From Ignavibacteriota bacterium (GTDB lineage Bacteria > Bacteroidota > Ignavibacteria > UBA10030): 64,000 bases of DNA. The stretch's first letter is position 1; the number at the start of each line of letters is the position of its first letter. The DNA lies in NCBI GenBank assembly GCA_963701295.1, contig OY969585.1, positions 2,176,001 through 2,240,000 of the forward strand, given 5' to 3'. Positions 1 to 64,000 of the stretch are shown here, piece after piece. Under the pieces are notes generated by a model, which was not told the origin of the DNA, did not search any database, and saw only the letters and a list, made by a program, of their open reading frames with translations. Both the position numbers and the translations under genes were made by a program.

Positions 1-567
1 AATCTGCATTACGAGTTCACGTGTTGGTGCCAGGATCAACGCTCTGGGAGTACCGTGATGCCGTTTCCCTTCGATGGGATGTTTCAGAAAGTGATTGAAG
101 ATGGTAATGAGATATGCAGCAGTTTTTCCTGTTCCGGTCTGCGCCTGTGCGGTTACATCTTCACCTATCAGTGACTTCGCAAGGGTTTCTGCTTGTACGG
201 GGGTACAATAGTGAAATGCGAGATCGTATATCGCGTGCATGATCTCGTTCGGAAGTTTGAAATCGTGAAACCGTGTTTTTCCGTCGACGACAGGGACTTT
301 AAACATCGAACTATTCCACGCCTCTGTCGGCACAACTGACGGCGGAGAAGGTGTGCGCTGAGCAAGTTTTGCCCTTCGTGCAGCGTATTCAGCGCGTGTT
401 TCGCGTTTTCGAATATCGCGCGGATGGTGCGTGCCTGACGGCTTGTTGTGTGAGAATCCTTTATGTTCAAGAGATGATGGCTTCGGTTCTCTCATGGTTG
501 TTGTGGCCGGCGGCGGGAGAGGCTTTACGAACATGCCTCTGATTCTTGTGACGATTTTTCTTAACAC
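1..567 (-). CDS. DEAD-box RNA helicase, RhlB-like (N-terminal part; runs off window start)
   Basis: Manual translation gives Q-motif FHYCTPVQ, Walker [11 protein letters not shown] and motif Ia [12 protein letters not shown]. In-frame GTG at 567 with AAGGA upstream. Not in the ORF track. Confidence 0.85.
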
Positions 568-791
568 TGAAACGTTATCCTTAAAAAAAAATTGTAATTT
601 CTCTTTCAATATACAAAAAAGAGAGTGAGGAGTGGACGGAAATTTGGTAAAAGTTTAAAAAGGCAAAAAACTACAGAGCCAAGATTACGAAAGAGAGATA
701 TGGAGAAATATCTGTCTATCATGCGAAGCGAGATAGATGAGATGTATTCTTTGGATGCGATTCTCCATCGCCTCATCAAGCTGTATTCTCG

Positions 792-1709
792 TTACCACCG
801 AAAGAAATGGAACGGGCGCTTTATGAGTTTATCTGTTAATTGCTGCATATTCTGTTCGACTGTACGTTCTCCAGCGTACACGCATTGATCAACGCGGTGG
901 AATTCGTTCCAATCGATTTCCGCTACATAAGGCTTAAGGATTATATCCGCTTGTTGTAGATGGAGATCATTCAGTTTACGGGTCGTCACTTCACTCGCAC
1001 GGATCACGATCTCGTACCCGTGCCGATGATTTTCAAAACTACCGAGGGACCGACGCACATCGACAGCGATGATGGGATCTTTTGACAGCGAGGAAGCCGC
1101 TGGCACAGGAACAGTACTTGTGACCGTTCCATCAATGAAAAGCCGTGAACCCGTTGCAAGAGGAGCGACGATACCCGGAACTGCGGAACTTGCTGCAACT
1201 GCAGTAATAATGGAACCTGACGTAATTACGTGTTCTTCACCGTTCACAAGATCACTTGTCACAGCAGCAAAGCGAAGAGATACATCGCGAATATCCCCTT
1301 CTTCCAGGAGCATATTCAATGCCTGAAGTAATGTTATTTGTGCAAATGTTCCATTTCCGAACACGGATCTCGATAAAAAATACCTTTGCCGCAAATGCGC
1401 AGCAAATTGTTCCCACACCGAGTGAGAACTCTCATGATCGGTGTCCGAAAACTGTTCCAACCCAATCCGTTTGAAAAAATCTCCCTGCAGAAAATTTCTT
1501 ATCTTTTCTTCAACAGCTTCTGCACTGCGTAGTTGTGAGTACATTCCCCCGACGACTGCCCCCATACTGGTGCCGACAATCAATGATGGTATAAGATCGA
1601 TCTTCTCAAGAGCCTTGAGAACTCCGATATGAGCCAATCCTCGTGCTCCACCTCCGCCCAGAACCAGAGTGAAAGGAATAACTTTCTTGCCTCTTTGATT
1701 TCGCTGCAT
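792..1709 (-). CDS. Patatin-like phospholipase
   Basis: GGGARG, GTSMG (catalytic Ser) and IDG motifs. Confidence 0.9.
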   Translation of the reverse strand: MQRNQRGKKVIPFTLVLGGGGARGLAHIGVLKALEKIDLIPSLIVGTSMGAVVGGMYSQLRSAEAVEEKIRNFLQGDFFKRIGLEQFSDTDHESSHSVWEQFAAHLRQRYFLSRSVFGNGTFAQITLLQALNMLLEEGDIRDVSLRFAAVTSDLVNGEEHVITSGSIITAVAASSAVPGIVAPLATGSRLFIDGTVTSTVPVPAASSLSKDPIIAVDVRRSLGSFENHRHGYEIVIRASEVTTRKLNDLHLQQADIILKPYVAEIDWNEFHRVDQCVYAGERTVEQNMQQLTDKLIKRPFHFFRW

Positions 1710-2077
1710 TATTCCACCATCAATTCATGCACATTACCGGATCTATTAATAATAATGTATTAGGAACGAAGTTATATGAAAGAAAAGTGAGGCGCAAGAG
1801 GTTTTTGCTCAATCGAATGAGGTGCACAGGTAATTTATCTTCTCACTTTTTCGTCATTTCTCTTTTTTATTTTTCATAGGTATTCTCTCGCTCTTGCTTT
1901 CACTAAATAAAACTAATACATTTTTTTGTTCCATTAAGTATTCTAAGCTCTATTGCAGTGCATATATTCCTTTTCATCGGAAGAGAGGATTAGATGTACC
2001 TTGAAATATATTGACACCGAGCAGGGGTTCAAGGTTGTTAAAATTCGAAAGTGGGGTTTTAAAAAGAAAGGAATGAA

Positions 2078-2983
2078 GTGGATATCACATCTCTCAACAA
2101 AAAGTTTGGAATAGCAGGCAAACTAGAATTCGCATCGGGGCAAGGTGGACTTCCGATAGCAATAATTACAAATGCATTTGCCAAAGCATCTGTTGCGATC
2201 TACGGGGCGCATGTGCTCAGCTATCGGCCAAAAGGTCAAGAGGAAGTGCTGTGGATGAGCAGTCTCAGCACATTTGAAGAAGGCAATCCTATCCGCGGAG
2301 GAATTCCTGTTTGTTTTCCCTGGTTCGGTCCGCATGGTTCCGATTCGAAAAAACCGCAGCATGGATTTGCACGGCTGCAGATGTGGAAAGTTGCAGAAAC
2401 AGCCGATTTGCCAGGAAGTGAAACACGGTTACGTTTGACCTTGCGCCAGAATCAGAAATTAAAAGCTCTATGGAAATATTCTTTTCTTGCAGAGATGATT
2501 ATTACTGTTGGAGCTTCGCTGAGTGTAACATTCCGCTGCACGAATACCGGTACGGAACAGTTAAGCTATACCGGTGCACTTCATTCGTATTATTCCGTTA
2601 GCGATATAGCGAATGTAAAAATCAAAGGGCTCGGCGGCAGTCGTTATTATGACGGTATGAAGGCGACTGTTCCATCAATTCAAGAAGAAGATAATTTGGT
2701 AATTCAGAAAGAAGAGAACCGCCGCTATATCAATACGACTTCAGATTGCATCATTGAGGATTCAGGGTTATCACGGAAGATTCGCGTAGGAAAAACGGGG
2801 AGCCGAGTTACCGTCGTCTGGAATCCTGGAGCAGAGATGGCGAAGAAGATCGCCGATATGCCGGATGACGGATATAAGGCCATGGTTTGTGTCGAAGCGG
2901 CCAATGCGTATGATGATATCGCTATTGTTCAGCCAAAGGGAAGCTGTACTCTTTCTACCAGTATAGCAGTTGAAGCATATTAA
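2078..2983 (+). CDS. D-hexose-6-phosphate mutarotase (aldose 1-epimerase family)
   Basis: IRGGIPVCFPWFG, HGFAR, ALHSY, VVWNPG and MVCVEA motifs. Confidence 0.9.
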   Translation: MDITSLNKKFGIAGKLEFASGQGGLPIAIITNAFAKASVAIYGAHVLSYRPKGQEEVLWMSSLSTFEEGNPIRGGIPVCFPWFGPHGSDSKKPQHGFARLQMWKVAETADLPGSETRLRLTLRQNQKLKALWKYSFLAEMIITVGASLSVTFRCTNTGTEQLSYTGALHSYYSVSDIANVKIKGLGGSRYYDGMKATVPSIQEEDNLVIQKEENRRYINTTSDCIIEDSGLSRKIRVGKTGSRVTVVWNPGAEMAKKIADMPDDGYKAMVCVEAANAYDDIAIVQPKGSCTLSTSIAVEAY

Positions 2984-3051
2984 TTATTTTACTCACATTA
3001 TGCATAAAATGAAGAACGGCAATCAGCAGAGTTCATTTTCAAAGAAACTTA

Positions 3052-3099
3052 GACCACCCCATACCCCCTCCTTGCCAAGGAGGGGAGTAAGGGGAGGTG
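3052..3099. repeat. Solo GC-rich palindromic repeat (CCCCTCCT..AGGAGGGG family)
   Basis: GACCACCCC..CCCCTCCTT-GCC-AAGGAGGGG..GGGGAGGTG; same layout as the copies at 8656 and 9255. Confidence 0.75.
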
Positions 3100-3190
3100 A
3101 ATTGAATAATTTCTTACGATCATCTGTAAAGTTAGGCTTTTTGCGTAACATCAGTTATTTTATATAATCATTTTCAAAAATGGAGTTATT

Positions 3191-3493
3191 ATGAAGACAA
3201 GTACACTTGTTCTTTTTTTTCTTATCGGAATGATCGTCGTAACAATGACAGCATGTGTGCCCGGCGGAGGAGAGTTCCACAGAGACAACCCTGCCGGACT
3301 GTTTTTCGGAATATGGCACGGCTGGATCGCACCAATATCGTTGATTATCAGTTTTTTCAATCCATCGATCAGAATTTATGAAGTGAATAATACGGGGTTT
3401 TGGTATGACTTTGGTTTCTATATGGCAATTATAAGCGGGTTCGGTGGCTTATCCCTGACGCGAAAGAAGTGGAAATCAGATCGTAAAGATTAA
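3191..3493 (+). CDS. Small membrane (lipo)protein, unknown function
   Basis: 100 aa, MTAC lipobox-like motif, hydrophobic segments, GGAG RBS. Confidence 0.75.
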   Translation: MKTSTLVLFFLIGMIVVTMTACVPGGGEFHRDNPAGLFFGIWHGWIAPISLIISFFNPSIRIYEVNNTGFWYDFGFYMAIISGFGGLSLTRKKWKSDRKD

Positions 3494-3641
3494 AAGGCAT
3501 GCATGAGCTATAAGAGTATGAGGCGTATCATTGATGCTGACAATAGTCAGTGACTCAGATATTCAGGATTATATTTGAAAAGTAAAGATTTTTTTGTAAT
3601 GTCTTCTTTCTATCAACCATTTTGATAAGGACATACCAACT

Positions 3642-4796
3642 ATGGAATTATTTCATATTGCTGCGAAGCAGGTTCTCACTGCTTCATTAATTATATTCAT
3701 GACAACATTTTGTTTTGGTCAACAGAAAACACATAACCCATCCGGCTTTGAAATCAAACGAGGTGTAAATCTGAGCCATTGGCTGTCACAAAACTTCGGA
3801 TGGTCTCCCAAAACAACATTTATCACCGAAAAGGACATTCAATTCATCGGCAGTATAGGCTACGATCACGTGCGAATACCTGTGGACGAAGCTGAAATGT
3901 GGGACAATGATGGCAAACCGTCGGATGAATCATTTGCATATCTTACTCATTGTCTCGATTGGTGCGCAAAGTACAACTTGAGAGCAGTAGTAGATCTCCA
4001 TATTCTCAAAGCGCATTATTTTAATGCAATGAACGAGGGGAGAACAAACACTCTATGGACAGACTCTGCAGCACAAGATAATTTTATCAAACTTTGGAAT
4101 GAAATTTCAAATCGTCTGAAAAAGTATCCTGTATCCATGGTTGCTTATGAGCCGATGAATGAACCTGTAGCCGAGAACCATGATGACTGGAACAAGTTGA
4201 TTTATAAAGCAGTAAAAGCACTGCGCAAGCTTGAACCCAATCGTGTTCTTATTATAGGTTCAAATAGGTGGCAAATACCCGGCACATTTCCATATTTAAA
4301 AGTACCCGAAAACGATAAAAATATTATCCTGAGCATGCATACTTACTCACCACTGGTTTTTACACATCATTTAGCAAACTGGACGCCGTTAAAAGATTAC
4401 AAAGGTCCAGTACATTATCCCGGACAGATTGTTACCAATGCCGATTATGAAAAATATGTCGATACAAACAACGCGGCCTTAGTACAATCGATGGTTCAAT
4501 CGAAGGAAATATATAACAAGAAGAGACTTACTGATGAATTGTTGCCGGCAATACGAAAAGCTAAGGAACTTAACCTTCAGCTGTACTGCGGTGAGTTTGG
4601 CTGTCTTCCCCATGTCGATCGGACCGACAGGATGAAATATTATGAAGATATTGTTTCGGCGTTCGAAGAGAATAATATTGCCTGGTGCAACTGGGAATAT
4701 AAGGGTGATTTCGGAATATATGCGTTTGACTTCGAGAAACTAGTATCTCTCTCGCCTGATAGCGGATTTATCGATGTTTTAATGCATAAGAAATAA
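3642..4796 (+). CDS. Glycoside hydrolase family 5 (cellulase-like), secreted
   Basis: RGVNLSHW, DHVRIP, VDLH, NEP acid/base and GEFG nucleophile motifs; signal peptide. Confidence 0.9.
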   Translation: MELFHIAAKQVLTASLIIFMTTFCFGQQKTHNPSGFEIKRGVNLSHWLSQNFGWSPKTTFITEKDIQFIGSIGYDHVRIPVDEAEMWDNDGKPSDESFAYLTHCLDWCAKYNLRAVVDLHILKAHYFNAMNEGRTNTLWTDSAAQDNFIKLWNEISNRLKKYPVSMVAYEPMNEPVAENHDDWNKLIYKAVKALRKLEPNRVLIIGSNRWQIPGTFPYLKVPENDKNIILSMHTYSPLVFTHHLANWTPLKDYKGPVHYPGQIVTNADYEKYVDTNNAALVQSMVQSKEIYNKKRLTDELLPAIRKAKELNLQLYCGEFGCLPHVDRTDRMKYYEDIVSAFEENNIAWCNWEYKGDFGIYAFDFEKLVSLSPDSGFIDVLMHKK

Positions 4797-4922
4797 TAAA
4801 GTACCTTGTTAGCAAATCCTATCTTTATCTGGCTTGAGGCTTTTCTTAGACTTTTTACGAAAATAGGTTTTGTGTTCAATCAATCGGGGCAAGAGTTCAC
4901 ATCTAAAAAGATAAAATGATTT

Positions 4923-5008
4923 GCAAGGGCACGAAATATTGTGCCTTAATCACGGCAGGGGCGAATCCCTCTATCCGCTCAGGATGTGCGGGTAATTGCA
5001 TTCGCCCC
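4923..5008. repeat. Degenerate REP-like palindromes between convergent genes
   Basis: GGCAC..GTGCC and GGGGCGAAT..ATTCGCCCC stems resembling the REPs at 8220 and 16289. Confidence 0.5.
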
Positions 5009-5072
5009 ATTTGAGATATTCAAAGTTTTTGTATGTTGTTATCGGTATGATCTGAAAAGAAGTGAAAATATC

Positions 5073-7286
5073 TCACCATACACCTTCCACGCTCAAGTAA
5101 TAAGTCCGTACCGGTGCCAGATTACCGATCAACTCCACGTAATAGTAGTTGGTCAGATTCTTCACCGTCAATCCGATGGTGATCGGCAGGCCCGTGTTGA
5201 TAAGATTATATGTTACGCCGACATCCACAACTTTACAGGCAACACGCTGGTCTCCATCAATAATAGGGGCAAGACGAACAAGGTTTTCATCAATCGCTTC
5301 CACTCTGCTCACAAAGCGAAAATTCACTTCTGTTCGCCACTGACGGTAGTTTGCGGCCAGCGACGCATAGAATAAATGCCGCGAGCGGAATTTGAGTACC
5401 GTGTTCTGGTTGAGATCGACAGGATCTGTGTAGGTGTAGCTGAAGTCCGTAGCCAGAAATCGGTCGAACCAGTCTGTTTTGATTCCCAATTCCATGCCCC
5501 GAATTCTCGCTCGCGTTATGTTGCTGAAAAGTATCTCCAACTGATTCGGATTGACACCTGCTTCAATAAGATCGTAGTAATCACTTTGAAAGAGTGCCAG
5601 GTCGAGAAAGACTCGGTCACTTAACCATTGAGAACCGCCCATCTCAAATGAAACACTGCGCTCCGGTCTTAAGCTGTCGTTTGGAACGATTTTGATCTGG
5701 CTGACTCCCGTAGAAACAGATGTAAAAAGCTCACTGATGGATGGATAACGAAATCCTTCGCCGTAGGATGCCCGAAGAGTTGTTATCGGGCCCGGGGTGA
5801 AAACCAATCCTATTTTTGGATTGAACTGAGACGGGGAAGAGGCGGCTGGAGATGCGAAGATCTCTTTCCATATTCTTTCCCAATTGTACCTTATTCCCGC
5901 TGTCAATTTGAGTGATTGAAATGGCGTAAACTCATCCTGGATGTAGAAAGCAGCTCCGACGCCGGGATGGGATCCGAAAATATCTGAAATGACACGGTCA
6001 TAATTCGCAACGAGGCCGAACGTAAGAAATTGGGCGGACGAAGTTGTATATGTCCCCTGCGCTTCCAATTGAGTGAAGTGTGCTGCCGAAGTGTTATTGA
6101 CGCGCCCGGAACTATCGTCTTGCCAGAAATTGCCGAAGTAGATTGCTTTCAACGAGTAAAAAAATTGATCGGATAAAATATTTTTATAGGCGAGACTCAC
6201 ATTACCTCGTGCTGAATTCACTTCGCCGTTCAATTGTGCGTCTGCAGGGCGGGTCGGCTCATTCAGACTTTGCCACCAGAAGAAATTGCCGTGCTTACGC
6301 CACTGGAGGTTGGTCATGAGTGTTAAGTTCTGAGATTGCGAAAAATTATAATTGAGTTTCGAGTAAATGCCCCAGCGATGGTACACGTCGTTCACACGAT
6401 AGCTATCGTCTACTGACCGGGAGGCACTTATGAGGTATCCGAAAGAACCGACACGGTTTGAGTAACTGAAGAATCCTCCAGTGTTAAAACGCGGGTTGGA
6501 AGACCAATCCCATCCGGAGTAGATTGGTTTATCGTAGATGCCGGAGAAAAAGCGAAACCGGATCTCGGGTGTTTCGCCGATTTCTTTTGTAATGACATTG
6601 ATGACACCGCCAAGCGCACTCGACCCATACAGCGCGGAACCGGCACCTTTTACAACTTCGATTCGATCGATTTGAAACATTGGAAATGTTTCCCAATTTA
6701 TTTCACCGGTGTCGCCTGTGATGTACGGAAGCCCGTCAATGAGAACAAGTACACGGCTTCCGACGCCTCTGCTGTAACCGGTTGAACCGCGGATATTCAC
6801 TTGATCCGACATCATATTGACACCCGGGACATAGCGAAGCGCATCGTCGAGCGTCACGGAGAGACGATCGGCAATCATTTTGGATGTCACGGTCGAGACA
6901 CTTACAGGAACATCCCGCAAGCTTTGTTCTCGCCGGCTCGCTGTGACAATGACTTGTTCTGTCTGAATGGGAGCTTGTACAAGCGATACATCAAGATGCA
7001 GTACTGTATCGGGTTGAATCGAAATTTGATGGATCGTCTGTGTTGTATACCCGATAAGCGAAAAAGAAATGTCGAACGTTCCGGCTGGAACTCTCCTCAG
7101 CAGATATTTTCCGTGGGCATCTGTCGTTGTACCGCGAACGGTTTCGCGCAGAAGAACATTGACACCGGCAAGCAGCTCTTGTGTTTTCGCATCTGATACG
7201 ATTCCCATAATGGAACCGGCGTTTGGCTGAGCATTCGAAACGTGAAGGAGGAAGACAAGAGCAATATAGAGAAGAGAGTTTCTCAA
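5073..7286 (-). CDS. TonB-dependent receptor with N-terminal carboxypeptidase-regulatory-like domain
   Basis: VIVTASRREQ, IDRIEVVKGAGSALYGSSALGGVINVIT plug motif, C-terminal aromatic residue. Confidence 0.93.
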   Translation of the reverse strand: MRNSLLYIALVFLLHVSNAQPNAGSIMGIVSDAKTQELLAGVNVLLRETVRGTTTDAHGKYLLRRVPAGTFDISFSLIGYTTQTIHQISIQPDTVLHLDVSLVQAPIQTEQVIVTASRREQSLRDVPVSVSTVTSKMIADRLSVTLDDALRYVPGVNMMSDQVNIRGSTGYSRGVGSRVLVLIDGLPYITGDTGEINWETFPMFQIDRIEVVKGAGSALYGSSALGGVINVITKEIGETPEIRFRFFSGIYDKPIYSGWDWSSNPRFNTGGFFSYSNRVGSFGYLISASRSVDDSYRVNDVYHRWGIYSKLNYNFSQSQNLTLMTNLQWRKHGNFFWWQSLNEPTRPADAQLNGEVNSARGNVSLAYKNILSDQFFYSLKAIYFGNFWQDDSSGRVNNTSAAHFTQLEAQGTYTTSSAQFLTFGLVANYDRVISDIFGSHPGVGAAFYIQDEFTPFQSLKLTAGIRYNWERIWKEIFASPAASSPSQFNPKIGLVFTPGPITTLRASYGEGFRYPSISELFTSVSTGVSQIKIVPNDSLRPERSVSFEMGGSQWLSDRVFLDLALFQSDYYDLIEAGVNPNQLEILFSNITRARIRGMELGIKTDWFDRFLATDFSYTYTDPVDLNQNTVLKFRSRHLFYASLAANYRQWRTEVNFRFVSRVEAIDENLVRLAPIIDGDQRVACKVVDVGVTYNLINTGLPITIGLTVKNLTNYYYVELIGNLAPVRTYYLSVEGVW

Positions 7287-7786
7287 AATGGCTGTGGTGG
7301 AGGATTTTGAAAGTCAACGTCGATGTCGATCCCTTTCACCTGATAGTTGTCATTCACTATAACAATGCCGGGTTTTGAAGAATCTGTTGAATCCTTGTAG
7401 AATCCGACGACTCGGAATACTCGTATGCCGCGATGTATCAAATTGAGACTAACTTGTTGAATGACGCCGATATATTTGTACGTCCCGGAATGCAAAGGAA
7501 ATGAATACGAAAGCGAGTCGACGTAAAAGGGGAGAGTTCCGCTTAAGCTTGGATACACAAAGATTGTACTCGGACTTGCAAACAAACCTGAATAGACCTT
7601 TGCAGAATCGAGCGGGTAAATTTGCGAAGCAAAAATCCAGAGATTAATAAGGCTATCCGTTGGCCACGAGCCGGGGGTAAAGTGTACAGTACCGCTAAAT
7701 CCAAATTCCATCGGAGGTGGCGGCGCGAGCCCGCCGTCACAGGCCGCGAGCATCACACAAAGGATCGTTAGGACGAGGTACCTCAT
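7283..7786 (-). CDS. Lipoprotein, unknown function, coupled to the TonB receptor
   Basis: LAAC lipobox after MRYLVLTIL; stop overlaps the receptor start. Start trimmed from the 7828 ORF. Confidence 0.75.
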   Translation of the reverse strand: MRYLVLTILCVMLAACDGGLAPPPPMEFGFSGTVHFTPGSWPTDSLINLWIFASQIYPLDSAKVYSGLFASPSTIFVYPSLSGTLPFYVDSLSYSFPLHSGTYKYIGVIQQVSLNLIHRGIRVFRVVGFYKDSTDSSKPGIVIVNDNYQVKGIDIDVDFQNPPPQPF

Positions 7787-7922
7787 AACTCTCACGAGAA
7801 TAGTACACATTGGAATATTAACATGCAATATAGTATGAACGGTTGGTTCTTTTCCTCTTGCTCTTGCTTTCCCGCTGGAAAATAGATAGATTTTTCCAAA
7901 GTTTTAGCAGTAGTACGCACCA

Positions 7923-8303
7923 ATGAAAACAATAAACCAACCCCACCGAAGATCCATTCGTTTAAAAGAATACGATTATTCCCAGCCCGGAGAATATTTT
8001 GTAACCATTTGTACTCACGATCATAAATGCACATTAGGAGAAATTATAAACGGTGAAATGCAGTTGAATGAAATCGGAAAGATTGCAGAAGAAGAATGGT
8101 TACGAACAGCAATTATTCGTCCTGATATTCAATTGGATTTATATGTTATCATGCCGAATCACATTCACGGAATTATCGTTCTGAATGAAGGTAGGGGCAC
8201 GTTGCAATCCGATATACCTGTAGTGGCGAATTGCTATTCGCCCCAGGAGAAAGCACATAACAATCTAATCAACAACAGGGCGTATATCGATACGCCCCTT
8301 TAA
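7923..8303 (+). pseudogene. REP-associated tyrosine transposase (RAYT, Y1/HUH), C-terminally truncated
   Basis: RRSIRLKEYDYSQPGEYFVTICT and MPNHIHGII (HUH) present; the catalytic-Tyr half is absent. Confidence 0.85.
8191..8297. repeat. GTAG-type REP palindromes inside the RAYT gene
   Basis: GTAGGGGCACG (8191), GTAGTGGCGAAT-TGCT-ATTCGCC (8220), GGGCGTAT-ATCG-ATACGCCC (8278). Confidence 0.7.
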
Positions 8304-8695
8304 GGTACCAACTTGGCACCTTAAAGAGAGGCGAACATTCCAAATACCTCCCATTTGCTTTTACAGAGCAAGGTATTGCGATGCTTTCCGGTGTATTAGG
8401 CAGTCCACGCGCCGTACAAGTAAATATTGCGATCATGAGATCGTTTGTAAAATTACGGCAGGTATTAGCGACGCACAAAGATCTAGTACGGAAGCTGGAA
8501 GAAATGGAAAAGAAATACGACGCACAATTTCAGATAGTTTTTGATGCGATCAGGCAGGTTCTTGCTCCTCCTGAAAAACCCAGACGCGAGATCGGATTTC
8601 GGGTAAAAGAACCTATTGTACGATACAAAACGAGAAAGAACCAAAAAATGATGATTCGACCACCCCAGTCCTGCGGACTTCCCCTCCTCACTTGA
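8300..8695 (+). pseudogene. ORF6N-domain DNA-binding protein, 5'-truncated
   Basis: Frame from 8300 reads [51 protein letters not shown]; the N-terminal part is missing. Confidence 0.8.
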
Positions 8696-8808
8696 GGAGG
8701 GGTGTAGGGGTGGTGACTTTACTGCAATGAGTTCTTGCCCTCCCATAGTAAAACAAGTATATTTAAGGTAAGAAAAATCCCGCACCAGCCGTAATTACCA
8801 CAGGGGAT
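8656..8808 (+). repeat. Direct-repeat unit 1: hairpin + sigma70-like promoter + leader
   Basis: CCCCTCCTCA-CT-TGAGGAGGGG; TTGCCC-17-TATATT (8735-8763); leader near-identical to unit 2. Confidence 0.85.
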
Positions 8809-8858
8809 TTCTTTTTCTTTATCGCAATGCGCCAAATAATTAATTCGGAACTTTAACG

Positions 8859-9230
8859 ATGGGAATTATTTATAATCGTCCGAGACAAAAGCGATTACGA
8901 CAACATCTGAGAAACACTGCATCTGAAGCGGAGCGGCTGCTTTGGAGTTCATTAAAGGGGAGCCAAATGCTAGGATATAAATTTCGCAGTCAGCAAGGTA
9001 TCGAACAATATGTTGTAGATTTTTATTGTCCCGCAAAAAAAGTTGCTATCGAGATTGATGGAGAGACACATTGGACTGATCAGGAACAAAAAAGAGACCG
9101 TGAGAGGCAATGCTATATCGAAGCATTGGGTATTCGGGTACTGAGATTTACAAATGACGATGTTTATACAAATAAAGACGGTGTATTGAATACGATCTTT
9201 GCAGTCTTAGAAGGACAAGAAGAGGAATGA
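8859..9230 (+). CDS. DUF559 / Vsr-like endonuclease
   Basis: LRN..SEAERLLW, KFRSQ, YVVDFYC, IEIDGETH, VLRFTN motifs. Confidence 0.9.
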   Translation: MGIIYNRPRQKRLRQHLRNTASEAERLLWSSLKGSQMLGYKFRSQQGIEQYVVDFYCPAKKVAIEIDGETHWTDQEQKRDRERQCYIEALGIRVLRFTNDDVYTNKDGVLNTIFAVLEGQEEE

Positions 9231-9254
9231 ATAGCGTTGAGATATTTCCATTTA

Positions 9255-9399
9255 TCGACCACCCCTTTCTCCCCTCCTCATATGAGGAGGGGTGTGGGGG
9301 TGGTGGCTTCAGCGAAAAACATCTCTTGCCCTCCGATGCGGAATATGATATATTTATGGTAAGAAAAATCCCGAACCAGCCATAATTACCACAGGGGAT
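9255..9399 (+). repeat. Direct-repeat unit 2: hairpin + sigma70-like promoter + leader
   Basis: CCCCTCCTCA-TA-TGAGGAGGGG; TTGCCC-17-TATATT (9326-9354); leader GGTAAGAAAAATCCCG.ACCAGCC.TAATTACCACAGGGGAT. Confidence 0.85.
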
Positions 9400-9440
9400 C
9401 GCCGATGACAATTCTTGAAAAAATAAAAATTATTGCTTTT

Positions 9441-9468
9441 GTAGGGACGCACAGCCGTGCGTCCCTAC
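9441..9468. repeat. GTAG-type REP
   Basis: Perfect palindrome GTAGGGACGCAC-AGCC-GTGCGTCCCTAC. Confidence 0.85.
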
Positions 9469-9489
9469 GGGTGACATTCATGCCAATGA

Positions 9490-10083
9490 TTGATTTCTAA
9501 CATGCCAGACAGAGACGTCCATATAATCCGTAACCTGATTTATTTCCAGTACGCAAAGATTATTGCCCGCAGTGCATTTAAAGTTGCTGACGGCGAACAG
9601 GCAAAGAAACTGCATTACGGATTTATCAAGAATACTTTCCGCGATCTTAAATCCGGCGGTAAATCGTGGTCGCATATCGAGCGCGAGGATTGGCAGTTGG
9701 TAGAAGCCGAGAAGAAATGCATTTATTGCGGCACACCGGAAAATCTCCAGCGCGAACATATAGTGCCGAAGTCTTTGCGTATAAAGCCGGATTGTGAAAC
9801 GTGCGACCGCATTCAATCCATTCATAATCAGGTGTGGGCGTGCGGAGCGTGCAACTCCGCGAAAGGGACATTAGGGCTCTACGAGTTCTTTCGCAAGATG
9901 CACCCCGAGGAGAAAAAGTATTTCGATTTCATTCAACCGCTTGTAGAAAAGAAATATCTCAAGACGATTATGAAATGCCACGAATGTGCCGGTACATTAG
10001 ATGCCTCCGATCTTAACAAAGATGGAGAACTTTCAGTGTTGGATATTGATGATGCATTGAGGAGAGTTAAGTTACGAATTTGA
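9490..10083 (+). CDS. Zn-binding HNH endonuclease
   Basis: CIYCG..EHIVP..NQVWACGACNSAKG; the start may be the ATG at 9502. Confidence 0.85.
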   Translation: MISNMPDRDVHIIRNLIYFQYAKIIARSAFKVADGEQAKKLHYGFIKNTFRDLKSGGKSWSHIEREDWQLVEAEKKCIYCGTPENLQREHIVPKSLRIKPDCETCDRIQSIHNQVWACGACNSAKGTLGLYEFFRKMHPEEKKYFDFIQPLVEKKYLKTIMKCHECAGTLDASDLNKDGELSVLDIDDALRRVKLRI

Positions 10084-10256
10084 GTGCTGCTTTGTGATTG
10101 AAACACCTTTTGGTTAAATTTTGCGAGAATGCTGATGGTATTATACATAACATTTATAGCGTTTAGCAAAAGAGATACAAGTACGAAGTATATTTAAAAA
10201 GCGATACTAAATATGAAATTGTTTAAGATCCCTCATACATAAACGAGGTCAGAACT

Positions 10257-11654
10257 ATGGAAAAAATAACCTCACCTGCACCACGAATAATAATTGATCA
10301 TTTTGCTGAAGAAATTAAGAAAAGAAAGATTCCAACGGGACCAAAACCTTCAATAGCCGTTATTGATTTCCGGAATTGGAAGCGAGATGGAATTGAACGC
10401 CCGATAGAATTAGTGCCTTTGGAGTTATTAAGGTACAGAAAAGACAATGGTCGTATTGCATCTGATGTTATGGATTATGAAAGAAATCATGGTCGGTTGA
10501 AAGAAGAATCCAAAGAAGCACAAGAAATTATCAAAAAGTTTCTTCTCGAAAGGGACGAAAAGAAAACAGATGAATTAACGAAGAGCATACAACATGCAGG
10601 ACAAGATCAGCCTGCCATAATCACTTGCGATGGATTCCTCATAAATGGAAATAGAAGGAAAATGGTTTTGGAGTTTCTTCATAGCAAATATCCGCAAGAT
10701 GACAGATTTGTTACAATGAAAGTCGTGATTCTCCCGGGAAAGGATGATGAAGGCGGATCACCGACGCTTTACGATATTGAAAGGATTGAAAATCGCTATC
10801 AATTACAAAGCGATGGAAAGGCTGAATATTTTAATTTTGATAAGGCTTTGTCTATCAGAAGAAAAATTGAAATTGGAATGACTATCAAGGAACAAATTCT
10901 CGACGATCCAAAGTATATAAATATTTCTGACAAAGAATTAAAAGAAGCGATAAAGGATGTTGAACAGGAATATCTTAAACCGCTGGAATGTATTGATAGA
11001 TATTTAAGTTATCTAAAGAGAGAGGGGTTATATTCGACTATATCAGCAGGAATAAGCGATAGAGAAGGGCGCTGGTATGCCTTTTGTGACTATAGTAAAT
11101 TTTGGGAACAATTAAATGATGAATCTAAGCGAATTAATAAATTCAAAATAAAAGAAAAAGAAATAGGAAAAATAGAAGATGCCGCCTTCAAAATTATTAG
11201 AAAAAGAGAACTGAAGGATCTACCCAAAGTGCATCAAATAATGAGAAATTTTTCTAAATATATATCTCATGAAGATTCGAAAAAGGAATTACTAAGACTA
11301 AATGAAATAGAATTAGAATTACCAAAGAAGGAAAGGTTTGATAAAGAGGGCAAGGAATACGACGAAAGAGAAATTGATAGAAGATGGGGCGCAAAACATG
11401 AAACGGTAATAACAAGACAAGTTAAAATAGCTGATCAATTATATAACCGTAATCGAGATATAGGGGCTCCAATAGCTATCCTAGAAGCAGCGCTAGATAA
11501 ACTTAACCATGATGTTCTTGAAGATCCAGACATAGGAATCGACGACATTAGCAAAGCATTAAAATTGGCAATTCAAATTCGTGAGCGCGCACATGAACTA
11601 GAACAAAATTTTTATTCAATCAAGAAAAAACTAGACAACTTAGGGAAGAAGTAG
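10257..11654 (+). CDS. ParB/Srx-like N-terminal domain protein with long helical C-terminus
   Basis: SIQHAGQDQPAIITCDGFLINGNRR resembles the ParB GxxRxxA arginine patch; GAGG RBS. Confidence 0.65.
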   Translation: MEKITSPAPRIIIDHFAEEIKKRKIPTGPKPSIAVIDFRNWKRDGIERPIELVPLELLRYRKDNGRIASDVMDYERNHGRLKEESKEAQEIIKKFLLERDEKKTDELTKSIQHAGQDQPAIITCDGFLINGNRRKMVLEFLHSKYPQDDRFVTMKVVILPGKDDEGGSPTLYDIERIENRYQLQSDGKAEYFNFDKALSIRRKIEIGMTIKEQILDDPKYINISDKELKEAIKDVEQEYLKPLECIDRYLSYLKREGLYSTISAGISDREGRWYAFCDYSKFWEQLNDESKRINKFKIKEKEIGKIEDAAFKIIRKRELKDLPKVHQIMRNFSKYISHEDSKKELLRLNEIELELPKKERFDKEGKEYDEREIDRRWGAKHETVITRQVKIADQLYNRNRDIGAPIAILEAALDKLNHDVLEDPDIGIDDISKALKLAIQIRERAHELEQNFYSIKKKLDNLGKK

Positions 11655-11674
11655 TACTTCGACAGAGAGAAACG

Positions 11675-13567
11675 ATGCTAATCGATACACTGGAAAACGA
11701 GATATTAATTCATCTAGAAAATACCTCCTTGAAAACTTATCAGCTAAGTCAGCTCCAATTCTGGAAATTTACTAGCGAGGATATTAATAAAATATTAAGA
11801 TCGCGAACAGACAATGTTGAACTACTGCTTATTAAACTGATAGAATATTTTGAAGAGGAAAAGATTGTTTATGAATTATCTCAAATGTGCCAATCAATTG
11901 TTGAGAACAGAAAACAAGTTGTCGACGATATTAGAAATATCAAGGAAACAAGTTCTACTTTCAAAGAAGGTAAGTACGATAATGAAGATTTTGGCCAATT
12001 TGCTGCATTCATCAAGAGAAGCATACATCGGAAGTTACGTGATCACCAAATAAAAGCTGCTTATCATCTTTATATTAGCAGGAATGCTGCTAACTTTTCT
12101 GTCCCAGGAAGTGGAAAGACTTCTGTAGTCATCACGGTATACGAAAAATTACGATTAGAGGGCAAAGTAAATTTACTTTTAGTTATTGGTCCACCATCAT
12201 GTTTTGGACCTTGGAAGACGGAGTTTTATCAAACATTGGAACGTGACTCAAAAGCTCGAATATTATCTGGAAGCCAGCCTACCGACAGAAAAAATGAATA
12301 CTACAAGAGAGTTGAGGATCGAGGTGAACTCTATTTAACGACATTCCAAACTCTTTTGAATGATCAGGAAGACGTTATTACCTTTCTAAATAATAGGGAT
12401 GTTAAGGCTTTCTTGGTAGTAGATGAAGCACACTATATTAAACAGTTAAATGGTAATTGGGCACAATCTGTCTTGAAGACGTCAAAATATGCAACCTATC
12501 GTTGCGTTTTGACTGGTACTCCTACTCCTAAAAGTTTTTCTGATATCTTTAATTTGTTTGATTTCCTATGGAGTAATCCTCAAGTATTGACATCTGAGAG
12601 TAAAATAAAAATTCAACTCCACGAAAAAAGAAATGAATACGAAAAAGCAAAAGTCATACTGAAGAATGAAATTGGACCATTGTTTTATAGGGTTCGAAAG
12701 AGAGATTTAGGATTACTCCCACCTGTTTTCCATACACCTCAAATCGTTATAATGAATAGATATGAACAAATCATTTACAGAGCAATCGAAAATAAAATCA
12801 TAAACTTTGCCAAAGATGATTATTTAAAAAATATTGATCTAGTTACAAAACTCCGTCGTGGAAGGATTATGCGGTTAAGGCAATGTAGTTCCTATGCAAA
12901 GTTGATATCAAGTGCTATAGAGAACTATGATGAAACTATTATAGATGATTCAGAACTAGGCATCAATAATTGTGAATTACGATAATCTAGAGAAACCATC
13001 AAAATTAATAGCTCTAGAAAAACTTGTGAGATCTTTGAATGTCCAATCGCAAAAAGTATTGATCTGGTCGAATTTTGTTGGAAGTCTTGAAATGATTAAG
13101 AAATATTTAATAACTAATGGTATGAACTGTGAAATTATCTATGGAAAAACTCCGATAGAAAGCACTACAATTGACGATGAAAATACACGAGAGGCTATAA
13201 GGGATAGATTTGTAGATCCCAAAAGTGGTTTAGACATACTTATTGCCAATCCAGCTGCTTGTGCGGAGTCTATCTCATTACATAAGACATGTTTCATGCC
13301 ATCTACTATGATTTATCTTACAATTGTGCACAATATTTGCAATCTATGGATAGAATACATCGTATCGGTGGTTCCGAAATAAATATAGCAAATTATCACT
13401 TTCTCCAATATGCAAATACAATTGATGCCGATATAAAACATAATTTAGATCAGAAGGCAGAGAGAATGTATAACCTTATCGAAGAAGATTATGCTATCTA
13501 TTCTCTCAACATGTTTGAAGAAGACGATAGCGAAATTCAAGCATATAAAAGATTATTTGGAAATTAA
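11675..13567 (+). CDS. SNF2/SF2 helicase, split by two frameshifts (about 12960 and 13293)
   Basis: NFSVPGSGKT, VVDEAH and LTGTP in frame 1; ANPAACAESISLH in frame 2; QSMDRIHRIG (motif VI) in frame 3. Confidence 0.85.
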
Positions 13568-14514
13568 TGCCACAAAATTTTGATAATATTTCTTTCACAC
13601 AGCTATGTAGCCTAATTAATATTCTAGGCAGTACAAATAGTTCAGATATTGATTTCATTAAATCTAAATACTTTGATGTTGCAAGGGATTATGACGCTAC
13701 AGTTGAATTCCTTACTAACCTTTCTTTGGTTACGCAAAGAGATGATCAGATAACAATATCTCCTGAATTGAAATCGCTTTTCAAAGAAAAGAATAAGACA
13801 GATATTGTGAGAAACCTTCTGTTGCAGAAATTGATTAAACGGAATTCTCCATATAGAGAAGAATTACTGCGGTTTTTTAGATTATTTGAATTAAGAGGAA
13901 ATGACTGGGCTTGCACGCCAACAAAAGAGCAAAGACTCAAATACAGTGGAATTAGGAATCTATTGATAGATATGGATTGCATCGAACACGATTCCAAATC
14001 TGGCCAATATTTATTCCTATCTACAACAATATTGTTATTTGAAGAGTTACTTGATTCTTTTGCTATTTCGCGTAAAGAATTCTCTAAACTCCTTGAGAAA
14101 CGCGAAGAGTTGGGTAGAGAAGCGGAGTTGAGGATAATTGAATATGAGAAGCAAAGACTATTAGGTTGTCCAAACCTTATCAGTAAGATTAAACACTTGG
14201 CAGATATTAATGTGGGAGCAGGGTTTGATATTTTGAGTTTTGAAGGTGTGGATTCGGCCCAACCTGAAATGGAAAGATTAATAGAGGTTAAAGCTGTTTC
14301 TAAGTTTTCTTTCAAGTTTTTTTGGTCAGTAAATGAAGTGAATAAAGCAAAAGAAACAGGTAATAACTATTACCTATATTTATTGCCAGTAGAATCAAAA
14401 ATAGGATTTGATATAGACAAACTTCAAATTATACAAAATCCATTTTTAGAAATATTTAATAATTCCACAAAGTGGGCACAATCCTGTGAAAGCTTTTGCT
14501 TTAGACTAATCTAG
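13567..14514 (+). CDS. DUF3883 (PD-(D/E)XK) domain protein
   Basis: GREAE..YEK.RL, GAGFDILSF, IEVKA, FFWSVNE, YYLY at the C-terminus. Confidence 0.8.
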   Translation: MPQNFDNISFTQLCSLINILGSTNSSDIDFIKSKYFDVARDYDATVEFLTNLSLVTQRDDQITISPELKSLFKEKNKTDIVRNLLLQKLIKRNSPYREELLRFFRLFELRGNDWACTPTKEQRLKYSGIRNLLIDMDCIEHDSKSGQYLFLSTTILLFEELLDSFAISRKEFSKLLEKREELGREAELRIIEYEKQRLLGCPNLISKIKHLADINVGAGFDILSFEGVDSAQPEMERLIEVKAVSKFSFKFFWSVNEVNKAKETGNNYYLYLLPVESKIGFDIDKLQIIQNPFLEIFNNSTKWAQSCESFCFRLI

Positions 14515-14523
14515 AGAGAATTA

Positions 14524-15453
14524 TTGCTAATGACATCTAAAGAAAAAAAAAATAAGGGACACAAACTAAAACCCCCTTTTGGCTATTTCGGTTCAAAGCA
14601 AAGATTAGCGATTCATCTTTGTGCGAACTTACCACCGCACAATGCATGGGTTGAAGCCTTTTGTGGATCAGCTTCTTTGACTCTTGCAAAAATCCCAGCA
14701 CCAATAGAAGTCATTAACGATTTAGACAAAGAAATCATAAACCTTTTTCGTCAATTAAGAGAGAACCATGGAAATTTATGTAGAATGGTTGAACTTACTC
14801 CGTATGCAAGGGAAGAGTTGAACATTGCCCGAACAAAAGGAAAGAAAATTAACGATCTAGAACGAGCACGGCGTTTCCTTGTTTCTGCTATGATGGCGAT
14901 CAACGGAGTTTTTGGAGAAGAACGAGGGGGCTTTTCATACTCTGATTCATACTCCCGACATGGTAATGATGCTCGTGTCAATAGATGGTATAACTTGTCA
15001 AATAGAATTTCTGAGGTTGTTGAAAGATTGCGCGGTGTGAGGATTGAGAATAAGGACGCTCGACAATTGCTTAAGCAGTATATTGATAGACCCGGTACGT
15101 TAGTATACCTAGATCCTCCATATCTTGCGGAGAGAACTAATGGGTATAATAGAGATGCAAATAATATCGAGTTCCACAAAGAACTTCTAGACATTGCAAA
15201 TGAAGCTAAATGTATGATTTTCATAAGCGGCTATGATAATGAACTTTACAAAAAAATGCTTACCAAAGACAATGGATGGTCAACTAAGAGAATTAAAACA
15301 ATCACGAAAGATTCAAGTGGACAAAGTCACAAACGGACGGAAGTTGTTTGGATGAATAAACACTTTAGGAAAGCACAAAAATCAAAACATGTACCAATGA
15401 GACTGTCTGAAAAGGAACGAAAATCAAATAAAATTAATCCATCTAGAGAATGA
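14524..15453 (+). CDS. Dam/D12-class N6-adenine DNA methyltransferase
   Basis: YFGSK, EAFCGSAS, EVINDLD, VYLDPPY motifs. Confidence 0.92.
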   Translation: MLMTSKEKKNKGHKLKPPFGYFGSKQRLAIHLCANLPPHNAWVEAFCGSASLTLAKIPAPIEVINDLDKEIINLFRQLRENHGNLCRMVELTPYAREELNIARTKGKKINDLERARRFLVSAMMAINGVFGEERGGFSYSDSYSRHGNDARVNRWYNLSNRISEVVERLRGVRIENKDARQLLKQYIDRPGTLVYLDPPYLAERTNGYNRDANNIEFHKELLDIANEAKCMIFISGYDNELYKKMLTKDNGWSTKRIKTITKDSSGQSHKRTEVVWMNKHFRKAQKSKHVPMRLSEKERKSNKINPSRE

Positions 15454-15693
15454 ATTGGGATTATACAGCCGTAACTGCGAGAGAGTTTAACTTCCGAAGA
15501 CGGTTGTATAAACAGAGACAAAGTATATTTACTCCCTCATCGATCAATGAATGAAGGTGGGCAGGACGATATCAGTTGGAGATAATCGCTTGAATTACAC
15601 AATCGCCCTCAAGATTTTTATACAAAAAATCATTAGAATCCATTAGCCGGTATCAACATCAATAAATCATTTCTTGCATGAAAGGAGTATCCT

Positions 15694-16272
15694 ATGCGTA
15701 AAATTATTTCTGTTCTTATGTTTGCCGTACTCGCGGCGCTGATCGTCACATTTGCTTCAGCACAGGAGAAAAAACCAGCCGAACCTTCCAAGCCAGCACA
15801 AAGTCCCTCTCAGGAATTGTTGTGGATGTGGAACAATGTCGGAGACAAACTGATCGCTATGGCGGAGGATTTTCCCGAAGATAAATACGGCTTCAAAGCC
15901 CAGAAGGATGAGCGGACGTTTGGAGAAAATCTCATACACATTGCATCGGATTACTATGGCATGATCAGTGTCATCAAAGGATCGGCGATGGGGCCCAAAG
16001 GGAGCGAAGATTCCTTGCGGAAAAAGTATCCGACGAAAACAGACATCGTGAAATTAATAAAGCAGGCGGTCGCAGACGGCGCGCAGCTCATTAAGGAACA
16101 GGGAGACAGCGGATTGACGCGCGAGTATAAATCTCCATGGGTAAATTTAATGTTTCACGGCTCGTTAGGCTGGATGACATCCATTGAACACGCAGGCGAA
16201 CATTACGGACAATTGGTGGTGTATTACCGCATCAACGGATTGATACCGCCCCATTCCCGTCCGAAAAAATAA
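15694..16272 (+). CDS. Secreted DinB-family protein
   Basis: Signal peptide; RTFGENLIHIA and EHAGEHYGQLVVYYR. Confidence 0.85.
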   Translation: MRKIISVLMFAVLAALIVTFASAQEKKPAEPSKPAQSPSQELLWMWNNVGDKLIAMAEDFPEDKYGFKAQKDERTFGENLIHIASDYYGMISVIKGSAMGPKGSEDSLRKKYPTKTDIVKLIKQAVADGAQLIKEQGDSGLTREYKSPWVNLMFHGSLGWMTSIEHAGEHYGQLVVYYRINGLIPPHSRPKK

Positions 16273-16288
16273 CATAGAGAAAATTTTC

Positions 16289-16349
16289 GTAGGGACGTGA
16301 TTCATCACGTCCGATTGAGGTTTGAGGGCGATTCATGAATCGCCCGTAC
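16289..16349. repeat. Inverted REP doublet (BIME-like)
   Basis: GTAG-GGACGTGA-TTCA-TCACGTCC and, on the opposite strand, GTAC-GGGCGATTC-AT-GAATCGCCC. Confidence 0.8.
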
Positions 16350-16431
16350 AATATTGCGATGAAGTAGATTTGTGTAAACGGAGGAAAAGTATGTCTAACA
16401 TATATAAAAACTCAAGAAGGAGGATATTGTC

Positions 16432-16737
16432 ATGAAATGGTATCATTACGTTGCTTGCTTTTTTGCAGGGATGTTTATTGCAAATATCGTCCCTCATTTT
16501 ATCCACGGCATTTCCGGCGAAGCTTTCCCCACACCATTTGCCAATCCGCCCGGTAAAGGTTTATCATCCCCGACAGTGAATGTGTTATGGGGTTTGTTTA
16601 ACTTGATCGTAGGGTATATATTATTCAGGGCGGGAAAGATATCGAATTCCGATAAATGGACTGTGTTTTTATTTTTTGTGGGCATTCTCGTCATAAGCGT
16701 GATGTTAAGTTACGGGTTTGCAGACATCCATCATTAG
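16432..16737 (+). CDS. Small integral membrane protein
   Basis: Three hydrophobic segments, AGGAGG RBS. Confidence 0.75.
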   Translation: MKWYHYVACFFAGMFIANIVPHFIHGISGEAFPTPFANPPGKGLSSPTVNVLWGLFNLIVGYILFRAGKISNSDKWTVFLFFVGILVISVMLSYGFADIHH

Positions 16738-16785
16738 TATAAAAATTTGTGCAAACAGAGATAAGGTTTATCTCATCTGAATAAG

Positions 16786-17163
16786 ATGGAGAATCCAATA
16801 GAAAAGATCGATATCAACAAGAAATTTGCATTATTCTCCGAGTATTGGCGCCCAAAAGTTATTGCGGAACTCAATGGTCAGGAGGTTAAACTCGTAAAGT
16901 TCAAAGGTGAATTCGTTTGGCATCGTCACGAGATCGAAGATGAACTCTTCCTTGTCTGGCACGGCAGATTTCGAGTCGAGTTTCGTGATCATACCGTGGA
17001 ATTAAAACAAGGTGAATTGCTCGTCGTGCCTCACGGTATCGAACATCGTACGGTTGCGGACGAAGAAGTCGAAGTATTAATTTTCGAACCTCAGGCAACC
17101 CGCAATACCGGCGATGTTTCAGATGAATATTTCACCGCTCCAATCGGAACAAAAATTTTATAA
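16786..17163 (+). CDS. Cupin-domain protein
   Basis: GEFVWHRHEIEDELF and VVPHGIEHR motifs. Confidence 0.9.
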   Translation: MENPIEKIDINKKFALFSEYWRPKVIAELNGQEVKLVKFKGEFVWHRHEIEDELFLVWHGRFRVEFRDHTVELKQGELLVVPHGIEHRTVADEEVEVLIFEPQATRNTGDVSDEYFTAPIGTKIL

Positions 17164-17353
17164 AAATAGGGCACATCTTGATCCTCCCCTAAATACAGAG
17201 GAGGTTAGGGGAAAAAACTTCCCCATCAAAGGGAGTCAGAGGTCTATCATAACATATGTGAATGTTCGTTGCTTTTATTAAAGTGGTAGCCGTAATGGCT
17301 ATCTTTTCAAATATTCCAGCTGTCTTTATTTTTTTTAATAAAGGAGTTTCTTC

Positions 17354-18472
17354 ATGCCAACAAAATGGCCGGTTATACTTCAAAAAATTTGTTTCAGCGC
17401 TCTTCTATTCCTCTTGAGCGCTTGTTTACCTTTTCTTACCAAGCAAGAACCAATAAGCTCCGGTATTATAGATGCCGACAATCCATATATACAATATACA
17501 GGGCGCTTCGATTTTTCAAATCCAAAATGTGTTGTATTCGATTGGGCCGGAGTCTATATCAAAGCGCGTTTTAACGGAACTCACTGTTCCATTCGATTGA
17601 ATGATCAAAATAATGAGTATGCAGTCATCGTCGATAATTTCGCGCCGCAGTTACTTCATACAGATACGGCGAAAGAATATAAGGCAGCAAATGGGTTATC
17701 TGACTCGATTCCGCACAATATCATAATTCAAAAACGAACAGAGCCTCTTGTTGGCAAAGGTGCGTTTATAGGATTCATTCTTGATAAAGGGAAAAATCTT
17801 CTTCCGCCTGATATGCGGCCATCCCGACGCATCGAGTTCATCGGTAATTCAATTACTTCCGGATATGGAGTTGAGGCAGATAGCTCAAATTGTTCATTCA
17901 GCCCTGAGACAGAGAATGCATGTATGTCGTATGCTTCAATTACTGCGAGAGCGTTAAACGCCGAATATCACATTATTTCATATTCCGGACGCGGAGTCGT
18001 GAGAAATTTTGGCGATAGCAACAAGACATCGATAAATCCAATGCTATCGTTGTATGATCGTACATGCTTCTTTGATTCAACAAAAAAATGGAATTTTAAA
18101 GCTTGGATTCCTCAAGCGGTCGTTGTCAATCTTGGAACAAATGATTTTTCAACTTTTCCTCATCCAGACAAATCAACATTCCAGGGCGCTTACATTCAAT
18201 TTCTTGAACGGATCCGCTGCCTCTATCCGGGAGTTACAATCTTCTGTATATGCGGGCCAATGATTGGAGAACCATGCGCAACATATATAAAGGAGATTGT
18301 TGAACAGCAAAAGAAAATAAAAGGAAGATATAATGATGTTTATTTTATAGAAATTAAGAGAAGTATTCTTACGGTTACAGATTGGGGATGCGATTTACAC
18401 CCAAATATTTATGGAATGAGTAAAATATCGGATATTCTTACTCCGGTCATAAAATTGAGAATGAATTGGTAG
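17354..18472 (+). CDS. SGNH/GDSL esterase, CE2 acetylxylan-esterase-like, probable lipoprotein
   Basis: IEFIGNSITSGYG, NLGTND, DLHP; LSAC lipobox. Confidence 0.85.
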   Translation: MPTKWPVILQKICFSALLFLLSACLPFLTKQEPISSGIIDADNPYIQYTGRFDFSNPKCVVFDWAGVYIKARFNGTHCSIRLNDQNNEYAVIVDNFAPQLLHTDTAKEYKAANGLSDSIPHNIIIQKRTEPLVGKGAFIGFILDKGKNLLPPDMRPSRRIEFIGNSITSGYGVEADSSNCSFSPETENACMSYASITARALNAEYHIISYSGRGVVRNFGDSNKTSINPMLSLYDRTCFFDSTKKWNFKAWIPQAVVVNLGTNDFSTFPHPDKSTFQGAYIQFLERIRCLYPGVTIFCICGPMIGEPCATYIKEIVEQQKKIKGRYNDVYFIEIKRSILTVTDWGCDLHPNIYGMSKISDILTPVIKLRMNW

Positions 18473-18570
18473 CTCACTTATCCATGGAATAAGCGCGTGG
18501 CGAAGGTAAAGAGTTGGGTGTACATTTATTATAAATAAAGATTAGTCTAATTTTTAAGGAGATAGAAGCT

Positions 18571-20232
18571 ATGGATCACATTGAAGAATCCAAAAACAAC
18601 AATGGCAATCTGTCGCGAAGAGGTTTTGTGAAATCGAGTTTGTTTGGAAGCTTAGTTGCAGCTGCTCTCCCTGCAATGGCGTTCGCGAAAAAAACTGCTG
18701 CATCTCCAGCGCTTCATATCGACATTTCATCTTTTGAGTTAGAAGAGACGAGTATCAGCGAACTTGCGGAAGGGATGGCATCGGGAAAATATACTGCTCG
18801 TTCCATCGCTGAAGAGTACTTGGATCGCATAGAAGATATCGATCGGGATGGTCCGACACTCCGAAGTATTATCGAATTAAATCCCGATGCTCTTGAAATC
18901 GCCGATGCACTCGACAAGGAGCGAAAAGAAAAAGGCGCACGCAGTCCGCTTCATGGGATTCCTGTATTGATCAAAGACAATATCGATACTGCAGATCGGA
19001 TGGCAACAACTGCCGGCTCTTTAGCATTGGTGGGAGCAAAGCCGCCGAAAGATGCATTCCTTGTTCAGCAATTACGAAATGCGGGAGCAGTAATCCTCGG
19101 GAAAACAAACCTCAGCGAATGGGCGAACATTCGCTCAAACCATTCAACCAGCGGTTGGAGCGGCAGGGGCGGGCTGACAAAAAATCCGTATGCATTGGAT
19201 AGAAATACATCTGGTTCCAGTTCCGGTTCAGGCGTGGCAGTTTCCGCAAATCTTTGTGTGGCTGCGGTTGGCACAGAGACTGACGGTTCTATTGTTAGCC
19301 CTTCATCGATCAATGGAATAGTGGGCATAAAGCCGACTGTCGGACTTATTAGCCGCACGGGAGTAATCCCGATATCACACACGCAAGATACTCCCGGACC
19401 CATGGCACGCACCGTACGCGACGCGGCGATAGTCCTTGGCGTTCTCACCGGGATAGATGCAGAGGACAAGGCAACCAGTGACAGTCGGGGAAAATCCTCA
19501 ACCGACTATACTCAGTACTTTAAAGCGAATGGGCTGGAGGGAGCAAGAATTGGCGTGGTGCGAAAGTATTTTGGTTTCCACGCTGGCGTCGATAAAGTCA
19601 TTAACGACGCGCTGAATGTCCTCAAACAGCAGGGTGCGGTGCTGGTTGACCCCGCAGATATCCCGACGATAGGAAAATTCGACGATGCTGAAATGGACGT
19701 CTTGATGTACGAACTTAAGGCGGATCTGAATGCTTACTTCGCGCGCCTTGACGTGGGCGCACCCGTTCATTCCCTGAAGGAACTCATTAAATATAACGAG
19801 AAGAATGCAAAATCGGAGATGCCGTATTTTGGGCAGGAACTTTTCCTGAAAGCAGAAGCAAAGGGGCCGCTGACGAGCAAGGAATACATCGATGCACTGA
19901 AGTTGTGTCGACGGATGTCGCGTAAAGATGGAATCGACGCAACGATAAAAAAATTTAAATTGGATGCTCTTGTCGCACCGACCGACAGCCCTGCTTGGCT
20001 CACAGACCTGATCGATAGTGATCACTTTCTTGGCGGAAGTTCAACTATTGCTGCAGTCGCGGGGTATCCGAGCATTACCGTTCCTGCAGGATTTGTTTTT
20101 GGATTACCTATCGGGATCTCATTCTTTGGCCGTGCATGGAGTGAGCCGGCGCTTCTTAAGTTTGCGTACGCATTTGAGCAAGCGACGCATTCGCGCAAAC
20201 CTCCAAGATTTTTGTCGACGGCAGAGGTCTGA
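18571..20232 (+). CDS. Amidase-signature family amidase with Tat signal
   Basis: SRRGFVK, IKDNID, GSSSGS, GTETDGS motifs. Confidence 0.93.
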   Translation: MDHIEESKNNNGNLSRRGFVKSSLFGSLVAAALPAMAFAKKTAASPALHIDISSFELEETSISELAEGMASGKYTARSIAEEYLDRIEDIDRDGPTLRSIIELNPDALEIADALDKERKEKGARSPLHGIPVLIKDNIDTADRMATTAGSLALVGAKPPKDAFLVQQLRNAGAVILGKTNLSEWANIRSNHSTSGWSGRGGLTKNPYALDRNTSGSSSGSGVAVSANLCVAAVGTETDGSIVSPSSINGIVGIKPTVGLISRTGVIPISHTQDTPGPMARTVRDAAIVLGVLTGIDAEDKATSDSRGKSSTDYTQYFKANGLEGARIGVVRKYFGFHAGVDKVINDALNVLKQQGAVLVDPADIPTIGKFDDAEMDVLMYELKADLNAYFARLDVGAPVHSLKELIKYNEKNAKSEMPYFGQELFLKAEAKGPLTSKEYIDALKLCRRMSRKDGIDATIKKFKLDALVAPTDSPAWLTDLIDSDHFLGGSSTIAAVAGYPSITVPAGFVFGLPIGISFFGRAWSEPALLKFAYAFEQATHSRKPPRFLSTAEV

Positions 20233-20311
20233 TTCATGATCTGTGGGATTAACAAGGAATCTATTATATAATGACAAAATTAATCGCGCTTTAATATAAG
20301 AATACTGGTTA

Positions 20312-20366
20312 TTGACATCTGCACACTTTTTATGTATATTTGATTCGATGTATATCGAATCAAATA
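20312..20366 (+). promoter_or_regulatory. Sigma70-like promoter with overlapping palindromic operator
   Basis: TTGACA-17-TATATT (20312-20340); perfect IR TATTTGATTCGAT-GTAT-ATCGAATCAAATA (20337-20366). Confidence 0.85.
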
Positions 20367-20381
20367 AGATTGAAGATTCCG

Positions 20382-21359
20382 ATGGAAATCGCTGAAAGTG
20401 TACAGATCATAAAAGCGCTCGCAGATAGTTCTCGTCTCACAATCATTCAGGCTCTCCGGGAACCGCAATGTGTCGAGGAGCTTGCTCAGCGTTGCAATCT
20501 TGCTGCATCCACGGTGTGTTTCCATTTGGGGATGCTGGAAAAAGCCGGATTGGTATTCAAACGAAAAGAACAGTACTACGTCGTCTATGCGCTGAATGAA
20601 GCACTTTTCGACAAAAGTCTCCGCGATCTGACATCATTCCGGAATGCAGAACACTACATCCAGGAAGAACGCCTGCAGCGCTATCGAGAAAAAGTCTTGA
20701 AGGCTTTTATAAGGAACGGCCGGGTCAATCGAATTCCGGCTCAGTATAAGAAACGCCTCATTGTAATGGGGGAGATTCTGCGCCGATTCCAACCTGAATC
20801 GGTTTATAAAGAGAATGAAGTAGATGCTCTCATAGGCGAAGTGTGCGACGATTATTGTACAATTCGGCGTGCATTCATTGACGAGGGAATGATGGTACGC
20901 AATGGAGATAAGTATCGCATAGTGAAGTCAACACCGATTACACCGGCAATACATGGCACAGTGAACAAAAAACGTTTAAGGACAATGAAAGTGAAAACAA
21001 AACAGGATATTAAGAGAGAGTACAAAGAAAGGAAGATACCTGCCGGTATTTTTCAAGTGAAGAATAGCGTGAATAGGAAAGTGCTGCTTGGAAGCAGTTT
21101 AAATCTTGAAGGGCCGTTGAACAGTCACAAGTTTATGCTGAAAATCGGACGGCATCGCAACGAAGCGCTTCAGAAGGAATGGAATGAATACGGCCCGGAT
21201 AAATTCGTCTTTGAGATCCTTGAAATTGTAAAGGTCAAAGATGATCCGAACTTCAATCTGAGCGATGAGTTGACACTGCTGGAGCAGATATGGCTTGAGA
21301 AACTTCAGCCTTTCGGTGAGCGAGGGTACAACATCGATTCACATATTCGCCAGGCATAA
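20382..21359 (+). CDS. ArsR HTH + DUF2087 + GIY-YIG-like fusion protein
   Basis: KALADSSRL..LAASTVCFHL (ArsR); IPAQYKKR..YKENEVD..DDYCTIRR (DUF2087); AGIFQVKN..LLGSS..ALQKEWNEYG..F.FEILE (GIY-YIG). Confidence 0.8.
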   Translation: MEIAESVQIIKALADSSRLTIIQALREPQCVEELAQRCNLAASTVCFHLGMLEKAGLVFKRKEQYYVVYALNEALFDKSLRDLTSFRNAEHYIQEERLQRYREKVLKAFIRNGRVNRIPAQYKKRLIVMGEILRRFQPESVYKENEVDALIGEVCDDYCTIRRAFIDEGMMVRNGDKYRIVKSTPITPAIHGTVNKKRLRTMKVKTKQDIKREYKERKIPAGIFQVKNSVNRKVLLGSSLNLEGPLNSHKFMLKIGRHRNEALQKEWNEYGPDKFVFEILEIVKVKDDPNFNLSDELTLLEQIWLEKLQPFGERGYNIDSHIRQA

Positions 21360-21456
21360 TTATTTTCTGTAAAGATATCGCGAAGTAACAAAATGATAAT
21401 GTGACTCATATTTGTAAAATCAGTACCTTTACATGAAAGAAAACTGAGGAAAGATC

Positions 21457-21930
21457 ATGGAAATATCAAAACATATTGCTTTGGTTGCACATGATAACTG
21501 TAAAAAAGATTTGGTCGAATGGGTAGAATGGAACTGGAAATTGCTCTTGAACCATAAGTTGATCTGTACAGGAACGACCGGCCGCCTTGTTGAAGAAACA
21601 ATATCCAAAAAACTAGAAAAAGGCGATACACTCAAGCATCATATTTTGAAACTCAAATCCGGACCGTTCGGAGGTGATCAACAGCTAGGTGCAATGATTG
21701 CTGAAGAAAAAATCGACTTGTTGATTTTCTTTTGGGACCCTATGCAGCCGCATCCCCACGATGTCGATGTGAAAGCGCTGCTCCGGATTTCTGTTCTTTA
21801 TAATATTCCTACATCGTGTAATAGGGCAACGGCAGATTATATTATTTCGTCACCCTTAATGAAGGAACGATATATTCCAAAAGTAACGGAGTACACTCAA
21901 TACACAGAAAGGGCTATTCCGTTATCGTAG
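21457..21930 (+). CDS. mgsA: Methylglyoxal synthase
   Basis: IALVAHD, TGTTG, SGPFGGDQQ, PHDVDVKALLR. Confidence 0.95.
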   Translation: MEISKHIALVAHDNCKKDLVEWVEWNWKLLLNHKLICTGTTGRLVEETISKKLEKGDTLKHHILKLKSGPFGGDQQLGAMIAEEKIDLLIFFWDPMQPHPHDVDVKALLRISVLYNIPTSCNRATADYIISSPLMKERYIPKVTEYTQYTERAIPLS

Positions 21931-21995
21931 AAGAAACCGCTGGAAAAGGAATCTGAAATATCACCAAATAGCCGGCGGGCAAGCCTGTGATGTTG

Positions 21996-22024
21996 TTGAA
22001 TTGAGAGAGAGTTTTTTGTAATTT
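21996..22024 (+). promoter_or_regulatory. Probable native tRNA-Arg promoter
   Basis: TTGAAT-17-TAATTT; the same -10 and spacing occur upstream of tRNA-Ala (55769-55797). Confidence 0.6.
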
Positions 22025-22037
22025 TAGGTGCAACATT

Positions 22038-22102
22038 GGCCCCGTAGCTCAGTGGATAGAGCAACAGCCTTCTAAGCTGTGGGTCGCGTGTTCGAGTCAC
22101 GC
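22038..22102 (+). pseudogene. 3'-truncated tRNA-Arg(UCU) copy (left att site)
   Basis: Identical to the intact tRNA through the T-arm, then AAAACACT replaces the acceptor 3' strand CGGGGTCA. Confidence 0.9.
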
Positions 22103-22182
22103 AAAACACTACGATTTTCTGCATGTCCTTCCTTACTGGGTACTAATTTTGGGACTCCCTGCCTCAGAAAGCGAGGCTTCCG

Positions 22183-23253
22183 ATGTTCCTCTACAAGCAT
22201 TCCAACGGTGTTTATTATCTGTATTTTAAGAACGAGCAAGGCAAAAGACAAAAAGTCTCTACTCGTTGCACATACAAAGCCGATGCAATGAATTTCTTGC
22301 AGTCCTTCAAAAGGGACGAATACGAGAGAAGGCAGAAAGCAAAACATAAGCTTCTATCTGAATTCCTCATTGCTTTTCTTTCCTATGCTGAAGGAAGCTT
22401 CTCTGAGGGCACTGTAGCAATCTACAAGGCAACACTCAAGAACTTCATCGAATACATCGGAGACTTTCCGCTTGCCAATTACACGCCTCAGCATTTTGAT
22501 ATTTACAAAACTGAGAGACAAAAGCCTGTCAAAGTGGTTACGGTTAAAGATGGTCACACAACAGAGAAGGAGAAGATTGTCAAGCCGGTAACTGTCAACA
22601 TTGAACTCCGAGCGCTGAGGGCTTTCTTCAATACAGCCGTCCGGTGGAAGCTCCTCGAAAGTAATCCATTCAAAATCCAACTTGTGAAGGTACCGGAGAA
22701 TAAACCGACTTTCATCACAAAGCAAGAGTTTCAAAAACTGCTCAATGTGATAGAGGAACATTGGTTGAAGGAAGTGATAATTTTTGCCGTCAGTACCGGA
22801 TTGCGGAGAGGTGAATTAGTGAACCTGAAATGGGAAAGTGTTGACCTCAGCCGGAAGTTGCTCTACGTTGAAAGCACTCCGACGTTTCGCACGAAAGCCG
22901 GAAGAATGAGAATCATTCCATTGAATGATACTGCTCTCTACCTTCTGCAATCAAGGCAAGGTAAAGATACGTCGAGCTATGTTTTCACATTGAGTGGAAA
23001 GCTGTTGTTTGCCGATTGGATTACTCACTTATTCAAGCGATATGTGCGAAAGGCAAACCTCAGCAATCAGAGCATACATTTCCATTCACTCCGGCACTCT
23101 TTTGCTTCTTGGCTTGCTCAGGACGGCACTTCTGTTTATGTGATTAAAGACCTACTTGGTCACTCGGACGTGAAAACAACGCAGATATACAGCCATTTAC
23201 AGCCGGAGAGCTTGCATGCTGAGGTGAATAAGATTTCGGTATCTATGAATTGA
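22183..23253 (+). CDS. Tyrosine integrase
   Basis: TGLRRGEL, HSLRHSFASW, LLGHSD..TTQIY catalytic motifs. Confidence 0.95.
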   Translation: MFLYKHSNGVYYLYFKNEQGKRQKVSTRCTYKADAMNFLQSFKRDEYERRQKAKHKLLSEFLIAFLSYAEGSFSEGTVAIYKATLKNFIEYIGDFPLANYTPQHFDIYKTERQKPVKVVTVKDGHTTEKEKIVKPVTVNIELRALRAFFNTAVRWKLLESNPFKIQLVKVPENKPTFITKQEFQKLLNVIEEHWLKEVIIFAVSTGLRRGELVNLKWESVDLSRKLLYVESTPTFRTKAGRMRIIPLNDTALYLLQSRQGKDTSSYVFTLSGKLLFADWITHLFKRYVRKANLSNQSIHFHSLRHSFASWLAQDGTSVYVIKDLLGHSDVKTTQIYSHLQPESLHAEVNKISVSMN

Positions 23254-23350
23254 GGAATTGGTTATACTTAAATTTGAATCTTTTGATATAATTAAGTAGA
23301 ATCAATTGAGGCAAAACAATCCATGCGACCGTTATCACAAAGGATGAAAT

Positions 23351-23947
23351 ATGAAAAAGAAAAATAGAATAATTCTAATAGTCATCGCATCAATGATTGT
23401 TTTTCTGTTTTTTATTAAGACAAACCAGATTGCAGGCTTTATCCTTTTTGATAAGACTTATGCTCAAATAGCTGGTTCGAATATGCTGCAAGTCTATGGA
23501 GAAACACCGATTGCCAATAGACCAGTTTATGTTATCTCAATTAATCCTTTTACAATGTTTGATATAGATATTCTTAATGATTACTTTCTTCAGCGAATGG
23601 TTGTTCACAATGATGAATTGAGCATTGAACTTAAATTGATTAAATCAATTGATAAAAATTCACTTCACCGTCTTGATAGTATTGATGCTATTGCCTCAAA
23701 ATCCTTAGATGCTCTAATGAATCATTGGTGCACATATTCAACTCGGACGGATGTAAATGGACATTTCTCCGTCTCTGTTCCTGCAGGAAAATATCTTATT
23801 CTTGCTGTAGTGCCGAGTAAGAGGTTAAGTACTAAAACAGAACCAATTGGTGAGCTTGTATATGATTCAAAATGGGTATTTGCTTTCCAAAATTCATCAA
23901 AAGAGTTCTTGATTCATCCATTAGAATTGATTCATACAATAAGATAA
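23351..23947 (+). CDS. Membrane-anchored/exported cargo protein, unknown function
   Basis: N-terminal hydrophobic anchor; TDVNGHFSVSVPAGKY beta-sandwich-like motif. Confidence 0.65.
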   Translation: MKKKNRIILIVIASMIVFLFFIKTNQIAGFILFDKTYAQIAGSNMLQVYGETPIANRPVYVISINPFTMFDIDILNDYFLQRMVVHNDELSIELKLIKSIDKNSLHRLDSIDAIASKSLDALMNHWCTYSTRTDVNGHFSVSVPAGKYLILAVVPSKRLSTKTEPIGELVYDSKWVFAFQNSSKEFLIHPLELIHTIR

Positions 23948-24021
23948 AAATAGGTTGTCATCTTACAAGTTCATCTTGGCTGTTATCCATTAAGCATGCA
24001 TGAATTATGTGTGGAGTTTAG

Positions 24022-24846
24022 ATGAAATCAATACGTCCTTTTATCTTCCTTTTAGCATCCCTCATGCTAATATCATTTGTTACTGCTCAAGATTTTCGCA
24101 GTGTTAAATGGGGAATGACTCGACAACAAGTTATGGAAAAAGAAACAGAATGCAAACCCATTGAATCATTACTCGAAAATGCAATTGCATTTAGATGCGA
24201 AACTGGCAACAGTTCTCTTTATTCGTCCTTAGAGATTTATTATTTTTTTGATAATTACGCTGTGGATAGTATAACAACTACCTTTGGTTTACAAAGTATC
24301 CTTCTTAACTACAATGATGCCACACAGAAACTTTTTGGAGGAATGAAACAATTACGCTCAGCGGAGTGTGGCAATCCAATAAAACGAAACGACAGTTATT
24401 ATTGGAGAAGCAAAGATAAAAAGTATGTTGTTGAATTATCCTATGACCGGAACAAACATTGTATATCTGAAACCATAGCCGAACCGAACTGGGTTTTTGT
24501 GAAAGATATTGATTTCTCAAAAAAACCAAAAGAACAATCTGATTCTCCAGAATGGCAGACCACTCAAACGTTCAGTGGCAAATCAATGGAAACAACAGAC
24601 GACTTTTCTATCAAAAGCAAAAAATGGAGAATAAATTGGACTGTGGTTCCTGTAAACGATGAAATGGCATCGCTCTTCTTTGGCGCCCTACTAGTCAATA
24701 ATGAAGGGCACTCAGAAGTGATTGGAAACGTGATGAATGAAGACAATGGAACTTCGGTTTTTAGAGAACAGGGAACTTATTATTTAAAAATTACAGCATC
24801 AAATGCAAATTGGGAAATCGAAATTCAAGAATATTTAAAAAAATAA
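24022..24846 (+). CDS. Secreted cargo protein, unknown function
   Basis: Signal peptide then DFRSVKWGMTRQQV; beta-rich C-terminal domain. Confidence 0.7.
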   Translation: MKSIRPFIFLLASLMLISFVTAQDFRSVKWGMTRQQVMEKETECKPIESLLENAIAFRCETGNSSLYSSLEIYYFFDNYAVDSITTTFGLQSILLNYNDATQKLFGGMKQLRSAECGNPIKRNDSYYWRSKDKKYVVELSYDRNKHCISETIAEPNWVFVKDIDFSKKPKEQSDSPEWQTTQTFSGKSMETTDDFSIKSKKWRINWTVVPVNDEMASLFFGALLVNNEGHSEVIGNVMNEDNGTSVFREQGTYYLKITASNANWEIEIQEYLKK

Positions 24847-24892
24847 ATTAGATAGCATAGCTAAGCAGGCGCTAAAGATGATAACCTGAGTT

Positions 24893-25114
24893 TTAAATTT
24901 TTTCCGTTAGGAATTCGCCAACACAAAAAAGGTATTTGCTTCTCTTTAGTGAGAAGGGAGGTTTTATAAAATGGAAACTTTCTTTGTTGTAATCTTCTTC
25001 ATTGGACTGATTGCGGCGGCGATTAGAAGTTATGGTGCGAAAGATGGCACAGACGGCTATAGTGGTAATGACGACGAATTTCATGATGAATTTAATGATT
25101 TTGAATAACTTCAT
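24893..25114 (-). CDS. Possible small membrane peptide
   Basis: ATG start, one hydrophobic segment, fills an intergenic gap; no recognised family. Confidence 0.3.
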   Translation of the reverse strand: MKLFKIIKFIMKFVVITTIAVCAIFRTITSNRRRNQSNEEDYNKESFHFIKPPFSLKRSKYLFCVGEFLTEKI

Positions 25115-25262
25115 TTGTTGATTTATTAGTTTGGTTATGACATATTTTTGAGAAGCCGTCCCTTCTCAAACGGACATTCACCGTAAGGTGAAAAATATAA
25201 AATCCATTGTTGGCAGTGGACGGACTGCTGACAGTGGATTTTATGTTGTATGAGGTGATGGT

Positions 25263-26267
25263 GTGTATTCGCGATTAGACAAAGCGGATTTAGAGCATGC
25301 AAGAGAACTTGAACGAACCAGAATGGAACAATTACGGAAACTCGAACGAGAAAGAGTGCACGAGATAGGGAAACTTAAACGTAAAAGGAAAGTTGGAGGA
25401 CTACAGGAAGGTGAACAACAAACATTAGAGTTGTTGAAGTATGATAAAATTTCACTACAACCGTCTAAACTCTGGTATCCTTTTGGAACTATACATACAC
25501 TGAAAGATTTTTTAAGGAGATGCACAAAAAACGAACGACAAATATTCAAAATGATATTGCAAGACATCAATGAGTTAACACCGAAGAGATTGTCACAGGA
25601 GAAGGAACTAACTCTTTTGAACCTTTTACATGGCATAATAAATCTTTTGGAATGTGGAAATGTTAAAGGCATAACGGAGACGGAAGAAAGATACAATCAG
25701 AAACTAAAACTCTACCAAAAAGATATACGTGATAACGAATTATTTCCGCTTGCTCGTAACATTTATAAAATTAGAAATGATAATGCATGTAAACTTGAAT
25801 CATTCATTATCCGGCGGGAAGGTGCTGCACGCGCTTATGCAAAGAAATATTTTAAAAAACATAGAAAAGAACTTGAACAAGAATACAATGATAAATTCAA
25901 CAAGGATATAGCAAAAAGCAAATACAAAAAACGCTGGAAGGAATACATAATCCATGAAGTATTTGGAAAGATAATGAGTAATGGAATCAAAATACCAAGA
26001 AATGAATTGAGACTTCCCAAAGATGGAAGACTTTACAGACATAACAATCGACTTTATATAAGGAAAAATACACCTGAAGTGGAAAAGATTTCATTGGAAA
26101 AAGAACTTTCAAATATTAAGAGAATAAAGCTTTTCGATGCTATGGTAGAGGCTAATAAACAACATAGGATATTTCCCAAAAAAGAATTTGAACAAGACAA
26201 AAAAAAGATTTTCGACAGACTTAAACATTTCCACGGGAAGCACAAAAGCCGTATGAAATTAATTTAG
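25263..26267 (+). CDS. Basic helical hypothetical protein
   Basis: 334-aa ORF, GAGGTG RBS, followed by a hairpin at 26293-26326. Confidence 0.65.
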   Translation: MYSRLDKADLEHARELERTRMEQLRKLERERVHEIGKLKRKRKVGGLQEGEQQTLELLKYDKISLQPSKLWYPFGTIHTLKDFLRRCTKNERQIFKMILQDINELTPKRLSQEKELTLLNLLHGIINLLECGNVKGITETEERYNQKLKLYQKDIRDNELFPLARNIYKIRNDNACKLESFIIRREGAARAYAKKYFKKHRKELEQEYNDKFNKDIAKSKYKKRWKEYIIHEVFGKIMSNGIKIPRNELRLPKDGRLYRHNNRLYIRKNTPEVEKISLEKELSNIKRIKLFDAMVEANKQHRIFPKKEFEQDKKKIFDRLKHFHGKHKSRMKLI

Positions 26268-26461
26268 CACCTTCATAAATTTTCACTTCACAAAAGGCTT
26301 GCTTTCTTAAATGAGAGTGAGCCTTTCTCGTTTTTATAAAACAAACTGCAAAAAGTGAAGTCTCTTCACCCAATTAGCTCTGATTATTATGGTATCTACA
26401 AATACTTCTTCATAAAATTCTATGTGAATAAAAGCTTAGACATAAATCGAATTGAATCAAG

Positions 26462-26502
26462 AAGCAGATTGGAGTTCCCTAAGCTCTCCAATCTGCTTTT
26501 TT
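26462..26502 (+). terminator. Intrinsic terminator upstream of the replication genes
   Basis: AAGCAGATTGGAG / CTCCAATCTGCTT 13-bp stem followed by a T-run. Confidence 0.75.
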
Positions 26503-26583
26503 ATTTGTTGCACTCGCAACAACAAAAAACGGGCTGTCAAGTTCGAGGCTTAGACAACCCGTCAAAATCCAGAAAGGATTTTT

Positions 26584-27003
26584 ATGCTACAATCAAATAT
26601 ACAAAGAATTATTCTCAGTCCAACAAAATTAAAAAGTGTTTGGACTGTTGAACTGCACCTTCCATTTGAAACGCGCTATGTTGGCAAGTTGGACAAAGCC
26701 GGAGAAGGAACATTTATCTGCAAGAGGAAAGAAAAACATCTTCACTGGAAGACTAATTCGCTTGGTGTCAATCTTGAACTGCTTCAACGTTTCGATTTCA
26801 GGTGGATTTGTATTGAGTATTGCGGTCGTAAGCTCTTTACTACAAAACTATACATTCTCCATCATGGTAAGGTGTTCACATTCGACAAATCCGGTTTTGA
26901 AACGCAAGCGTTTCTTCCGTTGGAGGCTTGGGGACAGGATAAAGCATTAGAATTTGAAAGGCATTTAAACAGTCAAGGTAACTTATTCAATGAGGCTGCC
27001 TAA
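26584..27003 (+). CDS. Hypothetical protein, first gene of the replication operon
   Basis: AAGGA RBS; TAATG overlap with the helicase start. Confidence 0.7.
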   Translation: MLQSNIQRIILSPTKLKSVWTVELHLPFETRYVGKLDKAGEGTFICKRKEKHLHWKTNSLGVNLELLQRFDFRWICIEYCGRKLFTTKLYILHHGKVFTFDKSGFETQAFLPLEAWGQDKALEFERHLNSQGNLFNEAA

Positions 27004-28364
27004 TGATTACTACTATTGATGCTGAAAAGTTATTGGTAGCCGCTTGCTTGCAAGGCAGGAAATCAACCCTAATGATTGCAGATACATTGGGAGTCTGTGA
27101 AGATGACTTTAGCGATAAGCATCTCAGAATGATATTCGATGTATGCCAAGCTTTAGTCCTTCAACGAAAAGATGTTGATGCCCTTGCAGTTCAATCCTAT
27201 CTCCGGAATAGTGTTGATGAATTGTATTTCTCTGGTAAAGATAAACAGCAGGAACTTGAAGCGGTCGAATCCCTCTGCAAAGATGTCGCAACCGATTATC
27301 AATTCCTTAAACAACTCGCTTCTCCCTATACAGCTTGTCAATTTGTGAAGAAGGAAGCGCAACGCCGGAAAGTGATGGAGAAGATTTTCACACTATCGGA
27401 TAAACTGCAAAACGGAAGTGATGTTGAGGCAATCCTCAATATCGGTATATCGGACTTGCTTGCGATTTCGCATTCGATACAGAACTTGAATCAAAAGAAT
27501 TATCTCTCACTTGACGATGCAATCGTTGAAGCTGAAAGAGAAATCCAAGACGAACTCTCTGGAAAAGCGAACTGGCTATCTACCGGAATACCGGACGTTG
27601 ACAAATTGATACACGGACTCCACAATGAATGTTTATACATCATAGGAGCTGAGGCAAAGGTAGGAAAATCTTTGTTGAGCAATCAAATAGCACTTCATAA
27701 TGCAATCAAAGGCATTCCGGTCGGTATTGTTTCGATGGAAATGAGCGGACGCGAGATTGTGAAACGATATGCCGGAATATCTCACTGGGCAAGTCCACAA
27801 GATAAATTGCAATCTCTGGAAACATTCAAAGCACAAGCAAAAGGAAAGCCATTGTATTTCCGGCAAGGTGGAACTTCAACAAAATCCCTGTTCTCTATCC
27901 TTCAACAATTGGTCAATGATAGAAAATGCAAGCTTCTGATTTTGGATTATCTCCAGCTTATTCAGCTATCCGAAAAGAACCGGAACGCCGTTGATGAACT
28001 CAATTCTGTCTTAGCTGAATTGAAAAGCTTTGCAATTGAAAATCAGATACCGATTATTCTTGTGAGTGCTGTATTGACAAAGCAAGTCGCTGGAAAGAAT
28101 ATCAAGAAGCCCTCACGAGCCGATATAGTGGGAACTGGCAGAGCAATCAACGACTGTGATTGTATGTTGATGCTCTGGACACCGGAAGAGGAGAACCGAA
28201 AGTATATCGAAATCTTTGTAGAGCATGGACGCAATGGAGAAAATGGAAAAGCCGGTCTCTACCTCAACGATTCACTACAACTCGTACCAACAACTTTAAG
28301 AGAAGCTGAGGTAATACCATTGAAGGAATATAAGCCGAAATCTTCTTACGGCGGAAAGTGGTAG
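27003..28364 (+). CDS. DnaB-like replicative helicase (phage-type)
   Basis: IDAEKLL N-terminus, STGIPDVD, GAEAKVGKS, SMEMS, LILDYLQL. Confidence 0.9.
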   Translation: MITTIDAEKLLVAACLQGRKSTLMIADTLGVCEDDFSDKHLRMIFDVCQALVLQRKDVDALAVQSYLRNSVDELYFSGKDKQQELEAVESLCKDVATDYQFLKQLASPYTACQFVKKEAQRRKVMEKIFTLSDKLQNGSDVEAILNIGISDLLAISHSIQNLNQKNYLSLDDAIVEAEREIQDELSGKANWLSTGIPDVDKLIHGLHNECLYIIGAEAKVGKSLLSNQIALHNAIKGIPVGIVSMEMSGREIVKRYAGISHWASPQDKLQSLETFKAQAKGKPLYFRQGGTSTKSLFSILQQLVNDRKCKLLILDYLQLIQLSEKNRNAVDELNSVLAELKSFAIENQIPIILVSAVLTKQVAGKNIKKPSRADIVGTGRAINDCDCMLMLWTPEEENRKYIEIFVEHGRNGENGKAGLYLNDSLQLVPTTLREAEVIPLKEYKPKSSYGGKW

Positions 28365-28371
28365 GCAGGCA

Positions 28372-28716
28372 ATGGCTTCTCCACAAGTTGAAAATGGCTA
28401 TACAAGAGTGTCTAATGAGCTATTAGAAGCGATTGTGAGAACGAAAATGAACGGGACGCAGTTCGCTATAGTCTTAGCTGTGATTAGAGCAACCTATGGC
28501 TTTCATAAGAAAAGTAGAGAATTAGGTCTTGCATTCTTTGCAGTAGCAACCGGACATAATAAGCGAAAAATCGGAATCGAACTTAATAAGCTAATCAATA
28601 GAAAGATTCTGATAATAGAAAAAGGGCATTGTCTTGGTCATAGTCGTGCATTGAGACTTAATAAAGATTATGAGAGCTGGATAAATTTTGATAGGTATGT
28701 ACCTAATGGGACATAG
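28372..28716 (+). CDS. Lambda O-like replication initiator, N-terminal domain only
   Basis: MASPQVENGYTRVSNELLEA..VIRATYGFHKK..LNKDYESW. Confidence 0.85.
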   Translation: MASPQVENGYTRVSNELLEAIVRTKMNGTQFAIVLAVIRATYGFHKKSRELGLAFFAVATGHNKRKIGIELNKLINRKILIIEKGHCLGHSRALRLNKDYESWINFDRYVPNGT

Positions 28717-28800
28717 GGTATGTACCAAAACGTAAAAAAGGTATGTACCAAATGGGACACTAAATAAAGAAATAAAGAAAGCTTTAAAGAGATATTTAAT
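28694..28800 (+). repeat. Iterons plus A-rich tract (putative origin)
   Basis: GGTATGTACC at 28694, 28717 and 28740 (23-bp period), then an A-rich stretch. Confidence 0.75.
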
Positions 28801-28980
28801 ATGAAGAATACATTACAAGTGATTGAAGAAGAAATTCTATTCATAGGTCAACAACTTAATGAAGAAGTCTTTGAGCAGTACACTTCAGGCGAAATCACAC
28901 TTCAGCAACTGGATGAAGCTTATCGAATCCTTTCAAAATGGTCACTTCAGAGCGAAAATGTGTTGAAGTTGCTGGAATAA
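28801..28980 (+). CDS. 59-aa acidic hypothetical protein
   Basis: Manual ORF MKNTLQVIEEE..KLLE*, below the track's length cut-off. Confidence 0.5.
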   Translation: MKNTLQVIEEEILFIGQQLNEEVFEQYTSGEITLQQLDEAYRILSKWSLQSENVLKLLE

Positions 28981-29027
28981 AAGTAATTAAAACCTTTACT
29001 ATTTAGGATAAACAGAAAGAGAGAATA

Positions 29028-29552
29028 ATGGGTGGTTTTGGTAGTGGTCGTTCCGGCTGGCGTCCGGTCGTTGAAGACGGATTGAAGCTTGATTCGTACC
29101 GATTGCAGAGACAAGGCTTATTGAGTATTCACGGCTGTGAACTTTCAATTGGTTCGCTTGAATGGACATATACTTCCTCTGGAGAGCATGTTGCTTCCAT
29201 CGGCTATTCCGTAAATTATGAGAACCAGACGATGATACTCACCTACACGAAGACAATTGATGGAGAAAAATATCCGGTCAACGAAACTATCTGGCTGATA
29301 AGGCAGAAAACTAATTTCGGAGGTTCCCGCTTTCTTTTTAAATGTCCAAGCTGTTACGCAAGGGTAGCAAAACTTTATCTACCTAATGGTGCGCTCCATT
29401 TTCGCTGTCGTGGGTGTTATAATCTTACATATCAAAGCAGTAATGATAGCCATGAGTTCGACTTTCTTTTTCGACAAATATCATCTGAAACGGGTATGTC
29501 TTTTGGAAATGCTAAAAAAATAATGAAGAACATGTGGTACGTACTAAAGTAG
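29028..29552 (+). CDS. Zn-finger hypothetical protein (MGGFGSGR N-terminus)
   Basis: FGGSRFLFKCPSC..FRCRGCYNLTYQS. Confidence 0.75.
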   Translation: MGGFGSGRSGWRPVVEDGLKLDSYRLQRQGLLSIHGCELSIGSLEWTYTSSGEHVASIGYSVNYENQTMILTYTKTIDGEKYPVNETIWLIRQKTNFGGSRFLFKCPSCYARVAKLYLPNGALHFRCRGCYNLTYQSSNDSHEFDFLFRQISSETGMSFGNAKKIMKNMWYVLK

Positions 29553-29634
29553 TGTTAAATAGTATTGAATGGCTATCGAAAATGATATTATGAAACGGGT
29601 TGCCTTCTCTGTAATTGTTTTGTAAATTGAAATA

Positions 29635-29742
29635 GAACTCAAAGAAATCCGCTTTCGGAAAATCAAGAAAGAATTTACTCGAAAGAGTAGAACGCCAAGA
29701 GTTCAGAGACCGGAAGCCTCGTTTCGCTTGGCGTTTCTTATT
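29635..29742 (+). ncRNA. Candidate element-encoded sRNA complementary to the integrase RBS
   Basis: Promoter TTGCCT-17-TAAATT (29600-29628); GAAA hairpin; 9-bp stem enclosing CGGAAGCCTCG, the complement of 22172-22182. Confidence 0.5.
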
Positions 29743-29845
29743 CGTGGCAGGTGGGGACTAAATTGGTAACCTTGTGAGTGAGATAGGAGCAAACATCTTA
29801 ATCATTCACAGAAGATAATTGTAGATTTTCGATTGTTTTTCCATT

Positions 29846-29918
29846 GGCCCCGTAGCTCAGTGGATAGAGCAACAGCCTTCTAAGCTGTGGGTCGCGTGTT
29901 CGAGTCACGCCGGGGTCA
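29846..29918 (+). tRNA. tRNA-Arg (anticodon TCT), intact; CCA not encoded
   Basis: Cloverleaf: GGCCCCG/CGGGGTC acceptor, ACAGC-CTTCTAA-GCTGT anticodon arm, TTCGAGT T-loop. Confidence 0.95.
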
Positions 29919-29982
29919 CGTACTTAATTCATTTTTCGATCCTCCATATAACTTTCAATGGTTTCTAATATTTCTCAATAAA

Positions 29983-30018
29983 AAATCCCATCTCTTGCAA
30001 AACAAAAGATGGGATATA
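29983..30018. terminator. Hairpin between tRNA-Arg and the convergent peptidase gene
   Basis: ATCCCATCT / AGATGGGAT stem preceded by an A-run. Confidence 0.55.
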
Positions 30019-30038
30019 TATCTTGAAATACTTTTCTT

Positions 30039-32085
30039 CTACTTCAGATTCCAGATCATCGCGCGTTTTTCCGGAGCTATATACATCGCGCCGCCCTTAC
30101 CGCATCCGAATGCATCATAAAATGCTTGAAGGTTCGGCAACGAACCATTGACCCGGAGTTCAGCAGGTGAGTGGACATCTGTTTTTACCTGCATCCGGAG
30201 TCGTTCCGGGCGTACATTTCGCCGCCACACCTGTGCAAACGAAAGGAAGAATCTTTGTTCAGGAGTGAATCCATCAATGGGTGCAACATTCTTTCCTTTC
30301 AGTGCGTTCTCCATGGCTGTAAAGGAAATGGCAAGTCCGCCAAGGTCGCCTATATTTTCGCCGAGAGTCATTGCGCCATTGATGTGAAGCGAATCAATCG
30401 GGACAAAGCCATCGAACTGATGAGCGAGCGTTCCCGTTCGCTCGTCGAATTTCTTACGTGTCTCCGGTGTCCACCACATCTTCAAATTTCCTTCTGCATC
30501 GAACTTGCTGCCCTGGTCATCGAATCCATGCGAGATTTCGTGGCCTATAACAACACCGATACCGCCATAGTTAACAGCATCATCTGCTTTGAAATCAAAG
30601 AAGGGAGGCTGCAAGATACCTGCGGGGAATACGATTTCATTCATAGATGGATTGTAATATGCATTCACGATCTGTGGTGACATTCCCCATTCGGTTCTGT
30701 CTACCGGTTTACCAATCTTGTTAATTTCACGCTGCACAGCAAACTGTGCCGCATGCCGAACGTTTTCAAGATAGGAAGTTCGATCGATCGTGAGCTTAGT
30801 ATAGTCCCGCCACTTGTCGGGATATCCAATCTTGACCACGATCGCGTCAAGTTTTTTGAGTGCGGCCTGTTTGGTAGTGTCATCCATCCAAGTAATGGTA
30901 TGAATATGCTCACGCAGTGCAAGTTTAATATTGTTGACCAATTCCAGTGCACGAGCCTTTGCTTCAGGAGGAAATGCTTTCGCAACATACACCTCGCCAA
31001 CAGCTTCACCCAAGAGACCATCAATCACACCCCGGATGCGTTTCCAACGCGGCTGCATTTCTTTCGCACCTGTCATGATAGTACCGTGGAACCGAAAATT
31101 CTCTGCGACGAATGCGGAACTTAAAGAGTTTGCGGAGTTACTCACGACCCTCCAGCGGAGATAGTTTTTCCATGTCTCAACAGGAACGGTTTCCAACATG
31201 ACATTGACTTCTTTAAAAAATTCAGGTTGTTCAACATCCACGTTTCCTGGATTTGACCATCCCAGATCGATAAAATATCGTTTCCAGTCGAATGCGGGAG
31301 CGAGTGCTGCAAGTTGCTCCTGAGTCATTTTATTATAGTTCTTGTCCGGATCGCGAAGATCGACAAGCCGACGCGATGTCTTCGCAAGCTGCGTTTCAAA
31401 AGCCATCACTGACTGCGCTGAAGCAGCCGCCTTTGTGGTATCATCACCTATCAATTGAAACATCGCCATTACATGTTTTACATATTCTTCACGAATTCGT
31501 TTAGAGCGTGCTTCTTCTGAGAAGTAGTAATCACGTTCAGGCAGCCCAAGACCTCCCTGATCAATCTCACCGATGACTTCAATGCTGTTCTTCGGATCCT
31601 GTTCAGAGCCAAAGTTGAAAAGGGGATTTAAATGTATGGAATGAAGACGACCGATTTCTTGCTGTACATCCTGAATATTCTTAATCGCTCCAATACGTTC
31701 CAGTTCTCCGGCGATAGGTTTCATTCCCTTTGCTTCGATAGCGGTAGAGTCCATTCCAGTAGCATAAAAGTCGCCGATCTTTCGTTCGTTGCTTCCTGCG
31801 GACGCCGATTTGTCCTTTGCTGCGTCTTCAAGAATCTTCATGAAGCACATCGCTGTTATGGTCTGCAAGGATATTAAAGCTTCCCCATTGATCGAAGGCG
31901 GCAGGAATTGGATTGGACTTGAGCCAAGTACCGTTTGCATAGTGGAAGAAATCATCACAAGGTTTTATCGAAAGATCCATATTAGAAGGATCAATTGGTT
32001 TTGTTTGATTCGGTATATTCTGTCCAGTTGCTACATTGACGAGTAATAGTGCAACAGTGACTTTTAGTGTTGCGAAGAGCTTCAT
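30039..32085 (-). CDS. M13 (PepO/neprilysin) metallopeptidase, one frameshift near 31840
   Basis: Signal peptide and PCDDFFHYANGTW in one frame; VNAYY, HEISH and GENIGD in the other. Confidence 0.9.
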
Positions 32086-32397
32086 GGGATTGGTTCCTTG
32101 AATTGGTGGGAAAGGAGTGGATGAAAATCTATGATAATCTTGTGCGAGTCTCATCTTTGAGGTCGGCACAATATAGAAACCGTCTGTTTGATTGTCAAGG
32201 TTTATTCGTCAAGCAAAAAACTGCCAGAGTGTTCCTGAAATAAACTATAATGTTTTTTATTGAGGATGATTTGGAAAATTGTCATTCTTAACTTTGTTTT
32301 GACGGATTATTATTTTTCTCATGTAGAATGATTTCAATTAAATTCCGATTTAACAGGGAATTTGACATTGCATGAGGTAAGCCATTTTGCTCATGCA

Positions 32398-33134
32398 CTA
32401 TTTTTTCAGCGCTGCCTTAGAGAAGAGATAATCAGGGATAGCGGCATCAAGAACAATGGAGTCAATAAGAAACTCGGTTCCCTCACCATCTTTGAAGACA
32501 TCTTTATACAAAACCGACTTTGCTACCCATCGGTTCTGTATTTCCATCACCTCACGCACATCGATTGTCTTCAGAAGCTTGCCGCTTTTAGCGCAGAGGT
32601 TCTCTTTCAAAAAAACAAAGCGTGTTTTATCAACCCAAACCTTGCGGCTCTCGTAGGCAATGTCTTCTTTTTTTGCAGCGAGGTCCAACACCCAGCATGG
32701 ACGTCCGTTCACCGTTTCTTCAGAGGAAATTTTTGCCGTGTAGAGATTGGGCAAATGCGGATCTTCCATCATGTCTTCATAGGAAAGATCGGAACCCATC
32801 ATGGATTGGCGCAGCATGTGACCAGAAATTAAAATTGTACGGTCAGTGGAAGGGGAATATGTCCAAAGCATATCCTGAAGTTTCAGCATTTTCGTTCCTT
32901 TCTCGCGGGCGGGAGCTAGAAACTCAGTGAACGCTTCTTTGGTACCGCGCTGCCAGGATTTTGCTTCTAAAGTTCGGCTGCCGCGCTCTCCATGAATTAT
33001 CATACGAGAGACCAGAACTTTATTTTCCGAAACATGTTTTGATCCACTTTTTTTAGAATCTCGTCTCCAGGTAGAGTTTGTCCTAAAAGAATTGAAAGTG
33101 GCAAGAGAAGAATAAAACAACTGAGGTACCTCAT
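32398..33134 (-). CDS. Outer-membrane lipoprotein-sorting (LolA-like) protein, one frameshift near 33030
   Basis: Manual N-terminus MRYLSCFILLL..GDEILKKVDQNMF joins SENK..PAREKGTKMLK..MMGSDLSYEDM if one T is restored. Confidence 0.8.
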
Positions 33135-34405
33135 GTTTCCAACTCCTTAAACAATTGCGATGTTTGTCGTTTGTAAATGCCGATGCCGGACATTGCGCTG
33201 CCGAGCAACGTAGCAAGAATCCCCGGCAGGAAACCAATTACAAAAGTAAATGGCTCCACTTGTGCTCGGATGATATCAGTGAGCATCATAGTGCTGTTCT
33301 TCATCATCGATCCTATGTCGAACCCATGCACTTGCAAATAATATGCGCCTGCCACTCCAATCGCAGTTCCAATCAGAGTTCCAGCAATGCCAACAGTAAG
33401 CGATTCAACGATCATCGATCGATAGATATGATCTTTATCCTCACCGACGGCAAGCCGCAAACCGAATTCGCCATACCGTCGCAAACTTCCGGTTAAACCT
33501 GCATTCCATAAGACGATGGACATAACAAAAACAAAGAAACCGAGGATCAAGCGCGTGAATTTGTTGACCAAATCGAGATAATCAGAAAGCCCGCTTTGGT
33601 TTCGGAGTGTTTCCATGATTGGCGAAAACTTTTCTGCAGCATTTGGATAACAGGCATTAAAACCACTGACCATTTTATCTGCTAGTTCTTCGTGATAAAG
33701 ATCATCCCGATAAAATCCCAAAATTTCTCCGGCACCTTGCTGCATATCCAATGCCTGTTGCATGTCGGAGAGGTCGACGATGATAGCACTTCTGTCCATC
33801 TGTCCCACCCCAAATCGTATTGTTCCGACGATTGTGAAATTTGTGAACGACATGCTGCCGTACATCGTCGAGCTGATCAATGTAGCTTTTTGTCCCGGCT
33901 GAACATGTAGTTTTTGCGCAAGTTCTTCCGCTACCAAGAGATCGCCATGCTTTTTGGGTAATTCTCCTCGAACGAGTGCAGGTCGGATATTGAGTATTTT
34001 CCACTCGGGACTATCAGTCGAAAGGAGGTTTACTCCCATGCCAGCAACAGGGGTTTGTTCTTTTGTTTCACCTTTCTCATCTGGTATATCAAGAAGACCT
34101 CCGAACATAATACGCGATGTCCAAATAAGATCCGGATAACGTTTTTTTAAAGAAGTCAGAAGCGTATCAACTCCGAGCAATGCCAAATCATTTGGGATCT
34201 GGTCAACGTGCGCCGAATATGCTTTTGTCATCACACGAACATGCCCTGTTTGATAATGTGCAGTGGTTTGGATAAGGCCGGAGACCGCACCGTTGATCCA
34301 TGCGTGCAAAAACACTGTGAGCATAACACCGATAGCAACGATCAGCACAGGGAAAAGGGAACGAGATCGATCGCGAAGCAAACCTTTGAGGAGAAATTTG
34401 ATCAT
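33131..34405 (-). CDS. FtsX/LolE-like ABC permease
   Basis: N-terminal TM, periplasmic domain, RRYGEFGLRLAVG, three C-terminal TMs. Confidence 0.88.
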   Translation of the reverse strand: MIKFLLKGLLRDRSRSLFPVLIVAIGVMLTVFLHAWINGAVSGLIQTTAHYQTGHVRVMTKAYSAHVDQIPNDLALLGVDTLLTSLKKRYPDLIWTSRIMFGGLLDIPDEKGETKEQTPVAGMGVNLLSTDSPEWKILNIRPALVRGELPKKHGDLLVAEELAQKLHVQPGQKATLISSTMYGSMSFTNFTIVGTIRFGVGQMDRSAIIVDLSDMQQALDMQQGAGEILGFYRDDLYHEELADKMVSGFNACYPNAAEKFSPIMETLRNQSGLSDYLDLVNKFTRLILGFFVFVMSIVLWNAGLTGSLRRYGEFGLRLAVGEDKDHIYRSMIVESLTVGIAGTLIGTAIGVAGAYYLQVHGFDIGSMMKNSTMMLTDIIRAQVEPFTFVIGFLPGILATLLGSAMSGIGIYKRQTSQLFKELET

Positions 34406-35574
34406 GAGAGTTTCCCTCTCAATGCGTCTGTGGGTTTCAATTTGGCAATTTTCCGTGTCGGCAAAAAGCTAACGGTTGTTGTAACCAATAAGACCAGAAA
34501 TATTGTTCCAACAATCAATCCTGCGGAATAAGTTGGAAAAAGTTTTTCTCCGAGCGCAAAGCCCGCATTATCAAGCGCTCCCGGAAGAGCCATACCGGTT
34601 CGCGCTGCATAGCTGAAAAGTGGAATACCGTAGGCGGCGGCAACGATTGCCGCGAGCACTCCATGAAAAGCTCCCTCTAATGTAAAGAGTGCAATTATTT
34701 TTGTTCGAGTCATTCCGAGCGCCATAAGCGTTCCCATTTCTTTTCTGCGACGGAAGATTGAAAGAACTTGTGTATCAAAGATTGCAAGCATTGCAAGGAA
34801 TAGAAGAATCGTATATAAAATGCTTCCCTGGATCGTTTTGCTCTTTAAAAGCGCATGAATATCGTGTAAAAGATAATCCAGACTTTTAAAGTTCCATTCT
34901 GTATTTGGTTTGAGTGGTTGAATATTTTTTTTCAAAATAACTATTGTTGCCTGTCCGGTCATTGTCGTGAGCGATTGCATCTGGTCCAATGGAATCCAGA
35001 TTTGCTCATTGTCAATTTCCTGCACAGACGTTTTCATCACCTCTACAATTTCCACTTCTCTTGCATCGAATGTGCCATGAACATCGCGCCACTGAACAGT
35101 GATCTCATCACCTTTATGCAGTCCGATACTTTTTGCCATTCTGCTGCCGATGAGAGCAGGAATATTTCCCTGATCACTTTTCAAAAGAAAGGATGGAATG
35201 GATAAGACATTTTGACTTGGGTCGATTCCCTTGAGGAGGATGGATTGAAAACGTCCTTCCGGATAAATCGTAGCCTGACAGATAAGGATTGGAGTCGCTT
35301 CATTATTTTTGATAAGCGTCTGAAGTTCCGCAGGAATTTGAGCGTGCGCATCTACAAGTGTAAGTGGATCAAATGGATCGTATGCTTTCTGCCAGAATTG
35401 TCCGCCGCCATAGAGTGCATCAATGGTCGCTCGCTCGACCTGGTCATTCATACCGTTATACATTCCCTGCAGGAAAATAATAGTAACGAATGAAAACGAA
35501 AGCGCAACGACATTGAGCCAGGTTCGAATGCCAGTGCCGAGAATATTGCGGAAAGCAAGTTTTAGAATGAGCAT
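34402..35574 (-). CDS. FtsX/LolC-like ABC permease
   Basis: LAFRNI, RRKEMGTLMALGM, KLKPTDALR. Confidence 0.9.
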   Translation of the reverse strand: MLILKLAFRNILGTGIRTWLNVVALSFSFVTIIFLQGMYNGMNDQVERATIDALYGGGQFWQKAYDPFDPLTLVDAHAQIPAELQTLIKNNEATPILICQATIYPEGRFQSILLKGIDPSQNVLSIPSFLLKSDQGNIPALIGSRMAKSIGLHKGDEITVQWRDVHGTFDAREVEIVEVMKTSVQEIDNEQIWIPLDQMQSLTTMTGQATIVILKKNIQPLKPNTEWNFKSLDYLLHDIHALLKSKTIQGSILYTILLFLAMLAIFDTQVLSIFRRRKEMGTLMALGMTRTKIIALFTLEGAFHGVLAAIVAAAYGIPLFSYAARTGMALPGALDNAGFALGEKLFPTYSAGLIVGTIFLVLLVTTTVSFLPTRKIAKLKPTDALRGKLS

Positions 35575-35588
35575 GATTCACATCGCTT

Positions 35589-36323
35589 TCATGATTTTGT
35601 TTCGTCTTTCGCGACCTTTCCGTCGACGAGGGTAATTTTTCTTTTAAGGTATGCTATAACCTTTTCGTCGTGCGTGGCAAAGACGAATGTTGTCTTGAGT
35701 TCTTCATTCAGCTGCACCATGGTTTTCATAATGTTGTGGGAATTTTCAGCATCAAGATTCGCTGTAGGTTCATCGGCAAGAACAAGTTCTGGTTTTTTGA
35801 CAATCGCTCTGGCAATTGCCACTCGCTGACTTTGTCCACCGGAGAGTTGTGCGGGTTTGGAATCAGCCCGATCCGCTAATCCAACCCATTCCAAAGCATC
35901 TATAACAAGTTTCTTCCGCGTGGATGAATCCTTGCCGAGAAGTAGCAATGGGAACTCCACGTTTTCAAACACTGTATAGACCGGTAGCAAGTTGAATGTC
36001 TGAAAAATGAAACCAATATGGTCTTTCCGCAACTGAGCAGCTTCTGTGTGTGTGAGCAGTTCCGATTTTTGTCCCAGCACTTCTGCGCTGCCTTTGGTTG
36101 GAGCGTCAAGGCAGCCGATGATGTTCAAGAGTGTTGTCTTTCCCGATCCGCTTGGGCCAACTAAGCCAAGGAATTCGCCCTTGTGCACTGAGAGATTAAT
36201 CTTATCCAGTGCCTTTAGTATATTTAGTCCCAGAGGATAGGTTTTGTCCAGGTTTTCCGTTTTTATGATTATTGTATTTTGCATATGTATTCCATTATTC
36301 TTGCTTACGATTTTATTTTCCAT
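35589..36323 (-). CDS. LolD/MacB-type ABC ATPase
   Basis: GPSGSGKT, LSGGQSQRVAIARA, DEPTANLD. Confidence 0.95.
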   Translation of the reverse strand: MENKIVSKNNGIHMQNTIIIKTENLDKTYPLGLNILKALDKINLSVHKGEFLGLVGPSGSGKTTLLNIIGCLDAPTKGSAEVLGQKSELLTHTEAAQLRKDHIGFIFQTFNLLPVYTVFENVEFPLLLLGKDSSTRKKLVIDALEWVGLADRADSKPAQLSGGQSQRVAIARAIVKKPELVLADEPTANLDAENSHNIMKTMVQLNEELKTTFVFATHDEKVIAYLKRKITLVDGKVAKDETKS

Positions 36324-36348
36324 CGTTTGATTGTGAAAAAAATACCTC

Positions 36349-37497
36349 TCAATGATTAAACACGATCATCAGTTGAATTCCATTCCCTGCAAAGAGGCTG
36401 TTGCCTCCTTGAGATTGAAAAAGTTGAATATTATTAGGATTCCAGAATCCTATGAGATAAATTATCCAATTATCATATGTTCTTTGCAAAGTAAGGAGGC
36501 GGTACCAATCCTGATCCGTCCAGTCGCGATACAATATGGCCGATATTCGATCAAGAGTACCCAACGGGTAACTTACTGACAGACCAGAAAAGCCGATGCC
36601 GGTTGCCGTGTTAAAAACATTGTTGGGATGTTCATCTCGAAAATATTCAGTGAGGACGGTTAATCCATTTCCGATATCGAAAGTGTAATCGGCTCCTAAT
36701 GTCCATAGTCGCTGATATTTCATTCCAGGAATTTCGGTTTGTTCATGGATGATTACTGCCTCGAACCATACTCCGATTCCTATGTCCCATTTCCCATCGA
36801 GTGCAAATCTATTTTCAGGAACAGAATATCCCACCGTGTCGGCCGGGATTCCCGACAAATTGTTGAGATCGGCTTCACGATGATGATATGATATTCCAGT
36901 CTCACCGTTCAAGAAAGGTGCTTGTATTCTACCTCCATACTCAATGCTTTTCTTTTGTGTTGGTGCAACTTCCCATCCTTTGGTCTCCTCGTTGCCGTAA
37001 AGTCCCCATAGCCAGATATTGGTATTGGTAAGCAAGTAGTATCGCGTGAGCAAACCATATACTCCATTAGTAAGCTGCAGTGGATCGCGCGGATCAATCT
37101 TGTCGAACCACATGAGTGGCCGAAAGAGCGTTGCAGTACCGAAGCTTATTTTTTGCAGCCCAACACGCGCTTCGAACACATCTGATGCAAGCCGGAACGA
37201 TGCACGATATGGTTTTATTATTCCGTCGTATTCCATGTGCTGGTTTTTTGAAAAGCTTTCCGTAGCGAAGGCATTGAGCGACAAATCCACATCGGCACTA
37301 AGATCATCATTTATTTTTTGTTTCAAAGACAATTCGGGAATATAACGAAAACCTGTTTGGGAAATCGGAGAGTTGTCGGGAGTGAACATGATCCAGCCGG
37401 ATGCTTGGCCGTCCAGGGAGCAAGTTTGTCCAGACGCTGATGTGAGCCCGCAAGAAAGAAGAACAAGAAAAATTATGCAGTAAATTTTAGTTTTCAA
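36349..37497 (-). CDS. Predicted outer-membrane beta-barrel protein
   Basis: Signal peptide after a TTG start with AGGA RBS; alternating beta-strand pattern; ends IQLMIVFNH. Confidence 0.7.
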   Translation of the reverse strand: MKTKIYCIIFLVLLSCGLTSASGQTCSLDGQASGWIMFTPDNSPISQTGFRYIPELSLKQKINDDLSADVDLSLNAFATESFSKNQHMEYDGIIKPYRASFRLASDVFEARVGLQKISFGTATLFRPLMWFDKIDPRDPLQLTNGVYGLLTRYYLLTNTNIWLWGLYGNEETKGWEVAPTQKKSIEYGGRIQAPFLNGETGISYHHREADLNNLSGIPADTVGYSVPENRFALDGKWDIGIGVWFEAVIIHEQTEIPGMKYQRLWTLGADYTFDIGNGLTVLTEYFRDEHPNNVFNTATGIGFSGLSVSYPLGTLDRISAILYRDWTDQDWYRLLTLQRTYDNWIIYLIGFWNPNNIQLFQSQGGNSLFAGNGIQLMIVFNH

Positions 37498-37540
37498 CTG
37501 TTCATCCTGAAAATATCGGGGAACACGCGAAGGATTATTT

Positions 37541-38137
37541 CTATTGTTGATTTTTCCAATACAAAAGCAAGATTTCAATTAGATAGTTCTTAATATCATT
37601 AATCGGGAATAATTCAGGCGCGGCGACATAGTTTGCCGCAATGCCATCGAAGAAAATACTAAGGAGGTAGAAATCAAGATCTGGTTTTTTTGATCCTGAT
37701 TGCACAAGCAGATCGCGCGTTCTCTTTAAATAGATTTCGATGTACTTTTTGCCTTTTCTTTTTAATATTTTCCGCCAGCCCTCGTCAAGATTCAATCGCA
37801 GTGAAAGCAGAATTAATAACGGTTCCTTTTCCAATAACTCCAGCCAGGCATTAATAAAGGATGTAAGTTTTTCTTTGGGGTCTCGTGCATCATCATTCTG
37901 GACGAACTTAGGCAAAAACCGGTCGATTTCTTCGTCGATGATCGCTAACAATATATCTTGTTTAGTAGGAAAGTGAGAGAAAATAAGCCCTTTGGAGACT
38001 TTTGCCTTCCCCGCAATCTCATCCGTCGTGGTCGCTGAAAAGCCTTTCTTTGCAAACAATTCCAGCGCCGCAGAAATAATAAAGCTCCGGCTTTTTGCTT
38101 TCATTTGTTCGGATAATAACTTTGATCGCGGCGACAT
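37541..38137 (-). CDS. TetR/AcrR family regulator
   Basis: AALELFAKKGFSATTTDEIA..VSKGLIFSHFPTK. Confidence 0.93.
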   Translation of the reverse strand: MSPRSKLLSEQMKAKSRSFIISAALELFAKKGFSATTTDEIAGKAKVSKGLIFSHFPTKQDILLAIIDEEIDRFLPKFVQNDDARDPKEKLTSFINAWLELLEKEPLLILLSLRLNLDEGWRKILKRKGKKYIEIYLKRTRDLLVQSGSKKPDLDFYLLSIFFDGIAANYVAAPELFPINDIKNYLIEILLLYWKNQQ

Positions 38138-38155
38138 AATCGTATCTCCATTATA

Positions 38156-38201
38156 TGACTGACTACTTAGTCAATATAAATATAAGAAGAAGAGAAGTCA
38201 A
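38156..38201 (-). promoter_or_regulatory. Promoter and probable TetR operator
   Basis: Minus strand TTGACT-17-TATATT; imperfect IR TGACTAAGTAGTCAGTCA just downstream. Confidence 0.7.
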
Positions 38202-38465
38202 TACTTTGTTAGGAATATTTTCTCGGAATCATGCATTTCTTGAATTGAACGAAAAAGATAATCGGTTATGGCACCAGTTGTTAGAACTGCTCAATCACGG
38301 TTAAGGACAATTTGATCGGGGAAGAATTACCGTTCTAACTTCCTCCCAATGAGAGAACGAATCTTACTATCGTTTACCCTGTTTGTTCTTCCAAATATCA
38401 TGTACAATTTAAATTATACGGATAAGGCAAAATTTGTATTTGAAAAAATTAATAATTAAATTTTA

Positions 38466-39294
38466 GGTAATTAGGTAGAAACGTAACCGAAATAGATTAG
38501 AGTAAAGAGTTTCAACAAATTGTCATCGCGATGGTTAAAACGATATTCAACTTCTTTAAGATACATAGGAAAATGATATTTTGAAACACCGCGATAATTA
38601 TATAAGACATGTTTAGCAAAAGACCAAAATCCTTCAATACCATTAATATGATTCTTTGTTTTCGGAAATTTCTTTCCATGACTAATGGTATGATGTTTTC
38701 CAAAGCGTTTCAAGGAGCGATAACTACGAAAGGTGTCCGTGAAGTAGACCGATCCTTTCTTGGTATGTTGTCGAATATGATCCATCAATTCATTGGCCGA
38801 GACAGAATCAACAACCTTAGTATAGACCCGTCCATTGCGCTCCAGAAGCCCAAAAACGATACTTTTTCCGCCTGCACCGCGTCCTCGTTTGCCTTTGCGA
38901 CGACCACCAAAATACGCTTCGTCCAATTCTATTTCTCCTTTGAGCTTGCCAGCTTCAAGTTCGCTCACATGATAAATCGCTTCTCGAATGCGCTGATAGA
39001 CTCTGGTAACAGTTTTATAATTTATTCCAAGATCATTTGCCAATCGATACGCCGGTTGCTGTTGATAAAAACCAAGAATGATTTTCAACTCTCGCCGAAG
39101 AAGATGACTTCCTTTTTGTCTTTGACACTTGTTGCATTTTACGTAGCCGCGTTTCGTTCGACAGACGTTGAACGATCCACAAAACACACACTTCTTTCCA
39201 CTCAAAAAGTTGTCATGGTAACTGATTTTACTGGAACTTGCCATAAAATAATATACTTACAATTATTCTATGGTTACATTCTTACCTAATTACC
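38466..39294 (-). mobile_element. IS1595-family insertion sequence (829 bp)
   Basis: 23-bp TIRs (20/23 match, GGTAATTAGGTA...) and 8-bp flanks AAATTTTA / AAATCTTA. Confidence 0.9.
38471..39244 (-). CDS. IS1595 DDE transposase
   Basis: Zn finger, IELDEAYFGG, KRGRGAGGK, FTD, HINGIEGFWS, YLKEVEYRFN. Confidence 0.95.
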   Translation of the reverse strand: MASSSKISYHDNFLSGKKCVFCGSFNVCRTKRGYVKCNKCQRQKGSHLLRRELKIILGFYQQQPAYRLANDLGINYKTVTRVYQRIREAIYHVSELEAGKLKGEIELDEAYFGGRRKGKRGRGAGGKSIVFGLLERNGRVYTKVVDSVSANELMDHIRQHTKKGSVYFTDTFRSYRSLKRFGKHHTISHGKKFPKTKNHINGIEGFWSFAKHVLYNYRGVSKYHFPMYLKEVEYRFNHRDDNLLKLFTLIYFGYVST

Positions 39295-39384
39295 AAATCT
39301 TATTATCTTCCATTGTTATAATACTATGTGCTAAAATAACATGGCACTGCATTTACAAGAACTTTTTAAGGAGGAAAGGAGGAT

Positions 39385-40083
39385 TTGATGACTCAGAAAA
39401 GAAAAAAAAGGCAATCTCGAACCGATTCTATACCTGGAAGTCCTGTTTCTGCACAGAATCTACTACCGCTCGAACTGCCGAGCCCCACACTTGATCGTGA
39501 TAAATCAGTATTAAAAGCATTGCGGCAAAGAAAAACTATCCGTGAAATAAGCGATAAAAAACTTTCTTTGCAGGTACTTTCAAATCTCCTCTGGGCAGCA
39601 TGTGGAGTAAATCGTAAAATAGGCCCATTTGGAATTCCTGGAAGAACTGCTGCGTCAGCAAGCAACTCACAGGAAATTGATCTTTATGTTGCCATGCAGG
39701 AAGGAATTTATTTATATAATGCGTTTCATCATAGGCTGATTCCAGTTGTTGCGGGTGACCTGCGTGCCATGGCAATTGGTCCTGGTCAGGCGAATTTTGT
39801 AGCGAAGTCTCCGGTTCAGCTCATCTACATTGTGGATGTTCAAAAGCTTTCCAATACATCCGGTTATCAGGAACCTGGACTGCAAGATCCTGAAATTCAA
39901 AAATCATATTATTATGTTGATACAGGCCTCATTGCAGGCAATGTATATTTGTTTGCCGCTTCTCAAGGCCTGGCATCATGGTTCCATAATTGCAACAAAC
40001 CCGCTCTTGCGGCAAAATTAAATTTGCGGGCTGACCAGCGTGTACTCTTTGGCCAGACAGTTGGATATCCTGTTAAAAAATAA
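39385..40083 (+). CDS. Nitroreductase family (SagB/ThcOx-like)
   Basis: ALRQRKTIRE, LSNLLWAACG, RTAASASN, DTGLIAGNVYL. Confidence 0.88.
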   Translation: MMTQKRKKRQSRTDSIPGSPVSAQNLLPLELPSPTLDRDKSVLKALRQRKTIREISDKKLSLQVLSNLLWAACGVNRKIGPFGIPGRTAASASNSQEIDLYVAMQEGIYLYNAFHHRLIPVVAGDLRAMAIGPGQANFVAKSPVQLIYIVDVQKLSNTSGYQEPGLQDPEIQKSYYYVDTGLIAGNVYLFAASQGLASWFHNCNKPALAAKLNLRADQRVLFGQTVGYPVKK

Positions 40084-40098
40084 TAAAGGAGATTTCAA

Positions 40099-40854
40099 AT
40101 GGAGATTTCAGGAAATACCGTATTAATTACGGGCGGGGCGACGGGTATAGGTTATGCAATGGCCGAAGCTTTCTTGGAAGCCAAGAATGAAGTCATCATT
40201 TGTGGTCGAAGAAAAGAAAGACTTCTTGGAGCTCAAAAAAAACATCCGGAGTTCCATATCAAAGTGTGTAATGTAACTGATGAAGCGGATCGAAGAACAC
40301 TAGTGGAATGGATAACTACCAACTTCGACAAGTTGAACATTCTGATACACAATGCCGGTGTGCAAAGGGATATTGATTTCACGAAAGGTATCACTGAGTT
40401 TCTGGCCGGAGAAAATGAAATCACAATTAACTTGGAAGCGCCAATAGTTCTCTCTGGGCTGTTTATTCCGTATTTGACCGGGAAGAAAGAAGCTGCCATT
40501 ATCAATGTTTCATCCGGATTAGGTTTTGTGCCTGCCGCTCGAATGCCGGTCTATAGTGCGACCAAAGCCGGGTTGCATGCTTTTTCCATGGCGCTCAGAC
40601 AGCAACTCTTAAAACTTGGGATTAAAGTTTTTGAGGTGGTTCCGCCGGCGGTTGATACGGAATTAAATCCGGAGGGAAGAGCCAAAAGAGGCAATTATAA
40701 AGCGAATCTGACGCCCGAGGAATTTGTAGTCGCGATAATGAAAGGTCTCAAGAATGACGTCCTCGAAATAGGTTATGGGATGACGGAAGGTTCAATCAAA
40801 GCGTCCAGAGCAGAGTTGGACAAAAGCTTTCAACAGATGAATAGCCGGTGGTAA
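40099..40854 (+). CDS. Short-chain dehydrogenase (DltE-like)
   Basis: TGGATGIG, NAG, YSATK. Confidence 0.92.
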   Translation: MEISGNTVLITGGATGIGYAMAEAFLEAKNEVIICGRRKERLLGAQKKHPEFHIKVCNVTDEADRRTLVEWITTNFDKLNILIHNAGVQRDIDFTKGITEFLAGENEITINLEAPIVLSGLFIPYLTGKKEAAIINVSSGLGFVPAARMPVYSATKAGLHAFSMALRQQLLKLGIKVFEVVPPAVDTELNPEGRAKRGNYKANLTPEEFVVAIMKGLKNDVLEIGYGMTEGSIKASRAELDKSFQQMNSRW

Positions 40855-41050
40855 AACTGCGAAGGAAATTTTTAAGCGGTCAACAAAAACAAATATAAGT
40901 TTTGTACTGCGTTCATTTATTATTTTTATCTTTATTTAAGATGTTGTATCGTGCTTTGCGCGGTACATTCTCAAGTCTTCGGCTGCGTGATACATTTTTC
41001 TGGATAAGCTGAGTTAAGCTTCGGGTTAGGTACGTTGCAAGATAAATACA

Positions 41051-41533
41051 TTACAGTCTTTTTTCCAATTCGATTTCATCTCGTAGTGGAATACCATCTT
41101 TGCCAACAATTGGAATCTGGGGCTTAAGTTGACGTGATCTTTTGATCGCGTCGCGATGTACTGCTACAAGTACATATCCTCTTCGCTGATAAAATCGTAA
41201 AGCACGAAGATTATCGTTTGTTGTAATAAGCCAAATTCGAATACACCTTTTTTCTTTTGCAACTTGTTCAACAGACTTCAAAAGGGACGATCCTATACCC
41301 CGGCCCTCGGCAAGGCTATCAAGCGATATAACTTCACAAGTTCCTGCTTCGAAACGATAAGTAAGAAGACCCACAGGGACATTTTCTTCTACAGCAACAA
41401 AACCAGACAGTTCATTTGCAGCATGAAGGACACCACGAGTAACAATTGTAGTCGATCCCCATCGATCTATGAGAATCCGATTAATCCAAATTTTATGGGT
41501 ATCATTAATAGGTTGAATGCTCATTGCTGTCAT
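41051..41533 (-). CDS. GNAT acetyltransferase
   Basis: GRGIGSSLL, ITTNDNLRALRFYQRRGY. Confidence 0.92.
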   Translation of the reverse strand: MTAMSIQPINDTHKIWINRILIDRWGSTTIVTRGVLHAANELSGFVAVEENVPVGLLTYRFEAGTCEVISLDSLAEGRGIGSSLLKSVEQVAKEKRCIRIWLITTNDNLRALRFYQRRGYVLVAVHRDAIKRSRQLKPQIPIVGKDGIPLRDEIELEKRL

Positions 41534-41605
41534 AAGAAAAAGCTTGTACGCGGCGGACTTAAAACATCTAATTAAAATCTACTATATAGCCGACTAAATA
41601 GCAAC

Positions 41606-41636
41606 AAAAACCCCGATGTTCTTTCGAACACCGGGG
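41606..41636 (-). terminator. Intrinsic terminator
   Basis: Minus strand CCCCGGTGTTC-GAAA-GAACATCGGGG-TTTTT. Confidence 0.85.
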
Positions 41637-41645
41637 TAATGGGGA

Positions 41646-41750
41646 GGGGGTAAACAACCACCGCGCGCCAACACAATGGTGCTATTCCGAGATCTTTCAA
41701 CCTCGGAGATAGCCGATGATATCTTTGGGGAATGATATCAACTTACCCCC
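41646..41750 (-). ncRNA. Candidate structured RNA (four-way junction)
   Basis: Closing stem plus three hairpins, GAAA tetraloop, G-U pairs only on the minus strand. Confidence 0.6.
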
Positions 41751-42093
41751 TTTATATTGTTGTTTCATAAATTGTCGATTACACATTTAATCAAGGTCTG
41801 TACCAATGTTGGAACATTTAAGAGAAAATCATATCTGGATGCTATTTCAAATATAGTCGTCTATTATAAGACTCTTGTCATACCCGCTAAGTTTAAGCAG
41901 GCATCCAGAATTCTGGACTTCTTGTCTGACCAGCGGACAGGCTGATTGAGACATTTGTGAGTGACAGCGCATTTTGAGTTGGTTTCTCAATAGTATATAA
42001 CACTTTCAGATGCAATTAGTTCCACTGTATTGTCTCTCTTGCATTAAGGAAGATTCTTACTTCGGGAAATGCAGTGTTTTACGGTTTGTTTTC

Positions 42094-42774
42094 TCAGAGC
42101 TTTAATAACTCATCAACTGAAATTGCCGAGAGGTCAGGAATAACTACGTTAACGTTGGGGAGTCTCTCTTTTGTTCCAATACCTAAAGCTTTCATACCCG
42201 CGCGTCTTGCAGATTCGATTCCAGCAACAGCATCTTCAACGACAAGACAATGGGCAGGAGAAACGCCAACTTTTTTTGCAGCAAGCAAAAAAACTTCAGG
42301 GTCTGGTTTAGAGTTTTCGATCTGATGGCCATCGACAATTGCGTCGAGTAAATGTTCGATCTTCACTTGCTTGATAATAGTCAAGGCATTGCGACTATTG
42401 GATGCAACGGCAATCTTAATTCCTCGATTTCTCAATTCGCGCAGTGCGGAAAGAGCGCCGGGGAGGAGCACTTCTGTTGTTACTTTTGAAAGAGATTCGA
42501 CAAAATATCTGTTCTTTCTATCCGCGAGTTCTTTTTTCTGCTCAGGAGTATATTGTTTTCCGGATGCTTTTGTTATGATCTCTACACATTCCATTCGTGC
42601 TACGCCGCGGAATTTGTGGTTGAATTCATGGTCGAAGAAATTAAATCCTTCCTCGGCTGAAAGTTTTTTCCACGAGTAATAATGATATTCATCCGTTGAA
42701 ACCAAAACACCATCGAGATCGAATAAAACTGCTTTTATCATTGAATCAGTAACTCCACCATTTTCATAAATCAT
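42094..42774 (-). CDS. Beta-phosphoglucomutase-like HAD hydrolase
   Basis: FDLDGVL, KPDPEVF, VEDAVAGI. Confidence 0.88.
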   Translation of the reverse strand: MIYENGGVTDSMIKAVLFDLDGVLVSTDEYHYYSWKKLSAEEGFNFFDHEFNHKFRGVARMECVEIITKASGKQYTPEQKKELADRKNRYFVESLSKVTTEVLLPGALSALRELRNRGIKIAVASNSRNALTIIKQVKIEHLLDAIVDGHQIENSKPDPEVFLLAAKKVGVSPAHCLVVEDAVAGIESARRAGMKALGIGTKERLPNVNVVIPDLSAISVDELLKL

Positions 42775-42898
42775 TTAATCATACACAAGATACAGAGAAG
42801 TCTCTCTATTTCAAAAAAAGCACTTCACTCTTGATTTCAAAGAAACCAATTGTTACACTCACATTGACACGATAAAACATTCATCCTTCATAACTCAA

Positions 42899-44404
42899 AT
42901 GCAGACATCGATGATTGATTTGCTCAAACGGTTTTGGCGTGAACATCCGTTGACCTCCATTATTCTTATTGCTTTTATTCCGCGTCTCGTTGCTGTATTA
43001 TTCTCCAAGGGTTACGGAATGCACGACGACCACTTCGGTCCTATTGAGCAACCATTCATCATTATGAATGACATAAGCTACTGGACTACCAGAACAACAC
43101 CACACGGGCATAGCATTGTCTATCCTTCAATTCATTATGTATTGTTTCAAGGATTCGAGGCTATTGGAATCCGAGATCCCCAGGCAAAAATGTATCTCGT
43201 GCGTTTCCTTCATGCGCTCTATTCACTTTTGATTGTATCTTTCGGTTATAAAATTGCTGAGGTACTGAGCAACCGTGAATCAGCAAAGAAGGCAGGGCTT
43301 ATCCTTGCACTCTTTTGGGCGTTTCCATTCCTCAGTGTTCGCAATCTTATCGAGATGGTTTGTATCCCACCGCTGATGGCAGGTTTCTACTATGCGCTGA
43401 TCTCCAAAAATAATGGAATGCGGAAAGCGTTCATTGCCGGATTGTGGTTCGGACTTGCGTTTGTATTCCGTTACCAAACCCTTTCTATCACAGGTACATT
43501 AGGGTTGATGTTTCTTTTCAGGAAAGATTTCAAGCAGATGGGATTGCTTGCTGCAGGTTTTTTCGTGACGACAATTATCATTCAGGGGAGTGCAGACATA
43601 TTTGCATGGGGATATCCATTTGCATCATTCCGTGAATATATGCTTTATAATGCATCCCATGGAAACGATTATACAACTGGAGCATGGTATAATTATTCTT
43701 TATTGGTGCTCGGTGCTTTTATTCCACCGATGAGTTTCCTCCTGTTGTATGGTTTTTTTAGGAATTGGCGGAAGACATTGTTGATACTACTTCCAGTGAT
43801 GGTATTCTTCGTTTCACATTCCCTTTTTCCCAACAAGCAAGAGAGATTTATTTTTCCTGTGATACCGATTATCTTAACGTTGAGTGTCGTAGGTTGGGAA
43901 GAATTTGTAAAAGAATCTGCTTTCTGGTCACGGCACCGGATCACATTGAAGTCGTTCTGGATTTGGTTCTGGGTACTTAATTTCATCTTGCTAATTCTTT
44001 TTTCGACTTACTATTCTAAAAGATCTAGAGTCGAAGCAATGTATACACTCTATGGAAAACAGATACAAGGTATCGTGATGGTAGGCGGAACATTAGGCAC
44101 AACACAACCGCCGATGTTCTATACAGGAGTGTATCCAATCTCAATTTATCTGATTAATAACGATGAACAACTTACTCAAATAAAAGTGACACTGAATGCT
44201 ACACCTATTCTCCCAAATTATGCTGTCTTCTTTGGGCTGGAAGATATTGATCATCGTGTTCAGCATATTGAAACCTCACTTGGATTGAAGCTTACATTAG
44301 AAAAACGCATAGAAGCGAGCTTTTTGGATGATGTATTCTATCGGCTGAATCCGCGCTTTAACAAGAACCAAACGGCATTTGTATTCGACATTGACACGAA
44401 ATAA
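42899..44404 (+). CDS. GT-C membrane glycosyltransferase (mannosyltransferase-like)
   Basis: HDDHF loop, multiple TMs, PNKQERFIFP. Confidence 0.8.
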   Translation: MQTSMIDLLKRFWREHPLTSIILIAFIPRLVAVLFSKGYGMHDDHFGPIEQPFIIMNDISYWTTRTTPHGHSIVYPSIHYVLFQGFEAIGIRDPQAKMYLVRFLHALYSLLIVSFGYKIAEVLSNRESAKKAGLILALFWAFPFLSVRNLIEMVCIPPLMAGFYYALISKNNGMRKAFIAGLWFGLAFVFRYQTLSITGTLGLMFLFRKDFKQMGLLAAGFFVTTIIIQGSADIFAWGYPFASFREYMLYNASHGNDYTTGAWYNYSLLVLGAFIPPMSFLLLYGFFRNWRKTLLILLPVMVFFVSHSLFPNKQERFIFPVIPIILTLSVVGWEEFVKESAFWSRHRITLKSFWIWFWVLNFILLILFSTYYSKRSRVEAMYTLYGKQIQGIVMVGGTLGTTQPPMFYTGVYPISIYLINNDEQLTQIKVTLNATPILPNYAVFFGLEDIDHRVQHIETSLGLKLTLEKRIEASFLDDVFYRLNPRFNKNQTAFVFDIDTK

Positions 44405-44491
44405 TATGGGAACAAACCATATTTGGATTGTTGTTGATAGACTGAAGGAAGAGAGTTATTATCAAGGTGATCATCAAAAGGAACGTTCTAT

Positions 44492-45478
<987 letters not shown>

Positions 45479-45723
45479 CGGTTTATTTTCATAGGGTTCC
45501 GAATTGAAGTAAAAGAAAAATTTTGTCATTTAAAACTAGATTTTGTTTCTTAGATTCTTGTTGACTCGTCAAGAGTTCAAAAACAAGATATAAAACAGGG
45601 TTATGCTGGAGTATTCTCCGAGTGACTTCAGTCCTAAAGTCAACAGCAAATCACGTTGAATCAATCTTTACAAAACTATTACCATTGCTTTGAACTGCAG
45701 GGGACTTTTGTCTATATTCTCAT

Positions 45724-47268
45724 ATGGAACATACACAGACTCTTCTCGTCCTTGATTTCGGTTCGCAGTATACACAGCTCATTGCCCGGCGGGTACGGGA
45801 GTTGGGAGTCTATTCCGAAATCCACCCATTCAACTATTCCACCGATAAAATCAAAGACCAATGTCCAGTAGGCATCATTCTTTCAGGCGGACCATCAAGT
45901 GTCTACGAAACAAACGCACCAAAACCCGATCCCAAAATTTTTGATCTCGGTATTCCCATTCTCGGAATCTGCTATGGCCTGCAATTATTCGCAGATCGGA
46001 TGCATGGTAAAGTTAATTCTGCTGCACGCCGTGAATATGGCAAGGCGGAGCTTTTTATCGATGACCATAATGATCTCTTTGCCGGCTTAGACACATCAAC
46101 ATCGGTGTGGATGAGTCATGGAGATGCGCTGAGTCAACTGCCCGAGGGATTTGAACCGATTGCACATTCTCGCAATGCGCCTATTTGCGCAATCCGTCAT
46201 TTAGAGAAGAAGATGTTCGGTGTACAATTCCATCCTGAGGTAGTTCATACGCCAGAAGGAAAGAAAATTCTTGGGAATTTTTTATTCCTTGTATGTGGTG
46301 TAAAGGGGAATTGGACACCGGCCTCGTTTGTGGAAAAAGCGGAAAAAGAAATTCGTACCCAAGTCGGGTCTTCAAGAGTTTTATGTGCATTGAGCGGCGG
46401 CGTTGATTCATCCGTTCTTGCGATGCTCCTGCAGCGATCTGTGGGCGACCAGCTTCATTGTGTCCATATCAACAATGGTTTGATGAGGAAAAACGAAAGT
46501 GAGCAGGTTGTTCAGACCTTCCGTGATACCTTTCATATCAATCTTTCCTTTGTCGATGCAACAGATATCTTTCTATCTCGGCTTACGGGAGTGAGCGATC
46601 CGGAAAAAAAACGGAAGATCATTGGAAAGACATTCATCGAGGTCTTTGAAGAAGAAGCGAAAAAACTGGACGGTGCGGTAGAATTTCTTGCGCAGGGCAC
46701 ACTGTATCCCGATGTGATCGAATCGGTTTCATTCAAAGGTCCTTCCGTTACGATCAAGACACACCATAACGTTGGCGGGCTGCCGGAGAAGATGAATTTT
46801 AAGCTCATTGAACCGTTTCGTGAATTGTTCAAAGATGAAGTCAGGAACATTGGACGATTGCTTGGAGTGCCGGCAGATTTAATTGGACGGCATCCGTTTC
46901 CTGGTCCCGGACTTGCCGTGCGCATACTCGGTGACGTCACGAAGGTCAAGCTTGATTTGCTTCGCGAAGCTGACGACATATTTATTCAAGAATTGAAACG
47001 TTCAAATCTCTATAATGAAATCTGGCAGGCATTTGTTGTTCTCCTTCCAATCCGTTCCGTGGGTGTAATGGGAGATGACCGTACATATGAAAATGCAGTC
47101 GCATTGCGAGCCGTAACGAGTGTGGATGGAATGACGGCAGATTGGGCAAAAATTCCGAATGATATTCTTGCGCACATATCCAACCGAATCACGAATGAAC
47201 TGCGCGGCATTAATCGCGTTGTGTATGACATCAGTTCAAAACCTCCCGCTACCATTGAGTGGGAGTGA
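45724..47268 (+). CDS. guaA: GMP synthase (glutamine-hydrolysing)
   Basis: [34 protein letters not shown]. Confidence 0.98.
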
Positions 47269-47343
47269 AATCAACGAAAAATAATTAGATGAAAGATGAA
47301 TCACTCATTTCGAGTTACTTGTCACTGATAACTGATCGCTTTC

Positions 47344-48066
47344 ATGATTGAACTGAAGAACGTCACAAAAAAATTTGGCAATTTTACCGCCGTCGACAAT
47401 CTGACCCTCACAGTACCGCAAGGAGAGTTCTTTGGATTTCTTGGGCCGAATGGAGCGGGAAAAACAACGACTATTAAAATGATTGTCGGTCTTTTTACTC
47501 CGACGACGGGCGATATTATTGTGAACGGTTATAACATTCTCACCCATCCGATAGAAGCTAAACAATCCATAGGATATGTTCCTGATATTCCGTTCTTATA
47601 TGAAAAGTTAACAGGCCGTGAATTTCTTTATTTTATCGGAGGATTGTTTCGCATTCCTAAAACAGTATTGCATGACCGTATTGCTGAACTCATCGACCGT
47701 TTCGAAATCGGTAGTTGGGTAGACAAACGGACAGAAGATTATTCGCAGGGGATGAAGCAGCGAATAACAATAGCCTCCGCTTTACTTCATCATCCAAAGA
47801 CCATTATTATCGATGAACCGTTAATAGGGCTGGACCCGCGGAGTGCAAAAATTGTTCGTGAGACCTTGCATTTACAGGCAAAGAATGGCGTTTCCATTTT
47901 AATGTCAACGCACAGTTTGGCTTTTGCTGAAGAATTATGTGGCCGTATCGGTATTATCAACAATGGACGATTAGTGTTGTGCGATACGCGGGAACAGTTA
48001 CAAATTCAGAAAGCACGGTATGACGGGAAATTTGAATCCGTTTTTCTTGAAGTGACCAAGCAGTAA
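47344..48066 (+). CDS. ABC transporter ATP-binding protein
   Basis: GPNGAGKT, YSQGMKQR, DEP..GLDP. Confidence 0.93.
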   Translation: MIELKNVTKKFGNFTAVDNLTLTVPQGEFFGFLGPNGAGKTTTIKMIVGLFTPTTGDIIVNGYNILTHPIEAKQSIGYVPDIPFLYEKLTGREFLYFIGGLFRIPKTVLHDRIAELIDRFEIGSWVDKRTEDYSQGMKQRITIASALLHHPKTIIIDEPLIGLDPRSAKIVRETLHLQAKNGVSILMSTHSLAFAEELCGRIGIINNGRLVLCDTREQLQIQKARYDGKFESVFLEVTKQ

Positions 48067-48071
48067 CGCGT

Positions 48072-49769
48072 ATGCTCATTCACATCCTCCGCTACAAATT
48101 CCTTTCATATATAAAAACAACTTTCGACAGGCGTCCTGTTTCTATCGTGCGGGGAGTAGCATCGCTGTTCGTTTTTAGCGGATTTGCATACGCTGCATAC
48201 TTGTTTGCATCGGAAGCAACACGCTTCATGCTTGATCACACACGCACGGGTCTCTATCTATTCCATACATTTATTTCGATGATGCTGTTCGTGTTTTTTA
48301 TTGCGGTCAATCTCGGCAATGTTATCGTCTCATACTCTACACTGTATCGTTCTATGGAAGTGAGCTTCCTTTTAACGAAACCAATTTCCTTTACAACTAT
48401 TTTTATATTGAAGTTTCTAGACAATTTCTTTTATAGTTCTACGACACTATTTCTCGGTGCGTTTATGATGTTGTTAGGATATGGTAGTTACTTTGGGTAT
48501 CCGTTGTATTATCTTTTAGGTGTTATGCTCTTTGTGCTTGTTCCATTTATGTTCCTTTCAGCATGTCTTGCTGTGTTGATTCTCATGGCGATCATGAAAC
48601 TTGCCGGCAAAATCGGATTTCGTAAGGTGATGGCAGGGCTTTTTATCGTATATTTCTTTTTCATTTATATATTCTTTAATGCATCCAATCCAATGACACT
48701 TGTTGAAAAACTCAATAGCTTTTTCCCGAACTTGGATGCGTATCTTGTACAGTCAACTCCGGGAATTTTTCGATATTTGCCGAATCAATGGGTGGTGGAA
48801 TTTCTCTACTATAGTGCTCGAGGAGAGATGATTCATGCCTTACCATATGCCGGCCTTCTCCTCTGTGTCACGGCAGCTGCTTTAGGTGTTTGTCTTTTTG
48901 TAGCGCGTCGATTTTATTATCGAAGCTGGCTGATATCACTGCAAGTGCAGTCGACCGTTCAAGCGCCCGCCAATCCGGCGCGAAAACACTTCTTCGATTT
49001 TCGGTCTCACAGTATCTTCTCTTCACAGATTGAAGTATTACTGAAGAAAGAACTATTGACATTCTTTCGTGAAGCAAGTCAGTGGATGCACCTTGTTGTC
49101 ATGATTATTCTCACGGGTCTTTTCTCTATCAGCGTCAGTAACCTGAATCTTCGTTTACATGTTTTGAATATGCATCTGATAACTTATTTAGTTTTGTTTG
49201 CTTTTGGCGGATTCATGGTAGGTTCCCTTGCGCTTCGATTCGTCTTTCCACTGATCGGGTTAGAGGGGCAAGCTTTTTGGACGCTCCGAACCAGTCCTAT
49301 CAAAGAAAGCAAAATTTTCCTGATTAAATTTTTCATGGGCTTTTTGATAGTGCTTATCCTTGCGGAATATATCGCAGTCTCAAGCAATATCCCATTTACA
49401 AAGATAACTGCAATGAGGCCGTTGTTACTGTGGTTTGGAATATTCAGTGCGTTTTGGATCTCACTCACGACCGTTACATTCAATCTTGGTTTTGGCGGCT
49501 ACTTTGCAAATTATCTTGAACGTAATCCGATCCGTGCAGCATCAACGCAAGGTGCAACACTCACCTTTCTCATGACGCTCATCTATCTTATCGTCCTCGT
49601 GGCTCTTGTTTTTATACCGATCTCGGCTTACTTTACCACAGTATTTCGATCTCAATATTTTCCAATGGAGTTGATCGTACTGCCGGGTATGCTCATCGCC
49701 GTTATTTCGTTTCTTCTCTCTGCGTTCGGCTTAATCATCGGTCTGCGGTCGATGCGCAGAGATTTTTAA
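48072..49769 (+). CDS. ABC-2-type permease
   Basis: Many TM segments; directly follows the ATPase. Confidence 0.8.
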   Translation: MLIHILRYKFLSYIKTTFDRRPVSIVRGVASLFVFSGFAYAAYLFASEATRFMLDHTRTGLYLFHTFISMMLFVFFIAVNLGNVIVSYSTLYRSMEVSFLLTKPISFTTIFILKFLDNFFYSSTTLFLGAFMMLLGYGSYFGYPLYYLLGVMLFVLVPFMFLSACLAVLILMAIMKLAGKIGFRKVMAGLFIVYFFFIYIFFNASNPMTLVEKLNSFFPNLDAYLVQSTPGIFRYLPNQWVVEFLYYSARGEMIHALPYAGLLLCVTAAALGVCLFVARRFYYRSWLISLQVQSTVQAPANPARKHFFDFRSHSIFSSQIEVLLKKELLTFFREASQWMHLVVMIILTGLFSISVSNLNLRLHVLNMHLITYLVLFAFGGFMVGSLALRFVFPLIGLEGQAFWTLRTSPIKESKIFLIKFFMGFLIVLILAEYIAVSSNIPFTKITAMRPLLLWFGIFSAFWISLTTVTFNLGFGGYFANYLERNPIRAASTQGATLTFLMTLIYLIVLVALVFIPISAYFTTVFRSQYFPMELIVLPGMLIAVISFLLSAFGLIIGLRSMRRDF

Positions 49770-49845
49770 TTGCAACTTTCGTTGTGTTGTGGTAATTTTA
49801 ACATCAGTAATCAATTAGCTTCACACTTTTTCTACGAAAGAATTA

Positions 49846-51846
49846 ATGAAAATTAAAAAATTTCTTCTTGCTGTCCTTTTTCTCATGTTGACTTTCTCAC
49901 GAGGTCTGTATTCTCAATCCTTACCGGATAGTATTGTCTTTAAGTCGGAAGTGGAGCGCGAATTTGTCGAGGCAATGAAATTGTTTCGAGCCGGAAAGTT
50001 CGATACGGCTTCAGCAGTGTTTGTTCATACTATCAAAGAGTATCCACGGAGCCATCGTACAACGAGTGCTTTCATCATGGGGGGAAAAGCCTATTATGAA
50101 TGTAAGAAATACAGAGAGTCGATTCGCCTCTTGAAGGACTTAATTGATCTCTATCCTCAATCCAGCTATATCGATGATGCACATTATACTCTTGGGTTGA
50201 ATTACTACCGAATGGAACGGTATGAAGATGCTGCGTCGGAATTTATCGTTGTCATTCAAATGTCACACGAGCAGCGACTTGTGGCTCAATCTAAGAAATT
50301 ATTGGAGATGATAACGTCGTCGTGCCTGACACTTGCGGAACTGCAGCTTCTCCGATTGGATGCAAAGAGCGAGGAGATGGTAGCGCTTGTGACTGAACGG
50401 ATTGCAGAGAAAATTCTGCGAGCGGGAGATTTTACTACCGCAGGGGAGATGCTTCACAAGGTGGCGGTTATGCCGCCAAATATTAAGTATGTCGCTGAGG
50501 CTCTTTCGCTCATAGAGCTGATAGAGAAACGTGGAGGAGTAAAGATTGGTGTTGCGTTACCGCTCATGCTTAAAGATGAAAATCCAGCGACACGAGCACT
50601 TGGAATAGAATTTCTCCAAGGTATTCAGCTCGCAGTTGACGAATATAATCAAACTGTTCCTGTGAAGATTGCTCTTGAAGTGCGGGATACAGAACGAGAT
50701 CCGGGTATTGCGGCTAAGCATGTGGCGGATCTGTGCAGCGATGAGAATGTGTCTGCTATTATTGGGCCGATTATAAGCGGTGAAGTCTTCGCTGCCGCAG
50801 GTATTGCAAACGAACGAGGTGTCCCGCTGATTACACCCACTGCAACAGCAAATGGCATTGCGGCAATCGGTCCTTTCATTTTTCAAGCAAATCCTGATTA
50901 CGATATAAGAGGACGAGCTGCAGCAGCGTTCGCCTACAGTACACTTGGTGCACGAAGATTTGCCGTACTTGCACCGACCGACGCTGTGGGGAAACAAATG
51001 GCGGATTCATTCATTGCCGAAGTCGATACACTTAACGGAGAGATGGTTGACGTGCAAAGGTACTCGGCAGGTACAAATGATCTGCGGATGGAGCTTACGA
51101 CGATGCGACGGAAGGCGTTGGAAAGATTCGAAGTGCCAACAATCGATTTTGGGGCGAAAATGAAGCAGTCTGAATTGAACAAATTTATCACTTGGGGTGT
51201 TAATCAACGCTTGCTGGACTCGCTTATCGAGCGAAGACTCACAGCTCCCGTAACTCTGCTCTTTGGTGAACGCGGAAAACTCATCGCTGATTCCTTACAA
51301 CTTTCGACGCATCTTGAAAGAATGAAATACGATAGTCTCGGATTTCCGGTTACGAATATCGATGCAATCTTTGTCCCAATTGCAAGTTCGGATGAAATTC
51401 CTATTGTTAGTTCACAGCTTAAATTTTTCAATATTCAAGCGCAGGTTCTTGGTACAGGCGATTGGAATGATATGACTGCACTCGATCAGAATCGTCAATA
51501 CACAGATAAAACAATGTTTGCAGTAGATACCTATACGAATTTCTCGAGCGATACATATCGAATATTTGCAGCGAAGTATCAGCGTGCAAACAATGATAAA
51601 CCTCCAGGTACTAATGCGTTGTTTGGCTATGATGTAGCGAAGATGATCATTCAAATCATTTCGCAGGGGAAAACACGGCGCGCCGATGTTGCTGCCGCTC
51701 TCGCACATATAGAAGAATTCGAAGGGCTGCATTCAAAAATATCCCTATCATTGAATCGTGTGAATGCATGCCTCACGGTACTGCAATACAAGAATCGCCA
51801 AATTCTTCGAATCGGAGAGATCGATCTCACCCGTCGGGGGAAGTAA
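49846..51846 (+). CDS. TPR + periplasmic-binding-fold protein (LpoA/LppC-like)
   Basis: TPR-like N-terminus (YPQSSYIDDAHY); KIGVALPL, AIIGP, LFGYD. Confidence 0.75.
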   Translation: MKIKKFLLAVLFLMLTFSRGLYSQSLPDSIVFKSEVEREFVEAMKLFRAGKFDTASAVFVHTIKEYPRSHRTTSAFIMGGKAYYECKKYRESIRLLKDLIDLYPQSSYIDDAHYTLGLNYYRMERYEDAASEFIVVIQMSHEQRLVAQSKKLLEMITSSCLTLAELQLLRLDAKSEEMVALVTERIAEKILRAGDFTTAGEMLHKVAVMPPNIKYVAEALSLIELIEKRGGVKIGVALPLMLKDENPATRALGIEFLQGIQLAVDEYNQTVPVKIALEVRDTERDPGIAAKHVADLCSDENVSAIIGPIISGEVFAAAGIANERGVPLITPTATANGIAAIGPFIFQANPDYDIRGRAAAAFAYSTLGARRFAVLAPTDAVGKQMADSFIAEVDTLNGEMVDVQRYSAGTNDLRMELTTMRRKALERFEVPTIDFGAKMKQSELNKFITWGVNQRLLDSLIERRLTAPVTLLFGERGKLIADSLQLSTHLERMKYDSLGFPVTNIDAIFVPIASSDEIPIVSSQLKFFNIQAQVLGTGDWNDMTALDQNRQYTDKTMFAVDTYTNFSSDTYRIFAAKYQRANNDKPPGTNALFGYDVAKMIIQIISQGKTRRADVAAALAHIEEFEGLHSKISLSLNRVNACLTVLQYKNRQILRIGEIDLTRRGK

Positions 51847-51849
51847 AAG

Positions 51850-52575
51850 TTGAAACAGATTCGCGAAACAATAAAGGTCTTGGAACCGACGTTTTATCAC
51901 GTTCCTATCAAAGGTTGGCCTGCAGACGAACGTCCCCGCGAGAAACTCCTCCAACGTGGAGCAAGTAATCTTACGGATGCTGAATTGTTGGCAATTCTTA
52001 TTCGGACAGGAAAGAAGGGTATCACTGCTGTCGATCTCGCGCGGCATCTCTTGACAGAAGAAAGAACATTGCGAGATATTTCTTCGATGTCGGTTGAAAA
52101 AATTCGGTCATTAGGAATAGGTGAAAGTCGAGCTATCGCCATCGTTGCAGCGTTTGAGCTGGCGAAGCGATTGCCGGAAATAAGGGGTAAAGAACGACTC
52201 ACGATTCACTCACCTGAAGATATCATCCGGCATTCTGGTGTGAAGCTGAGAGAACTCGTACAGGAAGAATTGTGGGTCTTTCCATTGAATGCAGTCAACC
52301 AACTTCTTGAACCAAGACAAATAAGCAAAGGAATTCTGAACTCATCACTCGCTCATCCACGAGAGTGTTTCCGTGAAGCGATAACCCAATCTGCTGCTGC
52401 GGTTGTTTTCGTGCATAATCATCCCAGTGGTAATCCGGAACCAAGCCAAGAAGACCTTGTTATCACAAAACAACTTGTAGACGCCGGAAAAATTATCGGC
52501 ATAGCGGTGCATGACCACATTATTATTGCGGGGGACAAGTTTACCAGCCTTGCTGAGCGAAAATTGATACTGTGA
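51850..52575 (+). CDS. radC: RadC (JAB domain) protein
   Basis: RPREKL, ELLAIL, HNHPSGNPEPSQED, DHIII. Confidence 0.95.
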   Translation: MKQIRETIKVLEPTFYHVPIKGWPADERPREKLLQRGASNLTDAELLAILIRTGKKGITAVDLARHLLTEERTLRDISSMSVEKIRSLGIGESRAIAIVAAFELAKRLPEIRGKERLTIHSPEDIIRHSGVKLRELVQEELWVFPLNAVNQLLEPRQISKGILNSSLAHPRECFREAITQSAAAVVFVHNHPSGNPEPSQEDLVITKQLVDAGKIIGIAVHDHIIIAGDKFTSLAERKLIL

Positions 52576-52737
52576 GTAATCTATTTCTTACTTCAAAATG
52601 ATTTACTATTTGTGTTAATATTCTTAAAAATTTTACTTGACTTTTTTTACTCTTATTCTTAATATGTGTCGAGTTTTATTAGAGGTTGTATAGATCCCCC
52701 AGTCAGTACACTATGTCATCGTAAGGAGAAGAACACA

Positions 52738-53001
52738 ATGAAAAAACCTTTCGCCCTCATTATCATTGGATGCGCGATGGTAATAGGCTCATTCGTTGGC
52801 TGCAGCAGTAAACCTTCAAATGAAGAAATGCAGCAGTTAAACGATTTGAAAGCAGCAGTGACATCGCTCGAAAAAGGAATTGCGGCACGTGAATCCGAAA
52901 AGGCTGCTCTATTGAAATCAATTGCAGATAAGGATGCACAACTGGCGCAATGCGCCAAAGACAAGGAAGCACTTCAACAGCGTCTTCAAGGTGTGAAGTA
53001 A
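52738..53001 (+). CDS. Small coiled-coil lipoprotein
   Basis: AAGGAG RBS, FVGC lipobox, heptad repeats. Confidence 0.85.
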   Translation: MKKPFALIIIGCAMVIGSFVGCSSKPSNEEMQQLNDLKAAVTSLEKGIAARESEKAALLKSIADKDAQLAQCAKDKEALQQRLQGVK

Positions 53002-53030
53002 TCGGATAGCCCAACAAGGAGATTAAAAAA

Positions 53031-53792
53031 ATGAAATACGTAATTCGGTTAAGTTTAATAGCAATATTGGTTGGTGCTTTCACTTGTATATCATTTACTC
53101 AAGATGAAATGACAAAGGATGAATGGCAAAAACAAATTTCCGAGCTGACGGCAAAAAGTACCGTACTCAAGGGTAAACTTGACAGTTTGCAGAAAGAAGT
53201 GCAAGGACTCCAAAAACAAGATGCAGAAAAAGCCCTGGCGTTGAAACAATGCTCAGATGAGCTTGCAACAATGCAGGGACAACAGGAAGCTCCATTTGCG
53301 GCAAAGCTTGATGCTATTGATGCTCGTCTGAACGAATTGTCCAAATTATCAAATCAGGATTTGTGGGCGCGTCGGGCCGAATTGGATAGCGTTCAAAATT
53401 GGATTAACGTTGCGGGAAAAGATCCTCTCAGTGTAATTCAAAAGTATCAAGATCGCTTGAAAGATCAACAGAGTCGTCTGGATGGATTAAAGAAGACATT
53501 GGAACAAATTATCGCTTCCGGTGAAATTATGCCGACCTATACCGTCGGTACATGGGCAAGAGATAGAGATTGTTTGTGGAATATTGCCAAGAAGCCAAAG
53601 ATTTATGATAATCCATTCTTATGGCCAAAGATTTGGCAAGGTAACCGGGACCAGATTAAGAATCCTGATGTGATTCATCCAGGACAAAAACTGAAGATTC
53701 CTCCGAAAGCAGATCTGACGAAGGAAGAAAACAGAGCATTACGTTCCTATTGGTCAAAGAAGCGGGAAAAAGCAGCCGCAGTAAATCCATAA
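53031..53792 (+). CDS. Coiled-coil LysM peptidoglycan-binding protein
   Basis: YTV..DCLWNIA..IY..WPKIWQGNRDQIKNPDVIHPGQKLKIP. Confidence 0.9.
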   Translation: MKYVIRLSLIAILVGAFTCISFTQDEMTKDEWQKQISELTAKSTVLKGKLDSLQKEVQGLQKQDAEKALALKQCSDELATMQGQQEAPFAAKLDAIDARLNELSKLSNQDLWARRAELDSVQNWINVAGKDPLSVIQKYQDRLKDQQSRLDGLKKTLEQIIASGEIMPTYTVGTWARDRDCLWNIAKKPKIYDNPFLWPKIWQGNRDQIKNPDVIHPGQKLKIPPKADLTKEENRALRSYWSKKREKAAAVNP

Positions 53793-53841
53793 AAATGATT
53801 GAATCACGCACAATCTGCGTGGATATACAGAACATGAATAT

Positions 53842-53890
53842 AGGCGCCCTCACGGCAGCAGTAGCTGCCGGAGGGCGTTTGTTTTTTTTA
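53842..53890 (+). terminator. Intrinsic terminator
   Basis: GGCGCCCTC-A-CGGCAGC-AGTA-GCTGCCG-GAGGGCGTT then a T-run. Confidence 0.85.
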
Positions 53891-53919
53891 TTATCACCTG
53901 TGAAAGGAGTTTTGAAAAG

Positions 53920-54918
53920 TTGACTGAAAAGAAGATACCACTTGCCGGTGTTGATGTTGTTCAATTACTTGGTTTCAACGATGCAAATCTTCAGATGATT
54001 GAAGAACGATTCGATGCGAACTTGACAGTTCGTGGAGATCAGTTAATGATCCGTGGTTCGCAATTTGAAATCGGGAAGATTGAAAAAGTGGTTGGTGAAC
54101 TGATCTATATGTTAAATAAAAACGGCAGTCTGAATCCTAATGATATAGATACTGTCATCGATCTTGTTTCGGTCAACGGCTCAGCACCAGATGTCTCCTC
54201 AGAAACGCAGGCGGAAGATAGCGATTCTATTATCTTGTATACGAAGATGGGTATAGTAAAAGCCAGAACACAGGGACAGAAACAATATATCCAGCAGATA
54301 CGGAAAAACGACATTGTTTTTGCTATTGGACCGGCTGGTACGGGAAAAACCTACCTTGCGGTAGCAATGGCAGTTGCTGCTCTAAAAAATCGCGATGTCA
54401 CGCGTATTATCCTTGCACGTCCTGCCGTGGAAGCGGGAGAGAGTTTAGGATTTTTACCCGGTGATTTCCGTGAGAAGATCGACCCGTACTTGCGCCCGCT
54501 CTATGACGCGTTGGAAGATATGCTCTCTGTAGAGAAACTTCGCGGGTATCTCGAGAAACGAATTGTTGAAATTGTGCCACTCGCCTATATGCGCGGGAGG
54601 ACGCTTCACAATGCATTTGTTATTCTCGATGAAGCACAGAATGCTACTGCCATGCAGATGAAAATGTTCCTGACACGGCTTGGTCCAAATTCCCGTGCCA
54701 TCATAACCGGTGATGTCACTCAAATCGACTTACCAACTAAAACGACATCCGGTCTTGTACAGATACAAGAGGTGTTGAAAAAAGTACAAGGTGTTACATT
54801 TTGTTCCTTCGATAAGAATGATGTCGTGCGCCATAAACTGGTGAAGGACATTATCGAAGCGTACGATCGCTACCACACCAACGGAACAGGAGATGGCAAA
54901 AACATCGGCGAAAATTAA
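53920..54918 (+). CDS. phoH: PhoH-family ATPase
   Basis: GPAGTGKTYLA, RPAVEAGE.LGFLPG, YMRGRT, DEAQN. Confidence 0.93.
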   Translation: MTEKKIPLAGVDVVQLLGFNDANLQMIEERFDANLTVRGDQLMIRGSQFEIGKIEKVVGELIYMLNKNGSLNPNDIDTVIDLVSVNGSAPDVSSETQAEDSDSIILYTKMGIVKARTQGQKQYIQQIRKNDIVFAIGPAGTGKTYLAVAMAVAALKNRDVTRIILARPAVEAGESLGFLPGDFREKIDPYLRPLYDALEDMLSVEKLRGYLEKRIVEIVPLAYMRGRTLHNAFVILDEAQNATAMQMKMFLTRLGPNSRAIITGDVTQIDLPTKTTSGLVQIQEVLKKVQGVTFCSFDKNDVVRHKLVKDIIEAYDRYHTNGTGDGKNIGEN

Positions 54919-54924
54919 AGTGTA

Positions 54925-55701
54925 TCAGACGTCCGATTTCTTTTTTGCATCCCAAATTTCATCCATCTCTTTCATCGAAACCGTCCAGATACGTCTTCCT
55001 CGCCGTTGAAGTTCTTCTTCGACGTGGTAGAATCGTTTAGTGAACTTATTCGTCGATCCGTTGAGCGCAAACTCAGGATTGACTCCGATAAATCTGGAAT
55101 AGTTCACAAGTGCGAACAGTACATCTCCAAATTCTTCTGCAATCCGATCTTGCTTTTTTGAATGTTCAGCACCTGCAAGCTCTTTAATTTCCTCTGCCAC
55201 TTTTTTCCACACGTCGCGTTTCTTTTTCCAATCAAATCCCACTTTTGATGCTTTTTCTTGAATGCGAAGCGCTCGTAGGAGTGCGGGCATTTCCTTTGGT
55301 ACGCCATCGATTACTGAAGTTCTGCCTTCTCTAAGCTTGATATGTTCCCAGTTCCTTTTTACTTCATGGGCATTTTTTACTTGAGTAATGCCAAACACAT
55401 GGGGATGCCGTCGAATCATCTTTTCTGAGATGGATTCAATGACATCATTCAATGTGAATGCTTTCTCTTCTTCTGCCATAACAGCATGCAAAACGATTTG
55501 AAGTAAGATATCTCCAAGTTCCCGTTTTAGCTCTGAGAGGTCTTGTTGATCGATTGCTTCGATGACCTCATATGTTTCCTCGATCAAACTGTGGCGGATG
55601 GATTGATGCGTTTGCTCCCGGTCCCATGGACATTCTTTTCTCAGACGCTTGACGATTTTGATAAATTTTTTGAATGAATCATTTTTCTTCTTTTTTCGCA
55701 T
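54925..55701 (-). CDS. mazG: Nucleoside triphosphate pyrophosphohydrolase
   Basis: CPWDREQT, EETYE, ELGD, RRHPHVF, EEFGD. Confidence 0.95.
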   Translation of the reverse strand: MRKKKKNDSFKKFIKIVKRLRKECPWDREQTHQSIRHSLIEETYEVIEAIDQQDLSELKRELGDILLQIVLHAVMAEEEKAFTLNDVIESISEKMIRRHPHVFGITQVKNAHEVKRNWEHIKLREGRTSVIDGVPKEMPALLRALRIQEKASKVGFDWKKKRDVWKKVAEEIKELAGAEHSKKQDRIAEEFGDVLFALVNYSRFIGVNPEFALNGSTNKFTKRFYHVEEELQRRGRRIWTVSMKEMDEIWDAKKKSDV

Positions 55702-55809
55702 TTACACTCCAATTTTTGTTTATCATACCGAAAAACAATTCCAGAATCAAACATCCAGAATCAAGTGTTTGTTTTTATAGAAGTTATTGCGTAATTTGAA
55801 CATAATTCT

Positions 55810-55882
55810 GGGGCTGTAGCTCAGCTGGGAGAGCGCTTCGTTCGCAACGAAGAGGTCGTCAGTTCGATCCTGATCAGCTCCA
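55810..55882 (+). tRNA. tRNA-Ala (anticodon CGC)
   Basis: GGGGCTG/CAGCTCC acceptor with G3-U70; CTTCG-TTCGCAA-CGAAG anticodon arm. Confidence 0.95.
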
Positions 55883-55989
55883 CAAGCTTGCAAACAGAAG
55901 TTTTTATTGATCTTGAAAATGTTTTACTGAAAACTAGTAGTTAATAATTGGATTATATACACAAAAGTCGGAGTTTTATTGGTTTCTTT

Positions 55990-56091
55990 GGGGTCAAGTC
56001 CTGTGCAACAAAGCATTGCCCAACCCCGCCAGGTCCGGAAGGAAGCAACGGTCAGCAATCAGTTTTGTGTGACGCAGGGAAACTTGACCTC
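55990..56091 (+). ncRNA. ffs: SRP RNA (4.5S)
   Basis: CAGGTCCGGAAGGAAGCAAC domain IV; closing stem GGGGTCAAGT/ACTTGACCTC; T-run. Confidence 0.93.
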
Positions 56092-56405
56092 TTTTTTTTG
56101 TTGGATTTCTAAACCTTACAGCCACCACCGGAGGCTCGTGCCTCAGAACCGCACGGAAAACGGTTAAGATCATATGGTTCATTTTCCTATAACCATCATA
56201 ATTTATGCCATCAGTCTCATGCTTTCAGATGAGCATAATTCTGAATTTGGCAGGACACTACGTTTCAGCCGATTTGGAGGAGGATTCACGCAAGTGTTTC
56301 CTCGCCTCGAATGGTATCAGTATTCAGGCGGGACTTCTCCACTTCGTTTTGAAACGCGGCAAGTTCACAACATCATTTTATTGCTGCAGTGGAAGAGGAT
56401 CTTGC

Positions 56406-58064
56406 ATGAAAAAAGATATTATCATCAATTCAACTGCGAACGAACATCGCATTGCTATTCTTGAGGATGGCAAGACCGCTGAACTGTTCGTAGAAACACC
56501 AGGTAAAAATCGTAATGTTGGCGACATCTATCTTGGAAAAGTTGCCAAAGTAATGCCTGGCATTCGTGCTGCATTTGTCGATATTGGCATGGGGCAAGAT
56601 GCTTTCCTGCATTTTTCGGATATCGGTTCCATTGAAGAATACAGTTCGCTCTTCGAAGAAGATGAAGACGAAAAGGAAGAAGAAGCCGCAGAAGTAGTTG
56701 CAGAAACGGCACTCCAAAGTCCTCACGATGTGGCGCAAGTCAGCGGAGGAAATGGTGTGCCTCCTACCAACGAACAGACAGATGGTAGAGAACGACGTCA
56801 CAATCAACAACGACGCCATCATTCTGCACAGAATTTTCCACAAGTCAATCTGCAAAAGGGACAAGAGATACTTGTGCAGATTACAAAAGAACCGATTGGG
56901 AAAAAGGGGGTGCGCGTTCGTTCGGCAATTTCACTCCCTGGGAGATTTCTCGTTCTCATCCCTTTCGATGGGAAAGTAGGAGTTTCCAAAAAACTTGCCA
57001 GCTTTAAAGAGAAACGACGGCTTCGAAAAGTGGTACGCACAATGCTGCCGAAGGGATTCGGTGCTATCATCCGCACTGTTGCGGATGGGAAAACAGATGA
57101 GATGCTTCAGCAAGATCTTGATGATCTCGTTAAGACATGGGAGGGCATCGAGAAAGCTGTAAAATCGGCAAAAGCTCCGACGCTTATTTACAAAGACATG
57201 AACACCACATCGAGCGTTATTCGCGATCTGTTTCAGGAAACGGTTGAGCACGTTGTCGTGGATGAAAAAAAGCTTTTCAAAGAAATTCGGAACTATGTCC
57301 AATGGATGTCGCCTGATATGCTCAATCGAGTGGAATACTATCGGGAAAAGGAACCAGTTTTTGATAAGTACGGAATTGAGAAAGACATTCAGGTTCTTCT
57401 TAGTAAAAAAGTATGGTTAAAGAGCGGTGGATACTTGTTCATCGAGAAGACGGAAGCAATGACCGTCATCGACGTGAATAGTGGACGGTATGCTGCTAAG
57501 CGAGAACAGGAGTTGAACTCACTGCGCACCAACCTTGAAGCGGCACGCGAAGTTTGCCGGCAGGTTCGGCTGCGTGACATCGGTGGCCTCATCGTGGTTG
57601 ATTTCATAGATCTAGAGGACGATAAAAATCAGAAGAAGATCTACGATGAAATGAAGAAAGAATTGAGGAGGGATCGTGCAAAAGTCACGGTACTGCCTAT
57701 GACAGAATTTTGCTTAGTGCAGATGACACGCCAGAGAATTCGCCAAAGTGTGCAACTGAGTTTCAGCGAAGCGTGTCCTATGTGCGGCGGTACCGGTCAA
57801 GTACAATCTAAGACATCGACGATGAACCAGATTGAACGCTGGATCAAACGATTTAAAACGGAAAAACGAGAGTATCGGTTGGAGTTACGTGTTCATCCAA
57901 CTATTGCAGAATATCTTTGCAATGGCACAATCAGCCGGCTGACAAAACTGCAATTCAAGTTTTTTGTTAAAGTAAAGCTTGTTCCAGATACGGCACTCCC
58001 TGCTGAAGAATTCAAGTTTTTCTCGATGAGGCAGCAGAAAGAAATTACCGACCAATATAAATAG
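56406..58064 (+). CDS. Ribonuclease E/G family
   Basis: GDIYLGKV..AAFVDIG (S1), VQITKEP, VIDVNSG, GGLIVVDFID, CPMC. Confidence 0.95.
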   Translation: MKKDIIINSTANEHRIAILEDGKTAELFVETPGKNRNVGDIYLGKVAKVMPGIRAAFVDIGMGQDAFLHFSDIGSIEEYSSLFEEDEDEKEEEAAEVVAETALQSPHDVAQVSGGNGVPPTNEQTDGRERRHNQQRRHHSAQNFPQVNLQKGQEILVQITKEPIGKKGVRVRSAISLPGRFLVLIPFDGKVGVSKKLASFKEKRRLRKVVRTMLPKGFGAIIRTVADGKTDEMLQQDLDDLVKTWEGIEKAVKSAKAPTLIYKDMNTTSSVIRDLFQETVEHVVVDEKKLFKEIRNYVQWMSPDMLNRVEYYREKEPVFDKYGIEKDIQVLLSKKVWLKSGGYLFIEKTEAMTVIDVNSGRYAAKREQELNSLRTNLEAAREVCRQVRLRDIGGLIVVDFIDLEDDKNQKKIYDEMKKELRRDRAKVTVLPMTEFCLVQMTRQRIRQSVQLSFSEACPMCGGTGQVQSKTSTMNQIERWIKRFKTEKREYRLELRVHPTIAEYLCNGTISRLTKLQFKFFVKVKLVPDTALPAEEFKFFSMRQQKEITDQYK

Positions 58065-58142
58065 GAACTCTATAATCATCCACTTACGGATATATCGTTA
58101 TTGAGAGATTTCTTGCTGACTGGAAAAAACTCAAAGAAAATA

Positions 58143-59231
58143 ATGCTGAAACGGACTCCATTTTACAACCTTCATACAGCGCTTGGAGCGAAGATGGTGG
58201 AATTTGCCGGCTATGAAATGCCGGTCCAGTACTCTGGCATCATTGAAGAGCATCTCGCTGTTCGTAAGAAAGTTGGTGTCTTCGATGTTACACATATGGG
58301 AGAATTTTTCTTACGCGGCAGCGACGCACTCGCGTTTCTTCAGAAAGTAACGATTAATGACGTTGCCAGATTGAAGCCGGGAAGAGTGCAGTATTCCGCG
58401 ATGTGTTATCATGACGGCGGCATCATTGATGACCTTCTTATTTACCGGATGGAAAACAAGTATATGCTTGTTGTGAATGCATCGAATCTTCAAAAAGATT
58501 TTGATTGGCTGCAATCTCAGAAATTTGGTGATGTGGAAATTGAGAACGTGAGCGATACAACAGCATTGCTTGCAGTCCAGGGTCCCAAATCGCTTGCAAC
58601 GCTCCAGAAGTTGACGAAGGAAGATCTGTCGAAAGTTGAATACTACAGCTTTACTCATAATACAGTCGCAGGAATCTCCATAATCATTTCACGTACTGGC
58701 TATACTGGTGAGCTTGGATTTGAATTATATTTCAATACTGATGCTGAGCAAGCAAAAAAAATATGGAATGCGATCTTTGACGCAGGCAAGGAATTTGGTA
58801 TCACACCCGTCGGGCTTGGTGCCCGTGATACGTTAAGACTCGAAATGGGATTCTGTCTTTATGGAAACGACATCGACAAAACCACGCACCCGCTTGAAGC
58901 CGGTTTGGGGTGGATTACAAAGCTTAATAAGAAAGATTTTATTGGAAGAGATGCAATCGTAAAGGCAAAACAAGAAGGTCTGAAGCGAAAGTTAATCGGG
59001 TTCACGCTTCCGGATAGGGCGCTTGCACGTCATGGTTATGAAATTATGTATAACGCTCGTGTCGTCGGTCAGGTAACTAGCGGAACATTTTCACCATCGC
59101 TTCAAAAGGGTATTGGAATGGGATACGTTGCTTCCGAACTTGCCAACGTCGGAACAATTATTTCGATTCTTGTGCGAGGGAAAGAAATTCCGGCGACCAT
59201 TGTGACAGTACCATTTTTACAGAAACATTAG
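58143..59231 (+). CDS. gcvT: Glycine cleavage system aminomethyltransferase
   Basis: [38 protein letters not shown]. Confidence 0.97.
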
Positions 59232-59246
59232 TACAAAGGGGTGTGC

Positions 59247-60005
59247 ATGAAAATAGATCTCAGTTTTAACGCTGGACAGTTCGATGAGTTGCAATTGCGC
59301 GAGAAGAACGTGATCGTTCTTGATGTCTTACGTGCAAGTTCCACTATCACTGTCGCTCTCAACAATGGGGCGCGTGAAATTATTCCGGTTGCAAGTATCG
59401 AATCTGCAGTGAAGATTTCCGGTAGCCTTTTTGGTGAGGTGACGCTCCGGGGAGGCGAACGCAATGGAAAAACCATTGAGGGATTTAACCTCGGGAATTC
59501 ACCGCTGGAGTACAGCGAAGCTGCAGTGAAAGGAAAGTCCATTATTTACTGCACGACGAACGGTTCCATAGCGATGGCGAAGAGCCGGTATGCGCGCACA
59601 TTGGCAGTTGCTTCATTCATCAACTTAACAGCAACAACTGATTTTATTCGAAACGAGAATAAAGATTTTCTTTTTATTTGTGCAGGCAGGGCGAACACCG
59701 TTGGAAATTTCAGTTTAGAAGATGCAGTGTGTGCCGGGATGATGATCCAGAATCTTTTGAAGGCTGAATCTCTGGAGATAGAGTTGAGTGATTCAGCAAA
59801 AGCTGCCCATGTACTCTTTAAATCATTCGGACGTTCAATTCTCAAAATGTTGAAGACCTCTGAACATGGCAAGTATCTTATCGAGATCGGTTTTGCAGAG
59901 GATTTAAAAATTTGTGCTCAAGTCGATTCGGTTCCGGTGCTTCCGATCCTAACCGGCACTGTTATTAAACTTAAAAAAGAAGAACTAAGCATCGAGTCTG
60001 CATAG
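59247..60005 (+). CDS. comB: 2-phosphosulfolactate phosphatase family
   Basis: DVLRASSTI, GERNG, GNSP, TTNG, SLED..CAG. Confidence 0.9.
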   Translation: MKIDLSFNAGQFDELQLREKNVIVLDVLRASSTITVALNNGAREIIPVASIESAVKISGSLFGEVTLRGGERNGKTIEGFNLGNSPLEYSEAAVKGKSIIYCTTNGSIAMAKSRYARTLAVASFINLTATTDFIRNENKDFLFICAGRANTVGNFSLEDAVCAGMMIQNLLKAESLEIELSDSAKAAHVLFKSFGRSILKMLKTSEHGKYLIEIGFAEDLKICAQVDSVPVLPILTGTVIKLKKEELSIESA

Positions 60006-60030
60006 GCGGTGAGTTCTCAAGATGTCCTGA

Positions 60031-62469
60031 ATGGCAGAGAATCAAACTATATCCTCAACGAAACGATCACGATATCATCGCCGGCAGATCGGTGCGTTTA
60101 TCGGAATTCTTACTTCGATCATGCTTCTGTTAAGCATCCTTTCTTATTCTGCCATAGATCAAGCGAGCGGAGAGATTTCACTCTGGGATCTTTTGAAAGT
60201 GTTATCGAATGATGAAGCAATTCTATTAAAAGCTGAACGCACGCAGAACTGGCTAGGATTACTCGGGGCTGTTGTATCGAATTGGTTTATCAATTCAACA
60301 ATCGGCTTTGCGGTGATTATCATCCCGTTTCTCGGCATTGTGTGGTCCATCTACTTATTCAATGAAAAAAACTTACGCCATAAAATTATCATTACGAATT
60401 ATACGATTCTCTTAGCAGTGTTGTTCTCTTCCTTTGCCGGTCTTCTCAGACAATTCGATAGTTTATTACCGATGGAGTGGAGTGGAGTAGTAGGTCATTT
60501 TATTGCCTATGTGTTGTCGAAGTCCGTTGGCCTCGCCGGCGCTTCATTCATTATTGTTGGCGGATTCATAATTGTTCTTACATTGCTCGTGGATTTGGAT
60601 TATAAAGTGACCTGGACAAAACTGCGCGTAGCCATTGCTGCATGGATGGAATGGCTGAGAGAGAAGCAGGAAGCATGGAATGTGCGACACAATACTCAGC
60701 AAAAAGAAATTCAAACAAAACGTGCGCAAGAGGCGGTCCGAATCAAGAAACCTTCGGAAGAATTATCTGAGCAAAGTCCTGCCAGACCGCATGTTACTCC
60801 GATCAATCCGATCATAAAATCGGCACCTTTAAAACCAACAACCCAAGCGATTCCATTGGCTGCTCCTCCACAGACCGGGCAGCAGGCTGATTCTGAACTT
60901 ACAATCGATATCCGCGAAAAGATGGTAGAGGCAGAGATAGATTATGATGACCGCGCCTTAGAAACAAAAGAAGATATAGTAGAAGAAATTGATTATATCT
61001 TTCCTTCGGTTGATTTGCTCGATATACATCGAGGAAGTGAAGAAGTAAACGAGGAAGAACTGAAAGCGAATGCAGAATTGCTGCGATCTAAACTTTCCGA
61101 CTTTTCTGTCGAGATCGACAGCGTTTCGGTGACTCCGGGTCCGGTTGTTACGCTCTACGAGCTTGTGCCTGCCACAGGTGTGAAAATTAGCAGAATCGAA
61201 AGTCTGCAGGACGATATCGCGCTTGCATTGAAGGCAAAAGGCATACGTATTATTGCCCCGATGCCCGGCAAAGGAACCGTTGGTGTCGAGATTCCGAATC
61301 ATAATCCATCTCTGGTGACAATTCGTGGTATTATTAATTCTGCAAAGTTCCGGGATTCGAAAGCGATCCTTCCGCTCGCAATGGGGAAAACAATTTCCGG
61401 GGAAGTGTATGTAGATGATCTCGCCAAAATGCCGCATCTGCTCATGGCCGGCTCAACAGGTTCTGGCAAAAGTGTCGGCATTAACACTATTATCACCAGT
61501 ATTATTTATCGCTTGCACCCGAGCGATGTCAAGTTCGTTATCATTGACCCAAAGAAGATTGAATTGTCGCTCTTCAAGAAATTACGCAATCATTATCTTG
61601 CCGTTTCACCCGATATAGATGAAGAGATTATCACTGAGCCGAACAATGCGGTGCTCGTCTTGAAAAGCGTCGAATTGGAAATGGAGAACCGATACAATCG
61701 GCTTGCCTCTGCAGGTGTGCGGAATCTGACGGACTACAATGAACGTTTCGCCGCCGGCCGCTTGCACGATACAGAGACTATGAAGCATCGTAAAATTCCA
61801 TACCTCATTGTTATCATAGACGAGCTTGCCGATTTGATGATTACAGCCGCAAAAGAAGTCGAGGAACCGATTGCACGCCTGGCGCAGCTGGCTCGAGCCG
61901 TTGGTATTCACTTGGTTGTAGCAACGCAACGCCCGTCGGTTGATGTGATCACTGGTGTTATTAAAGCAAATTTTCCAGCGCGGCTTGCGTATCAGGTTTC
62001 ATCGAAAATTGACTCGCGAACTATTCTTGATATGAATGGTGCGGATCAGCTGCTTGGAAATGGTGATATGTTATACTTGCCATCCGGTTCTCCGAAGCCA
62101 CACAGGATTCAGAACGCTTTCATCTCAACGGATGAAGTTGAACGGATTACCAATCATATCGGTAAACAAAAGGGATATAGCAGTCCGTTCAAATTGCCAT
62201 CGGTTCTGGAAAAGAAAAGACAATCGAACGCCGGTGGAAGCGTAAGCGAGGATGAATTGTTTGGAGAAGCGGCGCATATTGTCGTGCGCCATCAGCAGGG
62301 TTCGGTATCGCTCTTGCAACGGAGATTGAAAGTAGGATATTCACGTGCTGCACGACTTATCGATGAACTTGAAGCTGCAGGTATTGTCGGTCAATTTGAT
62401 GGAAGCAAAGCACGGGAAGTATTGGTAGAGACGGAAGCGGAATTGGAAACTATACTCAAGAGCCTTTGA
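60031..62469 (+). CDS. ftsK: DNA translocase FtsK
   Basis: N-terminal TMs, HLLMAGSTGSGKS, IDELADLM, ATQRPS, gamma domain LQRRLKVGYSRAAR. Confidence 0.97.
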   Translation: MAENQTISSTKRSRYHRRQIGAFIGILTSIMLLLSILSYSAIDQASGEISLWDLLKVLSNDEAILLKAERTQNWLGLLGAVVSNWFINSTIGFAVIIIPFLGIVWSIYLFNEKNLRHKIIITNYTILLAVLFSSFAGLLRQFDSLLPMEWSGVVGHFIAYVLSKSVGLAGASFIIVGGFIIVLTLLVDLDYKVTWTKLRVAIAAWMEWLREKQEAWNVRHNTQQKEIQTKRAQEAVRIKKPSEELSEQSPARPHVTPINPIIKSAPLKPTTQAIPLAAPPQTGQQADSELTIDIREKMVEAEIDYDDRALETKEDIVEEIDYIFPSVDLLDIHRGSEEVNEEELKANAELLRSKLSDFSVEIDSVSVTPGPVVTLYELVPATGVKISRIESLQDDIALALKAKGIRIIAPMPGKGTVGVEIPNHNPSLVTIRGIINSAKFRDSKAILPLAMGKTISGEVYVDDLAKMPHLLMAGSTGSGKSVGINTIITSIIYRLHPSDVKFVIIDPKKIELSLFKKLRNHYLAVSPDIDEEIITEPNNAVLVLKSVELEMENRYNRLASAGVRNLTDYNERFAAGRLHDTETMKHRKIPYLIVIIDELADLMITAAKEVEEPIARLAQLARAVGIHLVVATQRPSVDVITGVIKANFPARLAYQVSSKIDSRTILDMNGADQLLGNGDMLYLPSGSPKPHRIQNAFISTDEVERITNHIGKQKGYSSPFKLPSVLEKKRQSNAGGSVSEDELFGEAAHIVVRHQQGSVSLLQRRLKVGYSRAARLIDELEAAGIVGQFDGSKAREVLVETEAELETILKSL

Positions 62470-62471
62470 AA

Positions 62472-63113
62472 ATGAAAACAATACTTATACTGGGATTGAT
62501 GTTTTTGGGTGTCATGGAAATTATGGCACAGGAAAAAGAATTGACCGTGCAGTACGTAACAGAGAATTTACAACGGCGCTATGAGATGATCGACAACGCT
62601 ACTGCGCAGTTTGAGCAGCATGTCCGGTTCGGTTTCTCGAACATTGAACAGACTTTCCGTGGCACACTTATAATGAAGAAACCAAATCACTACCGCATAG
62701 AATCAGAACATCAAACAATTGTCACAGATGGAGTGACGGTGTGGGCATATTCTACGGCGAACAATCAGGTCATTATCGATAAATACAAAGAGAACAGTAA
62801 CTCACTTTCACCGGAACAGTTCATGTTGAATCTTCCCGCCAATTATTACACTTCAGTGCTTGGTTCAGAAAAGTTTTCAGAGGGAACGGTAATTCTCCTC
62901 AAGCTCGTACCGAAAGATGATCGGTCTTTTGTGAAGTCAGTGAAACTCTCGGTGGAAGAACATAGCTGGCTGGTCCGCAAGATTATGATTCTTGATGTCA
63001 ACGAGACAGAAACTACTTATACAGTCAAAGACATTAAACTGAATACCAATATCAAAGAGAAAACCTTCGCGTTTGAAACACCGGAGGGTGCGGAAGTTGT
63101 AGACCTTCGTTAA
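62472..63113 (+). CDS. lolA: Outer-membrane lipoprotein carrier
   Basis: AQFEQ, KKPNHYR, IVTDGVTVWAY, F.FETPEGAEVVD; follows ftsK. Confidence 0.85.
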   Translation: MKTILILGLMFLGVMEIMAQEKELTVQYVTENLQRRYEMIDNATAQFEQHVRFGFSNIEQTFRGTLIMKKPNHYRIESEHQTIVTDGVTVWAYSTANNQVIIDKYKENSNSLSPEQFMLNLPANYYTSVLGSEKFSEGTVILLKLVPKDDRSFVKSVKLSVEEHSWLVRKIMILDVNETETTYTVKDIKLNTNIKEKTFAFETPEGAEVVDLR

Positions 63114-63131
63114 TTGCACCTTATTCCTCGT

Positions 63132-64000
63132 ATGACAAAAAAGACAAAAAGTATTTTCCGATACTCAATCAGTTTTATTGTTGCATTTATTTTTCTCTAT
63201 TTCGCTTTCAGAGGTGTAAAACTTTCCGAATTATGGGAATCTTTAAAAGGCGCTAACTATTGGTGGATAACATTACTTATTCCATTGAACATTCTCATGA
63301 ATTGGGTTCGTGCAGAACGCTGGGCGCACTTGCTTGCACCTATCAAATCTCCCATTTCAAAACGGAATCTTTTCTCGGGTGTGATGATTGGATACGCCAT
63401 AAACAATGTATTGCCGCGCGTCGGTGAATTTGTTCGTCCTTACATTGTTGGAAAGCGGGAAGGTATTTCCAGAACCTCAGTGTTCGGTACTGTCGTTGTT
63501 GAACGCATATTAGATTTTATGAGTTTCTATTTTATTGTCTGTGTCGTTCTCTTTCTGTATCCTCGTTCTCTTGATCCATTCGTGAATCAGCCCGACGCTG
63601 TGCGTCCGTTATTCCTTATCGGTTCTATCATAGCTCTTATCATTTTCGTTCTTCTTTTTTTCAAAGCGGAAACCTTCTTTCGATTTCTGGCAAAAATATT
63701 CTTTTTTATTCCGCATAAACATAAAAAAAAAGTGGAAATATTTCTGGATAAGTTTTATACCGGATTTGCTGTTGCGAAACTGCGCGATAAATTTGGTGTG
63801 ATTTTATTCCAGAGTTTTTTAATCTGGGGGCTGAATGCGCTGATCATGTTTGTGCCTTTCTTTGCATTTACTCCACTGATGAAATCGGGAATGGATTTTG
63901 GTGCATCGGTGGTACTTTTAGTCATCTCATCTATCGCTTGGATTTTACCTACTCCTGGTGCGATGGGAACATATCATTCATTTTTAAAAATTGCGATGAT
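63132..64000 (+). CDS. Lysylphosphatidylglycerol-synthase-TM (flippase-like) membrane protein, partial
   Basis: Manual translation: RAERW, GYAINNVLPRVGEFVRP, VERILD, PTPGAMGTYH; runs off the window end. Confidence 0.85.
   Translation, partial: MTKKTKSIFRYSISFIVAFIFLYFAFRGVKLSELWESLKGANYWWITLLIPLNILMNWVRAERWAHLLAPIKSPISKRNLFSGVMIGYAINNVLPRVGEFVRPYIVGKREGISRTSVFGTVVVERILDFMSFYFIVCVVLFLYPRSLDPFVNQPDAVRPLFLIGSIIALIIFVLLFFKAETFFRFLAKIFFFIPHKHKKKVEIFLDKFYTGFAVAKLRDKFGVILFQSFLIWGLNALIMFVPFFAFTPLMKSGMDFGASVVLLVISSIAWILPTPGAMGTYHSFLKIAM

Follow-up and report, generated by a model that had tools for sequence, protein, structure and literature searches.

A four-gene ParB-like, SNF2, DUF3883 and DNA methyltransferase cassette as a candidate anti-phage system distantly related to AbiR

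AbiR, carried by the Lactococcus lactis plasmid pKR223, comprises AbiRa, AbiRb, and AbiRc together with the methylase M.LlaKR2I and, in the portion of the source available to us, is described as an abortive system that lowers phage DNA replication and, if the methylase is lacking, is toxic (PMC13064643). It is also mentioned in the accessible parts of three other articles (PMC13712998, PMC12278908, and PMC3632139). No mechanism has been given for AbiR since it became known in 2000, and the available text of a 2026 review still calls the cooperation of its parts unclear. Among other described systems, Azaca, according to the accessible text of a preprint, consists of ZacA (DUF6361), a PLD-type nuclease, and an SF2 helicase, and performs ATP-dependent cleavage with a preference for phage T4 DNA (bioRxiv 10.1101/2025.07.10.664194). 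In HmaA, a PD-(D/E)xK nuclease carried on an SNF2 protein is reported, in the text available, to be essential for defence (PMC11232893).

The window analysed here (the whole stretch of 64,000 nucleotides from an Ignavibacteriota bacterium) contains a cassette of four genes, A to D, and two neighbouring nuclease genes:

8859-9230: neighbouring DUF559 gene (real gene)
9490-10083: neighbouring HNH gene (real gene)
10257..11654, + strand: gene A, 465 aa, a ParB/Srx-fold protein and AbiRb-like homologue (intact frame, family profile)
11675..13567, + strand: gene B, about 630 aa, a short SNF2 ATPase (two frameshifts in the assembly)
12957..12960, + strand: first frameshift in B, one extra base (inferred from homologue alignment)
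13291..13294, + strand: second frameshift in B, one base lost from a T run (base present in ~98%-identical contigs)
13567..14514, + strand: gene C, 315 aa, a winged helix plus a NOV_C/DUF3883 PD-(D/E)xK fold (intact frame)
14524..15453, + strand: gene D, 309 aa, a D12-class (Dam/DpnII-like) N6-adenine methyltransferase (intact frame)

A sequence-only reading had described these as four co-oriented, packed genes of AT-rich DNA, and both observations hold. All four lie tightly packed on the + strand, with 20 nt between A and B, a TAATG overlap joining B and C at 13567, and 9 nt between C and the TTG start of D (15 nt to an ATG at 14530). The GC content of the cassette is 34.3% versus 42.4% genome-wide, a value this low being found in only 8 of 1820 same-sized stretches of the genome (lowest 0.5%). 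The domain calls (ParB-like, SNF2, DUF3883, and N6-methyltransferase) were likewise supported, with A, C, and D each matching their own family profile in a single frame. Scans for promoters (27 versus 22.1) and terminators (3 versus 2.8) stayed at chance level, and no RNA data set was listed as containing the cassette. The HNH and DUF559 genes, which the same reading placed beside the cassette, are indeed there, but neither travels with it (each in fewer than 3 of the 81 loci described below), and we rejected them as components and treat them as passengers.

To survey gene neighbourhoods, we used 80 related loci plus the window (81 in total), all chosen by an intact A. The complete set of four genes was present in 55 of the 80 relatives, i.e., 56/81 with the window, and the loci are spread over 20 named phyla. 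A count of 56 such loci excludes a chance grouping of the four genes. The ParB-like and SNF2 genes form the constant core; in these A-selected loci, C was never seen without A and B, and B and C were separate genes wherever C was present. The cassette was found in two of 40 related genomes, one of these copies being fragmentary; the same-genus genome G008 holds it in fragments. A 300-aa gene upstream of A in four Bacteroidota loci gave no family match and had paralogues nearby, and was set aside as a neighbour. Of the 18 pattern matches in IMG/VR, none was confirmed as the cassette, and phage sequences gave only four weak partial matches.

A methylase occurs in 74 of the 81 loci, the remaining seven all ending within 400 nt of the locus edge, and it is present in 63/63 loci not cut by an edge. 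Two unrelated families fill this position, D12 in 52 loci (with the motif DPPY at residues 197-200 of D) and N6_N4 in 22, and at least eight changes between methylases map onto a quickly built ParB tree, five of them forced by well-supported branches. The methylase is, therefore, obligatory yet exchangeable. No target motif was obtained. No palindrome stood out as depleted in the cassette genes relative to the flanking genes, no residue of A, B, or C cleanly separated the methylase families (three independent pairs, low power), and the six best A columns for methylase type failed once kinship was allowed for (again three independent pairs). The beta-class methylase is 56–59% identical to plasmid methylases encoded beside RE_EcoO109I (‘PmeII family’) endonucleases, and the available parts of the literature mentioning PmeII gave no usable target site.

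Gene C encodes an N-terminal winged-helix region, a long helix, and a C-terminal NOV_C/DUF3883 nuclease fold, in which all 52 homologues keep E187, D221, and E240-V-K242 unchanged. The PADLOC model for PD-T4-1 aligns with residues 170-277 (E 6e-18). An atlas search with residues 1-170 gave a best score of 0.84, which we note as a lead only. In type II restriction–modification (R-M), an endonuclease and its cognate methyltransferase act without a motor, an arrangement that C and D might resemble, though C always came with A and B in these A-selected loci. In 17 loci without C, the methylase is retained, so C cannot be a universal reader of the site. In place of the nuclease, nine loci carry a PNP-family nucleosidase and four carry an HNH domain fused to A (weak Pfam HNH_2 matches, E 6e-4 to 0.02; one of these loci, L063, also matches PADLOC endonuclease effectors at E 2e-18).

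These exchanges bear on how the output of the system is read. Read as a guard of the abortive infection type, the system would use its A-B motor to watch over methylation or the methylase itself; should phage replication or an anti-restriction protein result in unmarked DNA, the motor would respond by killing or arresting the cell. We regard this as fairly unlikely, with several points in its favour: a nucleosidase effector fits cell-wide depletion of nucleotides or of the SAM pathway better than the cutting of a single genome; AbiR, as described in the accessible text, is itself abortive, curbs the replication of phage DNA, and becomes toxic when its methylase is absent; and AbiR-like pairs are often neighbours of complete R-M systems (type III in L081 and L086, and Sau3AI-like in L084, L166, and L187). 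A further alternative assigns the cassette no part in defence: it would be a DNA-processing or regulatory module to which an orphan methylase is attached, and might, for instance, segregate or remodel a mobile element. ParB and SNF2 folds do have general roles in DNA segregation and remodelling, and because no parA, integrase, or conjugation gene was conserved beside the cassette in the neighbourhood survey, a known role of this kind can be assigned neither way. The obligatory methylase, the swapping of nuclease, HNH, and nucleosidase effectors, and the homology to AbiR-type loci all argue against such a module, which we consider very improbable.

Gene A combines a nucleotide-pocket motif (G131-N-R-R134), a helical middle domain, and a C-terminal helical hairpin. 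Seven motif residues (G131, N132, R133, R134, E178, N179, and Q182) are invariant in 119 homologues. The protein scores below all Pfam ParB thresholds, a sequence search of its profile against the PDB returned no matches, and its top structural match is 5K5D. Since the PADLOC, Pfam, and NCBIfam scans miss gene A entirely, the system is probably under-counted. In structure prediction, the A-B complex scored 0.74, versus 0.00 for the best of three controls, with the runs agreeing in at least 90% of contacts and a partner pLDDT of 76; 116 of 157 solved complexes pass the score mark applied, as do 2 of 215 mismatched pairs, counts that are only roughly valid for the alignments used here. The predicted interface joins A residues 300-311 to B residues 20-61, and is conserved on both sides (G304 in 77/79, E307 in 74/79, and F311 in 75/79 sequences of A; Q26 in 62/62, K54 in 57/62, and Y58 in 54/62 of B). 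Of the first 110 columns of B, however, only 12 reach 80%.

Gene B contains a family-specific N-terminal domain followed by Walker A (GSGKT), Walker B (DEAH), and motif VI. In the window, it is split into ORFs of 436, 136, and 92 aa, which cover positions 2-427, 432-552, and 542-630 of the 632-position family model; because the three ORFs tile one model, we read B as a single gene with two single-base frameshifts. These leave the working state of the window copy in doubt, and it may or may not function, the two outcomes being about equally probable. It would be close to an even call, falling slightly on the negative side, that this copy is a recent pseudogene remnant with a dead motor and a methylase that is perhaps active by itself. 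Across the assembly, we counted five frame changes in 140 orthologues (58,486 codons), or ~0.05 expected per gene of the length of B, a background that two breaks in 1.9 kb exceed. B is broken in eight of the 80 relatives, with genuine inactivation by a transposase insertion in one of them, L077, and the fragments in G008 point the same way. Conversely, each break alters a single base at a short base run, other such breaks occur in this one-contig assembly, no stop codon interrupts B in frame, and A, C, and D keep whole frames and catalytic motifs. Two short-read contigs that are ~98% identical, drawn from two studies, contain the base missing at the second break; none of the outside contigs listed spans 12957-12960. 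Programmed frameshifting was rejected, as the breakpoints of the eight broken loci do not recur at the window positions.

The same tally of broken genes is relevant to a selfish addiction module, in which the methylase would be an antidote, the motor-nuclease would kill cells that lose the cassette, and phage defence would be incidental. B is often disrupted while the D12 methylases are intact in 52/52 loci, as if hosts disarm a toxin, a contrast that becomes weak after gene length and the selection of loci by A are considered. The patchy spread over 20 phyla with repeated transfer, and the serine recombinase genes near seven loci, would also suit such an element. However, an ATP-driven machine of three proteins is an expensive means of simple addiction, and the related AbiR, in the text available, has a measured anti-phage phenotype. 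We hold addiction as the main role to be quite unlikely, noting that addiction and defence are compatible rather than exclusive.

Taken together, the linkage and mobility of the cassette, its obligatory and exchangeable methylase, the effector swaps, the predicted A-B complex, and the nuclease match of C support its candidate function as a restriction-like anti-phage system of the AbiR type that is probably gated by methylation. Weighing on the other side are the failure of any target motif, or any residue tracking methylase type, to emerge from the comparisons, the 17 loci lacking C, the absence of a sigma-like AbiRa gene from the window, and the breaks in B. This agrees with the earlier proposal of a methylation-linked, motor-driven, defence-like system. 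In such a model, D, judging from its methylase family, would methylate a fixed short site in the chromosome. A, whose fold and motifs are observed, may serve as an NTP-gated DNA clamp or loader with a putative CTP/NTP switch, and its residues 300-311 would hold residues 20-61 of B, as in the predicted complex. B, by analogy with the SNF2 family, would then translocate on double-stranded DNA with ATP and, on unmarked DNA, deliver or activate the effector. Here, the effector would be C, its winged helix gripping DNA and its PD-(D/E)xK domain, judged from fold and residues, presumably cutting it; in relatives, this role would fall to the HNH domain fused to A or to the PNP-family nucleosidase. 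A cassette deprived of its methylase would turn against its own host, which is the behaviour reported for AbiR.

The cassette is of interest as a compact, self-contained relative of AbiR with a testable interface (G304, E307, and F311 of A; Q26, K54, and Y58 of B), catalytic residues defined for each of the four proteins (R133/R134 of A; K148 and D250/E251 of B; D221, E240, and K242 of C; DPPY of D), and effector swaps that occur naturally. If the model is true, the cassette would represent a restriction-like machine whose SNF2 motor is driven by a ParB nucleotide switch, and would tie methylation-based discrimination of self from non-self to both DNA-cutting and nucleotide-depleting outputs. 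More tentatively, and with some doubt on our part, a ParB-type NTP-gated clamp on SNF2 might be a general motor through which prokaryotic immunity reads methylation, one not recognised before, paired with many methylases (m6A alpha-class, beta-class, C5, and type III Mod) and many effectors (winged-helix DUF3883 nuclease, PLD, HNH, and PNP nucleosidase), with AbiR as one instance and the four-gene cassette as its minimal self-contained form.

Among known systems, the profile scans, including PADLOC, gave no full-length match, in keeping with the earlier view that this is not classical R-M, BREX, or DISARM; DISARM, Zorya, Dpd, and BREX-related models matched only part of the ATPase core, far below cut-offs. 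We did not find the combination of genes described in the literature searched, and subscription papers or large-screen bioRxiv supplements may list it as a candidate. Partial literature matches concern other systems in the portions of text examined. PD-T4-1 shares the DUF3883 nuclease domain with C but is a stand-alone nuclease without such an operon, and the likeness ends with that domain. ParB, Noc, and KorB CTPase clamps have GERR where A has GNRR, and A further differs by long insertions and the lack of a parA partner. Hma and DUF499-centred BREX-related systems resemble the cassette in placing an SNF2 motor, a PD-(D/E)xK nuclease, and an N6-methyltransferase in one operon (PMC11232893; PMC12839542; both in the parts available). 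As these sources describe it, however, Hma fuses motor and nuclease in HmaA, has a defining DUF499 ATPase, and has no ParB partner. The conserved gene set of our loci contains neither a DUF499 ATPase nor an SNF2-nuclease fusion, and the PADLOC HmaA model matches B only over part of the ATPase (E 4e-3 to 6e-7). Azaca, which the sequence-only reading had suggested as the parent of a variant, is alike in combining an SF2 helicase with a nuclease. Its accessible description mentions no ParB or methylase, no window protein matched DUF6361 or PLD, and the listed PADLOC matches included no Zac model, so the suggestion was abandoned; that reading was right on the domains, the four-gene unit, and the non-classical type, and left AbiR, the closest system, unnamed.

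Our comparison with AbiR was made through loci matched to its architecture (sigma-like, ParB, PLD-SNF2, and Sau3AI/C5-methylase), not through the pKR223 proteins themselves. No AbiR model was among the PADLOC or NCBIfam scan matches, no protein named AbiRb or AbiRc was among the 120 matches listed or the listed cluster members, and no sigma70-like AbiRa gene was conserved within 10 kb in the window and 80 loci. The AbiR-layout SNF2 carries its nuclease at the N-terminus (PLD), whereas B and its relatives (~630 aa) have no PLD and the cassette instead encodes a winged-helix and DUF3883 nuclease as the separate gene C. AbiR also relies on a methylase that belongs to a type II R-M system next to it (C5 in these loci), in contrast to the cassette, which has its own N6-adenine or N4/N6 beta-class enzyme in the operon. 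Against these differences, A has homology to the ParB gene of the AbiR-layout loci, and B to their SNF2 gene. A has the ParB-like character of AbiRb, and the ParB of these loci shares its top structural match (5K5D), with homology spanning only ~150 N-terminal residues at 27–30% identity. B directly follows the ParB gene and belongs to the AbiRc subfamily of SNF2 proteins, its median score against 75 SNF2s from the AbiR-layout branch being 285 bits, while solved SNF2s give no more than 90 bits (two similar, not identical, profiles). With ParB followed by SNF2, a nuclease domain, and an associated methylase in both, the cassette is, on the sequence comparisons, best read as an unnamed AbiR-type variant, distantly related to AbiR.

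The cassette, spanning nt. 10257-15453 of the window, comprises four co-oriented genes, tightly packed as the sequence-only reading had described, with gaps of 20 nt (A-B) and 9 nt (C-D) and a TAATG overlap between B and C:

Gene A, first gene, within 10257-15453: ParB-like protein, 465 aa
Gene B, second gene, 11675-13567: SNF2 protein (Pfam SNF2-rel_dom)
Gene C, third gene: DUF3883 nuclease, 315 aa (Pfam NOV_C/DUF3883)
Gene D, fourth gene: D12 N6-adenine methylase, 309 aa (Pfam MethyltransfD12)

Pfam agreed with the domains that reading had proposed for B, C and D and assigned no family to A, while PADLOC and NCBIfam scans of the cassette proteins returned partial or generic matches only. The claimed AT-richness also held (34.3% GC versus 42.4% across the 3.64-Mb one-contig genome), with GC as low in 8 of 1820 genome windows of cassette size.

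HNH and DUF559 genes do adjoin the cassette, as had been stated, but neither turns up in as many as 3 of the 81 loci compared. Directly upstream, 9490-10083 encodes an HNH-like protein of 197 aa that is not conserved with the cassette; its HNH_5 match (E 7e-5) falls short of the cut-off, and its PtuB matches are weak. The DUF559 gene (8859-9230) is flanked by direct repeats of ~130 nt (8680-8808 and 9270-9399; 90-94% alike), composed of a hairpin-like part and a conserved 51-nt tail; no further copy was found in the genome, and the whole resembles a small unit that is mobile or was duplicated. Two truncated, perhaps RAYT-like genes lie at 7923-8303, matching only the N-terminal part of a 186-aa protein in relative locus L004, and at 8381-8695, where the match is to a 170-aa protein of L029, in its C-terminal part. 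Elsewhere in the window lie a 356-aa ORF (22183-23253), presumably resembling a tyrosine integrase (RHSFAS motif), and another AT-rich stretch at 23-27 kb.

Relatives of A numbered 1525 out of 7995 scored candidates, the best 120 (at least 51% identity) having no Pfam family, and the family comprises 1612 cluster representatives at E ≤ 0.001. Surveying the neighbourhood of the 465-aa protein in the best 80 of 142 confirmed genome loci plus the window, we found all four genes (A, B, C and a methylase) together in 56 of 81 loci. A methylase is present in 74, usually last and at times first or inverted, and the seven loci without one all end <400 nt from the locus edge. The cassette is real and widespread, its 81 loci spanning 20 named phyla (five loci have no phylum assignment). 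Among 40 related genomes A matched in two, one match being a fragmented four-gene cassette in the same-genus locus L120 (G008:C11:41000-60000), where the fragmentation may reflect either a noisy assembly or decay.

In the window, B is read as three ORFs tiling one 632-position family profile, with single-base changes near 12957-12960 and 13291-13294. The T absent at 13291 is present in ~98% identical short-read contigs from two studies; none of the outside contigs among the matches listed spans the first break. Indel errors do exist in this assembly, with frame changes in 5 of 140 orthologues (58,486 codons, compared with 340 kb of the same-genus genome), and two breaks in one 1.9-kb gene exceed that background (~0.05 expected). 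Among the loci carrying each gene, broken copies number 8 of 80 for B, 2/60 for C, 0/52 for the D12 methylase, 1/22 for the alternative beta-class methylase, and 1/81 for A, a figure biased by the loci having been found through A. The breakpoints in relatives do not recur at the window's two sites, and one relative's B is split by a DDE transposase (L077:12422-13771, ~profile position 272), close to the break in the L004 SNF2 gene. Assembly error and recent pseudogenisation are, in our judgement, equally probable for the window's B.

Structure prediction supports putative binding between A and B. Over three runs, which agree in 90% or more of their contacts, the complex of A (5-465) and B (1-425) reached a score of 0.74 (partner pLDDT 76), and the best of three controls scored 0.00. 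The score mark applies only roughly to this pair; 116 of the 157 solved complexes reached it, as did 2 of the 215 mismatched pairs. A sequence search of A against the PDB found no relative, which makes it less likely that the pair passed because the predictor had learned a similar complex. The predicted interface sets A 300-311 against B 20-29 and 54-61 and includes conserved residues of A (G304 77/79, E307 74/79, F311 75/79) and B (Q26 62/62, K54 57/62, Y58 54/62); only 12 of the first 110 columns of B reach 80% conservation.

Two positions in the cassette are exchanged among relatives. The methylase is of D12 class in 52 loci and N6_N4 (beta) class, with a TSPPY motif, in 22, and this label requires at least eight changes on the ParB tree (a quick tree), five of them forced by well-supported branches. 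Conservation is lower in A (48%), B (49%) and C (29%) than in either methylase family (medians of 55% and 58%), which suggests that the methylase target is fixed, unlike in classical R-M, where specificity diversifies. When columns of A, B and C were compared with methylase type, none divided cleanly by it, and the six highest-ranking in A did not stand up to a kinship test (three independent pairs only). Relatives of the beta-class methylase (56-59% identical) on small plasmids (L122, L123, L124) adjoin RE_EcoO109I-family endonucleases, and therefore this methylase may have been borrowed from a type II R-M system.

C is missing from a fifth of loci, including 17 that have B and a methylase. 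Of these, nine carry a PNP_UDP_1 nucleosidase upstream, three an HNH domain fused to the N-terminus of A (a fourth such fusion lies on a short contig), four an unassigned neighbour, and one ends at the edge. A guard or abortive output of the cassette is, on our weighing, rather unlikely, and we favour as the probable reading a restriction-like mechanism: D would mark self DNA, an A-B motor would act on DNA without the mark and deliver or trigger the effector, and C would cut. Linkage, folds, catalytic motifs and the exchanges of methylase and effector are observed, and the A-B contact is predicted; what we infer is that a nucleotide switch and translocation operate, that methylation acts as a gate, and that the cassette is active against phage. 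Searches for a target motif (palindrome avoidance, cassette versus flanking genes) recovered none. In the genome as a whole, CTAG (0.56), GGCC (0.59), CCWGG and GGWCC are all strongly depleted.

The Lactococcus lactis pKR223 system AbiR offers the closest parallel. As described in a review (PMC13064643), AbiRa is sigma70-like, AbiRb ParB-like (aligned to 5K5D) and AbiRc a nuclease plus SNF2; AbiR requires the LlaKR2I methylase, being toxic without it, and according to the review no mechanism has been established. For our cassette, we consider an addiction module improbable, and a non-defence role slightly more so. By tblastn, A partially matched 69 plasmids (24-29% identity among the 40 matches listed), and in 7/7 plasmid regions examined the ParB-like gene is directly followed by SNF2. 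The pair's neighbours are type III R-M genes in L081 and L086, Dcm and MutH/Sau3AI genes in L083 and L084, a sigma-like gene in L085 and DUF3883 in L087; the L082 stretch examined holds no R-M gene.

Among the best 80 of at least 528 confirmed metagenome loci of this AbiR-like branch, the order is usually sigma-like, ParB, SNF2, and 11 of 59 long SNF2s measure at least 800 aa. By Pfam, L187 has the full AbiR plus R-M layout and L166 three of its genes, with similar cluster sets in L170, L194, L196 and L197. Window-family profiles score this branch at medians of 285 bits (SNF2s) and 61 bits (ParBs), solved SNF2s reaching at most 90 bits, and hhalign relates the two ParB families at 98.9% over 150 columns. 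SbcC-like genes adjoin eight of these loci and SbcD-like genes seven, upstream and downstream (L127, L128, L130, L133, L136, L140, L159, L167). Sigma-like and MutH/Sau3AI-family proteins (L187:2844-5684, L188:5326-7989, L084:10687-12246) have a region in common, the C-terminal ~270 residues of the former matching the latter's C-terminal half (E down to 1e-23), which suggests that AbiRa-like proteins are candidate site readers; such reading could underlie AbiR's methylase dependence. A ~500-aa relative replaces the sigma-like proteins in L160, L193, L198 and L200.

An Azaca variant, as the sequence-only reading had ventured, is not what we found, and that identity is rejected on the description of Azaca (bioRxiv 10.1101/2025.07.10.664194). 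Likewise, the cassette is not Hma/BREX-related because it has no DUF499 (PMC11232893, PMC12839542). Full-text searches of papers outside subscription journals and preprint supplements turned up no description of the four-gene set. Its AbiR link rests on architecture-matched loci rather than pKR223 sequences; the cassette would work alike, but since the window has no sigma-like AbiRa gene and no fused nuclease, we do not count it as a member of AbiR. The cassette is apparently a variant without a name, belonging to a class that is known yet still unexplained.

Follow-up and report, generated by a model that had tools for sequence, protein, structure and literature searches.

The locus considered here lies in a window of 64,000 nt (the whole stretch of DNA that was analysed) from an Ignavibacteriota bacterium (GCA_963701295.1 OY969585.1:2176001-2240000), and consists of a small integrated element bordered by a methylglyoxal synthase-like gene, mgsA (21457..21930, + strand; Pfam MGS, orthologues in four relatives), and by an M13 peptidase gene, identified by profile match on the - strand (30039..31958) and accompanied by a terminator-like hairpin at 29985-30015. 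All the genes of the element are on the + strand. The first encodes a tyrosine integrase of 356 aa (22183..23253), which matches PF00589 (E 3e-35) and phrog_1 and whose catalytic motif residues are conserved in the alignment; the Xer and integron models of NCBIfam all remained below cut-off against it. It is followed by two low-GC cargo ORFs of 198 and 274 aa with hydrophobic N-termini and no family (23351..24846), by ORFs of 334 and 139 aa (25263..27003), which have no match in Pfam, PHROG, NCBIfam or Atlas and the shorter of which recurs in related elements, by a DnaB-like helicase (27003..28364; Pfam DnaB_C, E 2e-32, with phage_DnaB below cut-off), by a 114-aa phage replication protein O N-terminal domain (28372..28716; PF04492, TIGR01610), after which short iteron-like repeats can be seen in the sequence to about 28760, and by a 174-aa conserved hypothetical protein (29028..29552), which the comparison of elements recovers in related elements and whose Atlas look-alikes are unnamed phage and bacterial clusters. 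Since neither conjugation nor virion genes were detected in the element with Pfam, PHROGs and NCBIfam, it is classified neither as an ICE nor as a prophage; the presence of an integrase together with DnaB-like and O-like genes in so small an element corresponds to the replication module of PICIs and phage satellites, and the same three collections revealed no AlpA or divergent regulator pair and no helper-hijacking genes, several ORFs carrying no assignment.

The element is delimited by an exact direct repeat of 69 bp (22034-22102 and 29842-29910, spacing 7808 nt), made up of 4 nt of leader and nt 1-65 of tRNA-Arg; no second repeat of similar length or identity occurs in the 18-34 kb part of the window. 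The intact 74-nt tRNA-Arg(TCT) is found at the right end (29846-29919, + strand); the left copy, on the same strand, carries tRNA nt 1-65 at 22038-22102 and lacks nt 66-74, that is, the 3' strand of the acceptor. The sequence confirms in full the initial annotation on the content of the repeat and the position of the intact gene, and its question whether this is the only Arg(UCU) tRNA of the genome can be answered in the affirmative, the gene being the sole Arg(TCT) one among 46 tRNAs (3.64-Mb single-contig genome). Gene and same-strand fragment bracket 7808 nt, within the 2-200 kb range applied to tRNA-gene islands; the fragment represents the tRNA's 5' end and is situated upstream of the complete gene, so that the locus belongs to the 5'-fragment, or reverse-orientation, islands and not to the standard ones, in which the gene remains under its own promoter and a 3' fragment is found downstream. 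Islands with a 5' tDNA fragment at tRNA genes were reportedly described by Zhao and Williams in 2002.

The native arrangement can be read from four empty-site relatives (G001, G004, G009 and G010), where mgsA and a leader of the left type (81-91% identical) stand directly before the intact tRNA; mgsA orthologues 93-96% identical lie directly upstream of an intact tRNA-Arg(TCT) in four relatives. Because the empty sites carry the left leader, this leader is the native one, and the right-copy leader finds no match among the tRNA leaders of 22 relatives, in agreement with the 5'-replacement geometry originally put forward. The order mgsA-tRNA-M13 then expected for an empty site is recovered in two halves, mgsA-tRNA in the four relatives and tRNA-terminator-M13 in G012 and G014, but all three are contiguous in none of the relatives examined; the support for the two flanks comes from different genomes. 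It could be objected that faulty assembly has produced the repeat, or that it is the right-hand leader which is native; indeed, in one low-depth contig set (run share 0.18), which may derive from the source sample and has matches of at least 99% to parts of the element and of the two flanks, no contig bridges either repeat copy or an excision or circle joint. Against this objection, which is scarcely credible, stand the native left leader of the four relatives, the recurrence of the left junction in L172 and of the right junction in L173 (separate metagenome assemblies), and the presence of both junction types in eight or more other complete elements. It is practically certain that a 7.8-kb tyrosine-integrase element lies upstream of the sole tRNA-Arg(UCU), with the native leader and a 5' fragment left before int.

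The 5'-fragment layout is the norm for the integrase clade concerned, which is spread over Ignavibacteria and their relatives and switches among many tRNAs. All eight integrases at least 70% identical for which upstream DNA is available (a ninth has none) are located behind tRNA 5' fragments, their targets being Arg(TCT, ACG, CCG) or Pro(TGG); in a quick tree the window integrase falls into a clade of 19 rows (98% SH-aLRT), 17 of them with a 5' fragment, and the integrases of L145 and L385 fall into a different one. The opinion of the initial annotation that 5' replacement is uncommon holds for islands overall, but overstates the case, the layout being both published and, in this clade, the rule (8/8). 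A decayed sister element in the same genome carries a hybrid fragment, whose nt 1-29 resemble Arg(ACG) (27/29) and whose nt 35-52 resemble Arg(TCT) (15/18 vs 10), which implies a crossover before the anticodon; crossovers just 5' of the anticodon would allow the clade to move between Arg isoacceptors and Pro(TGG). The right ends of these elements can outlive the rest: a genome-wide search retrieved five without a cognate 5' fragment, and of the Arg tRNA genes in this genome, five in all, four are located behind the promoter-RNA module described below. These five orphan right ends bear out the suggestion that the right end is hard to lose, but clean excision restores the native promoter, so that only its piecemeal loss would be penalised.

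The native tRNA promoter-like site, TTGAAT-17-TAATTT (21996..22024, + strand), was found where it had been reported, 42 nt before the left repeat copy, and is directed towards the fragment and int. A scan with the E. coli consensus does not pick it; it fits the pattern TTG-N3/17/TA-N3-T, present 41-60 nt upstream of 15 of the 46 tRNA genes, and it is kept before the intact tRNA in the four empty-site relatives and before the same fragment in L172. It is presumably active, and transcription from it would then read through into int. Within 110 nt of the right copy there is no native-type promoter; the element promoter-like site TTGCCT-17-TAAATT (29600..29628, + strand) faces the tRNA in the integrated state, and 39 of 40 related loci have the corresponding pattern at the RNA's 5' end, against a background of 1.07 per kb in the genome. 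The dependence of the tRNA on an element promoter, already suggested in the initial annotation, is thereby reinforced, and the 29600 site and the RNA behind it very probably supply tRNA transcription. The -10 box that had been proposed at 29822-29827, TAGATT, did not survive the comparison: it has no -35 box, and the same place reads TAGAAA, TCGAAA, CCGAAA, TAGAAT, CCTGAA and others in 11 related right ends. A second promoter between the RNA and the tRNA was also discarded, 6 of 35 spacers containing one against about 4.6 expected in 4294 nt.

TAGATT has the look of one half of an att-site inverted repeat. Putative att-arm sites comprise, on the left (22116..22158), an imperfect inverted-repeat half at 22116-22123 and tandem ~10-bp repeats at about 22137-22158 and, on the right (29752..29827), tandem ~10-bp repeats at 29752-29771 and the other inverted-repeat half at about 29820-29827; these motifs occupy similar positions in related elements, and their function is suggested by the attP architecture of tyrosine integrases. 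When the best 11-bp inverted repeat round the att core was sought blindly, this reading received weak support, the centres being scattered between 14 and 36 over 16 elements and lying near nt 31 in L091, L095 and L370.

Downstream of the element promoter-like site, covariation identifies a conserved structured RNA of ~115 nt (29634..29750, + strand), which, like its match to the integrase start, the initial annotation had missed. It is composed of a 5' segment (29644-29658), a GNRA hairpin (29674-29691) and a long-loop hairpin with a U-rich tail (29692-29734), whose loop (29711-29724) is predicted to pair either with the 5' segment, in a pseudoknot, or with the start of int. In the comparison, 92.5% of 414 cells are paired and 12 of 28 pairs show two-sided changes; none of 500 shuffles scores as high, and slid controls reach 30-49%. 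The single-sequence fold of the window RNA gives no signal (z = -0.97), and the evidence for structure is therefore comparative. No match to 29634-29750 was found in Rfam 15 at E up to 10, an Rfam scan of nine related loci at gathering score returned only tRNAs, the promoter-RNA stretch has no match in the phage collection, and the RNA model gave nothing convincing on six viral loci (one match, at E 0.3). Judged by its covariation, this is an uncatalogued pseudoknotted RNA behind a conserved att-arm promoter; promoter and fold are conserved across many elements at different tRNAs, and an intact same-strand tRNA follows the RNA in 35 of 40 loci. That the promoter-RNA module belongs to the attP arm is indicated by L398, where the same RNA occurs in the standard geometry, facing the tRNA 3' end. 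The hairpin with its U-tract, 95 nt ahead of an essential tRNA, resembles a terminator. The RNA was also considered as a bridge-RNA-like guide for target choice, a role which was rejected, the same loop being found at Arg(ACG) and Pro(TGG) elements and different loops in two Pro(TGG) elements.

With its own promoter-like site and its conserved structure, the RNA shares two sequence features with trans-acting antisense sRNAs. The translation-start region of int (22161..22182, + strand) is predicted to form a hairpin hiding the SD (-7.9 kcal/mol; 3.6% of 1208 SD-led genomic starts fold as well) and includes a 14-nt target of the loop (22169-22182); the 14-bp duplex between the two has a predicted energy of -26.3 kcal/mol, ranking first among 12,194 candidate start regions of the genome (next -22.5). 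The duplex is strong in 12 of 18 complete elements (-19 to -28 kcal/mol, at most 0.8% of background windows being as good), L388, whose integrase start is missing, having been left out; three of the twelve (L370, L385 and L390) were found after the pairing idea arose. In the other six (L109, L146, L389, L398, L402 and L403) the pairing is weak or absent (-5 to -13 kcal/mol), and in a second RNA type it is not evident, so that what is universal is the pseudoknot and not the antisense pairing. Across six close elements the helix is paired in every one of its 84 cells; G-U accounts for 15 of these and A-C for none, and two columns have changed on both sides. The bias becomes modest once distinct events are counted, with 8 columns of G-U as opposed to 3 of A-C when a flanking position and L370 are included. 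The elements are kin, and the match in L145 and L385 may stem from module exchange. That the loop damps integrase translation by pairing with the ribosome-binding region, as an antisense control, is suggested by these predicted pairings and may be rated slightly below an even chance.

The account which we consider reasonably probable as a whole is that of a reverse-geometry element whose right-arm promoter and RNA drive the tRNA and damp int translation. Because int is now behind a strong host tRNA promoter, it would be held down at translation, the candidate brakes being its own SD-hiding hairpin and the RNA loop, with the availability of the latter gated by the pseudoknot. The 29600 promoter would be the promoter of the circle junction, reading, after excision, across attP into int, as Pcirc of ICEclc does; since it points outward when integrated, the family could afford to replace the 5' end of its target tRNA. 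Enough polymerases would pass the U-tailed hairpin for the tRNA to be made, and the leader would be released afterwards by termination or by RNase P. A broader and more tentative version, which we would not favour as it stands, is that of a tRNA-hopping family in Ignavibacteria and their relatives in which an essential pre-tRNA leader is also a pseudoknot-gated antisense RNA against the element's own integrase, tRNA synthesis keeping the element integrated and the modules staying behind as permanent tRNA leaders.

Much of the same evidence can be arranged differently. The RNA might be a cis-acting attenuator, the 5' leader of the circle promoter, in which pseudoknot and terminator compete and which sets the transcription reaching int in the circle and the tRNA in the integrated state, the match to the int start being a by-product or operating only in cis in the circle. 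In agreement with this, the U-tailed hairpin is conserved in the type I RNAs, the six elements that have lost the int-start pairing keep the pseudoknot, the second pseudoknotted RNA type occupies the same place in other family members, and, when the modelled circle transcript is folded with nested pairs only, the int start is covered by the loop in cis, which would be an obstacle to integration unless the pseudoknot prevails. In the closest elements, however, the anti-SD part of the loop is free in the pseudoknot and still complementary to the SD of int, and in L091 and L100 one change in the loop breaks a pseudoknot pair and keeps the int pair; an attenuator is on balance rather unlikely. Still less probable, though deserving mention, is a match residing in the DNA, as an inverted repeat of the att arms (protein sites or an old duplication), with the RNA only stabilising or processing the tRNA precursor. 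The sense duplex is the stronger in 10 of 12 elements, but in 5 of the 12 the opposite-strand duplex comes close to it in strength, and in the window itself the opposite-strand one is as strong (-27.6 kcal/mol); moreover, other inverted motifs flank the att core in both arms, and orphan modules remain before tRNAs once int is gone. A DNA repeat is argued against by the helix mismatches of the six close elements, which are G-U on the sense strand (15 vs 0), and by the L398 module, which, facing a tRNA 3' end, cannot be a tRNA leader.

The preferred reading, that of right-arm promoter and RNA serving both tRNA and int, suggests by what means the tRNA stays expressed and the integrase quiet in such elements after a promoter swap. 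If the antisense role were true, the RNA would be a switch sensing the integration state through DNA rearrangement, and an essential host gene would be coupled to the stability of the element. Element-derived leaders are now fixed in front of host tRNAs, and many elements of this lineage would escape island finders that look for 3' fragments only.

PICI-like phage satellites are small, with a terminal integrase, phage-type replication genes and no capsid or conjugation genes; the window element shares its small size, end integrase and O-like and DnaB-like genes with them, no capsid or conjugation genes having been found, and differs in that no AlpA or divergent pair, terminase or capsid-redirecting gene was detected with Pfam, PHROGs and NCBIfam. 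The IS10 RNA-OUT and IS200 art200 are short stem-loop RNAs of mobile elements which pair over the translation start of the recombinase and are encoded opposite their target. The window RNA, on the other hand, is 7.5 kb from its target, in the other att arm, with an imperfect match including G-U pairs, and is predicted to have a pseudoknot gate and to double as a tRNA leader. In the mainly open-access literature searched, no report was found of an RNA of the att arm that acts on the start of an integrase gene. In ICEclc, Pcirc is an att-end promoter, pointing outward in the integrated state and lying upstream of the integrase gene once the circle has formed (PMC5812530), and the parts of that article considered mention no structured RNA or antisense pairing for it; ICEclc uses the 3' end of a tRNA-Gly, so that Pcirc drives no tRNA, and it is conjugative, whereas the window element has no conjugation genes. 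In the pelagiphages HTVC021P/022P/201P/121P (bioRxiv 10.1101/410191) the core is located at a host tRNA's 5' end and a phage-derived 5' part completes the gene; these are full podophages, unlike the window element, which has no virion genes, and the main text describing them does not contain the word promoter. Reverse layout alone is ordinary in kind, 159 of 3919 islands (about 4%) having a 5' fragment in the Islander study (PMC4383910); 5' recombination is given as considerably less frequent in PMC6563490, and the passages considered from either source speak of neither a promoter nor an RNA module. With the 5'-fragment islands, as far as those passages describe them, the window element shares the tyrosine integrase, the 5' fragment upstream, the intact gene downstream and the restoration of the 5' part by the element; it differs from them in that the layout is here the rule of a clade of Ignavibacteria and their relatives, at many tRNAs, and in that the promoter module has been traced.

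The island lies between exact 69-nt direct repeats (22034-22102 and 29842-29910 of the window), each comprising 4 nt of leader and nucleotides 1-65 of tRNA-Arg(TCT), whose intact copy occupies 29846-29919; it is the only Arg(TCT) gene among the 46 tRNAs of the genome (one contig, 3.64 Mb), which answers a question raised in the initial annotation. AGA, read solely by the UCU anticodon under standard wobble rules, accounts for 5553 of the 36,521 Arg codons counted across 1455 long ORFs. Besides the tyrosine integrase gene int (22183-23253), the stretch between the repeats carries two cargo ORFs of low GC content, two more ORFs (334 and 139 aa), genes for a DnaB-like helicase and an O-like replication protein, and a conserved 174-aa ORF; no virion, conjugation or regulator genes were recognised among the element ORFs, and the named relatives are MAGs of Ignavibacteriota and other Bacteroidota/Chlorobiota. 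The O-like product, just 114 aa, corresponds to an N-terminal domain, and its gene ends in iteron-like short repeats (28698-28760), possibly a replication origin, or else the gene is possibly a truncated initiator. A strong, terminator-like 24-bp inverted repeat (25194-25247) immediately precedes the 334-aa ORF, near a short opposite-strand ORF (24893-25114).

The native end of the tRNA gene was sought with the right junction as query against 61 genomes, 20 stretches around tRNA-Arg(TCT) being taken for comparison. In four relatives (G001, G004, G009, G010), an intact tRNA is immediately preceded by mgsA and by a leader that includes the TTGAAT-17-TAATTT site and shares 81-91% identity with the left leader of the window, while the right-copy leader matches none of the 22 relatives' leaders compared; the proposal that the element replaces the 5' part of its target is thus borne out. 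The expected empty site, mgsA-tRNA-M13 peptidase, was recovered in halves, mgsA-tRNA in these four genomes and tRNA-terminator-M13 peptidase in G012 and G014; all three of mgsA, tRNA and M13 peptidase are contiguous in none of the genomes examined. No sequence from a read set was found to bridge the repeats, but the native leader lies on the left in the four relatives and both junctions recur in separate contigs: L172, from a metagenome, carries the same promoter, the same fragment of nucleotides 1-65 and an integrase 87% identical, and L173 carries a right end of the same kind with intact tRNA-Arg(TCT). Misassembly is therefore very unlikely, and the element is a real reverse-geometry tRNA island, of an already known kind and common in its lineage.

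Indeed, among 161 classified integrase loci (L091-L251, some duplicated between collections), 45 have a same-strand 5' tRNA fragment upstream of the integrase: 8 of 9 at integrase identities of at least 70% (the ninth lacking upstream DNA), 8 of 14 at 50-70%, 22 of 60 at 40-50% and 7 of 78 below 40%, the only class showing flipped arrangements, in which tRNA part and integrase lie on opposite strands. A quick tree of 92 integrases (open frames above 300 aa) places that of the window within a 19-row clade (98% support), 17 rows of which have the 5' fragment; reverse geometry is a habit of this clade. Whole elements spanning 4.6-7.5 kb, with the fragment first, then int and then the intact tRNA, occur in 8 of 20 stretches; the tRNA genes used are Arg(CCG), Arg(ACG), Pro(TGG), Gln(CTG), Lys(TTT) and Thr(CGT). 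Elsewhere, Islander reports a 5' fragment in 159 of 3919 islands (PMC4383910), the layout is described as considerably less frequent in PMC6563490, where Zhao and Williams 2002 is cited, and pelagiphages also use it (10.1101/410191). Three reverse-geometry elements (L078, L079, L080) lie upstream of two-tRNA operons (Gln-Glu, Lys-Leu), and the two Gln elements among them duplicate 59-69 bp of host leader, including the promoter, at the right end.

Inserts of other kinds were also seen at tRNA-Arg genes. In several genomes of the window's genus, duplicated 5' pieces of 20-34 nt are followed by a hairpin-rich insert of ~110 nt immediately upstream of the tRNA, without integrase (L032:8165-8310, L033:15936-16071, L172:5832-6027, L025 near 9781); these are possibly miniature inserts targeting tRNA loops. 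In two genomes, tRNA-Arg copies have the T-loop split by the same ~30-nt palindromic, REP-like insert (L029:7120-7175, L021 near 6946-6963).

As for transcription of the tRNA, a TTG-N3/16-18/TA-N3-T site lies 41-60 nt upstream of 15 of the 46 tRNA genes; the left repeat copy has one such site, 42 nt upstream, and the right copy none within 110 nt. Upstream of their tRNAs, related right ends can be aligned over some 245 nt. The candidate -10 box TAGATT at 29822 was rejected, being unconserved in 11 related right ends. A covariance model, built from 16 sequences, of the RNA behind the promoter-like site at 29600-29628 found matches in 14 out of 86 genomes from the family and 21 out of 151 from the order. 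Forty matched places were analysed, most places already in the set and two weak matches being left out, and two of the 40 (L394, L397) being training members again. The promoter pattern, nearly always with 17-bp spacing, ends at the RNA 5' end in 39 of the 40, and in 35 an intact same-strand tRNA follows 61-327 nt downstream of the RNA (the others having a partial tRNA match in three, a contig end in one and an opposite-strand tRNA in one). In the interval from RNA to tRNA, 6 of these 35 loci show a further promoter pattern, about the chance rate. Given a right copy without a near promoter, an unconserved TAGATT, a conserved 29600 site and second promoters at chance, transcription of the tRNA most likely starts at the 29600 promoter and reaches the gene by read-through; the initial annotation would thus be right about an element promoter, and its alternative at 29822 falls away.

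The RNA itself (29634-29750) consists of a 5' segment, an A-rich linker, a GNRA hairpin, a hairpin with a ~27-nt loop predicted to pair with the 5' segment as a pseudoknot, and a U-rich tail. In a MAFFT alignment of 16 sequences, with the structure hand-drawn from the same sequences, 92.5% of 414 cells are paired and 12 of 28 pairs (3 of 12 pseudoknot pairs) change on both sides; none of 500 shuffles scored as high, and slid partners gave 30-49% pairing. RNAalifold recovers both hairpins unaided, and among 41 distinct model hits, in an alignment fitted to the model, 12 of 15 pairs show two-sided change. Rfam 15 holds no match. Other family members carry at the same att-arm place a second, different pseudoknotted RNA (12 sequences, alignment A5: L082:6487-6600, L125:18113-18225, L108:16259-16365 and nine more), in which a long 3' hairpin has a loop region that pairs at two places with the 5' segment; 8 of the 12, with the loop located by motif, beat all 200 shuffles, and the two loci tested gave no Rfam match.

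The predicted target of the loop is the int SD site and spacer at 22169-22182, to which loop positions 29711-29724 are complementary; the duplex, at -26.3 kcal/mol, is the top one among 12,194 candidate start regions of the genome. Of 18 complete elements with both ends, 12 pair strongly (-19 to -28 kcal/mol, at most 0.8% of background windows being as good): the window, L091, L092, L095, L100, the Arg(ACG) element of the same genome, L107, L145, L158 and the later-found L370, L385 and L390. The remaining six (L109, L146, L389, L398, L402, L403) show no strong pairing, and in five of them the integrase is less than 40% identical over most of its length. All 84 cells of the 14-bp helix are paired in the six closest elements, 15 of the pairs being G-U; A-C is absent, and two columns show two-sided change; counted as distinct events, with the flanking base and L370, there are 8 G-U versus 3 A-C columns among these kindred elements, a modest bias. 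L145 and L385 have integrases just 42% identical and of a different clade, yet share RNA loop and int start with L107, which suggests exchange of att-arm modules between integrase lineages. The int start of 27 of 28 relatives also folds into an SD-hiding hairpin of -6.2 kcal/mol or better, a stability reached by 8.3% of the genome's 1208 SD-led starts. A scan detected no terminator separating the host promoter from int, which makes read-through into the gene plausible. The loop, if it acts on int at all, may do so in trans or, in the excised circle, in cis; a nested-only fold of the circle transcript predicts that it covers the int start there. What is new at the locus is the promoter-RNA module, together with the effect on int predicted for it; no report of such a module acting on int was found in the mostly open-access literature, nor any in Rfam.

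The idea that the right end is hard to lose holds in part. Strictly speaking, the element is not addictive, because clean excision restores the native arrangement; piecemeal loss, on the other hand, seems to spare the right end. The cognate fragment is present in 7 of 22 loci with at least 15 kb upstream, and the remaining 15 may be orphans or belong to longer elements; right ends seem to outlast elements in G019 and G002 (99-100% complete), where searches of the whole genome gave Arg(CCG) and Thr(CGT) no cognate 5' fragment, and in G008 (86% complete), where the same holds for Arg(TCG). In the window's genome, modules precede four of the five Arg tRNA genes (TCT, ACG, TCG and CCT) as well as Ser(TGA), and Arg(CCG) retains a native-type promoter. 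Further modules, of both RNA types, were noted near C1 positions 2498044, 2503200, 2756844, 2839374 and 3436630 (loci L312-L315), and 5' tRNA fragments, several adjoining integrases, at 2513386, 2839321, 2884881, 3462846, 3626778, 2316508 and 3172371.

On the simplest reading, the module is part of the attP arm, and the family can replace tRNA 5' ends because the module's promoter faces outward; one element, L398, carries the same module in standard geometry, toward the tRNA 3' end. Integration would swap promoters, the element promoter passing to the tRNA and the host promoter to int, translation of which would probably be held down by its own hairpin and the RNA loop; some read-through past the U-tailed hairpin would be needed to reach the tRNA. 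The decayed Arg(ACG) element of the window's genome has a chimeric fragment, ACG-like at nucleotides 1-29 and TCT-like at 35-52, which in this one case suggests a crossover 5' of the anticodon; such a crossover would account for hopping among isoacceptors. Excision would bring promoter and RNA, in the circle, to a place ~350 nt upstream of int, an arrangement like that of ICEclc, whose Pcirc, as described in PMC5812530, is likewise placed upstream of the integrase once the element is circular.

What the first reader, a model, noticed from the sequence alone, without database searches (positions are those of the whole stretch)
29600..29751. Candidate anti-integrase sRNA encoded 7.5 kb away at the element's far end
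Seen: promoter TTGCCT-17-TAAATT is followed by a ~105-nt non-coding stretch with a GAAA hairpin. A 9-bp stem (AACGCCAAG 29691-29699 / CTTGGCGTT 29727-29735) is followed by a U-rich tail. Its loop carries CGGAAGCCTCGTTTC (29711-29725), complementary to GAAAGCGAGGCTTCCG (22167-22182), which contains the GAGG RBS and abuts the integrase ATG: 11 contiguous pairs plus 4 after a 1-nt bulge. GGCAGG (29746) also matches CCTGCC (22158). Inference: integration places int downstream of the host tRNA promoter, and this RNA silences int translation in trans (or in cis across attP in the circle). Alternative: the two sequences are inverted DNA-binding sites flanking att.
Basis: partly seen in the sequence, partly recalled or inferred. 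Interest (0 to 1): 0.8.

Follow-up and report, generated by a model that had tools for sequence, protein, structure and literature searches.

The report
RNA switch joining island's two ends
A small mobile element inserted in a tRNA gene carries, at its far end, a conserved knotted RNA sequence that is complementary to the start of its own integrase gene; it likely switches integrase production on when the element is an excised circle and likely helps keep it off once the element is integrated, and I found no description of this RNA family.

Summary
The 29711-29725 loop matches the integrase ribosome-binding site (RBS), the best of 6889 start regions in the genome. The stretch is the right end of a 7.8-kb tyrosine-integrase island that brings the 5' part of tRNA-Arg(UCU) and its own promoter. 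I collected 104 distinct copies in two structural types; 88 lie just upstream of a same-strand tRNA and none tested matches Rfam. The helices covary, including a pseudoknot in which the RNA's own 5' end masks the anti-RBS loop. Two pairings link the island's ends. Loop-to-RBS holds in 15 of 23 type I elements and 1 of 17 type II. In type I that segment hits the anti-Shine-Dalgarno strand of a hairpin. In folding models of the excised circle it halves the cost of opening the RBS (23 of 23, if the module folds on itself), so it looks like an activator. Best model: on in the circle, off when integrated, with the loop acting as a lock only once unmasked. No transcript data were available, so direction and timing are inferred.

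The parts
21996..22024 (+). Host tRNA promoter-like site TTGAAT-17-TAATTT, now reading into the truncated tRNA and integrase (inferred)
   Evidence: sequence; hexamers resemble those of the module promoters; not listed by the scanner
22034..22102 (+). attL: left copy of the 69-bp direct repeat, 5' part of tRNA-Arg(UCU) lacking the 3' acceptor strand
22137..22156 (+). Two arm-type direct repeats (12-bp period), likely integrase arm sites
   Evidence: sequence; element-specific tandem repeats at both ends in relatives, seen by eye
22158..22163 (+). B': partner of the post-U-tract segment; overlaps the anti-SD strand
22161..22177 (+). Hairpin GCCTC/GAGGC hiding the integrase Shine-Dalgarno
   Evidence: fold of the attL transcript; local hairpin mean -9.3 kcal/mol in 23 type I leaders
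22167..22182 (+). A': integrase RBS region complementary to the RNA loop
22183..23253 (+). Tyrosine integrase, 356 aa
   Evidence: Pfam PF00589 and SAM-like domains; phrog_1
27003..28716 (+). DnaB-like helicase and short phage replication O-like gene of the island
29600..29628 (+). Island promoter TTGCCT-17-TAAATT, likely driving the RNA, the restored tRNA and, in the circle, integrase
   Evidence: 103 of 104 copies have the shape; 17 expected in shuffles
29635..29640 (+). C*: 5'-terminal strand pairing with 29699-29704 (pseudoknot helix)
   Evidence: helix 1 (3 pairs counted, 88% paired); type II counterpart helix 1
29644..29658 (+). D*/A*: internal mimic of the integrase RBS that pairs with, and likely masks, the loop 29710-29725
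29676..29689 (+). GNRA-type hairpin, seen in type I only
   Evidence: helix 4: 4 of 5 pairs with changes on both sides
29691..29743 (+). 9-bp stem P2 with 27-nt loop and U-rich tail (possible leaky terminator)
   Evidence: helix 5: 5 of 9 pairs with changes on both sides; mean 6.2 U in 8 nt after the stem
29711..29725 (+). A/D: anti-RBS loop segment
29744..29756 (+). B: post-U-tract segment (core GGCAGG 29746-51) complementary to the anti-SD strand; predicted activator in the circle transcript
29752..29771 (+). Two arm-type direct repeats (12-bp period) at the right end
   Evidence: sequence
29773..29810 (+). Further hairpin in the spacer before the tRNA, seen in several close relatives
   Evidence: by eye; not counted
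29842..29919 (+). attR repeat copy (29842-29910) and restored intact tRNA-Arg(UCU) (29846-29919), the genome's only one

Best explanation
The stretch is a conserved, likely pseudoknotted RNA at the right end of a tRNA-integrated island, and it likely works as a state switch for integrase translation: predicted on in the excised circle, where segment B would open the hairpin over the integrase Shine-Dalgarno, and predicted off when integrated, where that hairpin would stay shut and an unmasked form of the RNA's loop could lock the RBS in trans. Shown by sequence: the island carries the tRNA's 5' part, so integrase lies behind the host tRNA promoter region and the intact tRNA lies behind the island's promoter. 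Also shown: covarying internal helices, a conserved RBS hairpin and two conserved end-to-end complementarities. Inferred: (1) In the circle the promoter reads through the module and attP into int. The 5' mimic A* captures loop A as it is made, B pairs with B' about 220 nt downstream, and ribosomes load. (2) When integrated, read-through serves the tRNA, and transcripts that stop at the U-tract lack B. (3) Loss of the 5' mask, perhaps by cleavage in the A/U-rich linker before the GNRA hairpin, yields a roughly 70-nt antisense RNA. It would kiss the target's GAAA loop and cover the SD, giving a delayed shut-off that needs no Hfq.
For: Architecture. 88 of 104 copies have a same-strand tRNA within about 300 nt and 8 more a tRNA-like fragment. 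Structure: 12 of 29 pairs (type I, 15 sequences) and 27 of 30 pairs (type II, 46 sequences) change on both sides, 0 of 500 shuffles reach this, and slid controls are much lower. Loop:RBS beats shuffles at p<=0.01 in 15 of 23 type I, and cognate beats non-cognate matching in all 5000 permutations. L001 keeps 17 pairs through compensatory and G-U changes. In L368 the mask, the loop and the RBS all change together at one position. B:leader is cognate-specific in both types (best partner in 9 of 23 and 8 of 17; 0 of 5000 permutations as low). RBS opening cost in type I is 11.6 kcal/mol at attL and 5.9 at attP, lower in 23 of 23; it is 10.4 with B scrambled and 9.0 with a foreign B. Window values: 12.2, 4.9, 9.3. 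The U-tract is stronger in type I (6.2 vs 4.1 U of 8), the only type with anti-RBS. Hfq not found, Rho found. Precedent: in ICEKp1 a 15-bp 3'-end sequence relieves repression in the circle (PMC13023037).
Against: No transcript, end-mapping or circle was observed. The activation result assumes the module folds on itself; folded without that assumption (no pseudoknots allowed) the cost returns to 10.1 on average and 12.6 in the window, because A pairs with the RBS in cis. In type II the B effect is small (12.6 to 10.8; 10 of 17) and B' mostly lies upstream of the RBS hairpin. In the window a foreign B worked almost as well (5.7 vs 4.9). Anti-RBS pairing is no better than shuffles in 8 of 23 type I elements. 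The strand-neutral G-U versus A-C count is only suggestive: 9:4 for A (p 0.13), 16:5 for B type I (p 0.28 against a composition null), 10:1 for B type II (p 0.02). The strand test for the 5' mask went the wrong way in type I (10 better, 37 worse). Elements are related, so p-values overstate. The processing step is a guess.
Confidence: 0.55

Rival explanations
1. Pure trans silencer: the terminated RNA, or the whole 210-nt leader released from the pre-tRNA by RNase P, binds the integrase leader with both A and B and represses it; nothing activates.
For: A:A' is long and the best genome-wide match. A and B can bind the target together in antiparallel order. Integrase lies behind a tRNA promoter-like site and needs damping. 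The unmasked full attP fold is as closed as attL.
Against: The 5' mask pairs about as strongly as the target (mean -18.6 vs -19.0 kcal/mol). B alone opens the RBS hairpin. B:B' persists in elements that have no anti-RBS (8 type I, nearly all type II), where silencing by A is not available.
Confidence: 0.2
2. Cis-only timer: all pairings act within the circle's own transcript. It is first translatable (A masked, B:B' formed) and then refolds to A:A', giving a pulse of integrase. In the integrated state the RNA is merely a tRNA leader.
For: Segment order A, B, B', A' is nested in the circle. RNA and leader appear to travel as one attP cassette: L326/L327 share near-identical RNA and leader with L274/L275 but their integrases fall in another clade. 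Masked trans binding is unfavourable in 23 of 23 (crude).
Against: Does not explain why the strong U-tract, which would make a discrete RNA ending before B, goes with the type that has the anti-RBS.
Confidence: 0.13
3. The pseudoknot is mainly a ligand- or protein-sensing attenuator, or a ribozyme, that sets read-through into the tRNA or integrase; the anti-RBS match is a secondary acquisition.
For: Five interlocked covarying helices with the 5'-terminal bases paired. The pseudoknot strands lie inside the loop of a terminator-like stem. The fold is kept in type II without anti-RBS.
Against: Few unpaired positions are conserved at 80% or more in either alignment, unlike aptamers and ribozymes. 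No Rfam match. The HDV-like features I recall (G-U at the cleavage site, catalytic C strand) were not seen by eye.
Confidence: 0.08
4. The complements are inverted DNA sites (protein-binding, or folded single-stranded attP) flanking att, with no RNA role.
For: B and B' abut the arm repeats, and some B:B' pairs use the arms' own near-palindromes. Weinberg 2017 notes that ssDNA and RNA motifs are hard to tell apart (PMC5737381, passage).
Against: The complements track the SD and anti-SD strands exactly. A sits in a covarying loop behind a conserved promoter with GNRA loops and a U-tract. The transcribed strands pair better than their reverse complements (16:4 for A; 16:6 and 11:6 for B). Separate direct-repeat arm sites already exist.
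Confidence: 0.04

Closest known systems
ICEKp1 / ICEclc / ICEEc1 state-dependent integrase promoter switch (PMC13023037; abstract, introduction, part of methods, passages and Discussion read)
   Same: Integrase is read from the host tRNA promoter when integrated and from an end promoter in the circle. Stem-loops in the int leader damp it, and a short far-end sequence relieves this in the circle; the authors propose base pairing from an in silico fold.
   Different: There the control is transcriptional, the islands insert at tRNA 3' ends, and 'antisense', 'translation' and 'small RNA' occur 0 times in the main text. Here the target is the SD hairpin, the pairing covaries across 40 elements, there is a pseudoknotted module with a masked anti-RBS loop, and the end promoter must probably also drive the tRNA.
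Phage P4 CI RNA with seqA/seqC (passage in PMC4825925) and phage P1/P7 C4 RNA (passages in PMC5320573)
   Same: An antisense RNA cut from a leader that also holds a copy of its target upstream and acts on a target downstream; C4 loops occlude an RBS after processing.
   Different: No sequence or structure match to Rfam. The target is the integrase RBS across att, 7.5 kb away when integrated. Processing is untested here, and there is no second activating segment in those systems as described in the passages.
Islands with a displaced 5' tRNA fragment (Islander, PMC4383910; passages read)
   Same: tRNA 5' fragment upstream, restored tRNA at the far end, tyrosine integrase; 159 of 3919 islands in that table.
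   Different: The passages read give no regulation ('promoter' occurs 0 times in the main text). Here the integrase family uses this layout at many tRNA species and carries a conserved RNA.
ncRv12659 of prophage PhiRv2 (PMC3861185; passages read)
   Same: An RNA transcribed outward from a prophage-end promoter that was proposed to drive genes in the circle.
   Different: No pairing to an integrase RBS is reported in the passages; different layout.

Membership tests
Any Rfam 15 family (including C4, ctRNA, HDV-like ribozymes, riboswitches) | Covariance-model score above the gathering threshold | tested here: not met
   Window: only tRNA and SRP hits; 29550-29850 best 12.2 bits vs 45 for ctRNA_pGA1, E 7.5, opposite strand; 9 related loci gave only tRNAs
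Trans-acting antisense RNA of a mobile element (P4 CI / P1 C4 kind) | Extended complementarity to the target RBS that is conserved and covaries | tested here: met
   15 of 23 type I elements; not type II
Trans-acting antisense RNA of a mobile element (P4 CI / P1 C4 kind) | Upstream copy of the target inside the precursor | tested here: met
   5' segment pairs with the loop at p<=0.01 in 46 of 58 type I copies; helices 2-3
Trans-acting antisense RNA of a mobile element (P4 CI / P1 C4 kind) | Discrete processed RNA that represses in trans | not testable with these tools
   no RNA holder listed
State-dependent integrase switch (ICEKp1 kind) | int co-oriented behind the host tRNA promoter; second promoter at the far end facing attP | tested here: met
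   (sequence level only)
State-dependent integrase switch (ICEKp1 kind) | Far-end sequence relieves leader repression in the circle | tested here: inconclusive
   predicted in 23 of 23 type I if the module self-folds, not otherwise; no experiment
State-dependent integrase switch (ICEKp1 kind) | Conjugative element inserted at the tRNA 3' end with the host terminator displaced | tested here: not met
   7.8-kb island with a 5' tRNA fragment; no conjugation family among the ORFs scanned
5'-fragment tRNA islands (Islander) | 5' tRNA fragment upstream, intact tRNA downstream, tyrosine integrase between | tested here: met
Canonical intrinsic terminator | Short-loop G+C stem followed by a U-run | tested here: inconclusive
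   stem and U-rich tail conserved, but 27-nt loop; not called by the scanner
Riboswitch or self-cleaving ribozyme | Invariant unpaired core nucleotides; ligand binding or cleavage | tested here: inconclusive
   little conservation outside helices; activity not testable
Phage satellite (PICI-like) | integrase, replication genes, regulators and packaging interference genes | tested here: inconclusive
   integrase, DnaB-like and O-like genes found; the other 8 of 11 ORFs have no PHROG hit

The most novel reading that the evidence does not exclude
A new family of pseudoknotted RNAs lets tRNA-targeting islands sense their own recombination state at the level of translation. One transcript is a tRNA leader when integrated and the integrase 5' UTR when circular. 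It carries an activator that can reach the RBS hairpin only across attP, and a self-masked antisense loop that matures into a delayed, Hfq-independent repressor giving immunity. Decayed islands leave the module behind as the permanent promoter of host tRNA genes.
Probability: 0.35. Interest if true: 0.88.

Novelty: new variant of a known kind. Interest (0 to 1): 0.76.

Why it matters
How integrated elements make integrase after entry yet keep it low behind a strong tRNA promoter is a live question. The 2026 ICEKp1 paper ends by asking for proof of an end-to-end RNA pairing. Here such a pairing is written in covariation across 40 elements with different tRNA targets, at the level of translation, together with an RNA fold absent from Rfam. 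It gives exact compensatory mutants to test in a laboratory reporter. It also suggests that many tRNA genes in this lineage (5 of 46 in this genome) are transcribed from island-derived leaders. A switch that turns on only when two DNA ends are joined could be useful in genome engineering.

Tried and rejected
Expression: no RNA holder listed. The one DNA run covered 14 of 30 bins and showed no joint, which says nothing about excision. Viral contigs and metagenome scans gave mostly distant integrases. Generic promoter and terminator scans did not call the module. Rfam: nothing. The idea that the P2 5' strand is the anti-SD in type II was tested and not supported (1 of 17 at p<=0.01; permutation p 0.07); for type I 0 of 23. 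An xrRNA-like block to RNase J was considered, but RNase J was not found in this genome with TIGR00649. An HDV-like ribozyme reading was rejected by eye from recalled features. One origin of type I is not shown: the quick tree needs 3 changes (41 rows; the careful tree did not finish). The type I model found no genome outside the order among 151 phylum-wide samples. The type II model hit 5 genomes of other orders among 151 class-wide samples, and 3 of 4 such loci checked had a tRNA-Ser downstream. Earlier scan findings: none relevant. The primary P4 paper was not held. Supplements of PMC11109978 and PMC5737381, which list motif catalogues, could not be read and could bear on novelty.

Full report
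Observation. The loop 29711-29725 can pair with 22167-22182 either as 11+4 pairs around a bulge or as 14 contiguous pairs with one G-U. Against 6889 candidate ATG regions of the whole genome the integrase start ranks first (-26.3 kcal/mol; next -25.2). The second match, segment B, ranks 20th of 6889. The RNA's own fold energy is not unusual (z -1.3), and the generic scanner calls neither promoter nor terminator there.

Context. A 69-bp direct repeat (22034-22102 and 29842-29910) bounds a 7.8-kb island with a tyrosine integrase, a DnaB-like helicase and a short O-like replication gene. The left copy is a tRNA-Arg(UCU) lacking its 3' end. The intact gene, the only tRNA-Arg(UCU) among 46 tRNAs, is at the right end. 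The island thus carries the tRNA's 5' part, a layout seen in 159 of 3919 Islander islands (PMC4383910, passages). Integrase therefore follows the host promoter region, and the tRNA follows island DNA. The closest integrases (78-83% identity) are in records titled Ignavibacteriota or Ignavibacteriae. A protein search of 277 genomes of the order matched 81. Among 138 integrase hits examined, redundant ones included, 34 elements had both att copies in hand, at many different tRNA species.

The RNA family. Right ends fell into two types. I built models from 15 type I and 11 type II sequences. Genome searches matched 21 of 151 and 12 of 80 genomes for type I and 39 of 151 for type II. Re-searching 58 and 84 chosen loci gave 59 and 46 matches, 104 distinct. 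Of these, 88 have a same-strand tRNA within about 300 nt and 8 more a tRNA-like fragment. A TTG-16/18-TAnnnT shape precedes 57 of 58 type I copies (10.8 expected) and 46 of 46 type II (6.4 expected; biased, because that model includes the -10 box). By eye, elements without the module (L328, L134) or with only its 5' stub (L345) have one promoter-like site straight before the arm repeats. I infer from this that the module's promoter is the replacement tRNA promoter and that some read-through is required.

Structure. Both types have a terminator-like stem whose large loop pairs with 5' segments of the RNA. On the type I alignment 12 of 29 pairs change on both sides with 88.6% of cells paired (the mask helix is misaligned by one column in some rows). 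On 46 type II sequences 27 of 30 pairs do so (alignment fitted only to two of the five helices). No shuffle of 500 reached these values and slid partners fell to 32-52% paired, though relatedness inflates the shuffle test. The 5'-to-loop duplex beats shuffles at p<=0.01 in 46 of 58 and 21 of 46 copies; its strand test went the wrong way in type I. Type I adds a GNRA-type hairpin and a stronger U-tract (6.2 vs 4.1 U in 8 nt; the column choice is approximate). Few unpaired positions are conserved. Nothing in Rfam matches.

End-to-end pairings. 47 of the 104 modules could be matched to an integrase. I dropped 7 (6 tandem or ambiguous junctions, 1 wrong start), leaving 23 type I and 17 type II, 9 of them matched across contigs by genome and tRNA. 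Loop-to-RBS pairing beats shuffles at p<=0.01 in 15 of 23 type I and 1 of 17 type II; cognate matching beats all 5000 permutations in type I only. L001 keeps 17 pairs with 3 G-U. In L368 (a cross-contig match) mask, loop and RBS change together at the position that is A in the other loops listed. Segment B pairs with the leader element-specifically in both types (own leader best in 9 of 23 and 8 of 17; 0 of 5000 permutations as low). Transcribed strands pair better than their reverse complements (16:4 for the loop; 16:6 and 11:6 for B). A strand-neutral count of G-U against A-C is weaker: 9:4, 16:5 and 10:1, significant against a composition null only in the last.

Direction. The integrase leader has its own hairpin over the Shine-Dalgarno, and in type I B' overlaps its anti-SD strand. 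I computed the energy needed to open positions -14 to +5. At attL it averages 11.6 kcal/mol. In a modelled attP transcript with the module assumed self-folded it is 5.9, lower in 23 of 23. It is 10.4 with B shuffled (4 shuffles each) and 9.0 with one foreign B each (own B better by over 1 kcal/mol in 15 of 23). Without the self-folding assumption it is 10.1, because the loop then pairs with the RBS. In type II the effect is small (12.6 to 10.8). For binding in trans, a 5'-trimmed RNA gains more than 5 kcal/mol in 12 of 23, while an RNA whose mask must first melt gains in 0 of 23 (a crude upper bound that overcounts the mask). Hfq and RNase J were not found and Rho was found in this genome.

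Mechanism, committed. In the circle one transcript runs from 29635 through attP into int. The mask holds the loop, B opens the SD hairpin, and Int is made for integration. After integration B and B' are on different transcripts, the hairpin stays shut behind the host promoter, read-through from the island promoter feeds the tRNA, and terminated RNAs without B can lock the RBS once unmasked. Sequence anatomy and covariation are shown; transcription, termination, processing and both regulatory effects are inferred. I put RNA-level control of int at about 0.9 and this particular model at 0.55.

What is known. ICEKp1, ICEclc and ICEEc1 switch integrase promoters by state, and a 15-bp far-end sequence relieves leader repression, with base pairing proposed but not shown (PMC13023037: abstract, introduction, part of methods, passages, Discussion). 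P4 CI and P1 C4 are processed antisense RNAs flanked by their targets (passages of PMC4825925 and PMC5320573). ncRv12659 is an RNA from a prophage-end promoter (PMC3861185, passages). Passages of three motif surveys (PMC2864571, PMC5737381, PMC11109978) showed no such motif, but two supplements were unreadable. Ten full-text searches (listings and abstract starts only, except the papers named) found no antisense or long-range RNA control of an integrase RBS in a 5'-fragment island. The library lacks most subscription papers. The labels arm site, GNRA, RNase P release and RNase E-type site are from recalled knowledge.

Verdict. Real, conserved and more intricate than first read: a new RNA family and a translational variant of state-dependent integrase control, untested at the bench. 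Interest 0.76.

Noticed in passing
G000:C1:2498039-2498167(+), 2503193-2503317(-), 3436650-3436788(-), 2756864-2757008(-): Four more modules in this genome lie upstream of tRNA-Arg(UCG), Arg(ACG), Ser(GCU) and Arg(CCU), some beside broken integrases; with the window's, 5 of 46 tRNA genes may run on island-derived promoters.
   Followed up: partly
57 of 104 modules: No integrase partner found in the fetched DNA (up to 19 kb, often less); many may be relics kept as tRNA promoters. In L002 the promoter before attL looks like a module with the RNA deleted.
   Followed up: partly
L326, L327 versus L274, L275: Near-identical RNA and integrase leader, but integrases in different clades of the quick tree: the attP cassette may be swapped between integrases.
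   Followed up: partly
integrase family: Integrases 75-85% identical sit at different tRNA genes (Arg UCU/ACG/CCG, Pro), always behind a 5' tRNA fragment, suggesting easy retargeting.
   Followed up: no
window 22103-22135 and relatives: A C/U-rich, G-poor stretch between the tRNA fragment and the arm repeats recurs in most leaders; it resembles a Rho loading site (recalled feature).
   Followed up: no
L003, L272, L334, L275, L294, L418: Tandem junctions where a module and tRNA fragment lie directly upstream of another element's integrase, i.e. natural attP-like arrangements in chromosomes.
   Followed up: no
window 29028-29552 (+): 174-aa ORF with two CxxC pairs and no Pfam or PHROG hit; no excisionase was identified in the island.
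   Followed up: no
window 28372-28980 (+): The O-like gene is only 114 aa against profiles of 230-350 positions and is followed by a 59-aa ORF; possibly decayed.
   Followed up: no
window 29578-29596: A 19-nt stretch just upstream of the promoter has 8 one-mismatch copies elsewhere in the genome; coding repeat or regulator site, unknown.
   Followed up: no
L001:9770-9850, L003:9725-9800, G000:C1 near 3172370 and 2513400: A recurring element with GAGAATCCCG-type repeats lies just upstream of several tRNA-Arg fragments.
   Followed up: no
L141, L143: Related integrases whose att repeat is a tRNA on the opposite strand; L141 has a type I-like stem by eye but the model did not match it.
   Followed up: partly
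window 55810-55883 and 55992-56092: tRNA-Ala(CGC) followed by the SRP RNA; ordinary.
   Followed up: no
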